A stretch of DNA of 64,000 nucleotides, taken from assembly GCA_937877455.1 (NCBI GenBank), contig CALFIU010000044.1, forward strand, positions 6,641 through 70,640. The letters are read 5' to 3'. The translations under genes were made by a program, and so were the position numbers. The stretch's first letter is position 1. Every line of letters begins with the position of its first letter. The DNA is from an uncultured Bacteroidales bacterium (lineage in GTDB: Bacteria > Bacteroidota > Bacteroidia > Bacteroidales > UBA3824). The notes below the pieces were generated by a model. The model searched no databases. It saw only the letters and a program-made list of their open reading frames with translations, and was not told the DNA's origin. This document shows, piece by piece, positions 1 through 64,000 of this stretch.

Positions 1-1550
1 GTAAGTTGTAATTCAGAGCCTTTTACATTTTTGTTTGGCGATGTGGTAATTTTATTTTCGGCATAAATGGCAACGTTGTTCATAAAAGGCAAATCTTTGT
101 AGCGATATTCTCTCCAACCGTCGCGAGCGTATTGCATATCGTCGTAATAAGTTCCACGTCCAAGGTTTCCGCTTGATGTAAATTCTGTTCCGAGCATTAA
201 TTTGTTGGTGAAAATAGAGAAATATTTTACCAAATCACCCTTTATTTTTGCATTAAAGTCAATAGGTTTGCTTTCGTTATAATCCTTTATATACCAATAT
301 CCAACTTGCGAAAGAATTATAGGACTTGGATTTTCGGAATCGAATTCTTGGGCAATAAAATAACCTTCTTCTTGTGTGTGGACGTATGCTTGTGTGCTTG
401 CGCTACTTTGGTTGGTGTTGGTTTCGGAAGTTTTGTTGGCAGCGGAGAACGAAATTGAAGCGTTGAGATTGGTTATCCAACTTTTGTTAAGTAGCCATGT
501 TATTTTGGAGTTTAGCCTTATAACTTGGTCTTTTTTCTTGGTGTAGTTTTGAGAAAAAGCATCTGGGTCGGCTTCTGAATTGTAACCACCTGTGTTACCG
601 CTAATTCCAACGTTAAGCATAAGTGGATTTTCGGTAGATTTTTTAAATGTGTTGGAATATTTTATGTCAACAACATTGCGTTGGTAACTTGTGTAAGGGC
701 TGGCAATGTCGCTAAATGAGCGGGTATGTTCAAACGAAGTATTAATCATTCCCGCATTATTTGAAAGTTCAAAACCTTTGCTTATTGCAGCTTGTTTTGT
801 GTGTGGATTTGCCGAAAGGTCTATTATAAAAGGTGTTTTACCTTTTTTTGTGTTAATTTTTACAATACCGTTGCTCAAATCGCCATATTCTACCGAGGGT
901 ATTCCCGTTATTATTTCTATGCTTTCTATATTTGAAGAACTTATATTTCTTGTAGATGCACCAGCGGTTTCGTCAAGTTCGGCGTTGTTGCTAATTCTTG
1001 CTCCATCAAGTTCAACAGCAGTTCCAAACGATGCGTTTCCAAATTCAGAAGTGCCGCTACGCAAAGCTGTTCGGTTGTCGGACGTGAGAGTTGAATTGAT
1101 TGTTTTTCCGCCTGGTAGTAAACTATTTACATCTCCAACATTTAAAATTTGTTGATGGTCAAGTGCTTTTCTATCAAGGGTGTAAGCGGTGGAACTTTCA
1201 ATTTCTGATTTTTTGGCAGTTACTACAACTTCCGCAATTTTTAAGTTATCTTCTTTTAGATATATTGTTAGCGGATTCATTGATTTGTTGACAATAAATT
1301 CTCGTTTTACAAATCCGAGACATTGTATTGATATTGTAATTTCGTTTGTAGGAATATTTTTTATAGTAAAGCTTCCATTTTGGTCGGTTATTGCCCATAG
1401 TTGGTTGTCGCCCAAAACTACGGTTGCAAATGGAATTGGACTTTCGTTAGAAAGGTTTTTTACTGTTCCTTCAAGATTAAAGGTTTGAGAAAACGCTGTA
1501 ACGGAGGTAACGAGTAAAAATATTACTATTGCTAATATCTTTATTTTCAT
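1..1550 (-). CDS. TonB-dependent outer-membrane receptor, N-terminal part (C-terminal part lies beyond the window start)
   Basis: Absent from the ORF track because it is open at the window edge. My reverse-complement translation from ATG 1550-1548 gives signal peptide MKIKILAIVIFLLVTSVTAFSQ, then a CarboxypepD_reg-like stretch (TFNLEGTVKN..PFATVVLGDNQLWAITDQNGSFTIKNIP). Further in is a plug-domain motif (AGASTRNISSSNIESIEIITGIPSVEYGDLSNGIVKINTKKGKTP, around nt 830-960). Confidence 0.8.
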   Translation of the reverse strand, partial: MKIKILAIVIFLLVTSVTAFSQTFNLEGTVKNLSNESPIPFATVVLGDNQLWAITDQNGSFTIKNIPTNEITISIQCLGFVKREFIVNKSMNPLTIYLKEDNLKIAEVVVTAKKSEIESSTAYTLDRKALDHQQILNVGDVNSLLPGGKTINSTLTSDNRTALRSGTSEFGNASFGTAVELDGARISNNAELDETAGASTRNISSSNIESIEIITGIPSVEYGDLSNGIVKINTKKGKTPFIIDLSANPHTKQAAISKGFELSNNAGMINTSFEHTRSFSDIASPYTSYQRNVVDIKYSNTFKKSTENPLMLNVGISGNTGGYNSEADPDAFSQNYTKKKDQVIRLNSKITWLLNKSWITNLNASISFSAANKTSETNTNQSSASTQAYVHTQEEGYFIAQEFDSENPSPIILSQVGYWYIKDYNESKPIDFNAKIKGDLVKYFSIFTNKLMLGTEFTSSGNLGRGTYYDDMQYARDGWREYRYKDLPFMNNVAIYAENKITTSPNKNVKGSELQL

Positions 1551-1573
1551 GTATTAACCCTAAAAAATTTGCG

Positions 1574-1581
1574 CAAAAGTA
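1574..1581 (-). promoter_or_regulatory. -7 promoter box (TACTTTTG on minus strand) for the TonB-dependent receptor gene
   Basis: Plus-strand caaaagta is the reverse complement of TAnnTTTG. It lies 24 nt upstream of ATG 1550. Confidence 0.4.
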
Positions 1582-1687
1582 GTTGATCGTTATTATTTTA
1601 CAATCCCCTAAAATGGTGATTTTTTTTTATTTTTATAGCCAAAAATTATAATAAAATAAGGTAGGTTGTTGTTTGATAGTAGTTTTA

Positions 1688-1723
1688 TAAAAAAATCCAC
1701 AACTTTTTTTTGGGGTTGTGGAT
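1688..1723 (-). terminator. Rho-independent terminator downstream of the 904-aa gene
   Basis: Arms atccacaac (1695-1703) and gttgtggat (1715-1723). On the minus strand a T7 run follows (complement of A7 at 1689-1695). It sits 29 nt after the stop at 1752. Confidence 0.7.
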
Positions 1724-1751
1724 TTTAATTTATTGATTTTATAAAATCAAA

Positions 1752-4466
1752 TTACAATGTAAAAATGTTGAAATTTTCGTCAATGTTTCCTATTGCAAGA
1801 TATTTATTTGAGTTGCTCATGCAAATTGTTTTTGGTAAAAATTTTTCTTCAATTTCTTTAATTTTTTGATTGTTTTTTGTGCTAAATATTCTTATTTTTC
1901 TGTCATCGCAAATGGCGGCAATGTAATTGTTATTTATTTTTATTTCGGGTATTTCGTATGGTAAATTTATTGGTTTTTCGTCGGTTGAAATTCTTATGTT
2001 ATAGATGTTTATGCGTCCTTCGTTGTCGCTAAAGTAAAGTTTTCCAGCTTCGCTCGATAGAGCCATTGATGTTATTTCTGTTTTTGTGTTTGATTGAATT
2101 TTTAGTATCTCGGCCAAAACATTGATTCTAAATACTTTGATGTTGTTTGAAAAATCTTTTCCTGCTACGTATTGCATGTCGGGTGATATTGTCATCATTC
2201 TAAAATCGTTGATTACTTTGTTAATAACACGACTACGTAAATCTATTTTATAAATTGAAAAATTATCCGACACAAAAAGTATTTCGTTGTTAAATGGATG
2301 AAAAAACATTTTTTTTGCCTCGCCAGTAAAGTTGGTAATGGCAGCATAATGTGTTATTTTTTCGTCAATAATATTCATTATTGTTAACTTTCTGCTACCG
2401 CCAAGTGCTATGAATTTTGTGTTTCTACTTATTGCTGCGCAAGTTACGTTTTCTTCTCCATAGTGTATGCGTTTCCAATCTGATGTTCTAAAAATTGAGT
2501 AACCACGTGGATTTTCGCATGTAATTGCGTATTCGTCATCGTTGCTAAAAACAATTTCTGATGTTCCACTTTCTGCAATTTTTATGTTTTTTGATGCTGA
2601 TTTAGAGGTTTCTGTTTTTTCTTGCAAATTTGGTTGGTTTTCATTGTTTTCCAACTTTGTTGCCAAACGCATATAATTTTTATAGTTTTCTATGTCCGCT
2701 TGACTTTTGCAGATTTCAGCAATTGTTTTATAAATCTCGTTTTTGTTGGCGATGTTATTTTTAATGGCATTTTTAAAGTTTTCTAATGCGTCTTGTGGTC
2801 TTTTTTGTATAAGGCAAACCACCCCATAGTTGTAATATGCATCAGCATTTTTGGGGTTAATGGATATTATTTTTTGACAATCGGAAATTACGTTTTTAAA
2901 ATTGCCGAGGTTGCCGTATGCACATGCACGACGTAGATATGCAATTTCGTTTTGGTTGTCGGTTTCCAAAATTTTATTGCATGTTTCTATTAGTTTTTTC
3001 CAATTTGCATTTTTATAGTATGTTTCCATTTCGTCAACAAGCAGTTTTGATTCTTTTTCTTCAACTTCCTCAGGTGTAGGGGCGGGTAGGGGGTCTTGAG
3101 ACAAATTGTTTGTTAACGGTGGCAATTTTGTTGTTTCAATATTTTGTGTGTATGGTGTTTCGTTATATTTTATCAATATTTCTGTTGTTTGTTGCTGTTT
3201 TGTAGGTTTTATTTCGGTTTTAACAACTTCAGTTTCAAGTTGTTCCAATTCAATTATATCTTCATCATCGTCATAATTTCCAGCAACTTGCAATTTTTGT
3301 TTTGCTTTTGTTGTTTTTTGAGTTTTTACTGGAATTGGTTCTGTATTATTAATTTTTATTGTAGTGTTATCTGTAGATGTTTTTATAATTGGCTTTTGTT
3401 GAGCAACTATTTCATTTTCAGTTTGCAGTGTTGTTGCATTTTCTTTTTCAAACGATTTTGAATTTATTTCGGCAAGAAAATCGCTTTCGCTTTTATTTTC
3501 TGGTTTTTGAGGCAAATAATTTTCACGATAGTTTTGAGACGCGAGTATAACGGCTTGCGAATAATTCCACATTGGTATTTCCGTAAGAGTTTTTACGGTG
3601 TTAAATTTTTGCAACGAAGTATTGTCGTCGGTAATATTAAAAATTATTTGAGCAATGTGTTTACAACAACTTTCAGGATATTTTATAATCTGTTCTTCAG
3701 CAAAATGAATAACTATCCAACCAGCGTTAGAAAAAAACATATCGTGATTTGCTCTTGTGTATATGGATTGGTAGTCTTTTTTATTAATATAATCTTGAGG
3801 ATGATGAGTATCAAGAAGATACGGTATATCTATTTCTATGTCGATATATAGTTTTAAGTCAGAATTTGCTACTATATAATTTGGTGTAAATTGATTGTTA
3901 TTTAAATTTTGTTCCAATGTATAGTTAATTAATATGTTGTCGGGAAAGAAATTTTTTAGTGTTTTGTAAAAATAGTTAAAATATTTTGTTTTTGTGTTAT
4001 GAGCCGAAATAAGCGATGTGTTTGTAATTATCAAGTTTTCAATTACTTTTTTACGTCGATATTCTGTTAATGCAACGGGATCTGTGTTTTTGGTTTCAAT
4101 ATCTTTTCGTTCACCACATTCTTTAACATATCGCTGCATCAACAACTCGAATTTTTGATTTTCTTTTTCGTTAGTTGTTGATTTTATTTTATTTTTAATA
4201 GTTTCAAAAACTGTTGCAGATGCCGAAATACAGAAAAGTGTTAACAAAACAACTTTAATACCCCACATTGACTCTATTGGTGAAAATTTATAAGTTATTG
4301 ATAGTATTATAGTTATAATACATATAGTAAGAGCAACATAATGCTCTTTTAAAATCTTAGGTTGCTGTGGTTTAATAGGAGTAGGCGGCATTGGTATAAA
4401 ACTTTTTTGAGCCGCAATTATCCTTTCTGGTATTATATCTATTGGATAGTTTTCGTATTTATTCAT
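1752..4466 (-). CDS. Membrane-tethered multidomain protein: 2 TM helices, Vsr/DUF559-type nuclease-like core, disordered linker, TPR repeats, WD40/beta-propeller-like C-terminus
   Basis: 904-aa ORF with an ATG start. TM helices: ALTICIITIILSITYKF and VVLLTLFCISASATVF. PD-(D/E)XK-like signature: LKLYIDIEIDIPY..H..RANHDMFFSNAGWIVIHFAEEQI. A ~150-aa K/T/Q/E-rich linker follows. TPR-like: WKKLIETCNKILETDNQNEIAYLRRACAYGNLGNFKNVISDCQKIISINPKNADAYYNYGVV. The C-terminal ~270 aa carry repeated ..IA.G..d..I.If.. blades. Confidence 0.6.
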   Translation of the reverse strand: MNKYENYPIDIIPERIIAAQKSFIPMPPTPIKPQQPKILKEHYVALTICIITIILSITYKFSPIESMWGIKVVLLTLFCISASATVFETIKNKIKSTTNEKENQKFELLMQRYVKECGERKDIETKNTDPVALTEYRRKKVIENLIITNTSLISAHNTKTKYFNYFYKTLKNFFPDNILINYTLEQNLNNNQFTPNYIVANSDLKLYIDIEIDIPYLLDTHHPQDYINKKDYQSIYTRANHDMFFSNAGWIVIHFAEEQIIKYPESCCKHIAQIIFNITDDNTSLQKFNTVKTLTEIPMWNYSQAVILASQNYRENYLPQKPENKSESDFLAEINSKSFEKENATTLQTENEIVAQQKPIIKTSTDNTTIKINNTEPIPVKTQKTTKAKQKLQVAGNYDDDEDIIELEQLETEVVKTEIKPTKQQQTTEILIKYNETPYTQNIETTKLPPLTNNLSQDPLPAPTPEEVEEKESKLLVDEMETYYKNANWKKLIETCNKILETDNQNEIAYLRRACAYGNLGNFKNVISDCQKIISINPKNADAYYNYGVVCLIQKRPQDALENFKNAIKNNIANKNEIYKTIAEICKSQADIENYKNYMRLATKLENNENQPNLQEKTETSKSASKNIKIAESGTSEIVFSNDDEYAITCENPRGYSIFRTSDWKRIHYGEENVTCAAISRNTKFIALGGSRKLTIMNIIDEKITHYAAITNFTGEAKKMFFHPFNNEILFVSDNFSIYKIDLRSRVINKVINDFRMMTISPDMQYVAGKDFSNNIKVFRINVLAEILKIQSNTKTEITSMALSSEAGKLYFSDNEGRINIYNIRISTDEKPINLPYEIPEIKINNNYIAAICDDRKIRIFSTKNNQKIKEIEEKFLPKTICMSNSNKYLAIGNIDENFNIFTL

Positions 4467-4602
4467 TTTACTATAATTTTATAAGAGATTATACAAATAT
4501 TGTGCAAAACATATCATTTAGAAAAAAAATGTAAAATTTAGTTGTTTGGCTTAGGTTTTGCAGTGCATTTGAAAAAGAAACTAAAAAATACAAAAATATA
4601 AA

Positions 4603-5652
4603 ATGATAACGAGTTATAGTTTTCCAAGTGTTTTTGAACATAACAATTCAGATCTTTCGATGGTTTCGCAAGACCTTTTAAATGGCTTGCGTATATTCAT
4701 TGATGATGTACCATATATTGTTGGTAATCTTGCCCTTACTGAAGGTGGTTCGCCACACAGAACAGTTAATGCAGCCCCAACAGAAATAGATTATAAGATA
4801 CTTTTCAAGGCAGCATTGTTGCTTGCTTCGTATAAAAACAATAGACCTTTGACTATAACAACTGGTTTTCCATTGAGTACATATCAGGTTAATAAAAATA
4901 TTACACCTGAATTGCTTCAAAAAACTCATAAAATTGATTTTGACCTTTCTACTTTTACCAACAAAGGTCGTTCGGAAATGAAAGTTGACGTGGTTTCGGT
5001 TGAAATTATTCCCGAAATTCTTGGAAATATTGTAGCTTTGCGACAAGGAGAAACCAAGGCTTCTGGAAACTTTTTTGTGGTAAGTCTTGGATTTGGTACG
5101 TGTGAAGCTGTTCTCAGTACAGAAAATGGTATGGTTCAACGTACTGCTCTTAGCGTTCCGGGGTTGCAATATGCAATAAGTTTGTTTATCAAGGAATTGG
5201 GGTTGCAATATTCGCTTGGTCTTAAAAATGAACGTCAGATTGAGCAAGCGTTCATGAGCAATTTTATTATTCTAAATCGTAAAAAAATCGACATTCTTGA
5301 CATTCGTCGTAATGTTTTGAATATGTATTACAGAGATGTAATTTCTCCAAATTTCCGTCGTACTTTTACAGATGCCGATTTTACAAAAGCAAGTAAAATG
5401 TACATTACTGGTGGTGGTGCTCTTTATATGGAACTTATTGAAAATTTTTACAAAGAATTTGAAGGTATATTGAATATCGAAGTAGTTGAAAATCCATTGA
5501 CATTAACTTCGCTTGGATATTGTCTTAATTCTGTGAAGTCTAACGGCGGCGACACAAATACAGCCGTTGGTATAGATATGGGTAATTCTAATACAGTTAT
5601 TACTCAATACGAAGATGTAGATATTGATTCTGGTAGCCTTAGATTTAAATAA
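4603..5652 (+). CDS. ParM/ALP-type actin-fold protein, apparently circularly permuted (phosphate-1 motif at the C-terminus)
   Basis: The order of motifs matches ParM from the third strand onward: YSFPSVF, ITTGFPLSTY, VEIIPEILG, VVSLGFGTCE (phosphate-2 position), MYITGGGA (adenosine motif). There is no N-terminal DxG hairpin. The C-terminal residues read AVGIDMGNSNTVITQYED (nt 5563-5610). Confidence 0.7.
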   Translation: MITSYSFPSVFEHNNSDLSMVSQDLLNGLRIFIDDVPYIVGNLALTEGGSPHRTVNAAPTEIDYKILFKAALLLASYKNNRPLTITTGFPLSTYQVNKNITPELLQKTHKIDFDLSTFTNKGRSEMKVDVVSVEIIPEILGNIVALRQGETKASGNFFVVSLGFGTCEAVLSTENGMVQRTALSVPGLQYAISLFIKELGLQYSLGLKNERQIEQAFMSNFIILNRKKIDILDIRRNVLNMYYRDVISPNFRRTFTDADFTKASKMYITGGGALYMELIENFYKEFEGILNIEVVENPLTLTSLGYCLNSVKSNGGDTNTAVGIDMGNSNTVITQYEDVDIDSGSLRFK

Positions 5653-5681
5653 GGATAGTTTAAATTTTATTCATAATGCTG

Positions 5682-5717
5682 CGGAATGGAGAATGATAAG
5701 TTCTCTGTTCCGTTTTT
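5682..5717 (+). terminator. Imperfect hairpin plus T-run after the actin-like gene
   Basis: cggaatggagaa..ttctctgttccg (two central mismatches) followed by ttttt at 5713-5717. Confidence 0.45.
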
Positions 5718-5763
5718 GATTTTGGGTAATAAAAATTTTTTTTTATAAATTATAAAAAAATAT

Positions 5764-6435
5764 ATGAATTTTTTTGTTGGCGGCATTGATACCGATTGCG
5801 GAAAAACAGCGGTTACAGCTTTGATTTCAAAATATCTTTTGTCTATTGGATATACGGTAATTACTCAAAAACCAGTACAAACTGGATGCGAAAAAGTGGC
5901 AGATGACATAAAATTTCATCGCAAAACCGAAGGTAGAAATTTTTTAGAGGAAGATTATAATGGTTTGACTTGTAGATATTTATTTAAATATCCTGCATCT
6001 CCGCATCTTTCTGCTATGATGGAAAATGTTAAAATTGATCCTCAACTTATTTTTAATGATTCACAAGCTCTTCAATCAAAATATCAGGTTGTTTTAACAG
6101 AAGGAGCAGGTGGTCTTTATGTACCTCTTTATGGTGATTATTATACTATAGATTATATAAAAAATTATAACTTAAATCTTGTTTTGGTAACTTCATCAAA
6201 GCTTGGAAGTATCAATCATGCTTTGCTTAGTATTGAAGCATGTAAAGCGAGAGCAATAAATTTACATTCTGTAATTTACAATTATCTTCCAAATTGGGAC
6301 AAAGTTATATCGCCCGAAAGTGAAAAACGAATTGAACAGTTTGCGCATAAAATGTATCCAAATTCTAAGTTTTATGCTGTTCCTACTGTTGATAATTTTG
6401 AAAACAAAATAGTTGAATTTAAAGATTTTATATAA
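5764..6435 (+). CDS. bioD: Dethiobiotin synthetase
   Basis: N-terminal P-loop GGIDTDCGKTAV (family pattern GTDTxVGKT). Also LTEGAGGLYVPL. Length 223 aa. Confidence 0.85.
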   Translation: MNFFVGGIDTDCGKTAVTALISKYLLSIGYTVITQKPVQTGCEKVADDIKFHRKTEGRNFLEEDYNGLTCRYLFKYPASPHLSAMMENVKIDPQLIFNDSQALQSKYQVVLTEGAGGLYVPLYGDYYTIDYIKNYNLNLVLVTSSKLGSINHALLSIEACKARAINLHSVIYNYLPNWDKVISPESEKRIEQFAHKMYPNSKFYAVPTVDNFENKIVEFKDFI

Positions 6436-7579
6436 TAAAATCTTTGTTAATGATATTTAAATATACTAATATTTTTGCAACAAAAACGTTGTTTATATTT
6501 CCACTATTGTTTCTGTAATAATTTTCTAAAAAATATTGAGATTTTGAATTTAATATTACAGAAATTTTTTGAGCAAAGTTATCTGTTTTTATTGTAAATG
6601 GGCTGTTTAAAATAAAATTTAAGAATTTTTCAGAAAAATTTTGTTTCCATTTATCTTTATTTATTACAGAAAATTCGTGTGCGAAAAAAAAATTGGTTTC
6701 ATCGTTTTGTTTTTCAACATCAAATGAGTAACTTAAGTTTTCGAGTTGTTCTGAAGTTAAAATATTAAGATATTTTATTATTATTTTTTTGTTATCAATG
6801 CATATTTTTTCTGCTTTTTCTGGGGTTAATCTTTCGTTATATTCTTTTATTTTGTTTTTTGCAAAAATTGATATTTTTGTAGAAGTATCATTTTCGGCAA
6901 TATTTTCTATAAATTGAAGGTCATAATTGTCAGAAATTTTTATGTTTTGCAAAAAATCAATTTTATTTTTGATAGTTTCTTTATGCCAATTTTTTTCTAA
7001 GTATTGTAAGTAATTTTTTATGTTGGCCATTTTCATTGCTTTAAGCATTTTAATTTGGTTTTCGTGTGATGCTGTATCCCATTTTAAATCAGATATTTTC
7101 ATTACTTTTACCAACCATTTGCCTCTATTGCCAAGCAATTTCCAAATAAGCATTCGACTCATCAAAAATTTATGGTTATCTTGTAATAAAAATTTATTTA
7201 CAAACAATGGTATGTAGCTGTAAGGCAAAACTTGTTTCTTGTTTTCAAAAATTTTAAGCATGTGGTTTAATAGTATGCTTTTTTTTTCGTTCATAAGATA
7301 AACTAATCGTTCTGCGTTGTTGATGCTTATAAAATTTTGTTCTTCTTTTACTTCTGGTGGCAAATAATGGGTTTCGTTATATTTTTCTGGACAAAAACCA
7401 CTTTGCGCAGAACAAATATTTATTGCGAGTAGTTTTAAAAATTTATCTTCATTATCGCATTTTTGTGCTAAAATTTTATCTGTATATGGTTTTATCCATT
7501 TAGGAAACTCTATTTGTTCTATTTTTGTTGTTGATGTGCCAAGGGCAGCAATGTTAATTAGTTGTTCAATAGTTTTCAT
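6428..7579 (-). CDS. Hypothetical protein, DUF5691-like (recalled motifs only)
   Basis: 383 aa. N-terminal QLINIAALGTS and internal LLGNRGKWL resemble the ALLGT and LGxRGxWL motifs I recall for DUF5691. The ATG at 7579 overlaps the upstream gene's stop (7566) by 14 nt. The sequence is very AT-rich. Confidence 0.45.
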   Translation of the reverse strand: MKTIEQLINIAALGTSTTKIEQIEFPKWIKPYTDKILAQKCDNEDKFLKLLAINICSAQSGFCPEKYNETHYLPPEVKEEQNFISINNAERLVYLMNEKKSILLNHMLKIFENKKQVLPYSYIPLFVNKFLLQDNHKFLMSRMLIWKLLGNRGKWLVKVMKISDLKWDTASHENQIKMLKAMKMANIKNYLQYLEKNWHKETIKNKIDFLQNIKISDNYDLQFIENIAENDTSTKISIFAKNKIKEYNERLTPEKAEKICIDNKKIIIKYLNILTSEQLENLSYSFDVEKQNDETNFFFAHEFSVINKDKWKQNFSEKFLNFILNSPFTIKTDNFAQKISVILNSKSQYFLENYYRNNSGNINNVFVAKILVYLNIINKDFII

Positions 7580-8534
7580 CTGTTATAAAATAGTATGAAT
7601 TATTAGCCCAAATGGAAATTATTTCTACTTCAAAATCTTTTAGATTTACAAAGCATGAAAAAAAGTTGTTCCCTGTTGCGGATAATATTTTTGCTGTTTT
7701 TAATTTGTTGTTAATCAAGTATATTATATTTTTATCCATGTCGGCTAAAGCATATTTCCCATTTTTGCAAACTATAAAAACATCAGTTATTATCAATGGA
7801 ATGTTATCCATAAAAGGGTTATCTGTTAATGCTTTTTTATATATTTTTATAACTTTATTAATTCCTGAATAAGCTTTGGGCGAAAAAAAATCCTGTGTTA
7901 TGTCTTTATTTTTGTATAAAACTCTCATTGAATGAATCCCAGGATAAAAATAAAAATCGGCATTAACGTATGTACCAGGAATAAAGATTGTTTCTTGATA
8001 TTTGGAATCTTTAAAATATTGTATAAAAAAAGCAATTCTATTTGATTTTTTTCCAATAAACCATGTTTTTTTGTACGATATTTCATTTGTTTGTCCGTGT
8101 TGACAAGCTAAAACAAACCATAAATCTGTAACTGGTTGATTATTAAAAATCTGTTGTTGCGGTGTTGTTACGCCAGCCAACGTTAATAGTTCGTATTGCC
8201 AATTAGTTGGCTGTTGGTTTATTGTTTTTATTCCGTTACAAATAAGATAAATTTTTGTTATTATTGATGTTATTTTATATTTCCAATTATCACTATTGAA
8301 ATCCAATTCAGCGAGTTTTGATGTCATTGTTGCCAACCCTTGCGCTTGAAAGTCTATTAATCTGCGACAAACTTGTGATATTTCTTCTTTTTGGTTTTCT
8401 ATGTTATAAAGTCCCATTCGCAAAAAATCTTTAAGTTTTGAAATTAAAAAGTCCGCACCAGCTATTATGTTGTTAAGCCTTTCTGTAGATACTCTTTTTT
8501 CTATTTCATTGCTTTGATTTTCTGTTGGATTCAT
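7566..8534 (-). CDS. Hypothetical protein resembling the C-terminal body of COG4715 (YehQ-type SWIM) proteins but without a SWIM zinc finger
   Basis: The track ORF starts at a TTG (8594) overlapping the FKBP gene, so I prefer ATG 8534 (MNPTENQ..). The segment WFVLACQHGQTNEISYKKTWFIGKKSNRIAFFIQYF...GTYVNADFYFYPGIHSMRVLY resembles the recalled pattern W.vlg....r.Wl.g..sgr.al.l.f....G....a.l.fyPg..plRal. No CxC..CxH motif is present. Confidence 0.4.
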   Translation of the reverse strand: MNPTENQSNEIEKRVSTERLNNIIAGADFLISKLKDFLRMGLYNIENQKEEISQVCRRLIDFQAQGLATMTSKLAELDFNSDNWKYKITSIITKIYLICNGIKTINQQPTNWQYELLTLAGVTTPQQQIFNNQPVTDLWFVLACQHGQTNEISYKKTWFIGKKSNRIAFFIQYFKDSKYQETIFIPGTYVNADFYFYPGIHSMRVLYKNKDITQDFFSPKAYSGINKVIKIYKKALTDNPFMDNIPLIITDVFIVCKNGKYALADMDKNIIYLINNKLKTAKILSATGNNFFSCFVNLKDFEVEIISIWANNSYYFITDENY

Positions 8535-8550
8535 ACTTAGTATTAGTTGT

Positions 8551-9006
8551 TTAGTTGGCTGCAAATGTAAAGACAAGTGTACTATATGGTTCAATAATCC
8601 CTACTCGTTGTTTTCCGTAAGCTTTTTTATATGGGATTAGTAAAATACCTTCGCTGCCTTTTTTTATTTGTTGCAAAGCTATTTTCCAACCACTGATTAA
8701 TGAATTATCTCCATATACCACTTGCATTACATTGTTGTAGGCAAATGTTACTACATTTTCGAGTGTTTGACCAGAATATGTTATTGTTACAATGTCTTCG
8801 TTGGAATAATTTTCTGTTCCTTCTTCGGTTAAGTAGAGATATATTCCATCGTAGTTTACAAAACAAGTATCACCATATTTGCTTAGAAATTTTTCAATTG
8901 CCTCGTTTTCGGCATCGCGACCATCAGCTTCTTTGCTACAAGATGTGTTTATTATAGCAATTATACTTAGAAAAAATAATAGTATAGTATTAATTTTTTT
9001 TGTCAT
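8551..9006 (-). CDS. FKBP-type peptidyl-prolyl isomerase lipoprotein (short)
   Basis: Lipobox LSIIAIINTSC. C-terminal FKBP signature ISGWKIALQQIKKGSEGILLIPYKKAYG..EPYSTLVFTF. Confidence 0.75.
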   Translation of the reverse strand: MTKKINTILLFFLSIIAIINTSCSKEADGRDAENEAIEKFLSKYGDTCFVNYDGIYLYLTEEGTENYSNEDIVTITYSGQTLENVVTFAYNNVMQVVYGDNSLISGWKIALQQIKKGSEGILLIPYKKAYGKQRVGIIEPYSTLVFTFAAN

Positions 9007-9007
9007 T

Positions 9008-9865
9008 TTATTTAAAATCTAACAATTCTATTTCAAAAAGTAGTGTGCAATATGGTGGAATAATTCCTTTTTGTCCTTTTGCTCCGTATGCAAGCCTAAA
9101 CGGAATAATAAATTGGCTTTTTTCTCCTTTTTTCATTGTTGCAATTGCAAATTCCCAACCCTGAATTACTAAATTTTGTCCCAGTTGAAATTTTAGAGGT
9201 TTACCTCGTTTATAACTGTTGTCAAATTCCAATCCATCGAGAAAAGTGCCTACATAGTTGACATTTACAAATTTATTCGCGGCTGTTTCTTTGCCTTGTC
9301 CTTCTTTTAGTATTATTTTATAAATGCCATTATCAAAATGTTTTGCTTGTATGCCTTCTCGTTCTAAATAACTGCGTATCAACATTTTTTCTTGTGCTAC
9401 CATTCTGTTTTCAAGTTCGAGAAGTTGGTTTTCAAAATCTTCTTTGGCTATAATGTTTTCGCATTTTACGTAAAATGTAAGTTGTTCTCCTTTTTTTATG
9501 AAGTCTGGTGGTGTTGTGGCGCATGATATGTTGTAAAATTTTTCAGCATCAACTTTTATTATCATACTATCGCCTTTGTGTATTTTCGTCAAGCCCTCTT
9601 CTATGCAACCTTGCATTTCTTCTTCGGGGCATCCCATTGTAAAATTTTCGGCAACTTCTTTGCTATTGAAAAGTAACGAATCGTTTGAATTATAGTATTT
9701 TACGTTTATAATCCAAACGTCTCCTGGGTTTGCTGTTGTGCTGTCGGGGTTTTGATTTATATAGCAATATTCCACACCAGAGGGTAATGTTTTAAATTCT
9801 AAACTGTTGTTACAACTTGCTAATAATGTGACAATTGCTATAAGTGTTTGTGTAAACTTGTTCAT
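9008..9865 (-). CDS. FKBP-type peptidyl-prolyl isomerase lipoprotein
   Basis: VNYVGTFLDGLEFDNSYKRGKPLKFQLGQNLVIQGWEFAIATMKKGEKSQFIIPFRLAYGAKG..IPPYCTLLFEIELLDF. I moved the start to ATG 9865 (MNKFTQTLIAIVTLLASC lipobox), which removes the overlap with panB. Confidence 0.85.
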   Translation of the reverse strand: MNKFTQTLIAIVTLLASCNNSLEFKTLPSGVEYCYINQNPDSTTANPGDVWIINVKYYNSNDSLLFNSKEVAENFTMGCPEEEMQGCIEEGLTKIHKGDSMIIKVDAEKFYNISCATTPPDFIKKGEQLTFYVKCENIIAKEDFENQLLELENRMVAQEKMLIRSYLEREGIQAKHFDNGIYKIILKEGQGKETAANKFVNVNYVGTFLDGLEFDNSYKRGKPLKFQLGQNLVIQGWEFAIATMKKGEKSQFIIPFRLAYGAKGQKGIIPPYCTLLFEIELLDFK

Positions 9866-9875
9866 AATCAAACAA

Positions 9876-10691
9876 TTAATATTGTTCTTGAGCATTTGGA
9901 AAATCGCCAGATTTTACGTCTTTTGAGTAGTTGTTAATAGCCGTTCTAATTTGTTCTGCTATGTTGGAATATTTTCGGAGAAATTTTGGTTTAAAACCTT
10001 CGTTAATTCCTAAAACATCTTGAAAAACAAGTACTTGACCATCGCAAACATTGCCGGCTCCTATTCCTATTGTTGGAATTTGTAGGCTTTGGGTAACTTT
10101 TTCGGCGAGTTGCGTTGGTATTTTTTCAAGTACAACGGAAAAGCAACCAAGTTTTTCTGCCAAGAGTGCATTTTGAAGAAGTATTTCTGCTTCTGCGTCT
10201 TCTTTTGCACGTAGTCCGTAGCCACCAAATTTGTTTATGCTTTGTGGTGTAAGTCCAAGATGTGCCATTATTGGTATTCCTGTGGCGAGTATTGCCTTGT
10301 ATGATTCTTCTATCTCTTTACCACCTTCTATTTTAACAGCTTGAGCACCTGTTCGTTTCATTATTTCCACGGCATTTTTCGATGCTTCACGTGCATCGCC
10401 TTGATATGTTCCAAATGGCATGTCAACTACCACCATGGCACGTTTACATCCGCGTACTACCGATGCAGCGTAGATAATCATTTCGTCGAGAGTTATTGGC
10501 AGTGTGGTTTCATAACCAGCCATTACGTTGGCAGCAGAATCGCCAACAAGTACTGCATCAATGCTTGTGGAGTCGAGTATTTTGGCCGAAGAATAGTCGT
10601 AGCAGGTTACCATCGCTATTTTTTGACCATTTTGTTTCATTTGTTTTAATGTGTTTACGGTTACTTTTATGGTTTCGTTGTATATTGACAT
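9876..10691 (-). CDS. panB: 3-methyl-2-oxobutanoate hydroxymethyltransferase
   Basis: 271 aa. KIAMVTCYDYSSAKI, LVGDSAANVMAGYETTLPITLDEMI, VVDMPFGTYQ, VKIEGG are typical PanB blocks. Confidence 0.9.
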   Translation of the reverse strand: MSIYNETIKVTVNTLKQMKQNGQKIAMVTCYDYSSAKILDSTSIDAVLVGDSAANVMAGYETTLPITLDEMIIYAASVVRGCKRAMVVVDMPFGTYQGDAREASKNAVEIMKRTGAQAVKIEGGKEIEESYKAILATGIPIMAHLGLTPQSINKFGGYGLRAKEDAEAEILLQNALLAEKLGCFSVVLEKIPTQLAEKVTQSLQIPTIGIGAGNVCDGQVLVFQDVLGINEGFKPKFLRKYSNIAEQIRTAINNYSKDVKSGDFPNAQEQY

Positions 10692-10742
10692 TTTTTTATT
10701 TATTTTGTTTAACAGAAAACCTTATTTTTTAACATTTATTTG

Positions 10743-10750
10743 CAAAAATA
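10743..10750 (-). promoter_or_regulatory. -7 box (TATTTTTG on minus strand) upstream of panB
   Basis: Plus-strand caaaaata is the reverse complement of TAnnTTTG. It lies ~52 nt upstream of ATG 10691. Confidence 0.4.
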
Positions 10751-10853
10751 ATGTTGTTTTGTATAAAATTATTTATCAATTTTGCATTGTACAAATGTAC
10801 AACAAAGTATGTTTTTTTCATAATATAAAGGTTTAGGTTAATAATTAGTTATG

Positions 10854-10879
10854 CTGCGGCAAGATTTTTCTTACCGCAG
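10854..10879 (-). terminator. Hairpin immediately after the wzc-like gene (the U-tract is only on the opposite strand)
   Basis: ctgcggcaag (10854-10863) pairs with cttaccgcag (10870-10879), with one mismatch. The T-run (10880-10886) is on the plus strand only. Confidence 0.35.
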
Positions 10880-10884
10880 TTTTT

Positions 10885-13350
10885 TTATTTTCTTTTCTTT
10901 CGTCTGAAAAATAACTTTTTGATAAAATGTTTTACTTTGTATTTCAGTGTGTTACGGTCTTCTGCACTTTCGTCTGAATAGTAGCCGCCATAATAACTTC
11001 CATAACCATAACCATAACCATAACCGTATTTTCCTCCGTAAGCATAAGACCCGCCTTTGCGTTTTATTCCGTTAAACACGATATTCATGTTGTGGAGATT
11101 GTTGCTTTTTAGGTCGTTGAATAGTTTGAGTACTGATTTTTGTGAGTATTTTTGACGTATTACAAATAGATAGCACGATGTATATTTGTCTAAAAGTATT
11201 GCGTCTGTTACAATGCCTACTGGTGCAGAGTCGATTATTATATAATCGTATTTATGTCGATTTGTTTCGATAAATTCTTGCATACGTGTAGAACCAATGA
11301 GTTCGGCTGGGTTGGGTGGTATTGGTCCTGGTAGTGCAATATCTAATTGAAAATCAAGTACGGTATTGTTTGCATCGCGATAATATTTTTGGGTAATTAT
11401 TATATCTTCTATTTCGCTATTATGACTTAGGTATGTACTCATTCCTAATGTGTTTGGCAATCCAAAGTATTCTTGAAGTCTTGGTTTTCTAAGGTCAAGT
11501 CCAACGAGTAAAACTTTTTGGTTGTTCATTGCTGTTATTAGAGCGAGATTAACAGCGTTGAATGTTTTTCCTTCGCCGCTCACTGTTGATGTCAAGACAA
11601 TAACTTTGTGTTTTTGGTCGGGATCTACATATTGTAGGTTTGTTCTTAATCCGCGATAAGCTTCGGCTATTGAGCTATTTTTTGCTGTTACAACAGGTGT
11701 TTTTGTATGATGGCGGTTTTCTCCTATTGTTCCTAAGGGCGAAAGTCCAGTTACGCGTTCAATTTCAGATACTTCTGATATTTTTGTGTCGAGGAGTATT
11801 AATAGTGCAATTAATACAGCAGGTACTATTAATCCAATTGTTATTGCTTTTGAAGTAGGAAATGCGCCAATGGGAGCAACGTATGAGCGAGTTATCCATG
11901 ATGCTTTGTCGAGAATTTCGGCATCTGGTTGGTTGGTGAATGCTGAAATTCCTGCTTCGTAACGGCGACGGAAAAGATAGTTGTATAGGTCGTTGTTTAG
12001 GTCGTATTTTTTTGATATTTTAAGTTTTTCGCGTTCAGTGGCAGGTAGTTCGGTTAATAGACCGCGCATTTGGTTCATCTTGCTTGTTATTTCTTTTTTG
12101 CGCTTATCAAGCATATTACTTGCTAAATCTATGTATATCAGTAATTTGCGAATTATTTCCCGTGTTTGATAGTCGTTAAATTGGTATGGTTTTACATTTT
12201 TGCCGTCGCGTACCGAAAAGTCTAAAACGTTTCGTTCCGACATTTGGGCGTTTATTTGATTGAGGTATCCGTTTAGCCGTTCATCGGTTATGCCTGCCAA
12301 TGATGGTGGAACTATTGCTGTAAGGTCGGGACGTAGATTTTCGTCTTCGCTGTTGTAGAGTTCCATTTGCTCTTTTATGTATTGATAGTAACTTTCTTTT
12401 AGTGCTATTTGTTGTAATTCTGTGCGTCCTTCTTTTAGAGTTCCAGTTACTTCGCTCATTCCAGGACGGAATATTGCATCTACCGAATTTGAGAATTTTA
12501 GTAAATCGGCATCGCCTACAGCAAGGCTGTCGCTTAATGTTACGAGTAGTGTGTCGATAAATTGTATTGTTTTTACAACTATTCTATTTTTTTCTTCGAG
12601 TGAGTAGGCTAAGTAAGCTTTTGTTATAGCGTTTACGTAATCGTCGCATTTTTCTGGTACTTCGCCTACTATTGCTACTCTTACTATTGTTCCGTTTTTG
12701 TTTTTTTTGGTTACTCTTAAGTTGGCAGAGTATCTTGGTACAAGGCTTTCTAATGTTTCTGTTTTAAAAAAATATATTTGCCCTTTTTTGCCAACGCATG
12801 CCATAGTGGTATCGTATGGCATGATGCGAAATTTAAATTGTTCTGTTTCTGCCCAATTGCCAACCGAAGCAGTTATGTATTTTTCTGAGTTTCCTATGCT
12901 AATTTTAAATTGGTCGTCGCCAGTAAATGTAAGAAATATTTTTTGGTTGTATATTTGGGGGTGGTTTTTGTCGTATTCTACACGAAACGGTGATGTATTT
13001 TTATAAAGTTCGCGGTCGGCTCCATAGTGTCCAGCACGGTAGTATGAGGTTTCAAAATCCAGTTCCGACAATGCAATTCTTGCAAGATTGTAGGATTTAA
13101 ACATGTCTATTTCGTTTTGGACATCAAATGATGGCAATATTGTACCGAGCCCCGTAAAATTTTGTGGGCTATCTTTCTTTTTTAACATTACTGTTGCATT
13201 GCTACACGATTGAGGTATCTGATAGCGATTTTGGTAATGTGCGTATGCGAGTGAAATTATTACGCCAAAGGCAAGCATCCACCATTTTGGGAGTACTTTT
13301 CTTAGATAATATTTATAGTCTATTGGTTGGTCTTCTTTGTCTTGTTCCAT
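10885..13350 (-). CDS. Polysaccharide co-polymerase / BY-kinase (Wzc/GumC-type chain-length determinant tyrosine kinase)
   Basis: 821 aa. N-terminal TM plus a Wzz-like periplasmic region, then a second TM (ITIGLIVPAVLIALLILL). Walker A TSTVSGEGKTF and Walker B YIIIDSAP. C-terminal tyrosine cluster GGSYAYGGKYGYGYGYGYGSYYGGYY. Confidence 0.8.
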   Translation of the reverse strand: MEQDKEDQPIDYKYYLRKVLPKWWMLAFGVIISLAYAHYQNRYQIPQSCSNATVMLKKKDSPQNFTGLGTILPSFDVQNEIDMFKSYNLARIALSELDFETSYYRAGHYGADRELYKNTSPFRVEYDKNHPQIYNQKIFLTFTGDDQFKISIGNSEKYITASVGNWAETEQFKFRIMPYDTTMACVGKKGQIYFFKTETLESLVPRYSANLRVTKKNKNGTIVRVAIVGEVPEKCDDYVNAITKAYLAYSLEEKNRIVVKTIQFIDTLLVTLSDSLAVGDADLLKFSNSVDAIFRPGMSEVTGTLKEGRTELQQIALKESYYQYIKEQMELYNSEDENLRPDLTAIVPPSLAGITDERLNGYLNQINAQMSERNVLDFSVRDGKNVKPYQFNDYQTREIIRKLLIYIDLASNMLDKRKKEITSKMNQMRGLLTELPATEREKLKISKKYDLNNDLYNYLFRRRYEAGISAFTNQPDAEILDKASWITRSYVAPIGAFPTSKAITIGLIVPAVLIALLILLDTKISEVSEIERVTGLSPLGTIGENRHHTKTPVVTAKNSSIAEAYRGLRTNLQYVDPDQKHKVIVLTSTVSGEGKTFNAVNLALITAMNNQKVLLVGLDLRKPRLQEYFGLPNTLGMSTYLSHNSEIEDIIITQKYYRDANNTVLDFQLDIALPGPIPPNPAELIGSTRMQEFIETNRHKYDYIIIDSAPVGIVTDAILLDKYTSCYLFVIRQKYSQKSVLKLFNDLKSNNLHNMNIVFNGIKRKGGSYAYGGKYGYGYGYGYGSYYGGYYSDESAEDRNTLKYKVKHFIKKLFFRRKKRK
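11002..11025. repeat. Hexanucleotide microsatellite (ATAACC)x4 encoding the GY repeats of the Wzc tyrosine cluster
   Basis: Four perfect tandem ataacc units read directly at 11002-11025; they encode (GY)n on the minus strand. Confidence 0.9.
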
Positions 13351-13363
13351 TGTTAAGCGTTTT

Positions 13364-14107
13364 TTACTTGACGTAACGTTCTATGAGATAATAAAGCGAC
13401 ATACCAGATGTAAATATTGTTAACACGGCAGAGTAGTCGTTGAGTGCGCGTTTGAAAGCTGTAAGTCTTCTTGGTTCAACGTATATCATATCGCCGGGTT
13501 GTAGATAAAATTGTGTTGCTTCCATTAACTTTCGGTCTGTAATGTCAACTTTATATAGCAAATACCCTTTGACGGTTTTTCGTATTATTATTATTTTTCG
13601 TCGTTTGGCATCGTACGTTACTCCTCCGTGTCTTGCTACGGCTTCGAGAATACTTACTTTGGTGTCGGAAAAATTTATCATTCCGTTTTGGACACCGAGA
13701 AAATAGACATTAAAATTCATTAGCCTTGTAGAAACTACTGCATCTATGAGTTTTTCGTCAACCATTTTTTGAATATCTTGCCTTATTTCTTTGATTGTTT
13801 TGTCAAGTACAAAAATATCTCCAAATATTGGAACGTGTATGTAACCTGTGTCGCTAACTTCAAATCCCGAATGTGTTACTTCTTTGCCTTGATCGCTTAC
13901 AAACAAACTATTAATCTGTGAGTTGGTGGTTTTTAGTGCAATGCCTATTATGTCGCCAACTTTTATGTGATAGTCTTCTACAGTGTCGATGTATTCGTGC
14001 GGTAGTTGTGTTTTGTCATCAACAATGTAGCGTATGTTGCGATAACACGAACTGAACATTAGCACGGTTAATACAAAAAAAAGCGTTTTTAAAATTCTTA
14101 ATTTCAT
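13364..14107 (-). CDS. Polysaccharide export outer-membrane protein (Wza/BexD/CtrA family)
   Basis: 247 aa. Lipoprotein-type signal LMFSSC. Poly_export-like HIKVGDIIGI..VSDTGYIHVPIFGDIFV..KTIKEIRQDI. SLBB-like LQPGDMIYVEPR. Confidence 0.75.
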   Translation of the reverse strand: MKLRILKTLFFVLTVLMFSSCYRNIRYIVDDKTQLPHEYIDTVEDYHIKVGDIIGIALKTTNSQINSLFVSDQGKEVTHSGFEVSDTGYIHVPIFGDIFVLDKTIKEIRQDIQKMVDEKLIDAVVSTRLMNFNVYFLGVQNGMINFSDTKVSILEAVARHGGVTYDAKRRKIIIIRKTVKGYLLYKVDITDRKLMEATQFYLQPGDMIYVEPRRLTAFKRALNDYSAVLTIFTSGMSLYYLIERYVK

Positions 14108-14154
14108 TACAATGCTTAATAAATTATCAAATTAATTGTCGTTTATTGTGTTTG

Positions 14155-15345
14155 TCATTGAATTTTATTTTGTTGTTTTTTTTTGCGTCGTCGCATTATT
14201 ATGGTGTTATGTAGTGCTATTATTGGCCATCCTAAAATTGGAAGGTACATTGCCAATAATATAGGGCGTTTGGCTATGGTTTTTAGGCATTTGTTTAATG
14301 TTAACTTTAAACTTTCTTGTCCTTTTTCTTGCGAATAATTTACGTCAAAGTATGTCATTGTACATGGCCAAAACGCAGGAAAATATCTAAAAAAATTTTT
14401 TCTATTTTTCCACATGGCTTTTATCAACCCTTTTATGTCGTAAAATTTATCTCCATATTTTTCTACGGCTTCGTTTAGATTTCGTTGCATAATTTGACGT
14501 ATTTTTTCGCCAATATCTTTCAAGTCTTTTTGTGTTATGTCCTCATAAGGTTTGTCTATCATTTCGTATGCCTTGATGCGTTTACCAAGTACAAATGTTA
14601 ATCTTGAGGGCAATGATATGTAGAAAATCCACGGTTGAAAAATTGCAAGAAATATTATTGGTCCAAATGGAAAAAATGGTAGCCCAAAATTTCTCCCTTT
14701 GCGGGTTATTTTTTTTATGTTGTAGGCTAATGGATTGTTATATTCTCCGTTAACTGTTAGTATTGGTATTATGTCGGTTTTGTATCGTATGCTCATTCGC
14801 AAAAAGGATGTTTTGAATGGTTGTAACTTATACCTTTTGTCAAATCCTTTTCCAATACCTTCGAGTCCTTCAGGAAAAATTAGTATGTTGCTTAAGTTTA
14901 GTTTCATGCCCGTTTCAAAATTTAGAAATGTGGCGTTTATGCAACCTGCTTTCCACCATAGTCCATCTATCATAAATGGACACATGTATGGAAATTTTGT
15001 GAGTAGTGGGGATATAAGTGCGCGAATGTTATCTATTGTGTTTTGTCCGCGTTCTATTATTTTGCTTATAAATGCTATTGCATCCCATGGAAAAGCCATT
15101 CCACTATGATTTGCAGCGAATATTAATGGCGAATCGTTTTCTGTGCGGGTAGGGAAGGGTTCTAAGTTGATAAATCTGGCTCTAAACCAAACTTCGCGTA
15201 TTGGGTTGAGAATAACTTTGTTGAACACATCGGCGTATGACAAATTGTATAAATTTGAATACACTGCGCGGTTTTTCTCTATTTCCTCGTCGGTAAGCAC
15301 CAACCTATTGCGATATTGACTTATAACCGTTTCTGTGGTTTGCAT
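14155..15345 (-). CDS. PlsC-type (lysophospholipid) acyltransferase family membrane protein
   Basis: Motifs FAANHSGMAFPWD and ILIFPEGLEGIGKGF (FPEG block), with C-terminal TM helices. I moved the start to ATG 15345 (MQTTETV..) because the track's upstream extension translates the promoter region. Confidence 0.55.
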   Translation of the reverse strand: MQTTETVISQYRNRLVLTDEEIEKNRAVYSNLYNLSYADVFNKVILNPIREVWFRARFINLEPFPTRTENDSPLIFAANHSGMAFPWDAIAFISKIIERGQNTIDNIRALISPLLTKFPYMCPFMIDGLWWKAGCINATFLNFETGMKLNLSNILIFPEGLEGIGKGFDKRYKLQPFKTSFLRMSIRYKTDIIPILTVNGEYNNPLAYNIKKITRKGRNFGLPFFPFGPIIFLAIFQPWIFYISLPSRLTFVLGKRIKAYEMIDKPYEDITQKDLKDIGEKIRQIMQRNLNEAVEKYGDKFYDIKGLIKAMWKNRKNFFRYFPAFWPCTMTYFDVNYSQEKGQESLKLTLNKCLKTIAKRPILLAMYLPILGWPIIALHNTIIMRRRKKKQQNKIQ

Positions 15346-15376
15346 AGAAAATTGTGTAAATGCTGTTTTCAAAGTG

Positions 15377-15384
15377 CAAAGGTA
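15377..15384 (-). promoter_or_regulatory. -7 box (TACCTTTG on minus strand) for the acyltransferase gene
   Basis: Plus-strand caaaggta is the reverse complement of TAnnTTTG. It lies 32 nt upstream of ATG 15345, with a TTTG about 22 nt further upstream. Confidence 0.45.
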
Positions 15385-15451
15385 AAAAAATGTTTTTGAA
15401 AATTTGCAAAAACATTTTTTAAGGATTGTTAAAAAATAATAAAATAATTTT

Positions 15452-17461
15452 TTATAAACTAAAACCAACGATTGCTACGTCGCCAATTTGTCCGCGCCAT
15501 TCTGTTATTATTTCTGTAAGCCTTTGTTTTTGAATTTCCATTGGTGAAACGGAGTTTTTTAATACTGCATGTCTAAATTGTTCGGTTGATACCATTGATG
15601 TTTTTTCTTGGATGGGAAGTGTGCTATCGTAACCATCGGTGCAGAGATACACAATGTCGCTTTGTTGCAATTGAACAGCGATGTTTTGAAAATTGAAACC
15701 TTTTGATGCTGGCCCTATTGGTAATTCATCGCCTTTTATTGTTGTTATTTTGTAGTTTCTAACAAGTAGCATTTGGCGTGCGGCTCCTGCAAAGTTGCCT
15801 TGGTATGTTTCTTTGTCGAATATAAGTAACGATATGCATACAGAATCGGGACGGTCGTTGCCGTAATAATCTACTCCTACATTGCGTTGTAGATTGTCGC
15901 GTAGTTTGCAAAGTAGTTCGTTTGGAGATATGGTTGGGTTGTTTACAAATAGTGTATCGAGAAATATTATTGTCATACTTGATAACAATACACCTGGAAC
16001 GCCTAATGGTGAGCAATCGCCTACTGCTACGGCTATTGTGTTACCTATTTTTTTTGTGTAATAAAAACAATTGCCTATTGTGTCTTGTGGATCGAAGAGT
16101 TTAAAACAATTTTTGAAAATTGTGTTTGTTGGTGCTACAACTGATAGTATGACGTTTTGGAATATGCGTGAATAGTTATGATTAAATACAAGTTGGTTGT
16201 TGTTGTCTTGGAGTTCAGATTCGCGTTGATTCATAAACTCATTAATGGTTATGAGTTCGTTTTTGCTACTTTGTAATACTTTGCTCATTTTGTTGAGTTG
16301 GTATTTTAAGTCTTTTATTTCCAAATCTTTACGATCGTTTTCTATTACGTTAGTCTGATAGTCATCGCGAAGCATTCTAAAATCTTCGCGTTGTGTTCTA
16401 TATTCTTCGCGTATTTTTATTAGGTCTTCGCTTTTTTCAAGCACTTCGGCGCGTTTTTGATCTAATGCGTTTGAGGTTTGTTCAAGTTCAGTTTTCTGAA
16501 TGATGAAATTGTTGATAGTGTTGGAGATTTTTCCGTATTCGGTATTTTGGTTTAGTAATAGGCTTATACTATTTGTGTCGTTGTTATCAATTGCTTTGGA
16601 TATTTGTTTTACTGGTCTTATAAGTTTTAGATACATAATGCCCACAAAGAGCATTATTATTGTTATGAACATGGCAAGTATTATTATTGTTACGGTAAAT
16701 ACATCATAGCCAATGTTTTGTAGTGATGTGCTTATAAAATAAAAATATCCTACGGGTTGGTTTTGAAAATTTTTGAGTTCACGGGTTATAATGTTTTTTT
16801 TCTTTATATCAATGTTTAGTCTGTCTAAGTCGGATAGGTTGGCTACAAGTCCTACTTGTATATCACCTAAGGAGTTTTGTAGGTCGGTTAGTACATTGCG
16901 GTCTATTAGTCTTGTTAAACAAAGGTATCCTTGAGAACGTTCTTGCCGTGAGTATATGTCGCCAGATGATACTATGCCTGCGCAGAAAAACTCGAAGATT
17001 GCGTTGTTTTTCATTTGATAGTAGTGCTGAAAACATGTGTCTTTAAATAGGCCTACAAATTCGTTTGATGTCATATTAAAAAAGTCGAATTTGATAAAGT
17101 TTTCGTTTACGTTTTCGTAGTATTTGTTGCCGGTGCTGTCAAAAAGCATAACGGATGCTGCTTGGTAAACATCCACCATGTAGCCTATGTTATCGTCAAC
17201 CCATGAGGAATCGTAGTCGTTCATAAAATCAATGAGTTCGTCCCATGCGGAGTTGTCGTGTACTATGTTGGCATATTTTTCTGATTTTATTTCTATTATT
17301 CTATCAATAAGTAATTCGGTTTGTTTTCGGCTTTCCTCTTCTATTATTTGTCGTGATTCCATTTGCTTGCTGTAATACCATAGTATTACAAAAGCTATGA
17401 TTATTATTGCGAAAAATCCAAAGGCTATGATTCCCGTTTGAACCGATTTTTTTTTGCTCAT
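15452..17461 (-). CDS. Sensor SpoIIE/PP2C-family phosphatase, divergent paralogue (TM - extracytoplasmic sensor - TM - HAMP/coiled coil - PP2C-like)
   Basis: 669 aa, collinear with the upstream paralogue. Shared sensor motif VHDNSAWDELIDFM..WVDDNIGYM. The PP2C region has GDCSPLGVPG (canonical GDCTGHG), YLCTDGY, and C-terminal IGDVAIVGFSL (canonical DDVT). Confidence 0.7.
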   Translation of the reverse strand: MSKKKSVQTGIIAFGFFAIIIIAFVILWYYSKQMESRQIIEEESRKQTELLIDRIIEIKSEKYANIVHDNSAWDELIDFMNDYDSSWVDDNIGYMVDVYQAASVMLFDSTGNKYYENVNENFIKFDFFNMTSNEFVGLFKDTCFQHYYQMKNNAIFEFFCAGIVSSGDIYSRQERSQGYLCLTRLIDRNVLTDLQNSLGDIQVGLVANLSDLDRLNIDIKKKNIITRELKNFQNQPVGYFYFISTSLQNIGYDVFTVTIIILAMFITIIMLFVGIMYLKLIRPVKQISKAIDNNDTNSISLLLNQNTEYGKISNTINNFIIQKTELEQTSNALDQKRAEVLEKSEDLIKIREEYRTQREDFRMLRDDYQTNVIENDRKDLEIKDLKYQLNKMSKVLQSSKNELITINEFMNQRESELQDNNNQLVFNHNYSRIFQNVILSVVAPTNTIFKNCFKLFDPQDTIGNCFYYTKKIGNTIAVAVGDCSPLGVPGVLLSSMTIIFLDTLFVNNPTISPNELLCKLRDNLQRNVGVDYYGNDRPDSVCISLLIFDKETYQGNFAGAARQMLLVRNYKITTIKGDELPIGPASKGFNFQNIAVQLQQSDIVYLCTDGYDSTLPIQEKTSMVSTEQFRHAVLKNSVSPMEIQKQRLTEIITEWRGQIGDVAIVGFSL

Positions 17462-17484
17462 GTTTTGTTAATTTTTTGTGGTTT

Positions 17485-19461
17485 TTAAATTTCAAACGCC
17501 AATAGAGAAACATCGTCTGTGCGTTGGTTGTCGCCACGCCATTCATCGAGGAATTTTTCGAGGTTTTCTTTTTGTTGACTCATACTTAAACTACTGTATT
17601 CCAATAATTTAGTTTTGAAATTTTTTGCCATTAGTTTTCTTTTTTTGTCGCCACCTACTTGGTCGGTGCAGCCGTCAGAAAACAAATATATTCTGTCGCC
17701 TTTTTGTAGTCTTATTGGTATGCACGAGAAGTTTTCGTTTTTTACGAATCTGCCTATTGGCATTGAGTCGCCTTTTATTGTGTATAATTCGTTGTCGCGT
17801 ACCATTACCAATGGGCGTTGTGCACCAGCAAAGTATCCGCTACGGTAGGTGGTGTCATATATAAGTAGGGCTATGTCCATGCCGTCGCTACGTAATCCGC
17901 CTTCTTGGTCAAGACCTAAGGCTTTGGTTATTTCTTCTCGTAGGCGATTGAGTATTAAATCGGGCATTGGTTCGTTTTCTTGTGATGCTATTAGTTGATT
18001 GATAAACGATATTCCCATGCTTGCGATTATTGCTCCTGGCACGCCATGTCCTGTACAATCGCCAAGTGCTGCTATTACTTTTGTGCCTATTTTTTTTGCA
18101 TAATAGAAGTCGCCGCCGACAATGTTTTTGGGGTGGTAGATTGTAAAAAAATCTTTAAAAATATTTTTGTCTGGCGATACGGCTTGTAGCATTGCATTTT
18201 GCAATCTGCTTGCGTATGTTACTCCTGCTGTTAATTGCTCGTGTGCTTGTGTTATTTCTGTGTTTTTGGCCGTTAACTCGTTGTTTTTTTCTTCGAGAGT
18301 GGCTGCTTGATTTTCTATTTTTACTTTTTGTTTTTCAAGGTTTTCGTTTATAAACTGTAGTTGTTCGTTGAGCATCTGCATGTTTTCGTTTTGTACAAGT
18401 ATTTCTTCTTTTTGTTGTTGAAGTGTTTCGTTTTGTACAAGTATTTCTTCCTGACGTGTTTGTAGTTCGGTATTTAGTTTGTCGAGATTGTTTTTTTGTG
18501 TAAAAAAATCCTCCATCATTTTGGATATTACTCCAAATTCGTTGGTTTCTGTTTTTAATGATTTTATATCATCAGCTTTACCGCTTTTGAACGATGCATC
18601 TATTTTTGCGAGAGGTTTGGTGATTTTTAGTTTTACATAATAGAGTATGGCTAATAAAACGCCTACGCAAAGTAATGATACGAGTAAAAATATTGGTATA
18701 AATCTTTCAAACTGACGGCTAAGTGGGTCGTTATAAGCAAAATACATATAACCTGTTGGTATTTCGCGGTAGTCGTTGAGTTCTCGACATATAACTTTTT
18801 TGGGTGCGAGTTTTTGTTCTGCCATTTCAACTTCCATTCGGCTAATTACCAATCCAACGTCCATACGTCCGAGGGCGCGACGGTAATCTCTAAGGTCGTC
18901 TTCGGATATTTTTTTTACTAAAAACATATATCCTCGTGGTGTTTCGGCTCGTGAGTTTATATCGGCTGCCGATACGAGTGTTGCTCCATAATATACATAT
19001 ATTTCGTTGTTGTGTTGAAGGTAAAAACATGGAAAACTATTTTCGTAGAATAAGTGGGTAAGTCTTTCGCCTTCAAATGGATAAAATTTTGTTTTACCAT
19101 ATCCATCTGCTTTTTTTTCGTATTTTCTTTTGCCATCAACAGAGAATAGTGCTACGTCAGCCGATTCATAACTTTCCAACATATATCCTATATTGCTGTC
19201 GAGCCATTGTTCATCGCCATTTTGCATTGCTTCGTAACATTCGTCCCATGCTGAGTTGTCGTGTATTACATTGGTGTATTGTCGCGATGTTACCAACAGA
19301 ACTCGGTCTATTAATAGTTCTCTATCGTTTTTGGATAGCTGTTCTACAACTTTTAACTGCCTATATTGGTAGATGTAATATAGTACAAGGCACAACAGCA
19401 TTGTTGCAAGTCCTATTATTGCAACGCGCATAACTCCTTTTTGTACCGTTTTTGCCTTCAT
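17485..19461 (-). CDS. Sensor SpoIIE/PP2C-family phosphatase (TM - CHASE4-like sensor - TM - HAMP/coiled coil - PP2C)
   Basis: 658 aa. Sensor motif IHDNSAWDECYEAM..WLDSNIGYM, TM2 IPIFLLVSLLCVGVLLAILYYV, and a coiled coil with a duplicated EEILVQNE. PP2C motifs GDFYY, LGDCTGHGVPGAI, YLFSDGCTDQ, TDDVSLLAFEI. Confidence 0.8.
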   Translation of the reverse strand: MKAKTVQKGVMRVAIIGLATMLLCLVLYYIYQYRQLKVVEQLSKNDRELLIDRVLLVTSRQYTNVIHDNSAWDECYEAMQNGDEQWLDSNIGYMLESYESADVALFSVDGKRKYEKKADGYGKTKFYPFEGERLTHLFYENSFPCFYLQHNNEIYVYYGATLVSAADINSRAETPRGYMFLVKKISEDDLRDYRRALGRMDVGLVISRMEVEMAEQKLAPKKVICRELNDYREIPTGYMYFAYNDPLSRQFERFIPIFLLVSLLCVGVLLAILYYVKLKITKPLAKIDASFKSGKADDIKSLKTETNEFGVISKMMEDFFTQKNNLDKLNTELQTRQEEILVQNETLQQQKEEILVQNENMQMLNEQLQFINENLEKQKVKIENQAATLEEKNNELTAKNTEITQAHEQLTAGVTYASRLQNAMLQAVSPDKNIFKDFFTIYHPKNIVGGDFYYAKKIGTKVIAALGDCTGHGVPGAIIASMGISFINQLIASQENEPMPDLILNRLREEITKALGLDQEGGLRSDGMDIALLIYDTTYRSGYFAGAQRPLVMVRDNELYTIKGDSMPIGRFVKNENFSCIPIRLQKGDRIYLFSDGCTDQVGGDKKRKLMAKNFKTKLLEYSSLSMSQQKENLEKFLDEWRGDNQRTDDVSLLAFEI

Positions 19462-19515
19462 ATTGTAAAAATCTTTTTTTATTTTGGCTTATCCAATTTT
19501 TAGACCAATACAACG

Positions 19516-19523
19516 CAAATGTA
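19516..19523 (-). promoter_or_regulatory. -7 box (TACATTTG on minus strand) upstream of the SpoIIE-paralogue pair
   Basis: Plus-strand caaatgta is the reverse complement of TAnnTTTG. It lies ~55 nt upstream of ATG 19461. Confidence 0.4.
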
Positions 19524-19603
19524 AAAAATAATTTGATATTTAAAAAAAATTATTTAAAAGTTGAAAAAAAAGTATTGTGATGTTAATGGTATGTAGAAAA
19601 AAA

Positions 19604-20218
19604 TTATTCTGTAAAATAGTCGGTACGTGCTTCTATTGCTCTTGAAAGTGTTATTTCATCGGTGTATTCTAAGTCGCCACCAAAGGCTACTCCGCGTGCT
19701 ATTTGGCTTATTTTTAGATTGTTACCTTTAAATAATTTTGAAATATAAAAACATGTTGTATCACCTTCCATATTTGCACTTAGGGCAAAAATTATTTCTT
19801 TTATTGTTTGTGTACGAACACGTTCTTTTAAACTTTCGATATTGAGTTCGCTCGGTCCTATTCCATCTATTGGTGATATAAGTCCACCAAGTATGTGGTA
19901 AACACCTTTGTATGTTTCTGTTTGCTCTATGGCTATGACGTCTCGGATATTTTCTACCACACAAATTATAGAGTGATTTCTTTGTCTGTTGCTACATATT
20001 GTGCAGGTGTCATCGTCGGAGAGATTGCCACAAATTTTGCAGGTACAAATTTTTTCTTTCATTTGAATTATTGAGTTGGCAAAAGTCTTGACGGTGTTTT
20101 CATCACGTTTCAAAAGGTCGAGTACCATTCGTAGTGCGGTTTTTCTGCCTATACCCGGTAATTTAGAAAACTGTTCTACTGCATTGGCCAACAATTTTGA
20201 TGGGATATATTGTTCCAT
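19604..20218 (-). CDS. recR: Recombination protein RecR
   Basis: 204 aa. HhH LPGIGRKTALRM, C4 zinc finger CKICGNLSDDDTCTIC, Toprim block ICVVENIRDVIAIE, and C-terminal GVAFGGDLEYTD. Confidence 0.92.
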   Translation of the reverse strand: MEQYIPSKLLANAVEQFSKLPGIGRKTALRMVLDLLKRDENTVKTFANSIIQMKEKICTCKICGNLSDDDTCTICSNRQRNHSIICVVENIRDVIAIEQTETYKGVYHILGGLISPIDGIGPSELNIESLKERVRTQTIKEIIFALSANMEGDTTCFYISKLFKGNNLKISQIARGVAFGGDLEYTDEITLSRAIEARTDYFTE

Positions 20219-20239
20219 TTGTATGTTTTGCCTTTTATG

Positions 20240-20989
20240 TTAATTTGCATTTGTTGTTTCGTTGTCGTAATCATTGTGCCAACATAAACCTGCAAGGTAG
20301 AAAAAATACATAGAAATGGCTATTATGACGTGGCTTATATCAAAATGGTTGAACCATTTGCCTAATGAAAGTTTTGGAGCGAGTACTATTCCTGTTAATG
20401 TGGTTGTAAATGTGGCTAACATTATTATTAATGCTTCTCGTTTGCGGTGTCTTTGCCATATTTTTATTTGTACGGGCATTGATATTATCCAAAGTGATAT
20501 GCCTATGTGCATTTCTGCAAACATAAATGTCATTTTGTATATCATTAGCGATAGCATAGCAATGGTTTCTAATATTGAAAACGAATATAGTATGGCTTGT
20601 ATTTTTTTACCAAAAAATTTTTCAGACCTATAAATCATTGCAAATGTGAAAATTGTTACTGATATGATGTTAAAAATCCAACTTGGAAGTTTTTGGTAGT
20701 TGTGTTCGAGTAGGTAAAACCATTGCGTATTTTCTACTGCATCGGGTAATATATCGGGTTCGTTTTGGAATATATAAGAAAAGGCGTGTGTCATTACTGC
20801 GCCCGAGAGTGTACTTATGCCCATTGCTAAGAAAAAATATGGGTAGAGTTGCATATATCCGCTTGTTTGTGAACGTTGTTTGAGTTTTGCAAATGCGTAA
20901 AAACAAACTACCGAAACCAACATATCGGTTAGTGCGGTCATTGGTTCGAGGATAGTTAAGCCCCCGATTATTATTTGTGTCTTTTCCAT
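20240..20989 (-). CDS. Integral membrane protein (about 7 TM), function unknown
   Basis: 249 aa, hydrophobic throughout. It lies between dnaA (8-nt gap) and recR (21-nt gap) on the same strand. I see no motif I can name with confidence. Confidence 0.5.
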   Translation of the reverse strand: MEKTQIIIGGLTILEPMTALTDMLVSVVCFYAFAKLKQRSQTSGYMQLYPYFFLAMGISTLSGAVMTHAFSYIFQNEPDILPDAVENTQWFYLLEHNYQKLPSWIFNIISVTIFTFAMIYRSEKFFGKKIQAILYSFSILETIAMLSLMIYKMTFMFAEMHIGISLWIISMPVQIKIWQRHRKREALIIMLATFTTTLTGIVLAPKLSLGKWFNHFDISHVIIAISMYFFYLAGLCWHNDYDNETTNAN

Positions 20990-20997
20990 TCTAAAAC

Positions 20998-22449
20998 TTA
21001 GTACTTCAGTTTTTTCTCCAATTCGTCAAACGTGTTTTTAAAGTTTTTGTCGGTTTGAATAAGGTCTGCTACTGTTTTGCAGGCGTGTAGTACGGTGCTA
21101 TGGTCGCGTCCGCCTATCTGTGCGCCTATGCTTTGTAACGAGGCATTAGTTAGGTTTTTGGCAAAATACATTGCTAACTGACGTGCAAGCACTATTTCGC
21201 GTTTACGGGTTTTGGTTTGAAGTAGTTGTGGATCCATATTGAAATATTCACAGACTACCTTTTGTATATATGTGAGAGAAAATTCTTTTTTTGGTTTTTT
21301 TACTATTTTTTCGAGTAAAAATTGAGCCAATTCGAGAGTTATTTCTTTGCGATTGAGTGTGCTTTGTGCTAAGAGTGAAATTAACGCACCTTCGAGTTCC
21401 CTAACGTTTGATACTACTGTGTTGGCAATGTATTCCAATACGTCTTGTGGAATTTTCATACCATCGTTATAAACTTTTTTCTGTAATATTTCCAACCTTG
21501 TTTTATAATCAGGTATTGATAAATCGGCATTGAGTCCCCATTTAAAACGGCTTAACATTCTTTGTGTTAGACCTTTTAACTCAACAGGCGGACAGTCGGA
21601 TGTTAAGATTAATTGTTTGCCTGATTGGTGTAGTTGGTTGAATATATGAAAAAATGTATCTTGTGTGCGTTGTTTTCCTGCAAATTCTTGTACGTCGTCA
21701 AGTATCAATACATCAAGCATTTGGTAGAAGTGCATAAAGTCAATTGTATTGTTACTTCTTACGGCATCGCTGTATTGTGTTTGAAATCTATTGGCAGATA
21801 CGTACAGAACGAGTTTTTCTGGGTAAAGTTCTTTTATAGCGTTCCCGATGGCTTGTGCTAAATGGGTTTTTCCAAGTCCAGATTCTCCAAATATCATAAG
21901 TGGGTTAAATGGTGTGCTACCTGGATGTTGTGCTATTTCCATTGCGGCACTTCTGCCGAGCCTATTGCACTCGCCTTCTACAAAGTTGTCGAGTGTATAG
22001 TTGGGGTTGAGCTGGGAATTTAGGTTGATTTTTTGTATTCCCGGGATTATAAATGGGTTTCTTATTGCTGGTTCTTGTGGGTTTTTGGCTTGTGTGCTAA
22101 ATTGTTGTCGTTGGTATGTGTTTGCAGCAGTTTTTCCAGGTATTACAGATATGCTTTGCGGCACTGCGGCGTGAGTTTTCGTGGGTTTGCGACCGCTGTC
22201 AACTACAATGCCATATTCTACTTGTACTTGACGACCAAGCACTTCTTTAAATGCTCTTAGAAGTAAATCGATATAGTGCTCTTCAAGATATTCGTAAAAA
22301 AAGTGGCTTGGTACTTGTATTTTTACAACGTTGGTATCTATTTTTAACGGAATTATGGGCGTAAACCAAGTTTGAAAACTTTGTGCGTTGATGCTGCTTT
22401 TTATTATTTGCAGACACTTGTTCCATATTTCTCTTTCATTGTTCTCCAT
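20998..22449 (-). CDS. dnaA: Chromosomal replication initiator protein DnaA
   Basis: 483 aa. Walker A FGESGLGKTHL, Walker B VLILDDVQ, sensor LILTSD. C-terminal DNA-binding signature IVLARQLAMYF...IGAQIGGRDHSTVLHA. Confidence 0.96.
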   Translation of the reverse strand: MENNEREIWNKCLQIIKSSINAQSFQTWFTPIIPLKIDTNVVKIQVPSHFFYEYLEEHYIDLLLRAFKEVLGRQVQVEYGIVVDSGRKPTKTHAAVPQSISVIPGKTAANTYQRQQFSTQAKNPQEPAIRNPFIIPGIQKINLNSQLNPNYTLDNFVEGECNRLGRSAAMEIAQHPGSTPFNPLMIFGESGLGKTHLAQAIGNAIKELYPEKLVLYVSANRFQTQYSDAVRSNNTIDFMHFYQMLDVLILDDVQEFAGKQRTQDTFFHIFNQLHQSGKQLILTSDCPPVELKGLTQRMLSRFKWGLNADLSIPDYKTRLEILQKKVYNDGMKIPQDVLEYIANTVVSNVRELEGALISLLAQSTLNRKEITLELAQFLLEKIVKKPKKEFSLTYIQKVVCEYFNMDPQLLQTKTRKREIVLARQLAMYFAKNLTNASLQSIGAQIGGRDHSTVLHACKTVADLIQTDKNFKNTFDELEKKLKY

Positions 22450-22668
22450 CGGTTACAATTAAGTTTTTTCCGTTTTTCTTTGTTGATTTTCGTTGTAAAG
22501 GTGGCTAAAAAAAAATTAAAAAAAAAATTAAAAAAGCTTGTTTGTTTTCAAAATTTTTTATCACGGTAATTATCAGAATGTTACAAAATGTAAATTTTTT
22601 ATCAAGTTTTTTTTGTTGTTGATAATATGTTCAATTTGTTTTTGTCAAACTTGTATTGATGTTGCTGT

Positions 22669-23160
22669 TTAGCGTGGTAGCTCGCATATTTCCAAATCTT
22701 TTATTTCGCCGTTGTCGAGTTTTAGCCTTAAAGCGGTGCGCATTGCTTGTTGTCCATATTGCCCTGCTGCTCCTGGGTTGACAACAAGGCATCCGTATTT
22801 TTGGTCGTACATTACTTTAAGTATGTGAGAGTGTCCGCATACAAAAATTTGGGGTGGATTGGTTTCTAATACTTTTCTTGCAGCTGGTGAATATTTGCCA
22901 GGGTAACCACCTATGTGAGTTATAAATACATCTACTCCGTCTGTTATAAATCTTTGTGTTTCTGGATATGCCAGCCGTGTATTGTAATCGTCAATATTAC
23001 CATAAACAGCGGTTAGTGGTTTTATGGCGGCTATTTTGTCGGCAAGTGCTATTGATCCAATGTCGCCTGCATGCCATATTGCATCGCATTTTTCCAAAAA
23101 GGGAACAAATTTTTGGTCAAGATGGTTATGGGTATCAGATATTATACCTATGGTTGTCAT
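22669..23160 (-). CDS. Metallophosphoesterase, YfcE/MJ0936 family
   Basis: 163 aa. ISDTHN, AGDIGS, GNID, THIGGYPG, CGHSH and VNPG are calcineurin-like phosphoesterase blocks. Its start overlaps the xseA stop by 4 nt. Confidence 0.75.
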   Translation of the reverse strand: MTTIGIISDTHNHLDQKFVPFLEKCDAIWHAGDIGSIALADKIAAIKPLTAVYGNIDDYNTRLAYPETQRFITDGVDVFITHIGGYPGKYSPAARKVLETNPPQIFVCGHSHILKVMYDQKYGCLVVNPGAAGQYGQQAMRTALRLKLDNGEIKDLEICELPR

Positions 23161-24398
23161 TTTGTTATTTTTTTTATTTCGGCTTCGGCTTTGCCATCGT
23201 AGTAAATTATTGACAGATTGCTTCCTATGGCGATATTTTGTGTTGAATTTATTACTTCGCCGTTTTGCATGGTGTATGCGTAGCCTTTTTTTAATATGTT
23301 AATTGGGTCTTTTAGTTCGGTTTTGAGTGCGATATTGTCTACTTGGTGCAACTTTTGATTTGCAACACTCTTCATGCTATTATAAATTTTAAGTGTTGAG
23401 GTTTCCATGGAGTGTCTTTTTTTGGTTATAAAGTTGCTTAGCGACGATTTAACTCTGTAAATGGTTTCTAAGTTTTTTTGTTCGGCACGTTTTAATGCGT
23501 TGGTTGTTGCACCTTTTATTATTTCTATTTGCTCTGATAGCATCGAATCACAATTGGCGGCTGTGTCGATTATAAATTGTGCTACGGCTGTTGGTGTTTT
23601 GAAATGTTTGTTTGCCACTTCGTCGGCTATTGAAACATCGCGGTCGTGTCCAATTCCAGTTATTACTGGTAGAGGAAAGTTACAAATTGCTGCACAAACA
23701 TCGTAGTTGTCGAAACAAGAAAGGTCTCCTTTGCTGCCACCACCTCTTATTATTGCTACACAATCGAAATATTGGCTAAGTTTTGCAATTTTGTAGAGTT
23801 GTAACGGTATGTTTTTTTCTGCCTCAATGCCTTGCACAGGTGTATTAAAAAGTATTGTGTTGAATTTGTAACCGTATGGGTTAAAAGTAAGTTGGTTGAC
23901 AAAATCGCCATAGCCAGCTGCGTTTTCTGACGACAAAATAGCTATGTTTTTTATCAACATTGGTAGTTTTTTTTGTTTGTTTTTTTCGTATATACCTTCT
24001 TTTTTTAGCCGTTCTATAGTTTGACGACGTTGCATTTCTATTTCGCCAAGTGTATATTCTGGCATAATTCCGCGTACCGAAAAACTAAGACCATATACTT
24101 CGCTATACTGTATGGTGGTTTCTATCAGTATTTTAATTCCTTTTTCGAGTTTACGACCTGTAACTTGTTCAAAATAAGGGTTAAGTGTTCTAAAAACATT
24201 AGCCCATATTGTAGTACGAGCTTGAGCAGTGGTTGTTCCCAAATCATTATCTTTTTCAACAAGATCGAGGTAGGCATGCCCTGCGGAACTTCGTGTAATC
24301 TGGTTTATTTCGGCTGTTACAAGGTAGGTCGTGTTGAAATTGCGAGCCAAAACTTTTTTTATTAACGTGTTTATTTCGTACAGCGAGTAGATTTCCAT
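23157..24398 (-). CDS. xseA: Exodeoxyribonuclease VII large subunit
   Basis: 413 aa. N-terminal OB-fold region (VTAEINQITRSSAGHAYLDLVEKD). Catalytic region IIRGGGSKGDLSCFD and PVITGIGHDRDVSIAD. Confidence 0.88.
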   Translation of the reverse strand: MEIYSLYEINTLIKKVLARNFNTTYLVTAEINQITRSSAGHAYLDLVEKDNDLGTTTAQARTTIWANVFRTLNPYFEQVTGRKLEKGIKILIETTIQYSEVYGLSFSVRGIMPEYTLGEIEMQRRQTIERLKKEGIYEKNKQKKLPMLIKNIAILSSENAAGYGDFVNQLTFNPYGYKFNTILFNTPVQGIEAEKNIPLQLYKIAKLSQYFDCVAIIRGGGSKGDLSCFDNYDVCAAICNFPLPVITGIGHDRDVSIADEVANKHFKTPTAVAQFIIDTAANCDSMLSEQIEIIKGATTNALKRAEQKNLETIYRVKSSLSNFITKKRHSMETSTLKIYNSMKSVANQKLHQVDNIALKTELKDPINILKKGYAYTMQNGEVINSTQNIAIGSNLSIIYYDGKAEAEIKKITK

Positions 24399-24406
24399 AG
24401 GTATTT

Positions 24407-24718
24407 TTATTTTTCGCGTATAATGAAAATGTCTTCGTTGTCTGCTTTCATTTGGTATTGTTCGCGTGCAAATTTAACAAGATTTTTGTTGTTGGTTTTT
24501 AAATCGTTAAGTTTTAGCGAATCTTCTTGTATTTTTTCTGTGTAATATTCTTTTTGGATTGTAAGTTTTTTTCGGTTAGAAAGTTCTTTAACTCTTTCAA
24601 AAATAGTATATTGGCTGAAAAAACATATATATATTAACATTGCAAGGAAAGTAAACAAATACTTCCTACGTATTATATACGATAATTTACTTTTTAGTTT
24701 GATGATAAAGCGTTCCAT
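24407..24718 (-). CDS. FtsB/DivIC-like septum formation initiator family protein
   Basis: From ATG 24718: a short basic N-terminus, one TM (LFTFLAMLIYICFF), a coiled coil, and C-terminal ..KFAREQYQMKADNEDIFII typical of the family. The track start at 24766 is a TTG lying inside the promoter. Confidence 0.55.
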   Translation of the reverse strand: MERFIIKLKSKLSYIIRRKYLFTFLAMLIYICFFSQYTIFERVKELSNRKKLTIQKEYYTEKIQEDSLKLNDLKTNNKNLVKFAREQYQMKADNEDIFIIREK

Positions 24719-24735
24719 TTGGCAAAAATTTATTG

Positions 24736-24743
24736 CAAATATA
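24736..24743 (-). promoter_or_regulatory. -7 box (TATATTTG on minus strand) for the ftsB-like/xseA operon
   Basis: Plus-strand caaatata is the reverse complement of TAnnTTTG. It lies 18 nt upstream of ATG 24718. Confidence 0.45.
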
Positions 24744-24930
24744 TATGTTTTGCGCTCGTTTTGCAAATTTTAATCGAAAATAAATATATATTTTGATTAT
24801 AAAAATTTACAAATAAATCTTTTCTTGTTAAAATGTTGAAAATCAATTATAATTTTAAGAAAAGCAGTCAACAACAGTAAAAAAAACAAAATATTACCTA
24901 AAATAAACATTGTTTTAACAAAAATTAGAT

Positions 24931-24938
24931 TATATTTG
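24931..24938 (+). promoter_or_regulatory. -7 box TATATTTG for secA
   Basis: Exact TAnnTTTG, 40 nt upstream of the ATG at 24978. Confidence 0.5.
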
Positions 24939-24977
24939 CAGTCTGTAAAAAATACGAACATAATCAAAAACACAATA

Positions 24978-27900
24978 ATGAGTATTTTAAATAGTATCTT
25001 AAAAAAATTTTTTGGAGATAAATCGAGCAAAGATATAAAAAAAATGCTCCCGATTTTGGAAAATATAAAATCGGAATATGCTAAGTTACAATCAATTAGT
25101 AACGATGAACTACGCGAAAAAACTCAAAAGTTGAGACAAGATATTCAAAACGCAATAAAAGCAGAGAACGAAAAACTCAGTGGATTTAAGTTGCGTCTTG
25201 ACTCTCCAGAACCGCTTACTATCAATGAGCAAGAAGAGTTGTATAATGAAATAGAAAAAACCGAAAAAGTAATAGACGAAATTATTGCAACAAAACTTGA
25301 CGAGATTTTGCCAGAGGCATTTGCAATTATTAGGGATACTGCTCGTCGTTTTGCTCAAAACGAAACAATAGAAGTTACTGCTACCCAGTTTGATAGAGAT
25401 TTTGCCGCAGTAAACGAAGCTGTTAAAATAGAAGGTGATAAAGCAATTTATAGCAACACTTGGCGTGCTGGTGGCAATATGCTCAAGTGGGATATGGTGC
25501 ATTACGATGTTCAATTACTTGGAGGTATTGCACTTCATCAAGGTAAGATTGCGGAAATGGCAACTGGTGAGGGTAAAACCCTCGTTGCAACTTTGCCTGT
25601 GTTCTTAAACGCACTTACAGGTCGCGGTGTTCACGTGGTAACTGTAAACGACTACCTTTCAAAACGAGATAGCGAGTGGATGGGTATGCTTTACCAATTT
25701 CACGGACTTAAAGTTGATTGCATAGACAAGCATCAACCAAATAGTAGAATGAGGCGACAAGCATACGAGGCTGATATTACATTTGGTACCAACAATGAAT
25801 TTGGTTTCGATTATCTTCGCGACAATATGGCTATTACACCAGACGATTTGGTGCAACGTAATCATATATTTGCAATTGTCGATGAAGTGGACTCGGTTCT
25901 TATTGACGATGCCCGTACACCTTTAATTATAAGTGGTCCAGTGGCAAGGTCGTCAAACGATATGCAATTGTTTATGGAGATGAAACCAAAAGTAGAAAAA
26001 CTCGTTGAGCAACAGAAACTTTTGGTTAATAGAATTTTTAATGATGCTAAAAAATACATTGCGGCTGGCGATTTAGAAAAAGGCGGTATTGCATTACTCA
26101 AAGCTTACAAAGGTTTGCCAAAAAGTAATGCACTTATAAAATATCTTAGCGAAGAAGGTCATAAAGTGCTTTTGCAAAAAACAGAAGGCATTTATATGGC
26201 CGAAAACAACAAACGAATGCCAGAAATAACCGATGAATTGTATTTCGTTATAGAAGAAAAACAAAAGTCGGTTGACATGACAGAAAAAGGTATAGACCTT
26301 ATTACAGGTAACAGCGACGACCCAACATTTTTTGTATTGCCTGACGTTGGAACCGAAATTGCTGAACTTGAAAATTCTGGACTTTCGGAAGAAGAAAAAA
26401 CTGCTAAAAAAGATAAACTCCTTAGCGATTACGCCATAAAATCAGAGCGTATCCACACTATAACTCAATTGTTAAAAGCATACACTATGTTTGAGCGCGA
26501 CAATGAGTATGTGGTTATGGATAATAAGGTTAAGATTGTTGACGAACAAACAGGACGTATTCTTGATGGTCGTAGATATTCCGATGGCTTGCATCAAGCA
26601 ATAGAAGCAAAAGAAAATGTAACTGTTGAAGCAGCTACACAGACTTTTGCAACTATTACTTTGCAGAATTATTTCCGTATGTATAAAAAACTTGCAGGTA
26701 TGACAGGTACTGCGGAAACAGAAGCAGGAGAATTTTGGGATATTTATAAACTTGATGTTTGCGTTATTCCAACAAACGTTCCTGTAAAACGTAACGATAT
26801 GGACGACCTTATTTATAAAACTAAACGTGAAAAATATAAGGCCGTAATTGCAGAAATTGAACGACTTCACAATGAGGGTCGTCCAGTGCTTGTGGGTACA
26901 ACATCGGTGGAAGTTTCAGAGTTGTTGAGCCAAATGCTTAGAGGTAGAAGGCTTGAACATAACGTACTTAATGCCAAACTTCATGCTCGTGAGGCCGAAA
27001 TTGTTGCTGTGGCTGGTCAAAAAGGTACAATCACTATTGCAACCAATATGGCAGGACGTGGTACCGACATTAAGTTGAGCAAAGAGGTAAAAGAGGCTGG
27101 TGGTCTTGCAATTATTGGTACAGAACGTCATGAATCACGTCGTGTAGACCGTCAGTTGCGAGGACGTGCAGGACGACAAGGCGATCCGGGAACTTCGCAA
27201 TTTTTTGTATCGCTCGAAGATACACTAATGAGGCTATTTGGTAGCGATAAAATTGCCAAGTTTATGGATAAGTTGGGTGTTGAAGAAGGTGAAGCTATTC
27301 AACATTCGTGGGTTACAAGTTCTATTGAACGTGCTCAACGTAAAGTTGAAGAAAACAACTTTGGTATTCGTAAAAGACTCCTTGAATACGACGATGTAAT
27401 GAACAAACAACGCGAGGTAATTTATAAATTACGTCGTAGTGCATTGTTTGGCGATGGTATTGATATTGAGATTATTAACATGCTAAATGCCGCATGTGAA
27501 AATGTTGTTAATTCATATCACGATACGGGTGATTACGCTGCTTTTTGCTTTGAACTTTCAAAAAGTTTGTCGATGCAAAGCCCAATTTCGGAAGAGGATT
27601 TCATAAAACTTACCGACGAAAAAATTGCTGATAAAATTTTCGATTTGGGTTGCAACAACATAAAAAACAAAATGAAAATTATCAGCGACCAAGCTTGGCC
27701 TGTGATAAAAGAAGTTTATGAAAAACATTCGGCACAATACGAATATATTATTATTCCAGTAAGCGACGGACGTAGAGTGTTTAACCTTAGGGTTAATTTA
27801 AAACGTGCATACGAAACTCAGGCTCGTGAGGTTGTAAAAGATTTTGAAAAAGTTGTAATGCTTGTTACCATTGATGAAACATGGAAAGAACATCTTCGTG

Positions 27901-28304
27901 ATCTTGATGACCTTAAGCAATCGGTTCAGAATGCTTCATACGAACAAAAAGATCCACTTGTTATTTTCAAAATTGAATCTAACAATTTGTTCGACTTAAT
28001 GTTAGATAAAAACAATAAGGCCATTATTTCAACAATAATGAAAGGTCATATTCCAATTCAAAATCCCGAAAATATTCAAAGAGCTCCTTCGCAAGCACCG
28101 CGTATGCCAGAACAAACGCAACTTCGTACCCAAAAGGCAGAAGTACCTTCGGCGAGTGAGCAACAACAGCAGCAACAGCAGCCGCAACAACGTCAGCAAC
28201 CCAAGGTGCAGCCTGTAAGAACGGGTGAAAAAATTGGAAGAAATGATCCTTGCCCTTGTGGTAGCGGAAAAAAATATAAAAATTGTCATGGTAAAGGTTT
28301 GTAG
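24978..28304 (+). CDS. secA: Preprotein translocase ATPase SecA
   Basis: Starts [16 protein letters not shown]. Contains [43 protein letters not shown], and the C-terminal zinc motif [14 protein letters not shown]. The track start (24936) is a TTG inside the promoter box. Confidence 0.97.
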
Positions 28305-28313
28305 ATAAAAAAA

Positions 28314-28344
28314 TGCCTTTTCGGAAACGAGAAGGTATTTTTTT
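28314..28344 (+). terminator. Hairpin plus T-run after secA
   Basis: tgccttttcg..cgagaaggta (2 mismatches) followed by T7 (28338-28344). Confidence 0.5.
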
Positions 28345-28347
28345 AGT

Positions 28348-28899
28348 ATGAAGAAGATTATGATAAAAAAAATTAATATCTTTTGTTTTTGTGCCACTAT
28401 ATTTTTTTCAAGTTCGTGCTCCGAAAATATTAAAATAAAGGAACAATCTATCGGCCCATTATTTACAGTATGCAGTGAGAGTTTTGATGATTATTCAAAA
28501 AATAATGTAATTATAGATTCGCTTGCAGCCGAACTAAAAAAGATTAATTTTGTGCCAGAAAATACTTTTGAAATTATATACAATCGTGAAGATGACACAA
28601 AACGTCATAGCATAGTGGGGTGTGTGTTGCCTCTTAAAATTGGTAGTGATTCTACTCTTGCTATAACTTTAGAACGTAATAGGTTTAATGTTAGGACAAT
28701 AGGATTTACCAATTGTATAACAATTGAAGTGCCTATGAAAAAATTTAATTCGCAAACACGAGGAGAGGTTCTTGCGCATTTTGATTCGTATGCAATGCAA
28801 CATAATTATCAACTTTTCCCAGATGGTAAAAACGGATTAACAGAAATATATTATCCTGATAAAGTTTTGTTTGCAGTTGAAATAAAATCTAATTTGTAA
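28348..28899 (+). CDS. Lipoprotein, function unknown
   Basis: 183 aa. Signal plus lipobox IFFSSSC. No catalytic motif recognised. Confidence 0.5.
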   Translation: MKKIMIKKINIFCFCATIFFSSSCSENIKIKEQSIGPLFTVCSESFDDYSKNNVIIDSLAAELKKINFVPENTFEIIYNREDDTKRHSIVGCVLPLKIGSDSTLAITLERNRFNVRTIGFTNCITIEVPMKKFNSQTRGEVLAHFDSYAMQHNYQLFPDGKNGLTEIYYPDKVLFAVEIKSNL

Positions 28900-28962
28900 A
28901 AGGGTGATTTTTAGATAGATTATTTGAAAATTTGCTTTTTTTATAAAAAATTGACGAGTTTG

Positions 28963-28996
28963 GGCTGTCAAAATTACTGGCAGCCTTATTTTTTAT
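28963..28996. terminator. Hairpin between convergent genes
   Basis: ggctgtca / tggcagcc (1 mismatch), loop aaattac, then ttatttttt. Confidence 0.45.
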
Positions 28997-30153
28997 TCTA
29001 TCGCTTTTATCATGTTTTTTCCAAGCAAAAGGTAATCTTCTATTTGCCAAACTTTGCCTTGGCTATTAAAATTCCAATCACATTCTATTGTTGTTGAAAA
29101 GTTTAAATTGTTGTAAATCATTGCATTGTACCAGTCGGCTGAAGTTCCGCCAGGCATGTCGTGAGCATCGTTGATTGGTTTTGGTGTGTATCCAGCAATT
29201 TTATTAAATTTTAGCCAATATTTTTTCATATTTTCTGTTTGAGGTTGGCGGCAATAGATGTCGTAATAAGAAAAAATGTTGTTGGTTTTACCGCCCGGAA
29301 AAACGCTGTGTATGTCAAAAAAGTAGGAATATTTAAATTTTTTTGCGCTTTCGGCAATTTTAATTTTAGTTTGATGAATAATATTTCGTTTTTCTGTAGC
29401 CCAGTCGCGATTGTAATCTTTTGGCAACGACATACGACCACTTTGTCCATCGGCAACGTTATCTACATCAACCATAGGGATTATTTTGAAAACAAATTTT
29501 TTTAGCATTTTAGATTTTTTACATTCGTTGCTAAGCAAGTATTCTGTCATGCCTTCAACAACATAATTCGCAATGCTTTCAAATGCGTGTTGCCGTCCTA
29601 TTATCCATATAAGTTTTTTGTTTTTCTTATTTAATTTTTTATCGGTTATTGTTAATATTGGTACAATTCTTCCACTATCTGATATTATAGAATTGTCGAT
29701 GGTAAGATGTTTATCATTTTTTTTTGAGTTTAGATAATTAATAAGTTTTTGGTATCCGTATGGAAATCCAGTGGCAGTATATAATGTGTCTTTTTGTGGA
29801 AATAAACTATATTTATTTATCATATTTATAGAATTTGCTCTTATATTAAAGAAATCTATATTGTTGTAACTATATACAGGATTGTTTGGCGCATAATAAT
29901 TATTTGTATATTTTCCTTTTAATGTAAGAATTGTGTCGGTGCGATAGCCCGTTATTCCAAAGTAAAACCACACTTTTTCTGTGTTTATAGTGTTGCAATA
30001 TGGTTCAAAAGTTATTGTATTTTTTGCACTATCGTATGTTATTGAACCAACATTATAACTTTCAAAATCTTTTATTATTTTTATTTGACTATTAGCATAA
30101 AAATTTATTATTATAAATAATAACGTTATATTTTTTTTTAGATTTAATTTCAT
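28993..30153 (-). CDS. M14-family zinc carboxypeptidase-like protein (secreted)
   Basis: 386 aa with a signal peptide. IIGRQHAFES fits the HxxE zinc motif. YFFDIHSVF fits the second His block of M14 peptidases. Confidence 0.5.
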   Translation of the reverse strand: MKLNLKKNITLLFIIINFYANSQIKIIKDFESYNVGSITYDSAKNTITFEPYCNTINTEKVWFYFGITGYRTDTILTLKGKYTNNYYAPNNPVYSYNNIDFFNIRANSINMINKYSLFPQKDTLYTATGFPYGYQKLINYLNSKKNDKHLTIDNSIISDSGRIVPILTITDKKLNKKNKKLIWIIGRQHAFESIANYVVEGMTEYLLSNECKKSKMLKKFVFKIIPMVDVDNVADGQSGRMSLPKDYNRDWATEKRNIIHQTKIKIAESAKKFKYSYFFDIHSVFPGGKTNNIFSYYDIYCRQPQTENMKKYWLKFNKIAGYTPKPINDAHDMPGGTSADWYNAMIYNNLNFSTTIECDWNFNSQGKVWQIEDYLLLGKNMIKAIE

Positions 30154-30287
30154 ATTTTAATTTATTTTGTGGTTCAAAATTAAATTATTATAGAAAAGTT
30201 TTCGCTTTTTTGCGATTTTTTTTGTTTAATCATCGATGTTTAATTAGTTTTGTTATCAATCTTTTATTACTTTTGTAAAAAAATGAT

Positions 30288-31073
30288 ATGAATTTTGTTG
30301 ATAAAAACGTATGGATAACTGGTGCATCGTCAGGTATTGGCGAGGCGTTAACGTACAGATTTAATAGTCTTGGAGCGCGTGTAATAATTTCGTCGCGACG
30401 CGAAAGCGAGTTACAACGTGTAAAAAATGCGTGCAAATATCCCCAAAAGGTTGAAATTGTAGTTTTAGATTTGGAAAAATACCACGACATAGATAATATC
30501 GTTAGTCCTTATTTGCAACAATTTGGCAACATTGATATTTTGATAAACAATGGCGGTGCAAGTCAAAGAGCATTGGTCGTTGACGAAGATTTGAATGTTG
30601 TAGAGCGGATGATTAATGTAAATTTTATGGGTGCTGTTGCATTAACAAAGGCTATTTTACCGAGCATGATTGCACAGAAATCAGGGCATATTGTTTGTAT
30701 GAGTAGTCTTGCTGGAAAATTTGGAATTCCGTTGCGGTCGGGTTATGCCGCTGCAAAACATGCTTTGCATGGTTTTTTTGAAACTTTACGAGCCGAAAAT
30801 TATGATAATGGAATCCGCGTTTTGATGGTTTGTCCGGGCTATATTCGTACAAATGTGGCAATTAATGCACTTACTGCTGATGGCTCTCCTCAACAAACAA
30901 ACGACCCTGGACAAGAAGCTGGGCTTGACCCAGATGTGTTAGCTCAGAAAATAATTAAGGGAATTGAAAAAGAAAAACTTGAAATTACTGCTGGCGGTGG
31001 TGAAACTAATGGTATTTGGGTTAGTAGATTTTTTCCGAGACTTTTTGCTAAGATAATTCGTAATAAAAAATAA
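30288..31073 (+). CDS. Short-chain dehydrogenase/reductase (SDR) family oxidoreductase
   Basis: VWITGASSGIGEA (TGxxxGxG), NNGG, and catalytic YAAAKHAL (YxxxK). Confidence 0.88.
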   Translation: MNFVDKNVWITGASSGIGEALTYRFNSLGARVIISSRRESELQRVKNACKYPQKVEIVVLDLEKYHDIDNIVSPYLQQFGNIDILINNGGASQRALVVDEDLNVVERMINVNFMGAVALTKAILPSMIAQKSGHIVCMSSLAGKFGIPLRSGYAAAKHALHGFFETLRAENYDNGIRVLMVCPGYIRTNVAINALTADGSPQQTNDPGQEAGLDPDVLAQKIIKGIEKEKLEITAGGGETNGIWVSRFFPRLFAKIIRNKK

Positions 31074-31074
31074 A

Positions 31075-32628
31075 ATGACAACTGTAGATTTGGTTTTAAC
31101 ACCATATCAAGCTTTTGATAAAGATAATTTTCTTCCTATTGCAGCCCAAAAGGCAGGATTTGATGTTTCTGATATTCAGGATTTTAAGATAATTCATAAA
31201 TCTGTTGATGCACGAGGGCGAGATATAACAATAAATCTCAAAATTTCGCTATTTACGGGTTTTGAAAAGCCGCAAAATATTGCAGAAAACTACCATTACC
31301 AAAATGTTGAAAATTCACCAGAAGTGGTTGTAGTTGGAGCAGGACCAGCAGGATTGTTTGCAGCGTTGCGGCTTGTGGAACTTGGTTATAAGCCAATTGT
31401 TCTCGAGCGCGGCAAAAATGTACATGATCGTAAGCGAGATATTGCAGCATTGAGTACCAAAAATATTCTTGACGAAAATTCAAATTATTGTTTTGGTGAA
31501 GGTGGTGCGGGAACTTTTTCTGACGGCAAACTTTATACGAGGTCAAATAAACGTGGAAATATAAGTCGTATTTTAGAAATTTTTTATATTCATGGTGCCA
31601 ACGAAAACATTCTTTATGAGTCGCGACCTCATATAGGAACCGACAAATTGCCTCGCATTGTAGAAAATATGCGAGAAAAAATAATTGCTTGTGGTGGTAA
31701 AGTGTTGTTTCAGACACGGGTTGAAGATTTTGAATTTTCGGGCGAAAATCTTACTTCTGTGGTTGATCAGAACGGTAACAAAATACCATGTAGAGCTGTT
31801 ATTTTGGCGGCAGGTCATAGTGCAGAAGATGTTTATTTGATGCTTGATAAAAAAGGAGTAAAACTCGAGTCAAAAGGTTTTGCAATGGGAGTAAGGGTTG
31901 AGCATCCACGAGAGTTAATAGACGAATTACAATATAAAAATGCTGATACTCAATATCTTCCAGCGGCAACATATACTTTAACTGCACAAGCCGATGGTAG
32001 GGGCGTGTATTCTTTTTGTATGTGTCCAGGAGGTCAAATTGTTCCATCTGCAACTGCAAAAAATCAAACGGTTGTTAATGGAATGTCTGCATCGGCGCGT
32101 AATAATGTGTATTCTAATTCGGGAATTGTAGTTGAGTTGCGTCCTGAAGACTATGTTTCATTTGGAGATGATGCACTTGCAGGATTGAGGTTTCAAAAAA
32201 ATGTTGAATATCTCGCACACGTCAATGGAAATAGCACGCAATCGGCTCCTGCACAGCGACTTGACGATTTTGTAAAAGGACGTATTTCGTCTATACTTCC
32301 AGAAACATCATACGTGCCAGGTACAATAATTTCGCCAGTTCATTTTTGGTTGCCAGATATTATTGGAAAACGACTACAAGAAGGTTTTAAACAATTTGAT
32401 AAAAAAATGCGAGGATTTGTAACGTCAGAGGCGCAAGTTTTAGCAGTAGAATCGCGTACTTCGTCGCCTGTAAGGATTGTTCGTGATTCAGAAACCCTAT
32501 CAAGCGTAACTTTTGTAAACCTTTTTCCATGTGGAGAGGGGGCAGGTTATGCAGGAGGAATTGTGTCTTCTGCCATGGACGGCGAAAATGCAGCGGAATC
32601 TGTTGCTAAATTTATTACAAAATCTTGA
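31075..32628 (+). CDS. FAD-dependent oxidoreductase (COG2509-type NAD(FAD)-utilising dehydrogenase)
   Basis: 517 aa. Dinucleotide fold VVVVGAGPAGLFAALRL, GEGGAGTFSDGKL, and C-terminal CGEGAGYAGGI. Confidence 0.7.
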   Translation: MTTVDLVLTPYQAFDKDNFLPIAAQKAGFDVSDIQDFKIIHKSVDARGRDITINLKISLFTGFEKPQNIAENYHYQNVENSPEVVVVGAGPAGLFAALRLVELGYKPIVLERGKNVHDRKRDIAALSTKNILDENSNYCFGEGGAGTFSDGKLYTRSNKRGNISRILEIFYIHGANENILYESRPHIGTDKLPRIVENMREKIIACGGKVLFQTRVEDFEFSGENLTSVVDQNGNKIPCRAVILAAGHSAEDVYLMLDKKGVKLESKGFAMGVRVEHPRELIDELQYKNADTQYLPAATYTLTAQADGRGVYSFCMCPGGQIVPSATAKNQTVVNGMSASARNNVYSNSGIVVELRPEDYVSFGDDALAGLRFQKNVEYLAHVNGNSTQSAPAQRLDDFVKGRISSILPETSYVPGTIISPVHFWLPDIIGKRLQEGFKQFDKKMRGFVTSEAQVLAVESRTSSPVRIVRDSETLSSVTFVNLFPCGEGAGYAGGIVSSAMDGENAAESVAKFITKS

Positions 32629-32682
32629 ATTTTAATTGAATATGTAATGGTTGTAAAAAAAATATTTGTAAAAACAAAAAAC

Positions 32683-32713
32683 TTTGTTGGATAAAATTTT
32701 TTTTATAACTTTG
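32683..32713 (+). promoter_or_regulatory. pta-ackA promoter: -33 TTTG and -7 TAACTTTG
   Basis: TTTG at 32683-32686, a 19-nt spacer, then TAACTTTG at 32706-32713. The ATG is at 32750. Confidence 0.55.
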
Positions 32714-32749
32714 CTCAATAAAAATTACAAAACAAAAATCATAATATCC

Positions 32750-33751
32750 ATGACATTATTGGAACAAATAAGAGAGAATGCCAAAACGGCAAACAAACGT
32801 ATAGTTTTGCCCGAAGGCGAGGAAGAACGCACTCTCAAAGCCGCTGAAACCATTCTCGGCGAAGGTATTGCACAATTAGTGCTTATTGGAAACCCCGATA
32901 CAATAAAGGCTGAAGCCGAAAAATTTGGATTAAAAAACATTCAAAAAGCCGAAATTGTCAATCCTAAGACATTTGAAAACAAACAACAGTATGCTGAGCT
33001 TATGGCTCAAATACGTGGTTCAAAAGGTATGACTGTTGAAAAGGCATTAAAACAGCTTGATAGTCCGTATTATCTTGGTACATTGATGATTAAAGCAGGA
33101 CATGCAGATGGAATGGTTGCAGGTGCAATTTGTTCTACAGCCGACACAATTCGTCCTGCATTGCAATATATCAAAACAGCCCCTGGTGTAAGTACAGTTT
33201 CGGGAGCTTTTGTGGTTGTTGTTAAAGATAAAAATTATGGACAAGATGGCGTTTTCTTGTTTGCGGATTGTGCTGTAAACATTGCTCCAAATGCAGAACA
33301 ACTTGCTGATATTGCAATAATTTCTGCTAAAACAGCCAAAGCACTTGCAGGTATTGATCCAAAAGTTGCAATGTTGAGTTTTTCAACTAAAGGGTCAGCA
33401 CAGCACGAAATGGTTGACAAAGTAACAGAGGCTACAAAAATAGCTCAAGAACGCGCACCAGAACTCGAAATAGATGGCGAACTTCAAGCAGATGCAGCTA
33501 TGGTTCAAAAGGTTGCCGATTTAAAAGCCCCTGGCAGTAAAGTAGCAGGAAATGCTAACGTTTTGGTTTTCCCTTCATTAGAAGCTGGAAATATTGGTTA
33601 TAAACTTGTACAACGTCTTGCTGGTGCAGATGCTGTTGGACCTATTCTTCAAGGTATGGCTGCTCCTGTAAATGATTTGTCGCGTGGTTGCTACGTTGAA
33701 GATATTGTTAACATGGTGGCTATTACTGCTTTACAGGCTGTAAGTAAATAA
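32750..33751 (+). CDS. pta: Phosphate acetyltransferase
   Basis: From MTLLEQIRENAKTANKRIVLPEGEEERTLKAA. Also GMVAGA, STKGS and LVFPSLEAGNIGYK. It sits immediately upstream of ackA. Confidence 0.92.
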   Translation: MTLLEQIRENAKTANKRIVLPEGEEERTLKAAETILGEGIAQLVLIGNPDTIKAEAEKFGLKNIQKAEIVNPKTFENKQQYAELMAQIRGSKGMTVEKALKQLDSPYYLGTLMIKAGHADGMVAGAICSTADTIRPALQYIKTAPGVSTVSGAFVVVVKDKNYGQDGVFLFADCAVNIAPNAEQLADIAIISAKTAKALAGIDPKVAMLSFSTKGSAQHEMVDKVTEATKIAQERAPELEIDGELQADAAMVQKVADLKAPGSKVAGNANVLVFPSLEAGNIGYKLVQRLAGADAVGPILQGMAAPVNDLSRGCYVEDIVNMVAITALQAVSK

Positions 33752-33810
33752 TTTTTTATTTAAATTTTACTTCGATAAATACAGATATTAGTGTTTGTTG
33801 AGGTTGTAAA

Positions 33811-35025
33811 ATGGTAAAAAAAGTGAAAATTTTAGTAATTAATTGTGGTTCGTCGTCCTTAAAATATCAACTTTTTGATATGGACAAAAACGAAGTTTTA
33901 GCAAAGGGTGGCGTTGAAAAAATTGGTCTTCAAGATTCTTTTTTAAAACATCAAAAAGGTGAGGGTGAAAAAACTAAGATAGAAAAACCAATGAATGATC
34001 ATAAAGAAGCTATTGAGTTGGTGCTTAGTACTTTAACCGATCAAAAACTTGGTGTTATATCCTCACTTAGCGACATTGATGCAGCAGGACATAGAGTTTT
34101 GCATGGTGGCGAATTTTTTAAGGAATCTGTTTTGATAAACGACGAAGTTATTGCAAAAATTGAAGAAATAGCTCCACTTGGTCCGTTACATCAAATGGCC
34201 AACCTCAAAGGAATACGTGCAATAAAGGCTTTACTTCCAACTTTGCCACAAGTTGCTGTTTTTGATACAGCATTTCATCAAACAATTCCAGATTATGCGT
34301 ATTTGTATGCTATTCCTTATGAATTGTATGAAAAATATCATATTCGTCGTTATGGTTTCCATGGTTCGAGCCACAGATATGTATCAAAACGTGCTTGCGA
34401 AATTCTTGGACTTGACTATAATAAAACCAAAATAATTACATGCCATATTGGAAATGGAGCTTCATTGGCTGCCATAGAAAACGGTAAAGTTGTTGATACA
34501 TCAATGGGATTGACTCCTTGTGAGGGTGTAATGATGGGAACTCGTTGTGGAGATATTGATCCTGCTGTTTTCCCATATCTTTTCTCTAACAATGCACTTG
34601 ACCCTAAGGATATGGATAATTTTATTAATAAAAAATCAGGTGTACTTGGTGTTAGTGGTGTTTCGTCAGACATGCGCGATGTTGAGGAAGCCGCTTTTGT
34701 TAGAAAAGAAAAACGTGCTGCCTTATCTCTTAAAATGTATGACTATCGTATAAAGAAATACGTTGGAGCTTACATGGCAGCAATGAATGGTTGTGATGTG
34801 CTTGTTTTCACTGGTGGAATAGGAGAGAAGGGCGATACAACACGTCGTGGTGTTGCAATGCATCTTGAAAATCTTGGTATTGAGTTTGATGATACAATTA
34901 ACACAGGACTTAGGGATAAAGAGATGGTTATTTCAAAACCAACGTCAAAAGTAAAGGTTATTGTTGTTCCCACCAACGAAGAACTCGTTATTGCTCAAGA
35001 TACACTTGCGCTTACAAAAAAATAG
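33811..35025 (+). CDS. ackA: Acetate kinase
   Basis: ILVINCGSSSLKYQLF, AAGHRVLHGG, FDTAFHQTIP, YGFHGSSH, FTGGIGE. Confidence 0.96.
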   Translation: MVKKVKILVINCGSSSLKYQLFDMDKNEVLAKGGVEKIGLQDSFLKHQKGEGEKTKIEKPMNDHKEAIELVLSTLTDQKLGVISSLSDIDAAGHRVLHGGEFFKESVLINDEVIAKIEEIAPLGPLHQMANLKGIRAIKALLPTLPQVAVFDTAFHQTIPDYAYLYAIPYELYEKYHIRRYGFHGSSHRYVSKRACEILGLDYNKTKIITCHIGNGASLAAIENGKVVDTSMGLTPCEGVMMGTRCGDIDPAVFPYLFSNNALDPKDMDNFINKKSGVLGVSGVSSDMRDVEEAAFVRKEKRAALSLKMYDYRIKKYVGAYMAAMNGCDVLVFTGGIGEKGDTTRRGVAMHLENLGIEFDDTINTGLRDKEMVISKPTSKVKVIVVPTNEELVIAQDTLALTKK

Positions 35026-35044
35026 ATTAAAGCTTTTTAGTTAC

Positions 35045-35076
35045 AAAAAACCATGGATTTGTCCATGGTTTTTTTG
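35045..35076 (+). terminator. Rho-independent terminator of pta-ackA
   Basis: aaccatgga (35049-35057), loop tttg, tccatggtt (35062-35070), then a T-run to 35076. An A6 run sits upstream. Confidence 0.85.
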
Positions 35077-35295
35077 TATTTTTTGTGTAGATAATTTTGT
35101 AACATTTTTTATTTTGTTGGATTAATTGTTTAGTTAAAACGGCGATTATCCTATAAATATAGTTATTTATTACGTTAATAACAACACAAATAATTTTTCT
35201 AAGATTTTATTGGTAAAATTTGATAATAAAGCATGACAAAATTTTAAATAAAAACTTTTTTAGTAGTTGTAATAATAAAAATATATAAAAAAGCC

Positions 35296-35341
35296 GTTGT
35301 GATTTGCTTTCAAATTTTATAACTTTGCAGGGCAAATATAG
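35296..35341 (+). CRISPR. Solitary type II-C-like CRISPR repeat (no second repeat, no spacer)
   Basis: GTTGTGATTTGCTTTCAAATTTTATAACTTTGCAGGGCAAATATAG. Positions 2-21 are perfectly complementary to the tracrRNA 5' end (35607-35626). The start resembles the 47-nt Bacteroidetes II-C repeats I remember (GTTGTGATTTGCTTTCAAATT...). It contains an internal TAACTTTG -7 box (35320-35327). The 3' boundary is approximate. Confidence 0.75.
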
Positions 35342-35354
35342 TTTTTTTTTACTA

Positions 35355-35531
35355 CTATGGGCTGTTTTTGGATGTTTTGCCGCTGTTGAAATTGCTCAAA
35401 GCATCTTCACCCATAGGTATGATTCTACTCCCTGCTGCACTAATACCACACGGGGCGTTGTTGTCGTCAACATTCACCACCGCCCATCCTATAGAGTTGG
35501 TTCCTAAGTCAAGTCCTAATATCTTTTTCAT
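35355..35531 (-). pseudogene. cas9: cas9 5' remnant (first ~55 codons, RuvC-I motif only)
   Basis: From ATG 35531: MKKILGLDLGTNSIGWAVVNVDDNNAPCGISAAGSRIIPMGEDALSNFNSGKTSKNSP*. GLDLGTNSIGWAV is the Cas9 RuvC-I signature. The stop is at 35355-35357, only 13 nt from the solitary repeat. Confidence 0.85.
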
Positions 35532-35569
35532 TGTCGGAAAATTTTTTCCCAAAAATAAGAATAAAAAAT

Positions 35570-35600
35570 TTTGTAGTACAAATTAATTTGCATATATTTG
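35570..35600 (+). promoter_or_regulatory. tracrRNA promoter: -33 TTTG and -7 TATATTTG
   Basis: TTTG at 35570-35573, a 19-nt spacer, then TATATTTG at 35593-35600. The predicted start site falls at the first bases of the anti-repeat. The 12-bp palindrome CAAATTAATTTG (35579-35590) lies between the divergent cas9 and tracrRNA starts. Confidence 0.6.
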
Positions 35601-35606
35601 CACTAC

Positions 35607-35692
35607 AATTTGAAAGCAAATCACAATAAGGATTATTCCGTTGTGAAAACATTAGGTTTGCGCCTCGTCCTTCAACGGGGCGCACTTTTTTT
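35607..35692 (+). ncRNA. tracrRNA (type II-C-like), sequence modules intact
   Basis: Anti-repeat AATTTGAAAGCAAATCACAA. Nexus-like ATAAGGATTATTCCGTTGTGAAAAC (compare S. pyogenes UAAGGCUAGUCCGUUAUCAAC). Terminator stem TGCGCC (35659-35664) / GGCGCA (35679-35684) plus T7 (35686-35692). Confidence 0.8.
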
Positions 35693-35750
35693 ATAAAAAA
35701 AACACCTAAAAAATGGTATTACGTATATCCAATACCATTTTTTAGGTGTT
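35691..35750 (-). terminator. Long perfect hairpin terminating the lipoprotein/ABC operon
   Basis: 20-bp arms AACACCTAAAAAATGGTATT (35701-35720) and AATACCATTTTTTAGGTGTT (35731-35750) with a 10-nt loop. On the minus strand it is followed by a T-run (complement of A6 at 35695-35700). Confidence 0.75.
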
Positions 35751-35771
35751 AAAAAAGATAAGAGTTCCTTT

Positions 35772-37457
35772 CTATTTCAACGTAATTGTTGTTCCGATAT
35801 TTACGTATTTATCAGAACCAAACGAAACATTGAATACATCGCCAGAGGTGGTTGTGCCTTTCAACGTGAGTTTGCCGTTTGAATACGAATAATCGTCGGC
35901 AGTAAGCAGTTGTGCTTGTTTTCCAGAGCCTTTCTTTACTGTTAATAATGCAAAATTAGCGTCTTCAGGAGCGTTGTTGATGGTCAATGTTATTTCAACA
36001 TCTTCACCAGCGGTAGTCTCTGGCGCAGAAACGGTGGCTGTAGTCCAGTTCTTAACAAAAACGTTCAAGTCAACTGAAATATTAACAGTGTCTTTGAGAA
36101 TGTAAGTGATGTTGGAGATTGTTTTACCTTCCAAGTCTGCTGTGTGCTTGTAAGCACGTGTGCAACCATGCGGCTCGGTAAAATCTTTAATACAGAATGT
36201 AAATTCTGCTGGTTTCAACCAAAGGTTGTTGAGAAACTGCAAGCCGTATTTTGAGCCGTCGGTGGTGGTAAGGATAGCACCTTGCAAATTGTATTTCGTA
36301 ACGTCTTTAAGTCCGTCAAGCGAAATAACATAGTTGCCCCATTTTGCATCAAAGCCAGATGTTAAAATTGCTGTGGCTGTTTGAGTTGCAACGGTTGAAT
36401 TCCATTTGCCAAAACTGCCGTCTTCATTGTATTCTTTGTAATCAACAGGAGTGTTTTCCAAAACGGTAAAACGTGATTTGTCTTCAAGCGAATTGTACAT
36501 ATTCGCTTCAATTGCAACGTTAACTCCTTTTATACCATAAATTTTTGATTCAGTACCATTGATTTCATAATTAGCGTTTGCAAACGAAGTGCATTTTGAG
36601 TTGGTTGCCGAACTTACTGCGTCAACACCAAGATCTTCGAGAGTTTGTGCTGTTTTGCCAAGTTCTGCGGCGTAAAATTCTGCCCAAGTCATGTCTGTGG
36701 TTGCATATACGTATGTTGGTTGGTAGTCTGCAAGGTTTTCGTCGCAGAAAAGTTTTATGCAGGCTTTTCTGTTTGCTTCTGTCTCGTTTTCGAGCATTGC
36801 AGCGGCAAGCCAATATGCGTATTGACCTTTGAAAAACTCTGGGAAAGATGCCGAGTCGTTTCCATAACGAAACTCAAGATGGTAGGTTGTGCCGGGGGTG
36901 TCGCCCATAAAGAAGAAATACTTAAATTGATCTTCGTTGCCATCGTCTGATTTTAAGTAGTAACAACCATCTTTTTCTCCAGTCTGTGTGTATTCATGGC
37001 TGAAAACGGTTTGAGAATTAGCGTCAAGACCCGTGATTTTCTTGCCGTCAATTACAAATTTTGATACGCCACCGATAAAACCACAATTGAATTGGTAACC
37101 GTTTGGAAATCCGTTTGTACCGTCGCCATATTTCTCTTGAGCTTCTGCGCCGTAGATTGTGCCAGTAAATGAGGTTTTGAGCATTTCGTACGTGGCTTTG
37201 CCTGAGTATGAGTTGCCAGTGTACTTGGCGCAACATTCTACCCAATAATCGTCGTATTTTGATGCGCAGAAACCATTTTCTGTAAACAATTCAACGAATG
37301 TTCCGCTGATACTCTTCTGGAAGTCAGTGGCATCGGAAGTTGTAGCTGTTTTTTCTTCGGTTTTCTTGTTGTCGTCATCGTCGTCGCACGATACGTAAAC
37401 CAAAGATGTTGATGCTGCAAGTATAATTGCAGCGGCTAATTTTGTGTATTTGTTCAT
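35772..37457 (-). CDS. Surface lipoprotein, possible ZinT/YodA-like lipocalin region at the N-terminus
   Basis: 561 aa. Lipobox LVYVSC followed by DDDDD. The segment FKYFFFMGDTPGTTYHLEFRYGNDSASFPEFFKGQYAYW resembles the ZinT core as I recall it. It is the last gene of the ABC operon. Confidence 0.5.
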   Translation of the reverse strand: MNKYTKLAAAIILAASTSLVYVSCDDDDDNKKTEEKTATTSDATDFQKSISGTFVELFTENGFCASKYDDYWVECCAKYTGNSYSGKATYEMLKTSFTGTIYGAEAQEKYGDGTNGFPNGYQFNCGFIGGVSKFVIDGKKITGLDANSQTVFSHEYTQTGEKDGCYYLKSDDGNEDQFKYFFFMGDTPGTTYHLEFRYGNDSASFPEFFKGQYAYWLAAAMLENETEANRKACIKLFCDENLADYQPTYVYATTDMTWAEFYAAELGKTAQTLEDLGVDAVSSATNSKCTSFANANYEINGTESKIYGIKGVNVAIEANMYNSLEDKSRFTVLENTPVDYKEYNEDGSFGKWNSTVATQTATAILTSGFDAKWGNYVISLDGLKDVTKYNLQGAILTTTDGSKYGLQFLNNLWLKPAEFTFCIKDFTEPHGCTRAYKHTADLEGKTISNITYILKDTVNISVDLNVFVKNWTTATVSAPETTAGEDVEITLTINNAPEDANFALLTVKKGSGKQAQLLTADDYSYSNGKLTLKGTTTSGDVFNVSFGSDKYVNIGTTITLK

Positions 37458-37487
37458 TTTTTTTATAATTAATTAATAAATAAAAAT

Positions 37488-37664
37488 CTATTCAAAACTG
37501 TAAAAGAATGAGGGGAAACCAGTTACTGTTGTAACTTTGGTAGTAATTTCGCCAGTTGACAAGTCAACAGTACAAAATCCATTGTATTCGCTATTTGCTG
37601 AACCGTAAACCATTTTGTTTTGAATTGCTAAAACAATAAGTGGTAAAAAATTCTGTTTTTTCAT
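37488..37664 (-). CDS. 58-codon small ORF inside the ABC/lipoprotein operon (below the ORF-track size cut-off)
   Basis: My translation: MKKQNFLPLIVLAIQNKMVYGSANSEYNGFCTVDLSTGEITTKVTTVTGFPSFFYSFE*. It fits the gap: 20 nt after the ABC stop (37685) and 30 nt before the lipoprotein ATG (37457). Confidence 0.35.
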   Translation of the reverse strand: MKKQNFLPLIVLAIQNKMVYGSANSEYNGFCTVDLSTGEITTKVTTVTGFPSFFYSFE

Positions 37665-37684
37665 ATTTTTTTTTAGTTGAAATA

Positions 37685-39331
37685 TCAGTAAACATTTACT
37701 TCCGCCTTTCCATCCTTAATGGTGATAATCTTGTTTGCGCCTTGGACGGTGCGCATACGATGAGCGATTACGAGGACGGTTTTGCCTTTGATTAGTTTTG
37801 AAAGTGATTGTTGAATAAGTGTCTCGTTTTCAACGTCTAATGAGGCAGAGGCTTCGTCAAGAAGAATTATTGGAGCGTTTTTGAGGAAGGCACGGGCAAT
37901 AGAAATTCGCTGACGTTCGCCGCCGGAGAGTTTTTTGCCGTTTTCGCCAATAATTGTGCTCCACTTATCAGGCAGATTTTCAACAAATTCGGTACAGTTA
38001 GCAAGTTCGGCTGCGGCTTTTACCTGTTCGTCGGTGGCGTTTTTGTCGCCAATGCGGATGTTTTCCAAAACGGTGTTGTTAAATAATGTAACATCTTGAA
38101 AAACAATCGAGTAAAGACTCATCAGAGTTTCAGTGTCAACCTTTGAAATATCCTGACCACCAATAGTTATTTTACCCGAATCAATATCCCAAAACCTTGC
38201 AGCAAGTCGCGAAACAGTGGTTTTGCCGCTGCCCGAGGGACCAATCAAAGCGGTTACTTCGCCCTGTTTTGCAGTGAACGAAACGCCGTCGAGAATCTTT
38301 TTGCCGTCTTGATACGAGAACTTAACATCCTCAAACACAATGTCTCCGCCATTTACTTTAAGTTCCTCGGTGCCGATTTGCTCTTTATGTTGAAGAATGT
38401 CGTTGAGACGTTCGCAGCTGACATCAAGCGCAATTATGGCAGCAAAATGTTCGAGCGAAGTGGTGAGCGGATTGTAAAGTCGCGAGGCAATAATCAAGAA
38501 CAAGAAAAATTCCAAAACTCCCAATTCACCTGATTTTAAGAGCATTGCACCTACAAGAGCGGTAGTGGCGATTCCAAATTTAAGAATCATTTCGGCATTG
38601 GTAACAAAAATGCCTGTGCCAAGTTCGCTCCAAATTTTGCGTTTTTCAACGTTCTTGATTTTAGATTCAACATCTTGATAATAACTATATTGTGCGTTGT
38701 TTTGACGAAGGTCGCGCACAGTTTCCAAACATTCCTGAATTTTTTCGGTCATTTCTACGGTTGCGCCGCTTGTTTTTTTGCCCAAACGGTATTGAACTTT
38801 TCGCGAAAAAGCCACAATCGTAAGGCAGACAGGAAGCACCCAAACCGCCGCCAAAGCCATTTTCCAATTAACAAAAAACAGACATATTGCCAACACGCAA
38901 GTGCTTGCAATTGAGCCAATAAACTGCGGAATAAAGTGCGATGAAGCCTGTTCAATCTGCGCCGCGTCGTCCATAATTGTGGAGGTAAGATCTGCGCTGT
39001 CTTTTTTTGCAAAAAACGACAACGGCAACCGACGGAGTTTTTCTGCCAACGAGATACGCCTTACGCCGCTCTCTTTGTAGGTAGAAAAATACGAGGTGTT
39101 GTACTGAATAACAGTGGTAACAGCCATCAGCACAATCCAAATGCAAATACCTGTGATATAGAATGTTGCTCTGCCTTCGATGGTTCCGTTCATAATGTCC
39201 TGAACCAAAAAATAGAGCAACAAAACCGGTGAAAAAAGCATCAAATTGTAAAAAATATTTGCAACAGATGCAATCACCATCGACCGTGCACCCTCGTCTG
39301 AAAGGGCATATTTTTGTTTAAAGTTTTTCAT
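37685..39331 (-). CDS. ABC transporter, fused exporter-type permease/ATPase (half-transporter, partner B)
   Basis: 548 aa. N-terminal 6-TM domain. Walker A GPSGSGKTT, signature LSGGERQR, Walker B ILLDEASASLD, H-loop AHR. Confidence 0.88.
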   Translation of the reverse strand: MKNFKQKYALSDEGARSMVIASVANIFYNLMLFSPVLLLYFLVQDIMNGTIEGRATFYITGICIWIVLMAVTTVIQYNTSYFSTYKESGVRRISLAEKLRRLPLSFFAKKDSADLTSTIMDDAAQIEQASSHFIPQFIGSIASTCVLAICLFFVNWKMALAAVWVLPVCLTIVAFSRKVQYRLGKKTSGATVEMTEKIQECLETVRDLRQNNAQYSYYQDVESKIKNVEKRKIWSELGTGIFVTNAEMILKFGIATTALVGAMLLKSGELGVLEFFLFLIIASRLYNPLTTSLEHFAAIIALDVSCERLNDILQHKEQIGTEELKVNGGDIVFEDVKFSYQDGKKILDGVSFTAKQGEVTALIGPSGSGKTTVSRLAARFWDIDSGKITIGGQDISKVDTETLMSLYSIVFQDVTLFNNTVLENIRIGDKNATDEQVKAAAELANCTEFVENLPDKWSTIIGENGKKLSGGERQRISIARAFLKNAPIILLDEASASLDVENETLIQQSLSKLIKGKTVLVIAHRMRTVQGANKIITIKDGKAEVNVY

Positions 39332-39346
39332 AATAATTCATTTAAT

Positions 39347-39378
39347 AATTCACAATTCATAATTTTGAATTGTGAATT
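39347..39378. repeat. Perfect 12-bp-arm inverted repeat filling the spacer between the two ABC genes
   Basis: AATTCACAATTC (39347-39358), loop ataatttt, GAATTGTGAATT (39367-39378). It ends 1 nt from the upstream gene's stop (39380). Confidence 0.85.
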
Positions 39379-39379
39379 T

Positions 39380-41149
39380 TCAATTTTCAATTTTCCATTC
39401 CACCGATTTCTGATAATCGCTAAACATTTTGGAATACATTCCATTTTGCGATAAAAGTTGCTGATGTGTACCATTTTCTATGATTTTGCCTTCGTTGAGA
39501 ACGAAAATTTGATTGCAGTCAACAACAGTAGAAAGACGGTGTGCAATTTTGATAACTGTCTTATCCTTAGATATTTCGTCAAAAGCCTTCAACACTTTTT
39601 CCTCGTTTTCTGGGTCGGCAAATGCAGTAGCCTCGTCGAGTATAAGAATTGGAGTGTTGCGTAGCATAACTCGCGCAATAGCAATGCGTTGCTGTTCGCC
39701 ACCGCTGAGATACGTGCCTTTGCTGCCGATAATTGTGTTGATTCCGTCAGGTAATTTTGCAATAATGTCGGCGCATTGAGCGCGGTTCAAAACATCCATT
39801 ACCTCTTGCTCTGTGGCATCAGGTTTTGCCATTCTTACATTGTCTAAAATGCTTGTTTTCAACAATTTGCTATCCTGAAAAACAAACGATACAATTTCGG
39901 AAAGTTTTGATTGTGTAATATCTTTTACATCCACTCCGCCTATAAGGATTTTGCCATCGGTAACATCCCAAAACCTTGATACAAGACTTGCTGCGGTGGT
40001 TTTTCCGCCGCCCGAAGGTCCAACAAATGCAACTTGCGAACCGGCAGGTATTTTCATAGAAATTCCGTCAACAGCATTTTTGGTTGAGTCTTTGTAATGG
40101 AATTTTACATCTCTAAACTCCACTGAATAATCATTGGGAATTTTTGGGTTTTCGGATTCTTTGGTTTCGGGCACATCAAGAACAGTGTCAATCCTTGCAA
40201 ATGCGTTTCCCACAATCATATCCGCCTCCGACGAGTACATCACTTTATGGAGCGTTACACCGATAATTGGCGTAAAAATTATATAGAACATTAGGTTAGA
40301 GAAAAGTTCGTTATTGGCGGCTGACGAACCATAATAGAGAGCAACGGCAATCAAAATTGCAAACGCAGAATTTATTACAACCGTAAAGGAGGTCATCGAA
40401 ACCCTGAAACGCTCGGTGTAACTAATTGTAAACTTGGCATAATCGTCGATTGCCTTTTTGAGTTTTTTAAATGAAAAAACCGACTGTCCAAATGTCTTTA
40501 CAACCGGCATACCTCGCACATATTCAACGGCTTCCTTGGTCATATTTTCCAGTGCCAAATTGTAAGCCTCCATATCTTTTTTGAGTTGCGGACCCACCAT
40601 AAAGGCATACATAATTATAAATCCTAAAATAGTGGTAGCAAGGCACATAAGACCAATTTTCCAATCAAAATACATCAAAAGAACAATCATTGCAATTGGC
40701 GTGGTAATAGCCACCGTGCGGTCGGGCAAAATGTGTTCGAGGTAATTATCCATAGCCGCGGTAGAATCAATGATGATTTTACGAATTTTGCCACTGCCCT
40801 CATTTTCAACGTGTCCCAAGGGCATACGCAGCACTTTGGCAACGCATTTTTTGCGGATATTTGCCACAGTTCTGATTCCTCCCAAATGCGAACAACCCAA
40901 CGCCATAAAGTAAATACACATTGCGTTTACTGAATATTTAACGGCTGTAATACCGTAATCTTCAATATGTTGCGCCTTGCTAAAATCGGGCATTACAGTA
41001 AGCACTTCGTCCACAATTTTCCAAACATAAACGAATGGAACAAGCGCAAGACACGCGCTCACCGCTGCCAAAACGATGGAGCCGATGGTAAAAAACTTAT
41101 AACCACCGGCAAAATCCATCAATCTAAGAAGATTTGACTTATTTTTCAT
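39380..41149 (-). CDS. ABC transporter, fused exporter-type permease/ATPase (half-transporter, partner A)
   Basis: 589 aa. N-terminal 6-TM domain. Walker A GPSGGGKTT, signature LSGGEQQR, Walker B LILDEATAFAD, H-loop AHR. Confidence 0.88.
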   Translation of the reverse strand: MKNKSNLLRLMDFAGGYKFFTIGSIVLAAVSACLALVPFVYVWKIVDEVLTVMPDFSKAQHIEDYGITAVKYSVNAMCIYFMALGCSHLGGIRTVANIRKKCVAKVLRMPLGHVENEGSGKIRKIIIDSTAAMDNYLEHILPDRTVAITTPIAMIVLLMYFDWKIGLMCLATTILGFIIMYAFMVGPQLKKDMEAYNLALENMTKEAVEYVRGMPVVKTFGQSVFSFKKLKKAIDDYAKFTISYTERFRVSMTSFTVVINSAFAILIAVALYYGSSAANNELFSNLMFYIIFTPIIGVTLHKVMYSSEADMIVGNAFARIDTVLDVPETKESENPKIPNDYSVEFRDVKFHYKDSTKNAVDGISMKIPAGSQVAFVGPSGGGKTTAASLVSRFWDVTDGKILIGGVDVKDITQSKLSEIVSFVFQDSKLLKTSILDNVRMAKPDATEQEVMDVLNRAQCADIIAKLPDGINTIIGSKGTYLSGGEQQRIAIARVMLRNTPILILDEATAFADPENEEKVLKAFDEISKDKTVIKIAHRLSTVVDCNQIFVLNEGKIIENGTHQQLLSQNGMYSKMFSDYQKSVEWKIEN

Positions 41150-41529
41150 TATTCTTTATTTAGTTTGAGAGATTCTTTTGCCATCAGAATTGCAATTGCA
41201 GCCATCAGTGGCATAATTACAAGTTGAGCGGCGTTGAAATCTTCGATGAGTTCCGACAAATGCAAAACCGTGAACAAAGCCATCACAAAAGCCAAAACCA
41301 TATTGATAGTTTTGGCAGTTTTGCCGCCGTAAATCACAAGTAGAATGCCAATTACGGGAATCAAATACGAAATAGTCATCATAAAAGCAATCATGCCCGT
41401 AGAAGCCGGAGGTTGCATTGCAGCAATGCTTTCGCCCCAAAATGCGGGCATAGCGTCGGTGATAGTGTGTGCAAGAAATCCACAGATTGTGAGTATCCAA
41501 AAAACAATGATTTTATGTTTTCTTTCCAT
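41149..41529 (-). CDS. Small 4-TM membrane protein, first gene of the ABC operon
   Basis: 126 aa with four hydrophobic helices. Its stop overlaps the next start by one nucleotide (TAATG, 41147-41151). Confidence 0.6.
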   Translation of the reverse strand: MERKHKIIVFWILTICGFLAHTITDAMPAFWGESIAAMQPPASTGMIAFMMTISYLIPVIGILLVIYGGKTAKTINMVLAFVMALFTVLHLSELIEDFNAAQLVIMPLMAAIAILMAKESLKLNKE

Positions 41530-41800
41530 TTTTTAGTGTAGTTTTTAGTTTAGACGGCAAAATCATTGATTTTATCTGTAAGACAGATAGTTATTAAAAT
41601 TGATTTTGCTCTTTATAATATATTTTTTATAAACAGATACATTACCTTAAATTCTGTTTTTATTTTTTGTTTGTATATTTAAAATTTTATGCAAAATTAC
41701 TTCTTGTATTACATTGAACAATCCCAAAAAATGATGATTTATCGTATGCTTTTCTACCAATAATTAGTTATTTTGGGTATTGTATTTGAATTTCTGTGAT

Positions 41801-41836
41801 TTTTTGTGTAATTTTTCAATAAAAATTACACAAAAA
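41801..41836. repeat. Perfect 16-bp-arm palindrome in the lepB / ABC-operon intergenic region
   Basis: TTTTTGTGTAATTTTT (41801-41816), loop caat, AAAAATTACACAAAAA (41821-41836). Confidence 0.9.
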
Positions 41837-41847
41837 TAAATGGAATG

Positions 41848-41886
41848 AAAATAAAAATCCCCGCCGAGCAATTAAGCAGGGCGGGG
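41848..41886 (-). terminator. Rho-independent terminator of lepB
   Basis: ccccgcc (41859-41865) pairs with ggcgggg (41880-41886). On the minus strand the stem is followed by a T-rich run (complement of aaaataaaaat, 41848-41858). Confidence 0.75.
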
Positions 41887-41910
41887 TAGAGGTGAAGATT
41901 GTATGCAATT

Positions 41911-43044
41911 TTATTTAATTGCAGTTCCTAAGATGTGGTCTTCTGGAACAAGCCCAAAATATCTTGAATCGTTTTTTGATGCTCGATTGTCGCCCATAAC
42001 AAACCAATAATCTTGTTTAAAAACGTATGATTCTGTATGTTTTCCGTTAATATAAAATCCGTCGGGTTTAATTTCTAATGTGTTGCCTTCGTATGCTTCT
42101 ATGGCACGGCGGTAAAGTTGTACAGAATAGGGCGAAAGGTTAAGTTTCATGCCTTTTGCTGGAATACGTAACGCTCCAAAATTGGATTCGTTCCACGATT
42201 TTTTGCCCATTTCTGCATACGGAAAAACAATTGGGTCGAAATGTCCAACGGGAAAAATAGCAGGTTCTATATGTTTTACAACAGAAAATTCTCCAAATTT
42301 TTCTGCCGCATCGTTGCTTAGGCTATATAGCGACATATTACCGTTTTGAGTATTTTTTTGTCTATAAAAAGCCATATAATCGTCTATATTTTCTTTTTCT
42401 CCTTCAATATCGTTTTTAGTTAAACCAATAGAATCAAGAGATGCTGCATTTACAATGCCCTCTTTTACAACAAAATATAATCTTTTGATGTTTTCGGGGT
42501 CTGCTATTTGTTTTTTGTTTACAAAAACTTTGTTGTCTTTTATTTCCACCAATTCGTTAGGTCCAGCGATGCATCGCGATACCATAACTGGTCTTTTTTT
42601 GAGTTTTAATGGTGCAAGTTCGGCTTTTGAAATCCAGTTTTTGCCATATTTGCGACACATTTTGTAATAATTTTTGTCGGTATGTCCCGGTACAATAGTA
42701 TCCGTTTCAGGATTTCTAAAAATCACTATTTCGCCTTGTTCTGGCATCGAAAATTTGTTAAAAATAATAGTTTCGCCTTGTTTTAGTGTGCCTTCCATAG
42801 ATTGGTCTGGAACTTTTGCCCTTGCAAAAACTATGAATACAGCTGCCACTGCCAAAATTATAACAGCACCAGCAATTAAGCCTATGCGTGCGGCAGTGGA
42901 TAGTTTTGCCCAAAAGCCCTTTTTTTGTTGTTGTTCTGGTTGGCTTTCTGCTTTTTTAGATGTTGATTTTTTGGAGCTTTTGCTTTTTGATGCCGATTTA
43001 TTTTTGTTTTCGGCATCGGTTTCAGTTTTTTTTGTCCTTGCCAT
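41911..43044 (-). CDS. lepB: Signal peptidase I
   Basis: 377 aa. Catalytic Ser box PDQSMEGTL and box E GDNRASKNDSRYFGLVPEDHILG. There is an unusual ~45-aa K/S-rich N-terminal extension before the TM. Confidence 0.85.
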   Translation of the reverse strand: MARTKKTETDAENKNKSASKSKSSKKSTSKKAESQPEQQQKKGFWAKLSTAARIGLIAGAVIILAVAAVFIVFARAKVPDQSMEGTLKQGETIIFNKFSMPEQGEIVIFRNPETDTIVPGHTDKNYYKMCRKYGKNWISKAELAPLKLKKRPVMVSRCIAGPNELVEIKDNKVFVNKKQIADPENIKRLYFVVKEGIVNAASLDSIGLTKNDIEGEKENIDDYMAFYRQKNTQNGNMSLYSLSNDAAEKFGEFSVVKHIEPAIFPVGHFDPIVFPYAEMGKKSWNESNFGALRIPAKGMKLNLSPYSVQLYRRAIEAYEGNTLEIKPDGFYINGKHTESYVFKQDYWFVMGDNRASKNDSRYFGLVPEDHILGTAIK

Positions 43045-43050
43045 AATACG

Positions 43051-45216
43051 TTAAAATTGAAAATATATAAAAGGCTGTAAATCAGAGGATTTTACTTGAT
43101 ACAGCACAAAAATTATTGCTATGCTAATTAATACTTTTGCCCAAATAGGTGTGTTTATAAACCATTGGGTGTAACGTTCTTTAAACGGAGCTGACAGCCA
43201 GTGTACAAAAAAGCCAAATAACATTACTGCAAATACTTTTTTGTAACTTTCTGTCATTGTGGGTATTAGTGTTATATCCCAACCATTAAGTAGTCGTTCA
43301 AGTATAAATTCGGTGGTTTCTATATCAGGTGCTCTAAACCATATACGTGTAAATGTTATAAAGTTGAATGTTAGGAATATACCCCAAAAATATGGTATGA
43401 ATTTTTGTGGCTCTTTGAGTTGTCTTTTAACGCTGAAAAATTGATTACCAGCCAAAATTATTGCCGAAAGTAACATGTAGATTACAAAAACTGGGTCGGT
43501 ATTGCCGCAAAAGCAAATAAATAGCGATACGAAAAAGTTTATCCACATTAACGCTGATATTCTTATGTCTTCTTTGTAGTTGATGTCTATTTTGTCGGCT
43601 GTGTAGAATGTTAAAAATGCGAATAAACTTAGGCTAATCCAACAAATATATTTATATTGTGTAAACCAGTAACCAGTTATTACAGTGGCAGAAAGCGTAA
43701 AAAACATTATTAATATTCCACCAAGAATGTATTTTAGTATTTTATGAGGTCTTGTTTGGGATATTCTAACCAACCATGTAAAGTAGCAGAAAAACCATAC
43801 AAAATCTGCTATTGCCCAAAGCCACAATACGTTAACATTGGTTATATAGCCCAAGTGATATGCTATGGCGGTGGATATGTTGGCAACTGCAAATATTATC
43901 CATCGTAACACTTGTTTTTCTTTTTTCCAAAGTTTTGATACTACAGATCCAATGCCGTTGTAGCCGCCCCAAATAACAAACATCCAACTTGAACCGTGCC
44001 ATAATCCACCTAATAGCATGGTTATTAGATTATTCATTGCGGTGGTTAGCGTTAGTTTAAAATTTGGGAAAAATGCTGCAAATATTGCCAATACACCCAT
44101 AACAGAAAACATTGCTACGGCCAATTTCCAACTTCCTGCTAACATGGCAATCACCAACAAAAACACCACCCAACAGATGTATCCGCCAGCTGAGCCGTTG
44201 CGGTTGCCGCCTATTGGAATGTAAAGATAGTCGCGTAGCCACGTTGAAAGGCTTATATGCCAACGTCGCCAAAATTCTGCCGCGCTTTTGGCTTTGTATG
44301 GCGAGTTGAAGTTGATGCTTAACCTAAATCCCATCATTAGTGCAAGTCCAATGGCTATGTCGGTGTAGCCGCTAAAATCGGTATAAACTTGTAGACTATA
44401 GCCGTAAAGCGACATTAGGGTTTCAAAGCCAGAATATTTCATGGGCGAATCGAATACGCGATCGATAAAATTGATTGAGATATAGTCGGAGATGAATACT
44501 TTTTTTATTAATCCTTTTAATACCATAAATAATGCAAGACCAAATTCTTGTTTGGTTAATGAATAATCTTTGTAGAGTTGAGGTATAAATTCAGAGGCTC
44601 TTACAATAGGTCCTGCAACAAGTTGAGGAAAAAAAGATACGTAAAAACCAAAATCAAGAACGCTTTTTACGGGTTCAATTTGTTTTCGATAAACATCCAC
44701 GCAATAACTTATGGCTTGAAATGTAAAAAACGATATGCCTACAGGTAGAAATATTTTGTCGGTTACAAAATTGGTGTTAAACAAATTGTTGGTGGCAAGC
44801 GAAAAATAATTTACAACATGAAATTGAGTTTGGAATACGTCATTTATGGAGTTTACAATAAATGCAGCGTATTTGAAATAAAACAAAATCAGTAGGTTTA
44901 GTGTTATTCCGAGAGCCAATAGCCATTTTTTTCCTATGGAGTTTTGGCATTTGTGCATTAGTTTAGTTATGTAAAAGGCTGATACAATGGTAAATACAAG
45001 TAGTATTACAAAAATGCCGCCAGTTTTGTAGTAAAAAAACAAACTGCATAGCAGTAAGTATATGTTTCTTAGTGCTTTGCGTTTGTAAACCAATGCGTAA
45101 AATACCAATACAATGCTAAAAAATCCCCAAAAATAAAATTGGGTAAACAGCAAAGGTCTGTCTTGTTGATAGGTGAAAATATTTTTTAAATCAAGTAGTT
45201 GCAAAAAAGATTCCAT
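43051..45216 (-). CDS. MBOAT-family membrane O-acyltransferase (AlgI/PatA/DltB type) with an extra C-terminal multi-TM extension
   Basis: 721 aa. FWRRWHISLSTWLRDYLYIPIGGNR and LGGLWHGSSW (conserved His) are MBOAT hallmarks. About 250 further hydrophobic residues follow the MBOAT core. Confidence 0.8.
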   Translation of the reverse strand: MESFLQLLDLKNIFTYQQDRPLLFTQFYFWGFFSIVLVFYALVYKRKALRNIYLLLCSLFFYYKTGGIFVILLVFTIVSAFYITKLMHKCQNSIGKKWLLALGITLNLLILFYFKYAAFIVNSINDVFQTQFHVVNYFSLATNNLFNTNFVTDKIFLPVGISFFTFQAISYCVDVYRKQIEPVKSVLDFGFYVSFFPQLVAGPIVRASEFIPQLYKDYSLTKQEFGLALFMVLKGLIKKVFISDYISINFIDRVFDSPMKYSGFETLMSLYGYSLQVYTDFSGYTDIAIGLALMMGFRLSINFNSPYKAKSAAEFWRRWHISLSTWLRDYLYIPIGGNRNGSAGGYICWVVFLLVIAMLAGSWKLAVAMFSVMGVLAIFAAFFPNFKLTLTTAMNNLITMLLGGLWHGSSWMFVIWGGYNGIGSVVSKLWKKEKQVLRWIIFAVANISTAIAYHLGYITNVNVLWLWAIADFVWFFCYFTWLVRISQTRPHKILKYILGGILIMFFTLSATVITGYWFTQYKYICWISLSLFAFLTFYTADKIDINYKEDIRISALMWINFFVSLFICFCGNTDPVFVIYMLLSAIILAGNQFFSVKRQLKEPQKFIPYFWGIFLTFNFITFTRIWFRAPDIETTEFILERLLNGWDITLIPTMTESYKKVFAVMLFGFFVHWLSAPFKERYTQWFINTPIWAKVLISIAIIFVLYQVKSSDLQPFIYFQF

Positions 45217-45270
45217 TACTGTTTGTTAAATAAAATTTTACAAATGTATTAAAAACTATAATTTTTTTTA

Positions 45271-46530
45271 TTAGTTTTTTCTAATTTTTTTTTCAACATA
45301 ATCGTCATACGCTTCTAAAAAGGCATTGAAAAACATGTCTGCAGAAAAAGTGTATCCCGATGCCGTCATGTGTACCTTGTCGTAAGCCATAAGTCCTTTG
45401 TTTACCCATGTTAATGATGAACCAAATCCGCCCATCATGTCGTAAAGACTCCACATTGTTGCTTTGTATTTGTTTACGAGTTGTTTTATAGCATCTTCCT
45501 CTTTAGCAACGGCTGGGTTTGGTCGTTTTCTATAAAGATAGAAATCGTTGGGTACAACAAATGTAAAGTTTACATTTGGACAGTGAAATTTTATTCTGTC
45601 AAGCAGTTGGACATAGTTGTTGTAGAATGTTTCTTGGCTAAAATTGGTTGTGTTGCCATCGTTTACACCGAGAAAAACTACAATCCAATCTGGTTGAAGA
45701 AGTTTTAGTTGTCCTGCAAAAAATTCGCATGCTAACCACGATTTTATGCTCGCTCCGTTAACGCCTATTGCACTGTAAGTTATCCCAGAAGGGTTGTCGT
45801 TTTCGAGTGATATGCCGTAGAGTGTAAATTCTTTTTGGTTTTCTTTTGATTTTTCTAAATGAAATGCTGCAGATTTAAGATATTTATCAAATTTAAATTC
45901 TGTAAGACCAAGACTATCAATGCGTTTTACGGTGTAGCCGCCGCATTTTGTGTCTGGTACAATGTCGTACATATCGGGTGAATATGGTTTTGTTATTATT
46001 TTTATTATGTTGAAATCGTAACTTATTGGGTTGTTTGGATTCATTTTTATTGTTAGCGTTGCATTTGCGTCGTAGGTTGTTGCCGAAATGCCAGCAAGTC
46101 CAAGTTGACAAGCACGTTTCCATTCTATATTGCGGCATGTACTCCAAAATCCTGTATATGAAATACTATAGTTGGACGGATTGTTGGATTTTGTCATTTT
46201 GTATGGAAAAATAAAGCCGCGCGAGCCAACCATACCTGGGTGAAGCGATTGTAGTCGGTAGCGCATACGACCAGAAAATATGTCGGCTTGTGTATGTGAT
46301 GCTCCAAGTTGAACAACGTTTAACCTTTGGTTGCCGTTGGAAATCATTGCATATATTTTTTCAAAAATTTTTTCAAAATTTGTTGGGTCGTTAGAAAATA
46401 TGAGTTTATTTTTGTCGTAATTTACAAAATTATAGTTGGTTATATCGTATGGATAGTCTTGCGATATGGCAGATGTTATTTTTATGAAATAAAAAAATGT
46501 TAGTGCTAAAATAAGTTTTACAAATTTCAT
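45271..46530 (-). CDS. SGNH/GDSL-like hydrolase or acyltransferase (secreted)
   Basis: 419 aa with a signal peptide. Block I-like VVQLGASHTQADIF, and later VFLGVNDG. Adjacent to the MBOAT gene. Confidence 0.55.
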   Translation of the reverse strand: MKFVKLILALTFFYFIKITSAISQDYPYDITNYNFVNYDKNKLIFSNDPTNFEKIFEKIYAMISNGNQRLNVVQLGASHTQADIFSGRMRYRLQSLHPGMVGSRGFIFPYKMTKSNNPSNYSISYTGFWSTCRNIEWKRACQLGLAGISATTYDANATLTIKMNPNNPISYDFNIIKIITKPYSPDMYDIVPDTKCGGYTVKRIDSLGLTEFKFDKYLKSAAFHLEKSKENQKEFTLYGISLENDNPSGITYSAIGVNGASIKSWLACEFFAGQLKLLQPDWIVVFLGVNDGNTTNFSQETFYNNYVQLLDRIKFHCPNVNFTFVVPNDFYLYRKRPNPAVAKEEDAIKQLVNKYKATMWSLYDMMGGFGSSLTWVNKGLMAYDKVHMTASGYTFSADMFFNAFLEAYDDYVEKKIRKN

Positions 46531-46543
46531 TTTTCTAAAACAG

Positions 46544-48205
46544 TTATTTTTTGTTTAAATATTCGTTGTATCTTCCAATGAGAGCGGAGTAAAACATTTT
46601 TGCCATGATGTTGGCACCGTTGGGTGTGAAGTGTACAAAGTCTTTTTCTGCCAGTGCAGGCTCGTTAAAAACCCAACTTGGCATTGAATTTTCGCCACCC
46701 ATTGCCGAATACATGTCCCAAAATGCGCAACCGTTAGCAAAGGCGGCTTGGCGCATTGCTTCCACCACATCTGGAAGTACTTCGTAGGTTTGATATTCGT
46801 CAGCTACTTTGGTACTCATATCTGCTGGTCCAATTACAATTATCGACATGTCGGGGCGTATGCGTCTTAATAGTCGTAATTGTGCAGAAAACATACTTTT
46901 GTAGTTTTTTACAGATTCTTTGGTAAGGTATGGAACTGTGTTGCCGCCAAATTGGAGTATTGCGAGTTTTACGTTCATGTCGGAGTACATGTTTTTTAAA
47001 AATTCGGAGTTCATTTGTGTAAAAATTGTACCAGAGCAACCGCGCAATGCAACATTGTCAACAGCAACGCCTGAGCGTCCGTCCATGGCAAAACAATAGA
47101 TTTCTGGGCTTTCTGTTGCCGAAAATTCCATTCGAAGATTTTGTGGGGCAGTTTCAAAATTCCATTTTTTTATTGAATAATATTCGGAGGCTTTTACTGA
47201 GTCGGAAAAAAGCATTGTTTCTCCATCAAAAACTTTAACTAAAAAGTTTTCTTTGCAGTTTCCGTAATACATTTTGCATTGTTTTACGTTCCGTGTGTTT
47301 GCACGGCTGTATTGTGGGTATTCAAATTTTAGCGAAGCATTGTGAATTTCGGGTAGTTTTTTGTTTTCTGGTGTTATAGCATTGGTGGCTGAGTTTATTA
47401 AGGCTGTTACTACTGTTGTGTCTTCAGTAGCGAGCGAGTCAATAATGTTTGTTGGAGCTGCATTGTTTTTTTGAGCAGGTTTTCGTGGTTGAGTAAACAT
47501 GCAGAACGATGCTAATGCTCCATAGCGATAGTGTTTTACAGCGGTGTCTGTTTTTGGAAATATGGTATAACGTTTCCAGTTTTCAGAATTTTTTATGCCC
47601 ACTGGCGATTTGTAGTCGTATGCGGTTTTGGCTGGTACAAGTCCGGGGCCAGAACCTCCAAATTGTGCTTGTATTTGTGCTCGTAGATAACCCGTTATTC
47701 TGTCCGTTTCTATTTGAGAATCGCCATAGTGCAGTATTCTTATTGTTTTTTGTAATTCATTTCCCGAAGATAGTGCGTCGAAAATTTTTTTTAAACATTC
47801 GAGGTTGTTGTTGGGAAGTTCAAGAAGTTGTTTTATTGTTCCTGCTTTTACTGGTTTTGCTTTAAAGTTGAGTAGGGTAGAGTCGATGTATTCTTTTTCG
47901 GGTTCAATTATATCTGCAAGAGTATCGTTGAAAACATCTTTGTTGCTTTCTATAATTTCTGCCAATACAGAATCTTTTGCATCACTATTTTTATTTTTGC
48001 TTGAAAGAATGTCTGCTATTGAAGGAAAATACAACGTTGTGTTTTTGTTTATTTCAATTCCTTTGTCTGGAAAAACTGCTGATATTATTGCTAATCCTGC
48101 CAGAACCGCCAGAACAAACCAAAGTACGTTTGATGGTTTCACTTGTAAAATATAATTGTGTTTTACAAAAAGCGGGCGAAAAACAAATTGATGCTTTCCG
48201 CCCAA
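46544..48205 (-). CDS. SGNH/GDSL-like hydrolase or acyltransferase, membrane-anchored
   Basis: 553 aa. One N-terminal TM, block I ILHYGDSQIETDRITG, later LQFGGN and DFVHFT (block V-like). Start uncertain: the track start 48205 is a TTG, and a GTG at 48142 is an alternative. Confidence 0.55.
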   Translation of the reverse strand: MGGKHQFVFRPLFVKHNYILQVKPSNVLWFVLAVLAGLAIISAVFPDKGIEINKNTTLYFPSIADILSSKNKNSDAKDSVLAEIIESNKDVFNDTLADIIEPEKEYIDSTLLNFKAKPVKAGTIKQLLELPNNNLECLKKIFDALSSGNELQKTIRILHYGDSQIETDRITGYLRAQIQAQFGGSGPGLVPAKTAYDYKSPVGIKNSENWKRYTIFPKTDTAVKHYRYGALASFCMFTQPRKPAQKNNAAPTNIIDSLATEDTTVVTALINSATNAITPENKKLPEIHNASLKFEYPQYSRANTRNVKQCKMYYGNCKENFLVKVFDGETMLFSDSVKASEYYSIKKWNFETAPQNLRMEFSATESPEIYCFAMDGRSGVAVDNVALRGCSGTIFTQMNSEFLKNMYSDMNVKLAILQFGGNTVPYLTKESVKNYKSMFSAQLRLLRRIRPDMSIIVIGPADMSTKVADEYQTYEVLPDVVEAMRQAAFANGCAFWDMYSAMGGENSMPSWVFNEPALAEKDFVHFTPNGANIMAKMFYSALIGRYNEYLNKK

Positions 48206-48233
48206 ACAATGTTTTGTGTTAAAAAATAGATTT

Positions 48234-49871
48234 TTAGTTTTTTCTTCTTATTTTTATAACCTGACCAATTTGAAGACGACGTACATCAGCGGCAGTAAAA
48301 CCGTTGATTTTCATTATGTCTTGGTCGGTTATGCCTTGATAGCGTGCTGCTATTGTTGATATATTGTCCCCACGTTTTATTGTATAATACTCAAAATTTT
48401 TGTCGAGAGTTTTTCCTGTTGTGCTGCTTTGTGCTACGATAGCATTACTTTTTTGTGCTTGTTTTTGCTCAAATGTCATCGTATTGATGTTTTTGTAAGT
48501 ATTGAGTTTTTTGGTTGGCACATAAACAGTAAGTTTTTGACCTACGTTTAGGCGGTTGCCTTCGATATTGTTCCAACATTTTAGTTTTGTAATTTTTACA
48601 TCATACCAGTTGGAGATAAAACCGAATGTATCGCCTTGTTTTACAGTGTAAAACAATTTTGTTGAGCCTGCTGGAATTGACGCATCGCAAGGTTCTGGGG
48701 TATAGCGGTGCGTGCTTGCAGTGGTGCTACGTGCTGCTGTTGAACTTGCTGTTTGCCTAAATTCTGGTGTACCGTGTTGTGGGGCAAAGTATATAGAATC
48801 TTTATAGGCATATATTTCTTTTTCTTGGTCGGCAAATTTTACAGCCAAGTCAGCTGGTAGTCTTAAAGGTTCGGGTTTTAGTTGTCCAGGGATAATGTCT
48901 TTTTTGTATTGAGGATTAAGATCGCGTAGAAGATCCATTGAAATACCAAGCATTTCAGAAACTTGACCAAGGTGAAGTTTTTGCGAAACCATAACGGTGT
49001 CGGAATAAGCAGGCATTTGTACTTGTACTGGTGTGTAGTTGTGTTGTTTGTAGAAGTTCATAAGATAATTAACGCTTATGAATGCAGGAACGTAACCTCG
49101 GGTTTCCATTGGTAGATACTTGTATATATCCCAAAAATTTGTTTTGCCTCCAGAACGTTTTATAGCTTTGTTAACGTTACCGGGACCACAATTGTATGCT
49201 GCAATTACTAAAGCCCAATCTCCATAAATGTTGTAGAGATCTTTTAAAAACTTAGCTGCTGCTTCAGTTTCTTTGGCAGGGTCGCGTCTGTCGTCTATAA
49301 GTGAATTGATTTCAAGTCCGTACATTTTGCCAGTTCCATACATAAATTGCCAAAGTCCTGTTGCACCAGCGCGTGATACGGCACGTGGATTAAGTGCAGA
49401 TTCTACTATAGTAAGGTATTTTAATTCAAGAGGGATGTCGTATTTGTCAAACACTGGCTCTATCATTGGAAAATAATATTGGCTCATTCCTAAAATCATA
49501 GGCATGAGGTATTTTCCACGTCTTATGTACATTTCTATCCAATCTTTTACCTTTTGATTATATACCAATGGAAATGTTGTAGGTATTTGTTTAAGGCATG
49601 CTTCGTAGATAGAGTCGGAATAAAAAACTGGAAGTGCGTCTGAATCTACGGTTGAGCGCATTTCTTTTGAATCCATTGTGTTTTTTATGTACCAAAGAGA
49701 AAGAAGGCTGTCGATACCATCCGAAACTTGACCTTCTTCAATTCGTAATTCTTCGGCAGGTGTAAACTCAACATCGCTAACACTGAGCGAGTCGTTTTCT
49801 TGTGCTGTGGCAACCGTAGAAACTGCCGTTAAGCATCCTGCTGTTAATAATGATAGAATAAATTTCTGCAT
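48234..49871 (-). CDS. MltD-like lytic murein transglycosylase with C-terminal LysM repeats
   Basis: Signal peptide. SLT catalytic region IVESALNPRAVSRAGATGLWQFMYGTGKMYGL. LysM-like YTVKQGDTFGFISNWY and YTIKRGDNISTIAARY. Confidence 0.82.
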   Translation of the reverse strand: MQKFILSLLTAGCLTAVSTVATAQENDSLSVSDVEFTPAEELRIEEGQVSDGIDSLLSLWYIKNTMDSKEMRSTVDSDALPVFYSDSIYEACLKQIPTTFPLVYNQKVKDWIEMYIRRGKYLMPMILGMSQYYFPMIEPVFDKYDIPLELKYLTIVESALNPRAVSRAGATGLWQFMYGTGKMYGLEINSLIDDRRDPAKETEAAAKFLKDLYNIYGDWALVIAAYNCGPGNVNKAIKRSGGKTNFWDIYKYLPMETRGYVPAFISVNYLMNFYKQHNYTPVQVQMPAYSDTVMVSQKLHLGQVSEMLGISMDLLRDLNPQYKKDIIPGQLKPEPLRLPADLAVKFADQEKEIYAYKDSIYFAPQHGTPEFRQTASSTAARSTTASTHRYTPEPCDASIPAGSTKLFYTVKQGDTFGFISNWYDVKITKLKCWNNIEGNRLNVGQKLTVYVPTKKLNTYKNINTMTFEQKQAQKSNAIVAQSSTTGKTLDKNFEYYTIKRGDNISTIAARYQGITDQDIMKINGFTAADVRRLQIGQVIKIRRKN

Positions 49872-49905
49872 AATGTAAAAAAAAAATTTTATATTTTAAT
49901 TCTTG

Positions 49906-50607
49906 TTAAAATTTCAATACAATTCTTGCGCCAAAAACGGCATTGTTGCAATAAAAAGACGACGGTGCTGTGAATGGCTCTATGTGCAGAGCGATGTCGT
50001 CGGTAACGTTGTAGTCGTAAAGATGCGCATCAACAACGGCATCAAATATATTCATCATATATACAAGGAACATACCAATATAGCACATATCTCTGTATCG
50101 ACGGTATTTGCGCATATAATAAACAATGTCAGACTCGTTTGTAAGTCCATAAAAACTTCGTCCCGCTGATGTTGTGTCGCCTGCTGCCATAGCGAGAAAG
50201 TAGCGTTCATCGTTTTTTATTTGTTTGTAGCGAATATTGTAGAATTTGGAAACAAAAATAAGTGATCCTGCTGCACCGTATATTATGGGTACTTTCCAAT
50301 ATTGTCCGTTATAAATTTGACCGGCTCCTGGTACTGCAAACGACAGCCATCCTGCGAGTTTGGGATTTTTTGTCGGAGCTACAAAATTGGAGTCGTTTAG
50401 GTATTCGCTGTCTTCTACAAATTGGTAGTTGTCGCCGTCAACAGAAAAACGTCCGCGTGTGCTATCACGGTTTCCTTCTCTGTATCCCTGTTTTACGGCT
50501 GGATCTTTTAGGTCTGGCTCATCAGGATTTTGTGCGTTTAATGTTTTTGCTGGCAACATCATCGCCAACAAAAACATTAAACTAAAGATGCGAACAATTT
50601 TCCACAT
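49906..50607 (-). CDS. DUF5683-like membrane/periplasmic protein (conserved neighbour of parB in Bacteroidota)
   Basis: 233 aa with a signal peptide. Contains LSFAVPGAGQIYNGQYWKVPIIY. Its position directly downstream of parB matches the arrangement I recall for DUF5683. Confidence 0.5.
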   Translation of the reverse strand: MWKIVRIFSLMFLLAMMLPAKTLNAQNPDEPDLKDPAVKQGYREGNRDSTRGRFSVDGDNYQFVEDSEYLNDSNFVAPTKNPKLAGWLSFAVPGAGQIYNGQYWKVPIIYGAAGSLIFVSKFYNIRYKQIKNDERYFLAMAAGDTTSAGRSFYGLTNESDIVYYMRKYRRYRDMCYIGMFLVYMMNIFDAVVDAHLYDYNVTDDIALHIEPFTAPSSFYCNNAVFGARIVLKF

Positions 50608-50615
50608 GCTAAAAT

Positions 50616-51578
50616 TTAAAGTTGTATGCTGTTAAGCATGTTTATTATTTTTTCGTAGTCTTCCTGCGAGTTTAGGTTAAATGTAAGTTTGCAACTTCCC
50701 TTACTATCAACTTTTAAATCTATAGGCACATTGAATTTTTGAGAAAAATCCTTTTTTAGTTGTTTTTGTTCGTTGCTTAATTTTGGACGCTGCACTTTTG
50801 TTAATACTTTTTTGGTATTTTGAGCGTCATCGTCGTTTGTTTGCTCGCTTTTTTCTTCTTCGTTTTGTTGGTTTTCGTTGCCGATAATATATCCGTCGGG
50901 ATTTTTAACAAGTTCTTCTACTTGTCGAGCCGAAAGCCTGTTTTCATATATTTTTCTAAACAATTCAACCTGCAGATTTTCGTCTTCAATGCTTATTAGC
51001 GGTCTTACTTGACCAACAGATATTAGTTTGTTTCGTAAGGCGGCTTGTATTTCATCAGGAAGTTTTAATAGGCGTAGAAAATTAGTAATCGTTGTACGTC
51101 CTTTTCCTACGCGTTTGCTAAGGTCTTCTTGCGAAATGTTACATTCTTCCACAAGACGACGATAACTTATAGCCACTTCTATGGCATTAAGGTCTTCGCG
51201 TTGAATGTTTTCTACCAATGCCAATTCCAAAACGGTGTTGTCGTCAGCTTCGCGGATGTAGGCTGGCACTTTTTCTAATCCAGCGATTTTTGAGGCGCGA
51301 TAACGCCTTTCTCCTGATATAATTTGAAACCTATCGTCTTCGAGTTTTCGTAGGGTCAACGGCTGTATTATGCCAAGATTTTTTATAGAATCGGCAAGTT
51401 CGTTGAGTTTTTCTTCGTCGAAAACTGTTCGCGGTTGGTCGGGATTGGGTTCTATTTTCGAAATCTCTACTTCTGCTATGTTGCCCGAAGATATTACTTC
51501 TTCGGGTTTGGCAGTGTAGGTATTATCGGATATTAGTGCTCCAAGTCCGCGACCAAGTCCTCCTTTATGTATAGCCAT
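50616..51578 (-). CDS. parB: Chromosome partitioning protein ParB
   Basis: GLGRGLGALI, IEPNPDQPR, GIIQPLTLRK, IISGERRYRASK, and HTH LSKRVGKGRTTITNFLRL. Confidence 0.93.
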   Translation of the reverse strand: MAIHKGGLGRGLGALISDNTYTAKPEEVISSGNIAEVEISKIEPNPDQPRTVFDEEKLNELADSIKNLGIIQPLTLRKLEDDRFQIISGERRYRASKIAGLEKVPAYIREADDNTVLELALVENIQREDLNAIEVAISYRRLVEECNISQEDLSKRVGKGRTTITNFLRLLKLPDEIQAALRNKLISVGQVRPLISIEDENLQVELFRKIYENRLSARQVEELVKNPDGYIIGNENQQNEEEKSEQTNDDDAQNTKKVLTKVQRPKLSNEQKQLKKDFSQKFNVPIDLKVDSKGSCKLTFNLNSQEDYEKIINMLNSIQL

Positions 51579-51620
51579 TTTGGTTTTGTTCTTTTTGTTT
51601 TTTGTAGGATTTTTCTGGTG

Positions 51621-52403
51621 TTATGCGTTTGCTTGTATAGCGTTGTTTTCCAATATTTCTTTTGCAAGATTTAAGTAATTTATTGCGCCGTTAGAATTGG
51701 CATCATATTGTATTACTGGTTTGCCGAAACTTGGAGCTTCACTCAAACGTATATTCCTTAGTATCAATGTTTTAAATACCATATCTTGGAAGTGTTGCCT
51801 TACTTCTTCTACTACTTGGTTTGAAAGTCTTAATCTCGAATCGTACATCGTGAGTAGAAAACCTTCTATTTGTAACGAAGTATTGAGTCTTCCTTGTATC
51901 ATTTTTACTGTGTTGAGCAGTTTTCCAAGACCTTCGAGTGCGAAGTATTCGCATTGTACTGGAATTATAACACTATCTGCGGCAGTTAAAGCGTTGAGCG
52001 TTAACAATCCAAGCGAAGGCGAGCAGTCTATGAGTACGTAGTCGTATTGTCCATTGGTCTGTGCCAAAAAACGTTTCATAATTTGTTCGCGACCTTCTTT
52101 TTCGAGCATTTCTATTTCTGCGCCCACCAAATCGATGTGCGATGGAATGAGATCCAACCCGTCAACATCGGTTTTTAGTATTACGTCCTCTGGTTTTATT
52201 GTATCTTCCACAAGACAATCGTAAATGCTTTTTTCAATGCTTTTTAAGTCAAAGCCTAAACCTGAGGTGGCGTTTGCCTGTGGGTCGGCATCAATTAATA
52301 ATATTTTTTTGTCCAACACGGCAAGCGACGCTCCGAGGTTGATTGCGGTTGTAGTTTTGCCTACACCGCCTTTCTGGTTGGCTATTGCAATAACTTTTGA
52401 CAT
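51621..52403 (-). CDS. parA: Chromosome partitioning ATPase ParA/Soj
   Basis: IAIANQKGGVGKTTTAINL (deviant Walker A), LLIDADPQ, YVLIDCSPSLG. Confidence 0.95.
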   Translation of the reverse strand: MSKVIAIANQKGGVGKTTTAINLGASLAVLDKKILLIDADPQANATSGLGFDLKSIEKSIYDCLVEDTIKPEDVILKTDVDGLDLIPSHIDLVGAEIEMLEKEGREQIMKRFLAQTNGQYDYVLIDCSPSLGLLTLNALTAADSVIIPVQCEYFALEGLGKLLNTVKMIQGRLNTSLQIEGFLLTMYDSRLRLSNQVVEEVRQHFQDMVFKTLILRNIRLSEAPSFGKPVIQYDANSNGAINYLNLAKEILENNAIQANA

Positions 52404-52458
52404 ATCGGTTTTATTAGTTTTTTTTTGTCTGCAAAAATTATAAACTCTAATAATCGCA

Positions 52459-52466
52459 CAAAGGTA
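52459..52466 (-). promoter_or_regulatory. -7 box (TACCTTTG on minus strand) for parAB
   Basis: Plus-strand caaaggta is the reverse complement of TAnnTTTG. It lies 56 nt upstream of ATG 52403. Confidence 0.45.
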
Positions 52467-52582
52467 AGTATTTTTAATTAGATTTTTTTATTTATTTTAA
52501 AAAAAAATCTTTTGTTTTAACCTATTTTGCAATAAAACAATTAAATAGCGTTAATTTTTTTGTAAAAAAATCTTTTTTATGC

Positions 52583-53689
52583 TTAAAATTCGACGTATTT
52601 TTCTAATTTTTTTAGTTGCCATTGGTCAAAAAGCCCTATTTTTTCTATGGTTTCTATGTTTGATATTTTGCCATTTTGGTTTTTATAATCAATTATGCTT
52701 TGTGCTTGTTTTGCGGTTATGTAGGGATGTTGTTCAAGTTCTTGTTGTGTTGCATCATTTATTTTTATTTTTTTTAGTATTTCGCCACTACATATATATA
52801 AGGTGTTTTTTATTTCTTTTGATAGATTTATGCCAATATCTCTTAGCTGGGATATTGAGTAAAATGCTCCGAGTATTTGGCGTGCTTTTACAATTTCATT
52901 TGCTTCTGTGGGTTTTATGCCAATTGCTTCTAAATCTTTGTTTGTTAGTTGGTTGAGATTGTATAAATTTTTACCATTTGCGAGTTTTTTGAGGTCTATT
53001 TTTATGTATGTTTCTATGTCTGGAAATCTATTTCTAAATAAGAAATAGTTTTTTACGTCGTTGATACAATAAAATTTTCTTCCTTTTTGGGTTCTATCGT
53101 TTATGAAAGTTGATATTTGTTTTTGTGTAAAATTCATTTGCAATAATTGTTGCTCTGTTACAAAGTTTGGGTCAAATGTTTGGTATTCAGGTGTTTTTAT
53201 TTTTTTGTTGTTGTATGTTATTTCTTTTTCTGATTTTAGGGTTATGTATGGCGATAGTATTTGATATTGTTTGGTTCTTATGCCGTAAATTTTTCTAAAA
53301 TCTTCTTTTGTAGTGAATTTGCCGCCGTTTTTTCGATAGTTGTCTATTGTTGTAATCTGTTTTTCGGTTAGTCCGAGTTTCTTTAATTGTGTTGTGGTTA
53401 CGGTGTTTGGGTCAAAATTGAAAAGTTTAATGGTGTCGTATATTGAGATTATTTTTTTATCAAGTCGTGATAATGCAATTTCTTCTTGTTCTTGTTCGTT
53501 GGTTTGTTCTTCGAGCCATGAAATTTTGTTTTTTATTGATGTGTCGGCTAATATTGCTTTTTTAGATTGTTGAGTGGTTATTTGGTTGTATATTATTGTG
53601 GTTATAAGTGTTACGGCGGCGATTATTGTTAATATAATAATGTGTTTTCTGTCTGTGGCTGTTAGTTTTATATAGTTGGATAATCGCAT
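52583..53689 (-). CDS. ComEA-like protein with four helix-hairpin-helix modules and an N-terminal TM
   Basis: Repeated modules such as TQLKKLGLTEKQITTIDNYRKNGGKF, LQMNFTQKQISTFINDRTQKGRKF, LEAIGIKPTEANEIVKARQILGAF, ELEQHPYITAKQAQSIIDYKNQNGKI. I moved the start to ATG 53689; the track start 53716 is a GTG overlapping the upstream gene. Confidence 0.55.
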   Translation of the reverse strand: MRLSNYIKLTATDRKHIIILTIIAAVTLITTIIYNQITTQQSKKAILADTSIKNKISWLEEQTNEQEQEEIALSRLDKKIISIYDTIKLFNFDPNTVTTTQLKKLGLTEKQITTIDNYRKNGGKFTTKEDFRKIYGIRTKQYQILSPYITLKSEKEITYNNKKIKTPEYQTFDPNFVTEQQLLQMNFTQKQISTFINDRTQKGRKFYCINDVKNYFLFRNRFPDIETYIKIDLKKLANGKNLYNLNQLTNKDLEAIGIKPTEANEIVKARQILGAFYSISQLRDIGINLSKEIKNTLYICSGEILKKIKINDATQQELEQHPYITAKQAQSIIDYKNQNGKISNIETIEKIGLFDQWQLKKLEKYVEF

Positions 53690-53700
53690 TTTTGTTTTTT

Positions 53701-56700
53701 TTATAGTTCTATACACAATACGTGAACATCGTCCACTTGCTCGTTATCGCCTTTCCATTCGTAGAATGTACTTAGTAATACTTCTTTTTGGTCGTTGAGC
53801 GATAGTTTACAATTTTTGAGTAACATACGTTCAAAGTTTGTAGTAAAGAATTTTTTACATTTTGGTCCACCGAATTGGTCGCAGTAACCGTCGGATGATA
53901 GATATATAATGTCGCCAGAGTTTATTTTCAATTCTATTTCAGAGAATGGTACATGGTCGCGTGCGTGTATGCCGATTGGCATTTTGTCGGGTTTGAATGA
54001 GAAAAGATACGCATCATTATTTTCGCCTATTGTTATGCGGCTACCGCTTTTGTCTGCGGTTTCGAGGGTTTGAGGGTCTGGAGTTCCAAATCTAAGAAGA
54101 TATGCAAACGAGTATGCTCCAGCGTAGTTAATGGTGTTATTTTGTGTGTTGTGTATTATTAAACTTATGTCCATTCCGTCTTGAGCTTCGTTGTTTTTGC
54201 CACGTTGGTGGAGTAGTTTTATTATTTTAATCCTCAATTTGTTTAGCATTTCTGATGCACTAAAATTGTTGGATGTTTCTATAACGTTTTGTAGAGTTAC
54301 TGTGCCGATCATACTCATTAATGCTCCTGGTATTCCGTGTCCAGTGCAATCGGCTACAGCTATTATTGTATAGCCGTTTTTGTGTGCAATCCAATGGAAG
54401 TCGCCACTGACAATGTTTTTGGGCAGATTGATTATAAAGTATGATTTTAATACTTCGTTTAAGAACAATGGCAATGGTAGTAGTGCTTGTTGGATTCGGC
54501 TGGCGTATTCTATGCTATCGGTTATTTCTTTGTTTTGTTCGGCTATTTTTTGTTCAGCAATTTTTATTTGTGTTACATCGCTACATACAGCTATAAGGCT
54601 TTGTATGTTTCCATCGCTGTCAACAACAGGGGAGAGGTTGGTTTGCATCCACATTTCATGACCGTCTTTTGTACAGCTTTTGTAGGAATATGTTTGCGAT
54701 TTTTTTTCTTTTTTTACGGTTTCAAATACTTTTGGAAAATCGACATAGTCGCTTGCATATAGTAGGTTATGTTTTTTTAGTTTTAGATATTCGTCTATTG
54801 TGTAGCCAGAGTGGCGTTCAAATGCTTCGTTAATCCATTGTATTTCTCCTTTGGAATTGGCTATAAATACTGAATTGTCTGTTTGTTGAGCAACTATTGA
54901 TAGTTTTTCGAGTTCTTTGTTGTTGCTTTCTAATATTTCTGATTGTCTTGTTAGTTCTTCGTTTTTTTCTAATATAGTATTTTTCTGGGTGCGTAGTTCG
55001 TCGGCGTATGTGGATAGGAGAGTGGCTTTACGTTCTATGTCTTGTTTTTGTTTAATTATCTCTGTTTCAGCTTTTTTCTGTTGACTTATGTCGGTGAGTA
55101 CAGCTATTATTTTTATATTGCCATTTATTTCTTTGTATGGCGAGAGTGTGGTTTGAAACCAAATATTTTTTTGCCATAGTAATTCAAAGTTTACTGTTTT
55201 ATTTTCGTCGAGACATTGTTTTAGTGATGAAAGTACTTCTTCTCCGAAAATATTTTTTACTGGTTGGCGTTCAAAATCTGATTTTTTTTTGTCGTTGTTG
55301 TTTGGCCATAGGTGTTTTATCAGTGATGAGTTAACCCACTCTGTTACATAAAAATTATTGATAATTATTATTCCGTTGTCGGTATTGTTGGCTATAAATG
55401 AAAGTCGTGATAATTCGATGTTTTTATCTTCAAGTTCGAGAGATCTTTCTTGAATTTCGTGTTTTTGATCTTGTAGTTTTTTGTTGTTTTTTTTCTGTTT
55501 AATGTATTGTCTAATTGCAATTATTGATATAAAAAATATTATTATGATTATAATTATGCTAAGTAGCATTGTGGTATTTTTGGCTTTTATTTCACTTTCT
55601 TTTTCTATTCTGTAAACTTCATTTTTTTTGCGTTCTTGCTCAAAGGTATGCTCCATTTGCATTTTGGTTATATTCTTAAGGTTGTTGTTGTTGTTTAAGC
55701 TGTCTTGAACAATTTGTGCTATTTCACAATATTTAAACGCATTGGCATAATCCTTTTTTTGTTTGAAAATAAGAGATAGTATTCTTGCCGAACTTTGTTT
55801 TTGTCTTAAATCTTTTCCTTGTCGTGCGTTGTCGTAGGCTTTTTGGACAAAATATTCGGCACTATCTAATTTATTTTTGTTTAAATAATATTTTCCAAGA
55901 GTTATGTATGAGTCTGTTAATTCTTTTTCGTTACCAATTTTTTGTCTTAATTTTAGACTTATTATGTAGTTAATATGAGCTTCATCTTTGTTTCCGCGTA
56001 TTTCAATAGTTTTGCCAATTCCGTTGTAGGCGCGCGCTATCCAAAAGTTATTGTTAAAAGGTATAAGTTTTTCTAAAGCTTGTTTGTAATATAAATTAGC
56101 CATTGGAATATCGTTTTTCATTTCGCTGATTGTTCCAAGTCCAACGCTTGTTATACCCATGTTTTCAAAATCTTCAAGTTCAAAGTATATGTTGTGGGTT
56201 TCTATCATATATTTTTCAGCTTCATCAGTTTCATTTATAAGGGTATAGAGTTTGGCGATATCGTAGTATATATCGGCTAATAACTTTTTATCATTATTTT
56301 TTTTGGCACAATTTTCGGCTTTAAAACAATTTTGCATCGCTAAGTAAGGAACTTGTTGTTCCACATATACCATACCCAACATTGAATAAAGCCTTGCTGC
56401 GGCCTGCATATTGTTAATTTTGTTGAAATAGTCAATATTTTGGGTTATTATTTTTTCTGCATCTGATAATTTGCTGTGTATAATGTTACTTTCAGCGGTT
56501 ATGGCTATGCTCATAAAACTTGCATCGCTGTCTTTGTAAATTTTTGCTAATGAGTCTATTGCAAATTGGCATCGCATTTTGCCAGATTCGTTATTAAGTT
56601 TGTCATATACGTTGTAAAGTCTGCAATATGAGCCAACAGCTGACTTATAATTTTTTTCTTGTTGGATTTTTTTTTCTATTTCCGACAATGTTTTTATGGC

Positions 56701-56862
56701 AGAAACGGTGTCGGAAATGTAGTTAAGAAGTTTGTTGGTTATGTCTTTTTCATGAGGATTGCGGTATTGGTCAAATATGTAATAGTGTTGCGAACGTGCC
56801 GTTTGGGACGTTATAAGCATTGTAAATAATGCGATGGTAAATATTTTAAACCAAGTACGCAA
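53701..56862 (-). CDS. TPR - TM - PAS x2 - SpoIIE/PP2C sensor phosphatase
   Basis: 1053 aa. Signal-like N-terminus (TTG start), ~400 aa of TPR-like repeats, TM LLSIIIIIIIFFISIIAI, and two PAS-like regions flanked by coiled coils. PP2C motifs GDFHW, VADCTGHGIPGAL, YLSSDGYCDQ, VDDVHVLCIEL. Confidence 0.78.
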   Translation of the reverse strand: MRTWFKIFTIALFTMLITSQTARSQHYYIFDQYRNPHEKDITNKLLNYISDTVSAIKTLSEIEKKIQQEKNYKSAVGSYCRLYNVYDKLNNESGKMRCQFAIDSLAKIYKDSDASFMSIAITAESNIIHSKLSDAEKIITQNIDYFNKINNMQAAARLYSMLGMVYVEQQVPYLAMQNCFKAENCAKKNNDKKLLADIYYDIAKLYTLINETDEAEKYMIETHNIYFELEDFENMGITSVGLGTISEMKNDIPMANLYYKQALEKLIPFNNNFWIARAYNGIGKTIEIRGNKDEAHINYIISLKLRQKIGNEKELTDSYITLGKYYLNKNKLDSAEYFVQKAYDNARQGKDLRQKQSSARILSLIFKQKKDYANAFKYCEIAQIVQDSLNNNNNLKNITKMQMEHTFEQERKKNEVYRIEKESEIKAKNTTMLLSIIIIIIIFFISIIAIRQYIKQKKNNKKLQDQKHEIQERSLELEDKNIELSRLSFIANNTDNGIIIINNFYVTEWVNSSLIKHLWPNNNDKKKSDFERQPVKNIFGEEVLSSLKQCLDENKTVNFELLWQKNIWFQTTLSPYKEINGNIKIIAVLTDISQQKKAETEIIKQKQDIERKATLLSTYADELRTQKNTILEKNEELTRQSEILESNNKELEKLSIVAQQTDNSVFIANSKGEIQWINEAFERHSGYTIDEYLKLKKHNLLYASDYVDFPKVFETVKKEKKSQTYSYKSCTKDGHEMWMQTNLSPVVDSDGNIQSLIAVCSDVTQIKIAEQKIAEQNKEITDSIEYASRIQQALLPLPLFLNEVLKSYFIINLPKNIVSGDFHWIAHKNGYTIIAVADCTGHGIPGALMSMIGTVTLQNVIETSNNFSASEMLNKLRIKIIKLLHQRGKNNEAQDGMDISLIIHNTQNNTINYAGAYSFAYLLRFGTPDPQTLETADKSGSRITIGENNDAYLFSFKPDKMPIGIHARDHVPFSEIELKINSGDIIYLSSDGYCDQFGGPKCKKFFTTNFERMLLKNCKLSLNDQKEVLLSTFYEWKGDNEQVDDVHVLCIEL

Positions 56863-57051
56863 ATTAATTTTATTTTTGGTTGATAGTGCAAATATCGGGC
56901 AAAAAACTTTTTTATGTAATTATGTTGTATAATTTTTTTTATTGTTTTTTGACTTTTCAGTTGCGAATATAGTAAACTTCTAATAAAAAACAACAAAAAA
57001 TCTAAAATTAAAAAAAAATTGATTCTTTAATTGAAAATAAAACAAAAACAT

Positions 57052-57059
57052 TACCTTTG
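57052..57059 (+). promoter_or_regulatory. -7 box TACCTTTG upstream of the ptb-like gene
   Basis: Exact TAnnTTTG, 33 nt upstream of ATG 57092. Confidence 0.45.
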
Positions 57060-57091
57060 GCAAAAATAATATTCACCAACAGCGAATCAAA

Positions 57092-58006
57092 ATGATTAAA
57101 AAACTGGAAGAAATTTTGTTGATGGCGCAACAAAAACAGAAAAGGAAGTTGTCGGTGGCTTGTCCTTATGATGTGCATACATTGCAAGCCGTTGATAACG
57201 CCCGCAGACGGGGAATGATAACCGCCGTATTGTGCGGTGATGCCGCTAAAATAGGTTTTGCCGCTCAAGTTGCTGATGTTGAGATTGGTAACTTTGAAAT
57301 TTGTGATTTTAAAGATGATGATGAAGCCCTATCTAAGGCTGTTGGTTTGGTGGCTGATGGCGAAGCTGATTTTCTTATGAAAGGACTTATTAGTTCTGAA
57401 AAATATCTAAAAGCTGTTTTACGGCGAAATAGTGGACTTATTGCTGGTTCTACGGCAATAACACATGTGGCTGTGATGGAAAATCCTAATTATCATAAAC
57501 TTATAATTTTTGGAGATTCTGCCATTTTGCCACAACCAGATTTGAAACAAAAGCTTATAATACTCAATGCACTTTCGGCTATGGCTCACATTTTAGGAAA
57601 TCCATTGCCCAAAGTGGCTGTTTTGGCGGCGACAGAGCTTATTTCTAATGCAATAATTGCTGGTCCTGATGCCGCCGTAATTTCAAAAATGAGCGATCGT
57701 CATCAACTTGGACAATGTATGGCAGAAGGACCTCTTAGTCTTGATTTGGCAATTAATTCCCAAGCGGCACAAATAAAAGGTGTAACAAACGAAGTTGTAG
57801 GTGATGCCGATTGCCTAATTTTTCCAGATATTGAGGCTGGTAATTCTTTTTATAAAACCAACACAAAACTTGCAGGTGCACAGGTTGCGGGATGTTTGGC
57901 TGGCACAAAAGCACCAGTGGTGCTTACTTCGAGGGGCGATTCGGCACAATCAAAACTTTATTCTATAGCACTTGCTATGGTGGCTGGTACAGTGGTAGAT
58001 AATTAA
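57092..58006 (+). CDS. Phosphate butyryl/acetyl-transferase family protein (Ptb-like)
   Basis: 304 aa (the short Ptb size class). Contains KGLISSEKYLKAVL, IFPDIEAGNSFYK (PTA_PTB signature region) and VVLTSRGDS. Confidence 0.7.
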   Translation: MIKKLEEILLMAQQKQKRKLSVACPYDVHTLQAVDNARRRGMITAVLCGDAAKIGFAAQVADVEIGNFEICDFKDDDEALSKAVGLVADGEADFLMKGLISSEKYLKAVLRRNSGLIAGSTAITHVAVMENPNYHKLIIFGDSAILPQPDLKQKLIILNALSAMAHILGNPLPKVAVLAATELISNAIIAGPDAAVISKMSDRHQLGQCMAEGPLSLDLAINSQAAQIKGVTNEVVGDADCLIFPDIEAGNSFYKTNTKLAGAQVAGCLAGTKAPVVLTSRGDSAQSKLYSIALAMVAGTVVDN

Positions 58007-58012
58007 AAAAAA

Positions 58013-59563
58013 TTGGAGAATAACAAAACGCAAAATATCACAAATATGTTTACAAAAGACCGAGGGCTATATATAGCCCATAGTTCAAAAGGCGCAATTA
58101 GCATAATTGGCAAAATGGCCAATCGACATGGTTTGGTTGCTGGTGCTACGGGAACAGGTAAAACTGTAACGTTGCAAGTATTGGCAGAAACATTCTGTCA
58201 GGCAGGTGTGCCGTGTTTTATGGCTGATATGAAAGGAGACCTAAGCGGCATAAGTCAACAAGGTAAGATGTCGGGATTTATAGAAAAACGCCTTGACGAG
58301 TTTGAAATAGAAAATCCTGAGTTTCAAGCTTGTCCAGTAAGGTTTTATGATGTTTATGGCGAGCAAGGACATCCTATAAGGTGTACAATTTCGCAAATGG
58401 GTCCAGATATGCTTGCGCGTTTGCTCGAACTTAATGAAACTCAAACTGGAATACTTAATATTGTATTTCGTATAGCCGATGATAATAAACTTAAATTGTT
58501 GGACCTTAAGGATTTAAGAGCAATGCTCGAGTATGTTGCAAAAAATTCTTCTAAGTTTACAACTCAATACGGCAATATAACATCTCAAAGTGTTGGAGCA
58601 ATACAACGTGCTCTTTTGGCATTAGAAAACCAAGGAGCCAACAAGTTTTTTGGTGAGCCAGCATTTAATATTCAAGATTTGTTGGCAACAGAAGGCGGAA
58701 AGGGCGTTATGAGTGTGCTTGCGGCAGACAAATTAATGTTGCAACCAAAACTTTATTCAACGTTTATGTTATGGCTAATGAGTGAGTTATATTCTTATAT
58801 GCCAGAAATTGGCGACATGGATTTGCCAAAACTTGTATTCTTTTTCGACGAAGCTCACATGCTTTTTGATGGTACATCAAAGGCTATGGTTGAAAAGATA
58901 GAGCAGGTGATAAGGTTGATACGAAGCAAAGGCGTTGGTATCTACTTTATTTCGCAAAGCCCATCAGATATTCCTGATGCTATTCTTGGTCAACTTGGTA
59001 ATCGTGTTCAACATGCGTTGCGTGCCTATACGCCTAAGGATAAGAAAAATGTAAAAGCAGCAGCTCAAAGTTTTAGACCAAATCCAGAATTTAGTACCGA
59101 AGATGCTATTCAAAACCTTGAAACAGGAGAGGCATTGGTATCTTTTCTTGACGAAAAAGGCGCGCCTACGGTGGTGGAACGTGCAAAAATACTATTTCCG
59201 TTGAGCCAAATTGGTGCAATTTCTAACGAACAACGTAGCGAATTGATAAAAAAATCACCTATTTTTGGGGTGTACGACCAGATGGTTGATAACGAAAGTG
59301 CTTTTGAAATATTGTTAGAGCAATCGCAAAAAGAACAAGCAGAAAAAGAAGAAGCCGAAAAAGCTAAACAAAAGGCTAAAGAAGAAAAAGAAAAAGCAAA
59401 GGAAGAAAAAAAATCAAAAAGCAGTAAGCAATCAACATTTGACAAAACCATGAATACTGTTGCAAAAACTGCTACTCGTGAAATAATTAAAAACGTTACA
59501 AAGAAAGATAGTTTTTTGCGTAATGTTTTGGGTGGTCTTGTTAATTCTTTTTTCAAGAAATAG
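58013..59563 (+). CDS. HerA-like ATPase, DUF853/YjgR family
   Basis: 516 aa. Walker A GLVAGATGTGKTVTLQ, Walker B VFFFDEAHMLF, and a K/E-rich C-terminal tail. Confidence 0.75.
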   Translation: MENNKTQNITNMFTKDRGLYIAHSSKGAISIIGKMANRHGLVAGATGTGKTVTLQVLAETFCQAGVPCFMADMKGDLSGISQQGKMSGFIEKRLDEFEIENPEFQACPVRFYDVYGEQGHPIRCTISQMGPDMLARLLELNETQTGILNIVFRIADDNKLKLLDLKDLRAMLEYVAKNSSKFTTQYGNITSQSVGAIQRALLALENQGANKFFGEPAFNIQDLLATEGGKGVMSVLAADKLMLQPKLYSTFMLWLMSELYSYMPEIGDMDLPKLVFFFDEAHMLFDGTSKAMVEKIEQVIRLIRSKGVGIYFISQSPSDIPDAILGQLGNRVQHALRAYTPKDKKNVKAAAQSFRPNPEFSTEDAIQNLETGEALVSFLDEKGAPTVVERAKILFPLSQIGAISNEQRSELIKKSPIFGVYDQMVDNESAFEILLEQSQKEQAEKEEAEKAKQKAKEEKEKAKEEKKSKSSKQSTFDKTMNTVAKTATREIIKNVTKKDSFLRNVLGGLVNSFFKK

Positions 59564-59584
59564 TAGATAAGAAAAATTTAGTAC

Positions 59585-59626
59585 AAAAAAAAACGGTTGT
59601 TGATTTTATCAGCAACCGTTTTTTTA
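59585..59626. terminator. Bidirectional terminator between convergent genes
   Basis: aaacggttgttgat (59591-59604) pairs with atcagcaaccgttt (59608-59621), 1 mismatch, 3-nt loop. An A-run lies upstream and a T-run downstream. Confidence 0.8.
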
Positions 59627-59640
59627 TTTGTTGATTAACA

Positions 59641-60267
59641 CTATTTGTAATTGTTAAGTTTTTCTTTCAATTGGTCGAGAACAGTTTTTTGATTTTGACG
59701 TTCAGCGTCAAGTTTTTTTGTTTCGTTCTTAATGTTTTCGAGCTCTTTTTCAGCTTTGGCTTGAGCATCAGCTTGTTTTTTGTAAGTTTTTTCAGCAGTA
59801 GCCAAAACTTTTTCTTGAGCAGCTATTTGGTTTTTCAATGCAACAGCATCAATGTCTTTTGCAAGGCTTTCCAAGAATGCTTTTGTACGATTTGCTGTTT
59901 CAGCATCGTTAGCTGAAGTAACAAAATTGTCGTAACCTTTTGATACAAAGGCTGTTACTGTACTTGTTTTATCTGTGCCATCAACTTTTATATAAAGGTC
60001 GCATTGTTGAGCGCAAACGGTTGGGTAGTTGATAGCTTCAAATTTTGTAACACCTTTGCTAACGCCCTTTCCTTTGAGTTTGTCTTTTGATGCGCGGTTG
60101 GCTACGGCAAGGTTTACGTCTTTAACATTGTTGTTGTAAGTGATAGTAAATCCAGTTTTTAATGTACCAGCTTTGTCGAAAGCTACTTGTGCTTCATTTG
60201 CAGTTTGTGCAGTAGCTAATGTGCTGATACCCAATGCGCAAACAAGCGCAAAAACTAATTTTTTCAT
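59641..60267 (-). CDS. Secreted protein with C-terminal coiled coil, function unknown
   Basis: 208 aa. Signal peptide MKKLVFALVCALGISTLATAQ, a beta-rich N-terminal half, and a K/E/A-rich helical tail. Confidence 0.45.
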   Translation of the reverse strand: MKKLVFALVCALGISTLATAQTANEAQVAFDKAGTLKTGFTITYNNNVKDVNLAVANRASKDKLKGKGVSKGVTKFEAINYPTVCAQQCDLYIKVDGTDKTSTVTAFVSKGYDNFVTSANDAETANRTKAFLESLAKDIDAVALKNQIAAQEKVLATAEKTYKKQADAQAKAEKELENIKNETKKLDAERQNQKTVLDQLKEKLNNYK

Positions 60268-60496
60268 TTTTTTTTAATTATTTTGTTATTAATTTTAATT
60301 TTCGTACATTTTGTTGTTGCAAAAGTAGAAAACAGAAATTTTAACCCAAAAAAAATATTATAAAAAATACTAACTTGCATTTTTCTTAATGTTTTGTTAT
60401 AAAAAAAATAATAGTGATTTTTTTTATAAGAAGACTTTTGGGATTAAATTTGTACGTAGTTTATTATTTTTATATATAATAAAAATATGAAATTTT

Positions 60497-61129
60497 ATGA
60501 ATTTAATTGTTTTTTTTCAAGGGTGGGGATTAACACCAAAACATATTGAAAATATTGATAGTAAAGATTTTGATGTGTTTTGTTATTATGAACATCAAAA
60601 TCTAATGTTTAAGGAAGTATCGCAGATTGATTTTTTAAAATATGATAAAAAAATATTAATTGCTTTTTCTCTTGGTGTTTATGCGGCATCGCTTTTGTCA
60701 GATAGTGTATTTAATAGTTTTGATTTAAAAATTGCTATTAACGGAACAGAAAAACCTGTTGATAATAAATTTGGAATAGCTGAAAATATTTTTAAAGCTA
60801 CGCTTAATAATTTGAGTGTTAGTAGTTTAGAAAAATTTAATTTTCGTATGTGTGCGTCTAAACAATGTTATGAAAGTTTTAAACAGATAGAAAATAGTCG
60901 TAGTTTTTCGTCTATCAGCGACGAATTAAGTTTTTTTTATCGCCTTACATGTCGTAAAGATAGTTATAAACCCAAAAATTGGACAAAAGCCATTGTTTCT
61001 TCTAATGATTTGATTTTCAGTGCTATTAATCAAAAAAACTATTGGCAGCAACAAAATGTTGAAATCAACGAAATTGATGCTCCACACTATTTTTTCTCAA
61101 AAATTGATTCTTGGAAAAATCTGTTTTAG
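60497..61129 (+). CDS. DUF452/BioG-like alpha/beta hydrolase (candidate pimeloyl-ACP methyl ester esterase)
   Basis: 210 aa. N-terminal LIVFFQGWG and nucleophile elbow IAFSLGVY match the DUF452 pattern as I recall it. Confidence 0.5.
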   Translation: MNLIVFFQGWGLTPKHIENIDSKDFDVFCYYEHQNLMFKEVSQIDFLKYDKKILIAFSLGVYAASLLSDSVFNSFDLKIAINGTEKPVDNKFGIAENIFKATLNNLSVSSLEKFNFRMCASKQCYESFKQIENSRSFSSISDELSFFYRLTCRKDSYKPKNWTKAIVSSNDLIFSAINQKNYWQQQNVEINEIDAPHYFFSKIDSWKNLF

Positions 61130-61156
61130 TTTTTGTATTATAGAATTATTGTTTAC

Positions 61157-61199
61157 AAAAAAAACTACGGAAAAACACATTTTATTTCCGTAGTTTTTT
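61157..61199. terminator. Bidirectional terminator between the bioG-like gene and folC
   Basis: aactacggaaa (61163-61173) pairs perfectly with tttccgtagtt (61185-61195). An A-run lies upstream and a T-run downstream. Confidence 0.8.
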
Positions 61200-61200
61200 G

Positions 61201-62532
61201 TTATAATGCTTCTGCTACTACAAAATTGCTGCCACCGATAAATATAAAATCATCTTGCGTGGCATCTGATTTGGCTGTTTCGAGGGCTAATTTTACCGAT
61301 GAAAATGCCCGTCCTTTTAGACCGTAATTTTCTGCTTGTGCTTTTAGCTCGTCAGCAGGTAGGGCGCGTCTAATGGCTGCATTACAAAAATAATATTCGG
61401 CATTTTTGGGAAGAATTTTTAGCATTGAGGTTATGTCTTTGTCGCTAACAAATCCTATTACCATGCGTAAAATGTTGAATTTCTGTTTGTTAATTTGCTC
61501 TATTGTTAAACTTAAACCTGCAAAATTATGACCTGTATCGCATACAGTTAGCGGATTTTGGCTTACCACTTGCCAACGCCCGAAAAATCCTGTGTTTTGG
61601 TTTACGTTTTCAAACCCGTCGTAAATATTTTTTTGCGAAATATTAAACCCATTTGTTTGGAGTTGCTCTATTGCTGCAAGTGCTGTTATTACGTTTTTTT
61701 GTTGATAAATGCCTATTTGTCCGCATTTTAGCCCAGCATAGCGCAACATTCCACCGCAAAAAACATTGAATATCTGTTTGCCATCGTCAGAAATAATGCC
61801 TTGTGATGTACTTAATTTGTTGGATGCCAATATTATTGGGGCTTCCATTTCTTCTGCTTTTTTTAAAAATACGCTGTTGGTTTTAGTATCGCTCTCACCA
61901 ACAACAACGGGAACTCCATGTTTTATTATTCCTGCTTTTTCGGCGGCTATTTCTTTTACGGTATTTCCAAGAAACTGCACATGGTCGAGAGCAATGTTGG
62001 TTATTACCGAAACTTCGGGTTTTATAATGTTGGTGCTGTCAAGTCGTCCGCCCATACCAACTTCGATAACTCCTACATCAATTTTCTGATTTTTAAAATA
62101 TTCAAAACACATTGCCACAGTGAGTTCAAAAAACGATGGTTTCATTGGCATAAATATTTCGGAATATTTATTAACAAAATCTGTTACAAATTGTTCTTCA
62201 ATTTTTTTACCATTTATGCGGATTCGTTCTTTAAAATCGAGAATGTGTGGCGACGTGTAGAGTCCTGTTTTGTAGCCTGCTTCTTGTAACACCGAGGCTA
62301 TAAAATTTGAAACAGACCCTTTACCGTTTGTTCCTGCAATGTGGACGTTTTTGAAATTGCGGTGGGGATGACCAAAATATTTATCTAATGCCTCTGTTGT
62401 TTCCAAGGTGTTTTTGTATGCAGTGCCGCCAACACGTTGAAACATTGGAAGTTGGTTAAATAGAAATTCTTCCGCTTCTTTGTAATTTAAATTCACTTTT
62501 TTACGTAATGGTTTTTTAAATAATTTGGCCAA
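61201..62532 (-). CDS. folC: Bifunctional folylpolyglutamate synthase / dihydrofolate synthase
   Basis: 443 aa. Mur-ligase P-loop HIAGTNGKGS, also VIEVGMGGRLDSTN and ITNIALDH. Confidence 0.88.
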   Translation of the reverse strand: MAKLFKKPLRKKVNLNYKEAEEFLFNQLPMFQRVGGTAYKNTLETTEALDKYFGHPHRNFKNVHIAGTNGKGSVSNFIASVLQEAGYKTGLYTSPHILDFKERIRINGKKIEEQFVTDFVNKYSEIFMPMKPSFFELTVAMCFEYFKNQKIDVGVIEVGMGGRLDSTNIIKPEVSVITNIALDHVQFLGNTVKEIAAEKAGIIKHGVPVVVGESDTKTNSVFLKKAEEMEAPIILASNKLSTSQGIISDDGKQIFNVFCGGMLRYAGLKCGQIGIYQQKNVITALAAIEQLQTNGFNISQKNIYDGFENVNQNTGFFGRWQVVSQNPLTVCDTGHNFAGLSLTIEQINKQKFNILRMVIGFVSDKDITSMLKILPKNAEYYFCNAAIRRALPADELKAQAENYGLKGRAFSSVKLALETAKSDATQDDFIFIGGSNFVVAEAL

Positions 62533-62647
62533 TGCATAATTTAAAATTGTGTTCTAAAAATTGCTTTTTCTGCTTTGTTATACGTTTTGAAAAAACAAAT
62601 TTTTAGAACATCACTAAATAAATTTTGTATTGCTAAAATTAAATAAT

Positions 62648-64000
62648 TTATAATTTATTGGATTCCAATATTTTATGTGCTATAAAAAAATTAGGAATAC
62701 CATAACCATAATTACCGTCAGGTTTGTCGTATTTGTCGCCTGCTGCTTTTACTGCATTTATTATGTCCATTGGGGCAGCATTAGGATGTGCTTGCATAAG
62801 ACATAAAACTGCACCAGCAAGTATTGGACCCGAAAAAGATGTTCCGCTTGCTGTGGTGGCGTGTCCCGATGCGCCCTCAACGGTGGAGTATAAACCACGT
62901 GCGCATACGTCTGGTTTTACTCTTTGGTCGTATGTTGGTCCACGTGAACTAAAATATGCTATTTTTCTTTCTTTATTAACAGCTCCAACTGCTAATATGC
63001 TATCTGCATCAGCGGGGGACGATACGTATTTCCAAGGTTCATCGCCTTCGTTTCCTGCACTTACGGTAACAACTATACCTTTTGATGCTGCAATATCGGC
63101 TGCTATTGTGCTTATGGCTGTGTTGCCATCTATGTTTTTGTAAACGTAAGTTTTGGTTGTATCGTCAAATTTGGTGTAACCCAATGAACTATGGATTAGG
63201 TCAACGCCAAGGCTGTCGGCTTTTTCGGCGGCAAAAGCCCAGTTAAACTCTTCAATTATGTTTTCGGTTGCTCCGTCTTCTGTTCTGAATAGATAAAAAG
63301 ATGCTTCGGGAGCTGTTCCAACAAATTCGTCGGGAATGTTGGCCACAATACACGATAAAGCGTTCATTCCATGGGTGTCGCTACCAAAAACTGTTGTGTC
63401 GCGGTCAACAAAGTCGTATGCTCCAAGAAAATGTCCGTTTTCAAAGGCTGTTTTAAATGCTGGTAATTGGTCTGCATGATAAAATCCAGCATCGAGTAGG
63501 GCAGCCACAACACCTTGACCTTGAAATCCTTCGTTGTGAAGTGCTTGTATATTGAGCATGGTGTTTTGATTGGATGCTTTGCCGTATTTTAAATTGGGTT
63601 TAATATCAACGGGTACACCTTTTATTTTTAGTTTTGGACGTGTAATTTTTTCGTTTGTTGATTTTGGTTTTTCTATATCGGGTCTCCAATTGTAGTTAAA
63701 GTCAACAAAATCGACATTTTTTAGTTCCATTATTTTTGCGCTGTCGCAGATAACAACGGCGCAGTTGAGCCATTTTGAAACTCCATGTATTTCGTATCCC
63801 ATTGCTTTTAGAGAGTCGATATAGAGTTTGCTAACGGGCAAATCAAGACTATTGATTTCTATTGAATATTTTTTGCGTCTATCGAGTGCTTTTTGCGACA
63901 AAAATTCTTCTGGTTGGCTTAATGAATATCCCGAACCAATTTTGTCTGTAAATTTCACTGCGTATTTTCCTTGATATACTTGAAATTGTGCGCTTGCAGT
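62648..64000 (-). CDS. S8 (subtilisin-like) serine peptidase; N-terminus lies beyond the window end
   Basis: Catalytic triad contexts VAALLDAGF (Asp), SDTHGMNALS (His) and ASGTSFSGP (Ser). The frame stays open upstream of the track's GTG start (..TASAQFQVYQGKYAVKFTDK), so the gene continues past 64000. Confidence 0.82.
   Translation of the reverse strand, partial: TASAQFQVYQGKYAVKFTDKIGSGYSLSQPEEFLSQKALDRRKKYSIEINSLDLPVSKLYIDSLKAMGYEIHGVSKWLNCAVVICDSAKIMELKNVDFVDFNYNWRPDIEKPKSTNEKITRPKLKIKGVPVDIKPNLKYGKASNQNTMLNIQALHNEGFQGQGVVAALLDAGFYHADQLPAFKTAFENGHFLGAYDFVDRDTTVFGSDTHGMNALSCIVANIPDEFVGTAPEASFYLFRTEDGATENIIEEFNWAFAAEKADSLGVDLIHSSLGYTKFDDTTKTYVYKNIDGNTAISTIAADIAASKGIVVTVSAGNEGDEPWKYVSSPADADSILAVGAVNKERKIAYFSSRGPTYDQRVKPDVCARGLYSTVEGASGHATTASGTSFSGPILAGAVLCLMQAHPNAAPMDIINAVKAAGDKYDKPDGNYGYGIPNFFIAHKILESNKL

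What the first reader, a model, noticed from the sequence alone, without database searches (positions are those of the whole stretch)
4603..5652. ParM/ALP-type actin-fold protein that appears circularly permuted (phosphate-1 hairpin relocated to the C-terminus)
Read against R1 ParM (from memory), the ORF follows actin-like order from the third strand onward. The matches are YSFPSVF (ParM HISPNSF), ITTGFPLSTY (CTLPLTEY), VEIIPEILG (VKVMPESIP), FFVVSLGFGTCE at the phosphate-2 position (IIDLGGTTLD), and MYITGGGA (VMVIGGGA). The N-terminal beta1-loop-beta2 phosphate-1 element (ParM LVFIDDGSTNIK) is missing. The ORF begins MITSYSFPS, an in-frame TAA sits at 4582-4584, and only 136 AT-rich nt separate it from the divergent gene. 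After a Gly-rich linker (SNGGDTNT), the last ~30 residues read AVGIDMGNSNTVITQYEDVDIDSGSLRFK (nt 5563-5649), a textbook ASKHA phosphate-1 hairpin. Joining the C-terminus to the N-terminus (..GIDMGNSNTVITQYEDVDIDSGSLRFK|MITSYSFPSVF) recreates the normal ParM N-terminus. That is what a duplication-fusion-truncation route to circular permutation predicts. Both termini of the actin fold lie in subdomain IA, so the arrangement is sterically plausible. Phosphate-2 has S and F where D and G are usual, so nucleotide handling may also be altered. I am not aware of a described permuted bacterial actin.
Basis: partly seen in the sequence, partly recalled or inferred. Interest (0 to 1): 0.8.

Follow-up and report, generated by a model that had tools for sequence, protein, structure and literature searches.

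The report
Circularly permuted bacterial actin (ParM-like)
This gene encodes a bacterial actin relative whose ATP-binding first hairpin sits at the end of the chain instead of the start; the rearrangement is real, is conserved in hundreds of Bacteroidota species and on some plasmids and phages, and I found no description of it in the searched literature.

Summary
ORF 4603-5652 (+) encodes a 349-aa ParM/Alp-type actin-fold protein. It starts at strand beta3 and carries the phosphate-1 hairpin (AVGIDMGNSNTVITQY, residues 321-336) at its C-terminus. Pfam ALP_N matches only profile positions 18-148. Moving the hairpin to the front in silico restores a 1-148 match and adds about 11 bits over shuffled controls. 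A profile-profile comparison with canonical relatives gives the same result. AlphaFold2 models the hairpin confidently. Deleting it removes the N-terminal strand from the model, which fits beta2-beta3 pairing. The order is conserved in a chromosomal Bacteroidota family found in at least 219 species. It is also conserved in distant subfamilies on plasmids and phage-like contigs that have parC-like repeats and small ParR-like genes. Among the full-length relatives examined, nearly all carry the hairpin at one end or the other, and none at both. In Cytophagales, Sphingobacteriales and Balneolales the gene is followed directly by a bactofilin gene. The window's rumen-type Bacteroidales clade has a stand-alone gene with its own terminator. 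Filament formation and cellular role are inferred, not shown. No paper in the searched library describes a permuted bacterial actin. Verdict: new variant of a known kind, interest about 0.7.

The parts
4467..4602 (.). AT-rich divergent intergenic region holding the presumed promoter. It contains no hidden N-terminal exon and no centromere-like repeats.
   Evidence: All three frames contain stops and none has a DxG motif. There are no direct repeats. Promoter-like matches do not exceed the shuffled expectation.
4603..5652 (+). Gene for the 349-aa circularly permuted ParM/Alp-family actin-fold protein, stop codon included.
4606..4626 (+). Residues 2-8 (ITSYSFP): the strand equivalent to canonical beta3, here the first structural element of the chain.
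   Evidence: It aligns to the canonical 'fPSiVG' that follows the N-terminal hairpin. It is a strand in the full model and is lost when the C-terminal hairpin is deleted.
4855..4884 (+). ITTGFPLSTY (residues 85-94): beta4 and the connect-1 region of subdomain IA.
   Evidence: T86, G88 and P90 are invariant. It aligns to the canonical 'lVTGLPv~~y'.
4999..5025 (+). VEIIPEILG (residues 133-141), containing the invariant E138 at the position of the ParM/MreB catalytic Glu.
   Evidence: E138 is invariant in A1 and A3 and at least 90% conserved in A4. It aligns to the canonical 'V~ViPQP~G'.
5071..5106 (+). Phosphate-2 hairpin FFVVSLGFGTCE (residues 157-168). S161 sits where canonical relatives have Asp.
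   Evidence: S161, G163, G165 and E168 are invariant and T166 nearly so. hhalign places 'vvSLGfGT~E' over 'iIDvGf~TtD'.
5398..5421 (+). Adenosine motif MYITGGGA (residues 266-273).
   Evidence: G270 and G271 are invariant and G272 nearly so. It aligns to the canonical 'itGGGa'.
5536..5562 (+). Gly-rich linker KSNGGDTNT (residues 312-320) joining the ancestral C-terminal helix to the ancestral N-terminus.
   Evidence: It lies between helix 301-313 and strand 321-326 in the model. The NGGD consensus is conserved across the family.
5563..5610 (+). Relocated phosphate-1 hairpin AVGIDMGNSNTVITQY (residues 321-336; beta1-loop-beta2).
   Evidence: D325, G327 and N328 are invariant. Re-permutation tests. 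Model strands 321-326 and 330-336 have pLDDT 88 and 79. Deletion test.
5611..5649 (+). C-terminal tail EDVDIDSGSLRFK (residues 337-349). The last 11 residues are disordered in the model, and the tail ends in a clade-conserved [DN]L[RK]FK motif.
   Evidence: pLDDT is below 50 for residues 339-349. The tail motif is conserved in the loci of the window clade.
5681..5723 (+). Intrinsic-terminator-like hairpin plus T-run, 29 nt after the stop codon. The gene therefore looks monocistronic.
   Evidence: 14-pair stem followed by TTTTGATTTT. The next gene (bioD-like, AAA_26) starts at 5764.

Best explanation
The ORF encodes a naturally circularly permuted member of the ParM/Alp branch of the actin (ASKHA) fold. 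In a canonical ParM the chain begins with beta1-loop-beta2 (phosphate-1), followed by beta3. Here the chain begins at beta3 (residues 2-8) and runs through subdomains IB, IIA and IIB and the closing helix of IA (301-313). A Gly-rich linker (312-320) then leads into the phosphate-1 hairpin (321-336), which is followed by a short disordered tail. In the folded protein the hairpin most likely inserts into the subdomain IA sheet next to the N-terminal strand. This would rebuild an ordinary nucleotide site from D325/G327/N328 (phosphate-1), E138, S161/G163/G165/T166/E168 (phosphate-2) and G270-G272 (adenosine).

Shown here: the fold, the permuted order, its conservation, and its chromosomal, monocistronic setting in a low-GC Bacteroidales genome with no ParR-like gene, centromere-like repeats or bactofilin gene nearby.

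Inferred: like its relatives, the protein binds ATP or GTP and assembles into filaments. The lineage descends from plasmid or phage ParMRC-type segregation actins that already carried the permutation and was taken over as a chromosomal cytoskeletal element in Bacteroidota; in most orders it is co-transcribed with a bactofilin. The conserved C-terminal tail is a docking peptide for a partner or for the membrane. The Asp-to-Ser change in phosphate-2 slows hydrolysis.
For: Fold: Pfam ALP_N scores 55.7 bits against a cut-off of 26.3. Foldseek against the PDB gives probability 1.0 and TM 0.67-0.72 to Ta0583, pCBH ParM, Dh-cParM1, CorM, pSK41 ParM and Alp7A. The native family profile hits pCBH ParM at E=1.6e-10 with profile position 3 aligned to chain residue 25.

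Permutation: ALP_N covers only profile 18-148 in the native order. With the hairpin moved to the front it covers 1-148 at 62.4-67.2 bits, against 54.8-59.3 for 10 controls; the best control is the paralogous phosphate-2 hairpin. hhalign scores are 277.4 re-permuted, 259.8 native, 260.6 deleted and 259.5-269.3 for controls. The re-permuted profile aligns to CorM starting from its phosphate-1. PHROG 691 'partition protein' matches mobile permuted relatives only from profile positions 24-28 onward.

Structure: the model has pLDDT 83.7 and pTM 0.85 with a confident hairpin. In the hairpin-deleted model strand 2-8 disappears and the pLDDT of residues 1-10 falls from 85 to 68.

Conservation: 463 proteins and at least 219 species share the order, with invariant D325, G327 and N328. 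Distant subfamilies at 20-25% identity are permuted too. In a motif census of full-length hits, nearly every protein carries the phosphate-1 motif at the N- or the C-terminus and none at both.

Context: a terminator follows the gene, GC content matches the neighbours, and the window holds no repeats at the gene and no paralogue. Mobile relatives have 11-bp-spaced or 21-22-bp repeats upstream, a small downstream gene, and TrfA or phage tail genes nearby. A bactofilin gene lies immediately downstream in 53 of 91 loci.
Against: The PDB profile test was mixed. The re-permuted profile extended the CorM alignment into phosphate-1 but lost the pCBH ParM hit, which the native-order profile found at E=1.6e-10.

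The reversed hairpin recovered about half of the hhalign gain.

A single origin of the permutation is not established. The NJ tree on the core groups all 38 permuted sequences but includes one canonical interloper, and the exact split has 29/100 bootstrap support.

Nothing tests nucleotide binding, hydrolysis or polymerisation. S161 at the phosphate-2 Asp position could mean weak or absent ATPase activity. The window clade has neither bactofilin nor ParR, so its cellular role is the least constrained part of the explanation.
Confidence: 0.8

Rival explanations
1. The ORF is an artefact: an assembly chimera, or the fused debris of two tandem actin-like genes (the end of one and the start of the next), with no function.
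For: A head-to-tail pair of parM genes cut in the middle would produce this order of motifs. One odd database protein (P0185, 378 aa) joins an unrelated N-terminal part to the last 65 residues of the family.
Against: The identical protein is on 7 independent contigs. There are 463 homologues, and at least 219 species have the same start, length and end. The motifs are invariant, indicating purifying selection. No flanking actin-like fragments and no paralogue are present. The single-domain model is confident.
Confidence: 0.01
2. The C-terminal GIDMGN segment only resembles phosphate-1 by chance. On this reading the protein lacks that hairpin, and the tail is an unrelated extension that packs elsewhere or binds a partner. 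The protein would then be a degenerate actin-like scaffold that does not bind nucleotide.
For: The segment is short. A reversed version recovers part of the hhalign gain (269.3 against 277.4). The re-permuted profile did not uniformly improve the PDB hits. Phosphate-2 carries Ser instead of Asp.
Against: The Pfam gain of about 11 bits with full 1-148 coverage is seen only with the true segment. DxGN is invariant across subfamilies that are only about 20% identical. Among full-length relatives examined the motif is at one end or the other and never at both. Every canonical relative has exactly this element before the FPS strand. Deleting it from the model destabilises the adjacent N-terminal strand. 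The hydrophobic alternation V-I-M fits a buried central strand (read from the sequence).
Confidence: 0.05
3. The hairpin is donated in trans. The chain is broken between beta2 and beta3 and the hairpin hangs on a Gly-rich linker, so it could complete the subdomain IA sheet and ATP site of a neighbouring protomer. Assembly would then be a strand-swapped polymer or dimer.
For: Only permissive evidence: the flexible NGGD linker and the termini created at a sheet edge.
Against: The monomer model closes the fold in cis with pTM 0.85. The linker is short at about 8 residues. No multimer prediction or experiment was possible.
Confidence: 0.05
4. The protein has the permuted actin fold but does not form filaments. 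It would be an ASKHA-type enzyme, chaperone-like ATPase or regulator that works as a monomer or dimer.
For: The window gene has no ParR, parC or bactofilin partner. The family profile also picks up Hsp70 nucleotide-binding domains weakly. Some ParM-like proteins, such as Ta0583, polymerise poorly (my recollection of the literature).
Against: The best sequence and structure matches are all cytomotive ParM/Alp proteins. Permuted relatives sit in partition-type loci and next to a polymer-forming bactofilin.
Confidence: 0.15

Closest known systems
pCBH ParM of Clostridium botulinum (PDB 6IXW/6IZR)
   Same: It is the best profile-to-sequence match among solved structures (E=1.6e-10) and a top structural match (TM 0.68-0.72). 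The Alp_N-type core, the catalytic Glu region and the GGG adenosine motif are shared.
   Different: pCBH ParM has about 24 extra N-terminal residues, the phosphate-1 hairpin, which the window protein carries at its C-terminus. pCBH ParM is plasmid-borne with ParR and parC (plasmid location from the record title and abstract; ParR/parC from general knowledge), whereas the window gene is chromosomal and solitary. Foldseek alignment identity to solved ParM/Alp structures is 12-18%.
Ta0583, the archaeal actin homologue of Thermoplasma acidophilum (PDB 2FSJ)
   Same: It is the best Foldseek hit (E=5e-15, TM 0.67/0.72). It is a chromosomal, solitary Alp_N-type protein.
   Different: It has the canonical strand order. 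Sequence identity is 16%. It is archaeal.
R1 plasmid ParM (PDB 1MWM/4A61), the archetype of type II partition
   Same: It has the same fold.
   Different: The motif order is canonical. ParM works with ParR and parC, both absent from the window. Its phosphate-2 has Asp where this family has Ser. The structural match is weaker (TM 0.47-0.56).
Chromosomal ParM derivatives: CorM of Anabaena (PDB 9RMI; bioRxiv 10.1101/2025.06.27.661541) and Dh-cParM1 (PDB 8X1I; PMC12270681)
   Same: These are ParM-family actins encoded on chromosomes, and CorM has been repurposed from DNA segregation to cell-shape control (abstracts seen). They are among the top structural and profile hits. The Bacteroidota clade looks like a parallel domestication.
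   Different: Both have the canonical order. CorM keeps a ParR-derived partner (CorR). Here the partner position is filled by a bactofilin in most orders and is empty in the window clade.
FtsA (from general knowledge)
   Same: It is the known precedent for a topological rearrangement within a bacterial actin: subdomain 1C takes the place of 1B.
   Different: That is a domain relocation or insertion, not a circular permutation. Phosphate-1 stays N-terminal. It was not tested here.

Membership tests
ParM/Alp actin-like proteins (Pfam PF17989 ALP_N; actin/ASKHA fold) | Significant match to the ALP_N profile above Pfam's gathering score | tested here: met
   55.7 bits against a cut-off of 26.3, E=8e-15. 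The match is partial, covering profile 18-148.
ParM/Alp actin-like proteins (Pfam PF17989 ALP_N; actin/ASKHA fold) | Two-lobed actin fold with subdomains IA/IB and IIA/IIB | tested here: met
   AF2 pLDDT 83.7 and pTM 0.85. Foldseek probability 1.0 and TM 0.67-0.72 to Ta0583, ParMs and Alps, with MreB, MamK and Hsp70 lower.
ParM/Alp actin-like proteins (Pfam PF17989 ALP_N; actin/ASKHA fold) | All five nucleotide-site motifs present (phosphate-1, connect-1, phosphate-2, adenosine, connect-2 region) | tested here: met
   D325-G327-N328, T86-G88-P90, S161-G163-G165-T166-E168, G270-G272 and G305-Y306 are conserved. The phosphate-2 Asp is replaced by Ser.
ParM/Alp actin-like proteins (Pfam PF17989 ALP_N; actin/ASKHA fold) | Canonical linear order, with phosphate-1 at the N-terminus | tested here: not met
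   Phosphate-1 lies at residues 321-336, and the chain starts at beta3. This is the feature that makes the protein a variant.
ParM/Alp actin-like proteins (Pfam PF17989 ALP_N; actin/ASKHA fold) | Nucleotide-dependent polymerisation into filaments | not testable with these tools
   This needs purified protein (pelleting, light scattering, EM) or imaging in cells.
Type II (ParMRC) partition system | Small adaptor gene (ParR) directly downstream of the actin gene | tested here: not met
   In the window a terminator-like hairpin follows the gene and the next gene is bioD-like. Distant permuted relatives on plasmids and phage-like contigs do have small genes of 93-124 aa overlapping or abutting the actin gene. 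One has an RHH-like N-terminus and an acidic tail, but none matched Pfam or PHROGs.
Type II (ParMRC) partition system | Centromere-like direct repeats (parC) next to the operon | tested here: not met
   There are no direct repeats in window 4440-4620. Such repeats are present upstream of mobile relatives: 5 copies spaced 11 bp apart in L091 4867-4995 and 3 copies of 21-22 bp in L093 4927-4990.
Type II (ParMRC) partition system | Location on a plasmid or phage | tested here: not met
   The window neighbours are housekeeping genes (TonB receptor, bioD, panB, FKBP) with the same GC content. Relatives lie in Mb-scale chromosomes, for example NZ_CP159481.1.
Natural circular permutant of a known fold | The N-terminal segment of the canonical protein is homologous to the C-terminal segment of the variant, and the remainder is collinear | tested here: met
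   Pfam and hhalign re-permutation tests with controls. Canonical relatives are offset by about +20 residues.
Natural circular permutant of a known fold | The relocated segment occupies the same place in the three-dimensional structure | tested here: inconclusive
   The hairpin is modelled confidently (pLDDT 88 and 79), and deleting it removes the neighbouring N-terminal strand. Coordinates could not be superposed with a permutation-aware method.
Natural circular permutant of a known fold | The permuted order is conserved in orthologues, not a one-off | tested here: met

The most novel reading that the evidence does not exclude
Permuted actins would form one ancient clade spanning several phyla. 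It would have begun as plasmid and phage ParMRC motors and been domesticated in Bacteroidota as a chromosomal two-polymer cytoskeleton, with a bactofilin taking the place of ParR. The permutation would itself be functional. It puts the ATP-binding phosphate-1 hairpin and a partner-binding tail at the very end of the chain. The nucleotide site would then be completed last during synthesis, and it could be gated by the tail, by a partner, or by donation of the hairpin to a neighbouring protomer.
Probability: 0.15. Interest if true: 0.85.

Novelty: new variant of a known kind. Interest (0 to 1): 0.7.

Why it matters
All bacterial actins described so far, to my knowledge, keep one linear order of the five nucleotide-site motifs; FtsA differs only by moving a subdomain. 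A conserved natural circular permutation shows that the actin fold tolerates new termini at the beta2/beta3 edge of subdomain IA, and it places the phosphate-1 loop at the C-terminus next to a variable tail.

This has four practical consequences:
- Annotation and structure tools that align sequentially see only a truncated match (Pfam profile 18-148, PHROG 691 from position 24-28), and many members are labelled hypothetical.
- Terminal tags commonly used on bacterial actins would sit beside the active site here.
- The natural break point suggests a split or sensor site for engineering actin-fold proteins.
- The family adds a candidate chromosomal cytoskeleton in Bacteroidota, tightly paired with bactofilin in Cytophagales, Sphingobacteriales and Balneolales. 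That makes the interplay between actin-like and bactofilin polymers directly testable.

It also gives a second apparent case, after cyanobacterial CorMR, of a segregation actin taken over by the chromosome.

Tried and rejected
1. Mean-field direct-coupling analysis on 238 family sequences (Meff 78), aimed at contacts between the hairpin and strands 2-8 and 83-89. The top couplings were terminal-gap artefacts and the hairpin columns are nearly invariant, so it was uninformative.

2. Profile search of the PDB with a re-permuted alignment against the same 16 sequences in native order. The result was mixed: the CorM alignment extended into phosphate-1 (31.6 against 29.8 bits), but the pCBH ParM hit found by the native profile (E=1.6e-10) was lost. 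I therefore do not count this test in favour.

3. NJ tree of the core without hairpins, to test a single origin. The permuted sequences cluster, but with one canonical interloper and 29/100 bootstrap support, so the question stays open.

4. Search for intermediates with hairpins at both ends or for tandem fusions. None appeared among the full-length hits.

5. Pfam and PHROG scans of the small genes downstream of mobile relatives gave no ParR or RHH family hit. The ParR-like call rests on size, position and one RHH-like N-terminus.

6. tblastn of a phage-context relative against the phage collection gave no match.

7. A bactofilin in the 64-kb window: none (best tblastn E=0.012).

8. A conserved upstream partner: the upstream genes of the Roseivirga loci and of the window's relatives are unrelated to each other.

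9. Literature: five searches and three papers checked. None mentions a permuted bacterial actin or an actin-bactofilin operon.

10. Single-sequence phmmer against the PDB gave no hit, and NCBIfam gave only a weak partial MreB match.
Full report
**1. Observation.**
The ORF at 4603-5652 (+) is real: 349 aa, starting MITSYSFPSVF. The in-frame TAA at 4582-4584 and the 136-nt AT-rich gap to the divergent 904-aa gene (1752-4466, minus strand) can be read directly from the sequence. None of the three frames of that gap is open or encodes a DxG hairpin. Pfam ALP_N matches at E=8e-15 (55.7 bits, cut-off 26.3). The match covers protein residues 4-141 against profile positions 18-148 of 148, so the first 17 profile positions, which model beta1-loop-beta2 (phosphate-1), have no partner at the N-terminus. 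Single-sequence searches of the PDB and of NCBIfam gave nothing useful.

**2. Not an artefact.**
The identical protein is encoded on seven independent metagenome contigs from bioreactor and other samples, with the same neighbours. A word-indexed search found 463 homologues. The best 120 cover 84-100% of the query, and most are 338-360 aa long. In a 22-sequence alignment all members start within a few residues of M-x-x-S-Y-S-F-P-S-V. All carry A-V-G-[IL]-D-[IVM]-G-N-x-x-T near the C-terminus, with G323, D325, G327, N328 and T331 invariant. A scan of one genome per GTDB species found 219 species with a relative. They include:
- rumen and gut Bacteroidales MAGs at 75-83% identity, which form the window's clade;
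- other Bacteroidales MAGs at 54-57%;
- Cytophagales (Roseivirga, Cyclobacterium, Lunatimonas, Belliella, Mongoliibacter and others), Sphingobacteriales (Daejeonella; Mucilaginibacter) and Balneolales.

Many relatives lie in contigs or complete chromosomes of megabase size.

**3. Is the C-terminal segment phosphate-1? Sequence tests.**
- Pfam. I moved residues 318-349 (or a trimmed 318-340) in front of residue 2. ALP_N then covered profile 1-148 and scored 62.4 and 67.2 bits, against 55.7 for the native order.
- Pfam controls. Ten controls with the same core scored 54.8-59.3 bits and never reached profile position 1. They used the reversed hairpin, six shuffles and three other 23-residue segments of the protein. 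The best control (59.3) was the protein's own phosphate-2 hairpin, the ancient internal paralogue of phosphate-1, which serves as a useful positive control.
- Profile-profile comparison. I compared 36 permuted sequences with 22 canonical relatives recovered in the exhaustive search. hhalign gave 277.4 (323 columns, template 7-342) for the re-permuted set. It gave 259.8 for the native set (303 columns, template 26-341) and 260.6 with the hairpin deleted. Six column shuffles gave 259.5-263.8 and the reversed hairpin gave 269.3.
- Aligned residues. 'MTAVGIDMGNSNTVITQ...SYSFPSVFE' lies over the canonical consensus 'igvDiGyG~tK~~~~~...~fPSiVG'.
- PDB profile test. This test was mixed. The re-permuted profile aligned CorM from its phosphate-1 onward (31.6 bits against 29.8). 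It lost the pCBH ParM hit that the native-order profile found at E=1.6e-10, where profile position 3 aligns to chain residue 25. I do not count this test in favour.

**4. Structure.**
AlphaFold2 with the 22-sequence alignment gave mean pLDDT 83.7 and pTM 0.85. The model starts with strand 2-8. It ends with helix 301-313, strands 321-326 and 330-336 (block pLDDT 88 and 79), and a disordered tail at 339-349. Foldseek against the PDB returned Ta0583 (E=5e-15, TM 0.67/0.72), pCBH ParM, Dh-cParM1, CorM, pSK41 ParM, Alp7A and Alp12, then MreB, MamK and Hsp70.

Model coordinates are not exposed, so I tested docking indirectly. I folded the protein cut before the hairpin (residues 1-317) with the same alignment.
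- The N-terminal strand 2-8 vanished from the DSSP assignment, and the pLDDT of residues 1-10 fell from 85 to 68.
- Block 41-50 fell from 60 to 48.
- Part of the 176-186 strand was lost.
- The last block fell from 93 to 84.
- Nearly everything else stayed within a few points.

The simplest reading is that strand 2-8 (canonical beta3) is hydrogen-bonded to strand 330-336 (canonical beta2), as in the normal subdomain IA sheet. This is supportive but not decisive.

**5. How wide is the permutation?**
An exhaustive profile search of 1.84 billion cluster representatives gave 224 hits. Below the Bacteroidota family (above about 289 bits) come weak full-length hits of two kinds.
- About 35 canonical proteins begin G-[IVL]-D-x-G-[YF]-G-x-x-K ... 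F-P-S-x-V-G and are offset by about +20 residues.
- About 20 further permuted proteins, only 18-25% identical to the window protein, begin near the FPS strand and end in [GV]-x-D-x-G-N (alignments A3 and A4).

In a motif census of full-length hits, nearly every protein carries the motif at one end or the other and none carries it at both. Two N-terminal regex matches were judged false positives by eye. Three proteins with degenerate or unclear termini (P0156, P0169, P0252) and one canonical-looking protein (P0268) matched neither pattern.

The Asn after the phosphate-1 Gly is shared across all permuted groups aligned here. The Ser in phosphate-2 is shared by most of them, but the P0262/Aeromonas plasmid subfamily has Gln there instead.

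A crude NJ tree of the core without hairpins groups all 38 permuted sequences with one canonical interloper. The exact split has 29/100 bootstrap support, and the Bacteroidota clade has 100/100. A single origin is therefore plausible but not shown.

**6. The distant permuted proteins sit on mobile elements.**
- P0262 (a Silvanigrellaceae protein by NCBI naming) lies beside TrfA, a resolvase and a BrnT/CopG pair. It is preceded by seven 22-bp iterons and, right at the gene, by five AT-rich repeats spaced 11 bp apart. A 104-aa gene abuts it downstream, starting 2 nt after the end of the ALP gene.
- P0294 and P0293 lie among phage sheath, wedge and tail genes, each followed by a small gene of 97 or 115 aa. 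Three 21-22-bp repeats precede P0294.
- tblastn found relatives annotated 'hypothetical protein' on Pigmentibacter ruber plasmid pGTC16762-3 and on eight Aeromonas plasmids of 190-373 kb.
- The Aeromonas pMC64A protein ends ...VKVGLDIGNAYLKGVFNV. It is followed by an overlapping 123-aa protein with an RHH-like N-terminus (RVQLRLPDDILNTL) and an acidic tail.
- PHROG 691 'partition protein' matches these proteins only from profile positions 24-28 onward.
- No Pfam or PHROG family matched the small downstream proteins.

These loci look like parC-parM-parR systems built on a permuted actin.

**7. Context of the Bacteroidota family.**
I clustered the neighbours in 91 loci. A bactofilin gene (PF04519, E=1e-21 for the Roseivirga example) lies immediately downstream on the same strand, usually 0-30 nt away, in 53 loci. 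These are nearly all of the Cytophagales, Sphingobacteriales and Balneolales loci, and none of the Bacteroidales loci.

The window's clade instead shares the divergent 904-aa membrane, TPR and WD40 protein, in 13 loci. In two relatives an unrelated 281-aa gene is inserted between the pair.

In the window the gene is followed after 29 nt by a 14-pair hairpin and a T-run, and then by a bioD-like gene. GC content is about 30%, like the flanks. The upstream gap has no direct repeats. The 64 kb contain no bactofilin gene and no second actin-like gene.

C-terminal tails after the hairpin are clade-specific:
- [DN]L[RK]FK in the window clade;
- [FY][EK]P.F[ST] in other Bacteroidales, some with a 100-200-aa Glu/Lys-rich spacer (proteins of 430-567 aa);
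- G-W in a few;
- SIP[AS][ED]Y in Roseivirga;
- almost no tail in Cyclobacteriaceae.

**8. Mechanism.**
Shown:
- the permuted actin fold with all nucleotide-site motifs retained (D325/G327/N328, E138, G163/G165/T166/E168, G270-272);
- one systematic change, S161 in place of the phosphate-2 Asp;
- consistent with that alignment, the profile ranks a D199S mutant of Hsc70 above most wild-type Hsc70 entries.

Inferred:
- the protein binds ATP or GTP and polymerises like ParM-family proteins;
- the Ser slows hydrolysis. In Hsc70 this Asp contributes to catalysis rather than to binding, which I state from memory of the literature;
- the tail is a short docking motif for a partner or the membrane;
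- the Bacteroidota genes descend from mobile permuted partition actins and now act as a chromosomal cytoskeletal element, with bactofilin in most orders and alone in the window's clade.

The cellular process served in the window organism is unknown. I rate 'filament-forming cytoskeletal ATPase' at roughly 0.55-0.6 and the permuted fold itself at about 0.9. In passing, several bactofilin-linked genera (Cyclobacterium, Lunatimonas, Pleomorphovibrio) are described as ring-shaped, crescent-shaped or curved. This is from general knowledge and was not tested.

**9. Comparison with known systems, and novelty.**
The protein works like, and belongs by fold and profile to, the ParM/Alp group. It fails the canonical motif order. 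The window gene also fails the ParMRC system criteria: no ParR, no parC, not on a plasmid. The closest solved relatives are pCBH ParM, Ta0583, Dh-cParM1 and CorM, all with canonical order.

Five full-text searches found no description of a permuted bacterial actin or of an actin-bactofilin operon. Targeted reading of the chromosomal-ParM paper, the bactofilin membrane-binding paper and the two CIRPIN circular-permutation surveys found none either. The library is incomplete, so absence is not proof. Databases label members 'ParM/StbA family protein' or 'hypothetical protein'.

I rate it a new variant of a known kind, interest about 0.7.

Noticed in passing
L001 8001-9056 and 9056-9523; the same pattern in 53 of 91 loci (for example L037-L089): In Cytophagales, Sphingobacteriales and Balneolales the permuted actin gene is followed at 0-30 nt, often overlapping, by a bactofilin gene (PF04519). 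This looks like a conserved two-polymer operon. I found no paper describing it.
   Followed up: partly
L091 4390-4688, 4867-4995, 5001-6044, 6046-6360: A plasmid-like contig with TrfA, a resolvase and BrnT/CopG. It has seven 22-bp iterons, then five AT-rich repeats spaced 11 bp apart directly upstream of a permuted ParM-like gene, and an abutting 104-aa downstream gene. The layout resembles parC-parM-parR.
   Followed up: partly
L095 3001-4408 (Aeromonas media pMC64A) and L096 3001-4323 (Pigmentibacter ruber pGTC16762-3): Sequenced plasmids, including eight Aeromonas plasmids of 190-373 kb, carry permuted ParM-like genes annotated 'hypothetical protein'. Each is followed by a small gene. The Aeromonas one has an RHH-like N-terminus and an acidic C-terminal tail. 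In this subfamily phosphate-2 reads Q-I-G-G-G-D, not S-L-G-F-G-T.
   Followed up: partly
L093 5001-5978 and L094 5001-6035: Permuted ParM-like genes lie among phage tail, sheath and baseplate genes, each with a small downstream gene. PHROG 691 'partition protein' matches them only from profile positions 24-28 onward. No match was found in the GenBank phage collection.
   Followed up: partly
window 1752-4466 (minus strand): The divergent neighbour is a 904-aa protein with a hydrophobic N-terminal region, TPR repeats (about residues 486-586) and a C-terminal WD40-like propeller. It is conserved next to the actin gene in 13 loci of the window's clade, but in L005 and L006 an inserted 281-aa gene separates the two.
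   Followed up: partly
P0023, P0025, P0027, P0037, P0048 (430-567 aa); L004 8001-9644; L026; L027; L031: Some Bacteroidales members carry a low-complexity Glu/Lys-rich spacer of 100-200 aa after the hairpin. It ends in a conserved D-[DN]-Y-E-P-D-F-S motif. Shorter relatives end in F-[EK]-P-x-F-[ST], and the window clade ends in [DN]L[RK]FK. These look like tethered short linear motifs.
   Followed up: partly
P0185 (378 aa): A database protein joins an unrelated acidic N-terminal region of about 310 aa to the last 65 or so residues of this family (...ILNIEVVDNPLTLTSVGYCLHS...GIDIGNSNTVITQYEDINIESGNLRFK). It is probably a chimeric contig or a miscalled gene.
   Followed up: no
window 5681-5723: A terminator-like hairpin (14 pairs) with a T-run separates the actin gene from the bioD-like gene at 5764-6435.
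   Followed up: yes
P0121 (454 aa): One family member has a basic, low-complexity N-terminal extension of about 110 aa before the usual MVSYSFPS start. This may be a miscalled start codon or a real extension.
   Followed up: no

Follow-up and report, generated by a model that had tools for sequence, protein, structure and literature searches.

What remains of a CRISPR-Cas9 system in the short interval between ackA and a putative lipoprotein gene of this Bacteroidales bacterium, and how was the rest of it lost? In what follows, the window is the whole stretch of DNA analysed, 64,000 nucleotides (64 kb) in length. Three cognate pieces lie at positions 35296–35692: a tracrRNA gene, a cas9 promoter followed by the first 57 codons of its gene, and a partial repeat. 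The segment is very probably the relic, no longer functional, of a type II-C CRISPR-Cas9 locus of the Bacteroidota. It is bracketed on one side by the ackA terminator and on the other by that of the lipoprotein gene. The features of the region are as follows.

33811–35084, plus strand: ackA (PF00871) with its terminator, a hairpin at 35045–35074 and a T-tail (terminator scan)
35296–35332, plus strand: repeat remnant, the first 37 nt of a type II-C repeat of the 47-nt family (identity to L104, family consensus)
35333–35360, no strand assigned: junction segment CAAATATAGTTTTTTTTTACTACTATGG, between the repeat edge at 35332 and the cas9 edge at 35361
35361–35531, minus strand: cas9 5′ fragment, codons 1–57, with the RuvC-I motif ILGLDLGTNSIGWAVV (tblastn, BLASTP, TIGR01865, alignment)
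35532–35606, no strand assigned: divergent promoter region (motifs read from the sequence)
35557–35550, minus strand: candidate cas9 −7 box TATTTTTG, also present in L086/L087 (alignment)
35593–35600, plus strand: candidate tracrRNA −7 box TATATTTG, at the same place in L006, L019 and L086
35607–35692, plus strand: apparently intact tracrRNA gene (repeat complementarity, homology, fold, terminator)
35607–35626, plus strand: anti-repeat AATTTGAAAGCAAATCACAA, a perfect 20-nt complement of 35297–35316
about 35621–35646, plus strand: nexus-like hairpin (predicted fold)
35659–35684, plus strand: tracrRNA terminator hairpin of 10 bp, then a T-run to 35692 (terminator scan)
35749–35702, minus strand: terminator hairpin of the lipoprotein gene (terminator scan)
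35772–37457, minus strand: gene for a 561-aa putative lipoprotein, the last gene of an ABC-transporter operon (ORF list)

The tracrRNA gene and the cas9 fragment

A tracrRNA-like gene had been proposed in the initial annotation from its perfect 20-nt complementarity to the repeat, and the proposal was borne out by matches of 92–97% lying divergently upstream of cas9 in other genomes. A scan of species-representative genomes with the cas9 stub returned at least 80 Bacteroidota cas9 loci, the best showing 70–72% identity among the matches listed; in most of the listed loci the tracrRNA core was 92–100% identical to that of the window and was located on the opposite strand, 50–150 nt upstream of cas9. 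The element upstream of cas9 in L006, for example, is 97% identical to the window tracrRNA over 72 nt. A near-invariant core, CACAATAAGGATTATTCCGTTGTGAAAAC, is common to at least 77 loci; downstream of it are a GC-rich hairpin that is lineage-specific and a T-run. The repeat and anti-repeat (inverted repeat I1, 23 nt, 96%) make up the only such pair in the 64 kb, and none of 100 dinucleotide shuffles gave two matches. Since the window anti-repeat pairs perfectly with its own repeat, whereas that of L086 differs at several positions, the tracrRNA and the repeat of the window are cognate.

The predicted fold of the window tracrRNA has an energy of −27.3 kcal/mol (z −4.5). The nexus pairs are invariant in 22 homologs, and the nexus hence has the support of conservation and none from covariation. 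An Rfam scan of 34500–36500 gave nothing near the gathering score; RF02348 scored the window tracrRNA at 18 bits against a gathering score of 70, indicating that the model does not recognise this lineage. The tracrRNA assignment consequently rests on homology to the cas9-adjacent elements.

The sequence TAnnTTTG, a −7 promoter motif of the Bacteroidetes type (PMC10309648), was observed 6–8 nt upstream of the anti-repeat in the window, L006, L019 and L086, a position that agrees with a tracrRNA 5′ end near 35607. A second inverted repeat, I11 (35325–35340 versus 35593–35608), was considered as an additional repeat:anti-repeat pairing and was rejected, being the −7 box of the tracrRNA, which is kept in L006, L019 and L086 whatever the 3′ ends of their repeats. 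Both promoters look intact and may still drive transcription of the tracrRNA and of the 58-codon stub. Just past the tracrRNA terminator and downstream of the lipoprotein gene, positions 35701–35750 form an inverted repeat of 20 perfectly matched bp around a 10-nt loop, with a T-run on either side, which is likely a bidirectional terminator.

The stub ORF runs on the minus strand from the ATG at 35531 to a stop at 35355–35357; its 58 codons encode MKKILGLDLGTNSIGWAVVNVDDNNAPCGISAAGSRIIPMGEDALSNFNSGKTSKNSP, with codon 58 and the stop (35355–35360) falling in the junction segment. This peptide had been read as the RuvC-I motif and N-terminus of Cas9, and both the reading and its coordinates and peptide proved exact. 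P0142, a protein of 1520 aa that is itself a Cas9 according to TIGR01865 (407 bits, cutoff 100), matched stub residues 1–57 with 94.7% identity in tblastn (E 4e-29) and at 54 of 57 positions in BLASTP, and the 90%-identity cluster of the stub includes this full-length protein. The stub also matched NCBIfam TIGR01865 at profile positions 2–37 (E 2e-9). When it was aligned with Cas9 N-termini, as it readily could be, GLDLGTNSIGW, R36, I37 and P39 were found to be invariant in the 16 sequences.

P0142 is encoded on contigs L086 and L087, the DNA of which is ~90% identical to the window from the tracrRNA terminator through ...GGCAAAACATCCAAAAACAGC and then diverges abruptly. L086 shows no relationship to the window upstream of the tracrRNA terminator; thus the homologous module ends there and the genomic context of L086 differs. 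On the cas9 side the edge of homology is at 35361 by tblastn, and allowing a 1-nt indel CCATA extends cas9 to 35356. The fragment is an N-terminal remnant as first described, but homology gives it 57 codons and not the ~55 proposed.

The repeat remnant and the junction

The 46-nt string GTTGTGATTTGCTTTCAAATTTTATAACTTTGCAGGGCAAATATAG at 35296–35341 (plus strand) had been taken for a Bacteroidetes II-C repeat. Comparison with CRISPR repeat families matched it to a 46–47-nt Bacteroidota family, and the identification held for the 37 nt at 35296–35332, but not for the last 9 nt, CAAATATAG, which are non-canonical. The closest repeat in a metagenome scan was that of the L104 array, GTTGTGATTTGCTTTCAAATTTTATAACTTTGCAGGG followed by TCATAAACAAC (GTTGTGATTTGCTTTCAAATTTTATAACTTTGCAGGGTCATAAACAAC), which is identical to the window element over those 37 nt; L104 encodes an NMENI-type (type II) Cas1 and a Cas2 and has, besides the array, a leader-like flank. 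Exact matches to the 5′ 21 nt occur in several Bacteroides and Chitinophagaceae repeats and in the repeats of L018, L023, L038 and L058. Arrays were present in 49 of the 80 listed loci, and their repeats are 46–47 nt long, start with GTTGTGA(A/T)TTGCTTTCAAA and end with ACA(A/G/T)C. About 43 of these 49 arrays lie on the strand opposite cas9, the same orientation that had been described, correctly, for the repeat of the window. An exact 24-mer of the repeat 3′ half had no match in the JGI metagenomes, and a looser repeat pattern was found there on four contigs, none of them with the trailer that the window has at 35085–35295.

Positions 35320–35327 of the remnant carry a −7 motif, TAACTTTG (TAnnTTTG), which is also found in the repeats of L006, L019, L102 and L104. 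Promoters embedded in the repeats have been described for II-C arrays (PMC10309648), and the presence of TAACTTTG in these repeats fits such a crRNA promoter, predicted here from the motif.

Two further observations concern the arrays of the relatives. Contigs L101, L102 and L103 (JGI Ga0247608/10/11) contain a sister family of repeats that agrees in the 5′ 34 nt but has a repeat length of only 36 nt and a period of 66–67 nt; in effect, this is the 47-nt repeat ending directly behind its embedded TAACTTTGCA promoter motif. A conserved flank of ~60 nt, TCAATATGGGTTAT..ATTGAC..ATTACAG, was seen between cas2 and the first cas-proximal repeat in L006 (reverse strand), L019 and L104; it resembles a leader, in keeping with the addition of new spacers at the cas-proximal end.

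Ordinary degeneracy of a terminal repeat was examined as the source of the odd 3′ end of the window element and was rejected. Across 33 arrays (listed loci L006–L085) the cas-proximal repeat was always intact, and the cas-distal terminal repeat had lost its 5′ part and kept its 3′ part in 13–14 of the 33, so that intact arrays decay at the cas-distal 5′ part. The pattern in the window is the opposite, so that it is more likely that a breakpoint fell within the repeat or that a further event took place.

Between the two edges of homology lie 23–28 nt, the range reflecting the last 5 nt (35356–35360), which are possibly cas9-derived with a 1-nt indel. The segment 35333–35360 had no significant match in the compared loci or elsewhere in the window. 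Searched against the leader-like flanks proximal to cas2 it again gave no significant match (29–79% of shuffles were as good), and searched as a spacer remnant it had no significant match in IMG/VR viral contigs. The array-side breakpoint probably lies inside the repeat.

If the ancestral layout was that of the relatives, it would have comprised a divergent tracrRNA gene, cas9, cas1, cas2, a leader-like flank of ~130 nt and, on the opposite strand, an array built of 47-nt repeats. Everything from cas9 codon 58 to a point within one repeat would then have been removed by deletion, a loss of at least ~5.9 kb plus the array, leaving behind the tracrRNA gene, 57 codons of cas9 with their promoter, the 23–28-nt junction segment and the first 37 nt of the repeat. 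The route may have been one deletion, with a breakpoint inside the repeat and filler nucleotides, or two or more successive deletions.

A single deletion with its junction between 35342 and ~35375 had been suggested in the initial annotation. The cas9 edge, at 35361 or 35356, does fall in this bracket, but the repeat edge at 35332 does not; because the repeat is canonical only to 35332 and 23–28 nt separate the edges, one clean deletion that left the whole outermost repeat is not established. Decay in several steps, whether by two or more deletions or by a deletion tied to mobile-element activity at the locus, is a reading that we take seriously while leaning slightly against it. It draws on a repeat that is canonical only to nt 37, a pattern found in no terminal repeat of the 33 intact arrays, and on the lack of a matching source for the 23–28 nt between the homology edges. 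In some strains, described below, the cas9 start codon is also the exact site of a structural variant, the cas9 stub of contig L107 is followed by an integrase-bearing element, and IS insertions have been reported in Flavobacterium II-C loci (PMC10309648). Nevertheless, the same data are covered by one event if a lone deletion broke within the repeat and filler nucleotides were added, and the junction in the window bears no IS or integrase sequence.

Missing components, genomic flanks and strain variants

The claim that cas1, cas2, a second repeat and any spacer are gone was upheld across the 64-kb window by an array scan together with tblastn. Queries with Cas1 and Cas2 of L006 and L087 gave no match better than E 0.15 in the 64 kb. 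Full-length Cas9, with its bridge helix, HNH and RuvC-II/III, is likewise missing, since only residues 1–57 were matched when P0142 and the L006 Cas9 were searched against the window by tblastn. No second repeat or tandem array with a period of ~66–77 nt was detected in the 64 kb, and the gap from ackA to the repeat (35026–35295) held no degenerate repeats beyond chance, 40% of shuffles scoring equally high. The reference for these losses was L006, in which cas9 (10001–14659) is followed by cas1, cas2 and an array from 16119; this locus is complete, as evidenced by cas9-cas1-cas2 ORFs, an array with a 77-nt period and a tracrRNA match upstream of cas9. Relative to it, at least ~5.9 kb plus the array are absent from the window. 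The putative assignment to subtype II-C rests on relatives, the csn2/cas4 region being deleted in the window: L006, L105 and L108, compared for csn2 and cas4, contain cas9-cas1-cas2 only, and the Cas1 of L104 is NMENI-type. Lacking nuclease, adaptation genes and spacer, the locus would be unable to give immunity.

An intact CRISPR-Cas locus between ackA and the lipoprotein operon was not found in relatives. Genomes with an AckA at least 90% identical have peptidase genes after ackA and no CRISPR there, and genomes with a lipoprotein (P0138) at least 90% identical have other genes downstream of it, again with no CRISPR there. The ABC-transporter operon context of the lipoprotein gene was seen in L088 and L091. 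None of these AckA or lipoprotein relatives (at least 90%) has ackA adjacent to the lipoprotein gene, so that the absence of CRISPR there does not speak against an ancestral locus; the ancestral state that we infer for this exact site is drawn from non-syntenic relatives.

The same arrangement was recovered in seven other contigs from at least five samples, about 99.2–99.96% identical overall to the window, with zero differences in 35296–35360. The sequence is present in GCA_900089695.1 and in bioreactor assemblies of PRJEB12797. The seven contigs carry names of the NODE_, k127 and Logan types in addition to an NCBI record, and thus come from different assemblers. CRISPR arrays often break or collapse in short-read assemblies, and one contig, L004, breaks off near the cas9 start, at the point of variation; that the relic is an artefact, in the form of a collapsed array or a wrong contig join, can nonetheless be practically dismissed. 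The repeat-to-cas9 junction recurs base for base in the seven contigs from at least five samples and different assemblers, and a repeat would not become joined to cas9 codon 57 through the collapse of an array. This recurrence indicates a genuine junction that predates the divergence of these strains, and shows the collapsed state to be fixed in a strain population.

Among the strains the stub varies by S46N, G34E, two synonymous changes and a 12-nt in-frame deletion (P0002), which is consistent with drift. The repeat shows no changes, and the tracrRNA one in L005 and one in L091/L092; at an overall divergence of only 0.15–0.85% among the strains, so few changes say little about constraint. 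Four SNPs within 6 nt distinguish positions 35603–35608 from L091/L092, at the predicted tracrRNA start and first anti-repeat bases, and the remaining tracrRNA is identical.

A larger difference was observed in two contigs whose AckA is identical to that of the window. From exactly cas9 codon 3 (window ~35527 onward), L001 (11716–11768) and L002 (11021–11145) carry unrelated DNA, which contains the perfect hairpin TATACTTTA-CA-TAAAGTATA and had no match in the window or in IMG/VR. These contigs end ~50 and ~125 nt past the switch, and L004, assembled from the run that also gave L002, stops right at it. Together, the codon-3 switch and the end of L004 indicate that part of the population, in samples ERZ841272 and ERZ922530, has a structural variant on the side of the tracrRNA, which probably arose by rearrangement or by insertion of a mobile element.

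These data also bear on whether the remnant has been kept because it works, that is, whether an orphan tracrRNA, alone or with the repeat as a scaRNA-like element or mini-array, serves a Cas9 elsewhere in the genome in immunity or gene regulation. We regard this as very improbable. The promoter motif, anti-repeat, nexus and terminator of the tracrRNA all look intact, the repeat and junction are invariant in the seven strain contigs, and standalone repeat-like regulators do exist in some type II loci (bioRxiv 10.1101/2023.03.03.530964). Strain divergence is, however, too low for that invariance to mean constraint, and in L001 and L002 the tracrRNA-side region upstream of cas9 codon 3 has been replaced as far as the contigs reach. 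No Cas9 is present in the 64-kb window, and the lone repeat lacks a canonical 3′ end, a preceding repeat-embedded promoter and a spacer, so that no normal crRNA could be made from it. A scaRNA-like unit would work with a resident Cas effector and bear a spacer-like guide with partial complementarity to a promoter; the 64 kb contained no Cas9 and neither an upstream repeat nor a repeat-embedded promoter from which a spacer-repeat transcript could start. Retention of the tracrRNA for a Cas9-independent or trans role (e.g., with a second type II system elsewhere), the repeat remnant acting as its pairing partner or decoy, is likewise very improbable. A non-functional relic is the reading that we retain.

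Relation to known type II loci

The relic is most closely comparable with Bacteroidota II-C loci with repeats of 46–47 nt (Flavobacterium, Bacteroides; L006, L019, and L086/L087 with L104). It shares with them the tracrRNA core and its divergent position, the Cas9 N-terminus, the 5′ 37 nt of the repeat, the placement of the repeat on the opposite strand and the TAnnTTTG motif inside it. Unlike these loci, the window has no cas9 past codon 57, no cas1 or cas2, no leader-like flank, no spacers and none of the other repeats of an array.

Decay of such loci at the level of strains has been reported in Flavobacterium psychrophilum, in which the Cas9 of the II-C locus is truncated or absent in some strains and IS insertions occur, including an IS982 between tracrRNA and cas9 (PMC10309648). 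Structural change between tracrRNA and cas9 is thus common to F. psychrophilum (IS982) and to the L001/L002 variant, whereas the deletion in the window took nearly everything, left a relic of 397 nt and has no IS visible at its junction.

Other short ORFs encoding a Cas9 N-terminus on long contigs were mostly frameshift-split cas9 genes with cas1-cas2 intact, such as the pseudogenes of L105 and L108; in these the rest of cas9, cas1 and cas2 is retained, but in the window it is gone. L107 (GCA_025996695.1, Bacteroidia bacterium), which also has such an ORF, encodes at 4804–6606 a 65-aa Cas9 stub and, immediately after it, HTH_17, an integrase of phage type that is split, DUF3987 and helicases; the arrangement resembles an integrative element that has either entered cas9 or taken its place beyond ~codon 60.

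The combination of a solitary repeat-like sequence and a tracrRNA also recalls scaRNA and tracr-L, standalone repeat-like regulators in type II loci (Shmakov et al., 2023, bioRxiv 10.1101/2023.03.03.530964). Those elements, in contrast, have a resident Cas9, an intact locus and a spacer-like guide, and the window has neither a Cas9 nor a spacer-repeat unit that could be transcribed.

The relic is an ordinary case of a known process and opens no new question, since it has already been reported that strains of Bacteroidetes can lose the Cas9 of their II-C loci or keep it in truncated form. For annotation, the 58-codon ORF is to be entered as a cas9 pseudogene fragment and the tracrRNA as an orphan, and the strain population is to be scored as being without this CRISPR-Cas9 system. 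The relic provides an example, resolved to the base, of the loss of a type II-C locus, and illustrates that small parts with promoters of their own, here the tracrRNA, the 5′ end of cas9 and one repeat, can outlast that loss.

Follow-up and report, generated by a model that had tools for sequence, protein, structure and literature searches.

An intact tracrRNA gene beside a destroyed cas9 in an uncultured Bacteroidales bacterium, a probable relic of a lost type II-C CRISPR-Cas locus

Introduction

Why should a tracrRNA gene persist with all its parts in place where the cas9 gene next to it has been destroyed? The locus that raises this question lies in a 64-kb stretch of DNA from the genome of an uncultured Bacteroidales bacterium; this whole stretch is called the window below, and the genome G000. 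An earlier note on the same DNA had offered three answers: the deletion may be very recent, the RNA may be kept for a Cas9 encoded elsewhere, or it may have a Cas9-independent or regulatory role. The evidence presented here favours a fairly recent deletion, whereas a Cas9 elsewhere was not found and a Cas9-independent role gained no support. We consider it likely that the tracrRNA gene is a neutral relic of a type II-C locus after a young deletion, and is not kept by need.

Results

The tracrRNA gene

The locus is composed of the following elements, given in window coordinates.

35296-35332, plus strand: solitary CRISPR repeat in the crRNA sense, with 36-37 of 47-48 nt left and an internal TAACTTTG box
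35332-35360, plus strand: spacer-sized segment of 29 nt, GCAAATATAGTTTTTTTTTACTACTATGG, a probable self-targeting spacer
35355-35531, minus strand: cas9 stub of 57 cas9 codons (with the RuvC-I motif), then one codon and a stop from the junction
35550-35557, minus strand: probable -7 box of the cas9 promoter, TATTTTTG, 18 nt upstream of the ATG, of putative function
35570-35600, plus strand: tracrRNA promoter, with -33 element TTTG (35570-35573), a 19-nt spacer and -7 element TATATTTG (35593-35600)
35579-35590, no strand: 12-bp palindrome CAAATTAATTTG, not a conserved element
35604-35626, plus strand: anti-repeat of 23 nt, pairing with the solitary repeat
35605-35692, plus strand: predicted tracrRNA transcript of 88 nt, its 5' end placed from promoter geometry
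35621-35646, plus strand: nexus helix of the predicted fold, with a GGA-UUAU-UCC mini-hairpin at 35630-35639
35626-35650, plus strand: nexus-like ATAAGGATTATTCCGTTGTGAAAAC
35659-35684, plus strand: terminator stem TGCGCC.../...GGCGCA of 10 pairs, 7 of them G-C, then T7 at 35686-35692
35701-35750, minus strand: hairpin with 20-bp perfect arms and a T-run, which terminates the convergent lipoprotein/ABC operon and lies outside the tracrRNA gene

Judged by its sequence, the segment 35605-35692 has the canonical form of a type II-C tracrRNA gene in Bacteroidota and is complete and free of decay. It is located upstream of and divergent from cas9, the ATG of which (35531, minus strand) is about 74 nt from the predicted start of the RNA. 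The anti-repeat pairs with positions 35297-35319 of the solitary repeat at 22 of 23 positions (96% complementary), and an A/T variant at GCAAATCAC co-varies between the anti-repeat and the repeat type, both for the window's own solitary repeat and across congeners. For the 88-nt RNA, a fold of -27.4 kcal/mol is predicted (z = -4.2 against shuffled sequences), containing the nexus helix and the terminator. The nexus follows the same logic as that of the S. pyogenes tracrRNA, where AAGG, a loop and CCGUU are followed by a linker.

Homologues with 84-93% identity are present in 12 species of the same genus, and in their alignment the promoter boxes, anti-repeat, nexus and terminator are in register with those of tracrRNA genes next to an intact cas9. 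The -7 box is kept in 12 of the 12 congeners and the -33 TTTG in about 9-10 of them, with equal spacing. A 29-nt core, TCACAATAAGGATTATTCCGTNGTGAAAA, is found letter for letter in at least 120 Bacteroidota species, while in an 88-sequence alignment the terminator hairpin varies in sequence from species to species, retaining its GC-rich stem. A scan of 34000-37000 with the Rfam covariance models (E <= 10) gave no match to any tracrRNA family, the Streptococcus type included, and only terminator noise. A covariance model was built from the 88-sequence alignment and run on 401 evenly drawn Bacteroidales species; it matches a tracrRNA in 116 of these, and the window copy, at 91.0 bits, ranks fourth among 117.

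The congener alignment, the exact core and the fold bear out the identification of this gene in the earlier note. The features named there (TTTG, TATATTTG, the palindrome, ATAAGGATTATTCCGTTGTGAAAAC, the stem and T7) are all present where it placed them, the functional modules are indeed all intact, and its reading of the promoter is backed by conservation. The orphan tracrRNA is probably still transcribed from its own Bacteroidetes-type promoter. Its suggestion that the palindrome between the two divergent starts is an operator shared by cas9 and tracrRNA is rejected, since none of the 12 congener promoters has CAAATTAATTTG and perfect palindromes of 12 bp are common, occurring 20 times in the 64-kb window. 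The hairpin at 35701-35750 directly follows the tracrRNA terminator, the two terminators standing back to back within 90 nt.

The deletion scar

Read on the minus strand from 35531 to 35358, the stub translates as MKKILGLDLGTNSIGWAVV...SKNSP*, the RuvC-I N-terminus of a Cas9; the frame can also be written MKKILGLDLGTNSIGWAVVNVDDNN...SKNSP*. It matches TIGR01865 over model positions 2-37 (E 2e-9). With congener Cas9s as tblastn queries, only residues 1-53/57 are covered, and homology to Cas9 ends at codon 57. At the position of the cas9 -7 box, CAAAAATA is conserved in most congeners. Exact look-ups of the 58-aa stub product and of the lipoprotein product returned no record. The tracrRNA gene has been orphaned by a deletion, as had been proposed: cas9 from codon 58 on, cas1, cas2 and the array are gone.

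The order of elements in the scar is a short repeat of 36 nt, the 29-mer and cas9 codon 57. The solitary repeat equals the repeat of congener G023 through position 36/37 and then diverges. The 29-mer, which directly follows the repeat, matches positions 3569-3597 of contig C63 of the same genome at 29 of 29 letters, so that a segment of spacer length has a perfect protospacer in its own genome. This target is the -7 box/promoter region upstream of a gene of 339 aa, in a context that looks native; the 339-aa gene is a core gene, occurring in 24 of 25 congeners. The 29-mer itself had no match at up to three mismatches in 24 congeners, its exact copy being confined to the window's genome.

Spacers in the genus are 29-30 nt long, which the 29-mer fits. 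At the trailer end of the array of congener G010, two units consist of a 36-nt repeat joined directly to a 30-nt spacer, the same geometry as in the scar; the 12-nt 3' extension of the repeat is optional at this old end of the G010 array. That array (contig C50 of G010, L034) contains 34 repeats, the first two units having a period of 66 nt and the others 48-nt repeats and a period of 78 nt. Because it has the length of the genus spacers and the geometry of the G010 units with 36-nt repeats, we read the 29-mer as a real spacer. It may then be a self-targeting spacer, and the cell may have escaped autoimmunity by losing cas9, a reading to which we incline, if only slightly.

The autoimmunity reading has its weak points. 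It requires the deletion to have stopped no more than 1 nt from the spacer boundary, and it requires a short repeat of 36 nt. The alternative is that the 29-mer is filler DNA, copied from the C63 promoter by template switching during illegitimate repair. The cause of the deletion would then not be autoimmunity, and the tracrRNA gene would still be a neutral relic. In favour of filler, a repeat survives on one flank only, truncated at 36/37, the downstream repeat having been deleted; N5TAAA, the PAM of F. columnare, which may not be that of the lost Cas9, is absent next to the C63 copy (PMC8092290); and the match is perfect, although a unit at the trailer end should hold the oldest spacer, unless the array was minimal. 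Against it, the segment has exactly the spacer length of the genus, 29-30 nt, and starts where spacers start in the 36-nt-repeat units of G010. Templated insertions of this kind are also uncommon in bacteria, which we count against filler; we regard it as a serious but second choice, about one chance in a few.

Two ways of producing the scar by recombination were considered and rejected. The repeat and the anti-repeat are inverted on the DNA, therefore recombination between them would invert the intervening segment, not delete it. Reciprocal recombination between spacer and protospacer is at odds with the flanks of the 29-mer, which in C44 are both CRISPR-derived, while the C63 site looks native.

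Search for a partner Cas9

The tracrRNA might serve a Cas9 encoded elsewhere, on an unassembled or unbinned contig, or arriving on a mobile element. The genome available for the search amounts to 4.52 Mb in 198 contigs and is 97% complete, which leaves some room for such a gene. Over the whole assembly, however, a Cas9 HMM detected the stub only, and four Cas9s of congeners, representing three to four lineages, matched only its residues 1-57 in tblastn. The search for a trans-acting cas9, proposed in the earlier note, thus found none in the assembly, and a full-length cas9 with RuvC, HNH and PI domains is absent from it. A weak HNH match on contig C160 was considered as a possible Cas9 and rejected, since the open frame of 214 aa encodes a stand-alone HNH protein and adjoins an integrase-like gene.

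The locus also lacks an adjacent cas1-cas2 pair and an array of at least two repeats, retaining one truncated repeat. This solitary repeat has no second copy in the genome, contig ends included, near-matches being at control level; a trans-acting Cas9 would therefore have no crRNA to pair with the tracrRNA. Moreover, the intact-cas9 loci that were examined have their own adjoining tracrRNA.

Three cas1 genes are found elsewhere in the genome. Contig C86 (8462-9777) carries a type II cas1 (TIGR03639, 290 bits) and a cas2; upstream there is no cas9, and the contig breaks off after some 460 nt more. This module represents either another type II remnant lacking cas9 or a locus truncated by the assembly, and it leaves a small opening for a second type II system that was incompletely assembled. 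Divergent Cas9 lineages of the genus, including the 1388-aa type of G001, use the same tracrRNA scaffold, which would allow such a partner. Against this, the C86 Cas1 shares only 41-46% identity with the type II-C Cas1 of congeners and belongs to a different lineage. We consider a Cas9 acting in trans improbable.

Related loci in the genus

In most congeners, the tracrRNA gene is divergent from a cas9 that is intact (about 1390-1550 aa) and has cas1, cas2 and an array downstream; the array has repeats of 47-48 nt and spacers of 29-30 nt. Other congeners present stages of decay. In G009, the tracrRNA is intact and a cas9 stub of 111 codons is joined to unrelated DNA; in G007, cas9 is broken at codon 12; in G022, a frameshifted cas9 is spread over three frames and the tracrRNA has no terminator; in G014 and G015, the array end is fused to the 3' half of a tracrRNA only; and in G023, the repeat stands alone. 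Among the congeners, 2-3 of 5-6 dead loci have a truncated or half-deleted tracrRNA, against 0 of about 9 live ones. As the remnants in G022, G014 and G015 cut into the tracrRNA, deletions do not systematically spare it. An intact locus at the window's site was not found in any close relative, and the age of the deletion is weakly bounded; zero changes in about 90 nt are compatible with up to about 3% neutral divergence.

Several further observations concern the exchange of parts between these loci. The dead loci of G014 (C25; L041 1054-1836) and G015 (C265; L030 1380-1545) are second CRISPR loci of their genomes, near glyA/ClC, the site of the live locus of relatives. They consist of a degenerate terminal repeat, a spacer, a full repeat, about 21 nt and a tracrRNA reduced to its 3' half, which runs from GAAAACATTAGG through the terminator. 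The same G015 contig carries a second tracrRNA variant (L030 375-490), with nexus AAGGCTATAAGCCGAAG, next to a cas9 starting MEKILGLDLGTNSIGLAV. The 1388-aa cas9 of G001 has the same N-terminal type as this MEKILGLDLGTNSIGLAV protein, is accompanied by a standard tracrRNA and directly adjoins its array, without cas1-cas2. G009 (L045) and G022 (L050) share about 100 nt of identical sequence in the tracrRNA and upstream of it, while their cas9 N-termini are of different lineages, a pattern that suggests cassette exchange by recombination anchored in the tracrRNA and the 5' end of cas9.

Frequency of orphan tracrRNA genes in the order

In the sample of 401 Bacteroidales species, the tracrRNA matches were crossed with the Cas9 HMM and the fetched loci were inspected. 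About 6 of the 116 tracrRNA-bearing species (about 5%) have an orphan tracrRNA or a truncated cas9: the window's genome, G009, G265 (117 codons), G297 (about 278 codons), G088 (no cas9) and G316, which also has no cas9 and in which the core is mutated to GTGTAAAC. A Daejeonella MAG (L115) has the same trio as the window, a tracrRNA, a stub of about 70 codons and a lone repeat. Five candidates were discarded: in a Polaribacter locus (L130), cas9 lies downstream and is co-directional, and in G039, G341, G358 and G073, cas9 is cut by contig ends, G039 being judged from its contig position.

The earlier note had implied that the persistence of the gene is a surprise. This is overstated: about 5% of the sampled tracrRNA-bearing Bacteroidales species are in the same state, and published work has reported degenerate type II-C loci (PMC3656092, PMC10309648). 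Selection cannot be read from the shortness of the stubs either, as longer truncations were classed as having cas9 and the set is biased. The orphan counts are likewise biased, because the searches looked for the tracrRNA itself.

One way to explain the recurrence is that the tracrRNA, the 5' stub of cas9 and one repeat form a landing pad for homologous recombination, through which a lineage could lose a Cas9 that has turned autoimmune and later take up a new cas9-cas1-cas2-array cassette, or that the RNA has a Cas9-independent role. The tracrRNA and the first 60 nt or so of cas9 are nearly identical in DNA across very different cas9 lineages of the genus. If true, either would account for the frequency of about 5% of this module among tracrRNA-bearing Bacteroidales species; we think it unlikely that either is.

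More specifically, the RNA could act as an antisense or scaffold small RNA and be maintained by selection. Orphans with a pristine core recur (G009, G265, G297, G088 and L115), the window copy scores near the top of the family and its promoter is intact. However, the orphans were found by searching for the tracrRNA, and intactness is what is expected of a 90-nt target after a young deletion. A gene of this size should remain intact for long without selection, and since the presumably useless stub of 171 nt is just as intact, the state of the tracrRNA gene is no argument for selection. The truncated tracrRNAs at dead congener loci and the mutated core of G316 also speak against maintenance. Sites complementary to the anti-repeat, which the earlier note had proposed to look for, are not enriched in the genome: at up to three mismatches, 14+16 matches were found, against 16+9 for the reversed pattern, which is control level. 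Finally, the known cases of tracrRNA-based regulation (scaRNA, tracr-L, ncrRNAs) require Cas9 (PMC6199352; bioRxiv 10.1101/2020.05.21.102756; PMC8224270). A regulatory role maintained by selection is therefore very unlikely.

Other assemblies of the same population

An exact-match search with the AckA protein identified three more assemblies, which come from the bioreactor sample or project of the window's own population. The junction of repeat, 29-mer and stub is identical in all three, an ENA k127 contig, a Logan contig and GenBank FLNW01002790.1, which were produced by different assemblers; the junction is real. Although the genome is a fragmented MAG, and an exact repeat of 29 nt between two contigs might mislead a de Bruijn assembler, an assembly artefact can be dismissed as most improbable, given these three identical junctions and the presence of CRISPR-derived sequence on either side of the 29-mer, an arrangement that could not arise by one chimeric join.

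One of the three runs from ackA to the lipoprotein gene. FLNW01002790.1 covers 33642-36249 with a single SNP, in ackA, and an identical tracrRNA. At 35395, two contigs have T for C, a non-synonymous change of stub codon 46 from S to N. At 35527, in cas9 codon 2, the ENA contig (ERR1278103; L234 9717-9840) switches from the window sequence to the terminus of a multicopy IS. The end of this IS, 51-55 nt of it, terminates at least eight contigs of the genome (C168, C55, C49, C142, C61, C30, C148 and C113). The population is polymorphic and the relic is still eroding. Since the scar haplotypes differ by about 0.1%, they give no power to test for constraint on the tracrRNA of about 90 nt. Two scans of metagenome contigs, one with the junction and one with the trailer flank plus repeat, gave zero matches in a set that may omit the window's own records.

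Discussion

Origin of the locus

The ancestral type II-C locus would have had the tracrRNA gene divergent from a cas9-cas1-cas2-array operon. A single deletion of about 6 kb or more probably took everything from cas9 codon 58 through the far end of the array, leaving the short trailer repeat, one spacer-sized segment, the 57-codon cas9 stub and the complete tracrRNA gene. If the segment is a spacer, the array carried a spacer against its own chromosome, in a unit repeat-GCAAATATAG...-repeat, and removal of the next repeat, cas2, cas1 and all of cas9 beyond codon 57 would have been a selected escape from autoimmunity. The deletion is presumably young, and the tracrRNA gene would be intact because it is small and the deletion young. 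The orphan RNA is probably functionless, and likely unstable without Cas9.

Understood as a neutral relic, the find is another instance of an ordinary, recurrent remnant, the self-matching spacer-sized segment being its sole noteworthy feature. The locus shows that intactness of a tracrRNA beside a dead cas9 cannot be taken as a sign of function. As a clean and well-documented example of the loss of type II-C CRISPR-Cas9 immunity, the locus has little weight alone. Its junction, however, keeps what appears to be the offending self-targeting spacer, making this a rare case in which the likely cause of Cas9 loss may be legible in the scar. The rate of about 5% and the decay series should aid annotation pipelines and temper claims of regulatory tracrRNAs.

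Comparison with known systems

Bacteroidota type II-C tracrRNAs with repeats of 47-48 nt (Chylinski et al. 2013, PMC3737331; PMC8092290, PMC10309648) occupy the same position, divergent from cas9, and have the same TAnnTTTG promoter type, an identical nexus core TCACAATAAGGATTATTCCGTTGTGAAAA, a GC hairpin terminator and an anti-repeat that likewise pairs with GTTGTGA(A/T)TTGCTTTCAAA repeats. The window differs from these loci in that cas9, cas1, cas2 and the array are gone, leaving the RNA with no protein or crRNA partner in the genome. In F. psychrophilum, cas9 has been truncated, lost or recombinationally swapped between tracrRNA and cas1 (PMC10309648). Tracr-L and the Francisella scaRNA, from which the regulatory analogy of the earlier note was drawn, act through Cas9, which the window's genome lacks.

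Degenerate type II-C loci are frequent in C. jejuni, where the cas9 stop mutant RM1221 has weak levels of tracrRNA and crRNA (Dugar et al. 2013, PMC3656092), and they occur in strains with plasmids or prophages (PMC3656092). There, as in the window, cas9 is dead and the tracrRNA gene persists, and loss is tied to tolerating DNA that would otherwise be targeted. In contrast to the C. jejuni point mutation, about 6 kb or more have been cleanly deleted in the window, leaving a 57-codon stub, and its spacer-like segment targets the core chromosome of its own genome, not a mobile element.

In F. columnare, with PAM N5TAAA, self-targeting type II-C spacers are selected against (PMC8092290). It is a familiar pattern that the effector is degraded where a self-targeting spacer adjoins it (PMC6990116), and there are prophage-associated cases (PMC7708048). 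The window resembles these in having a perfect host match of spacer length next to a repeat and a destroyed effector. It differs from them in that one repeat is left and that the target is the promoter of a conserved gene instead of a prophage.
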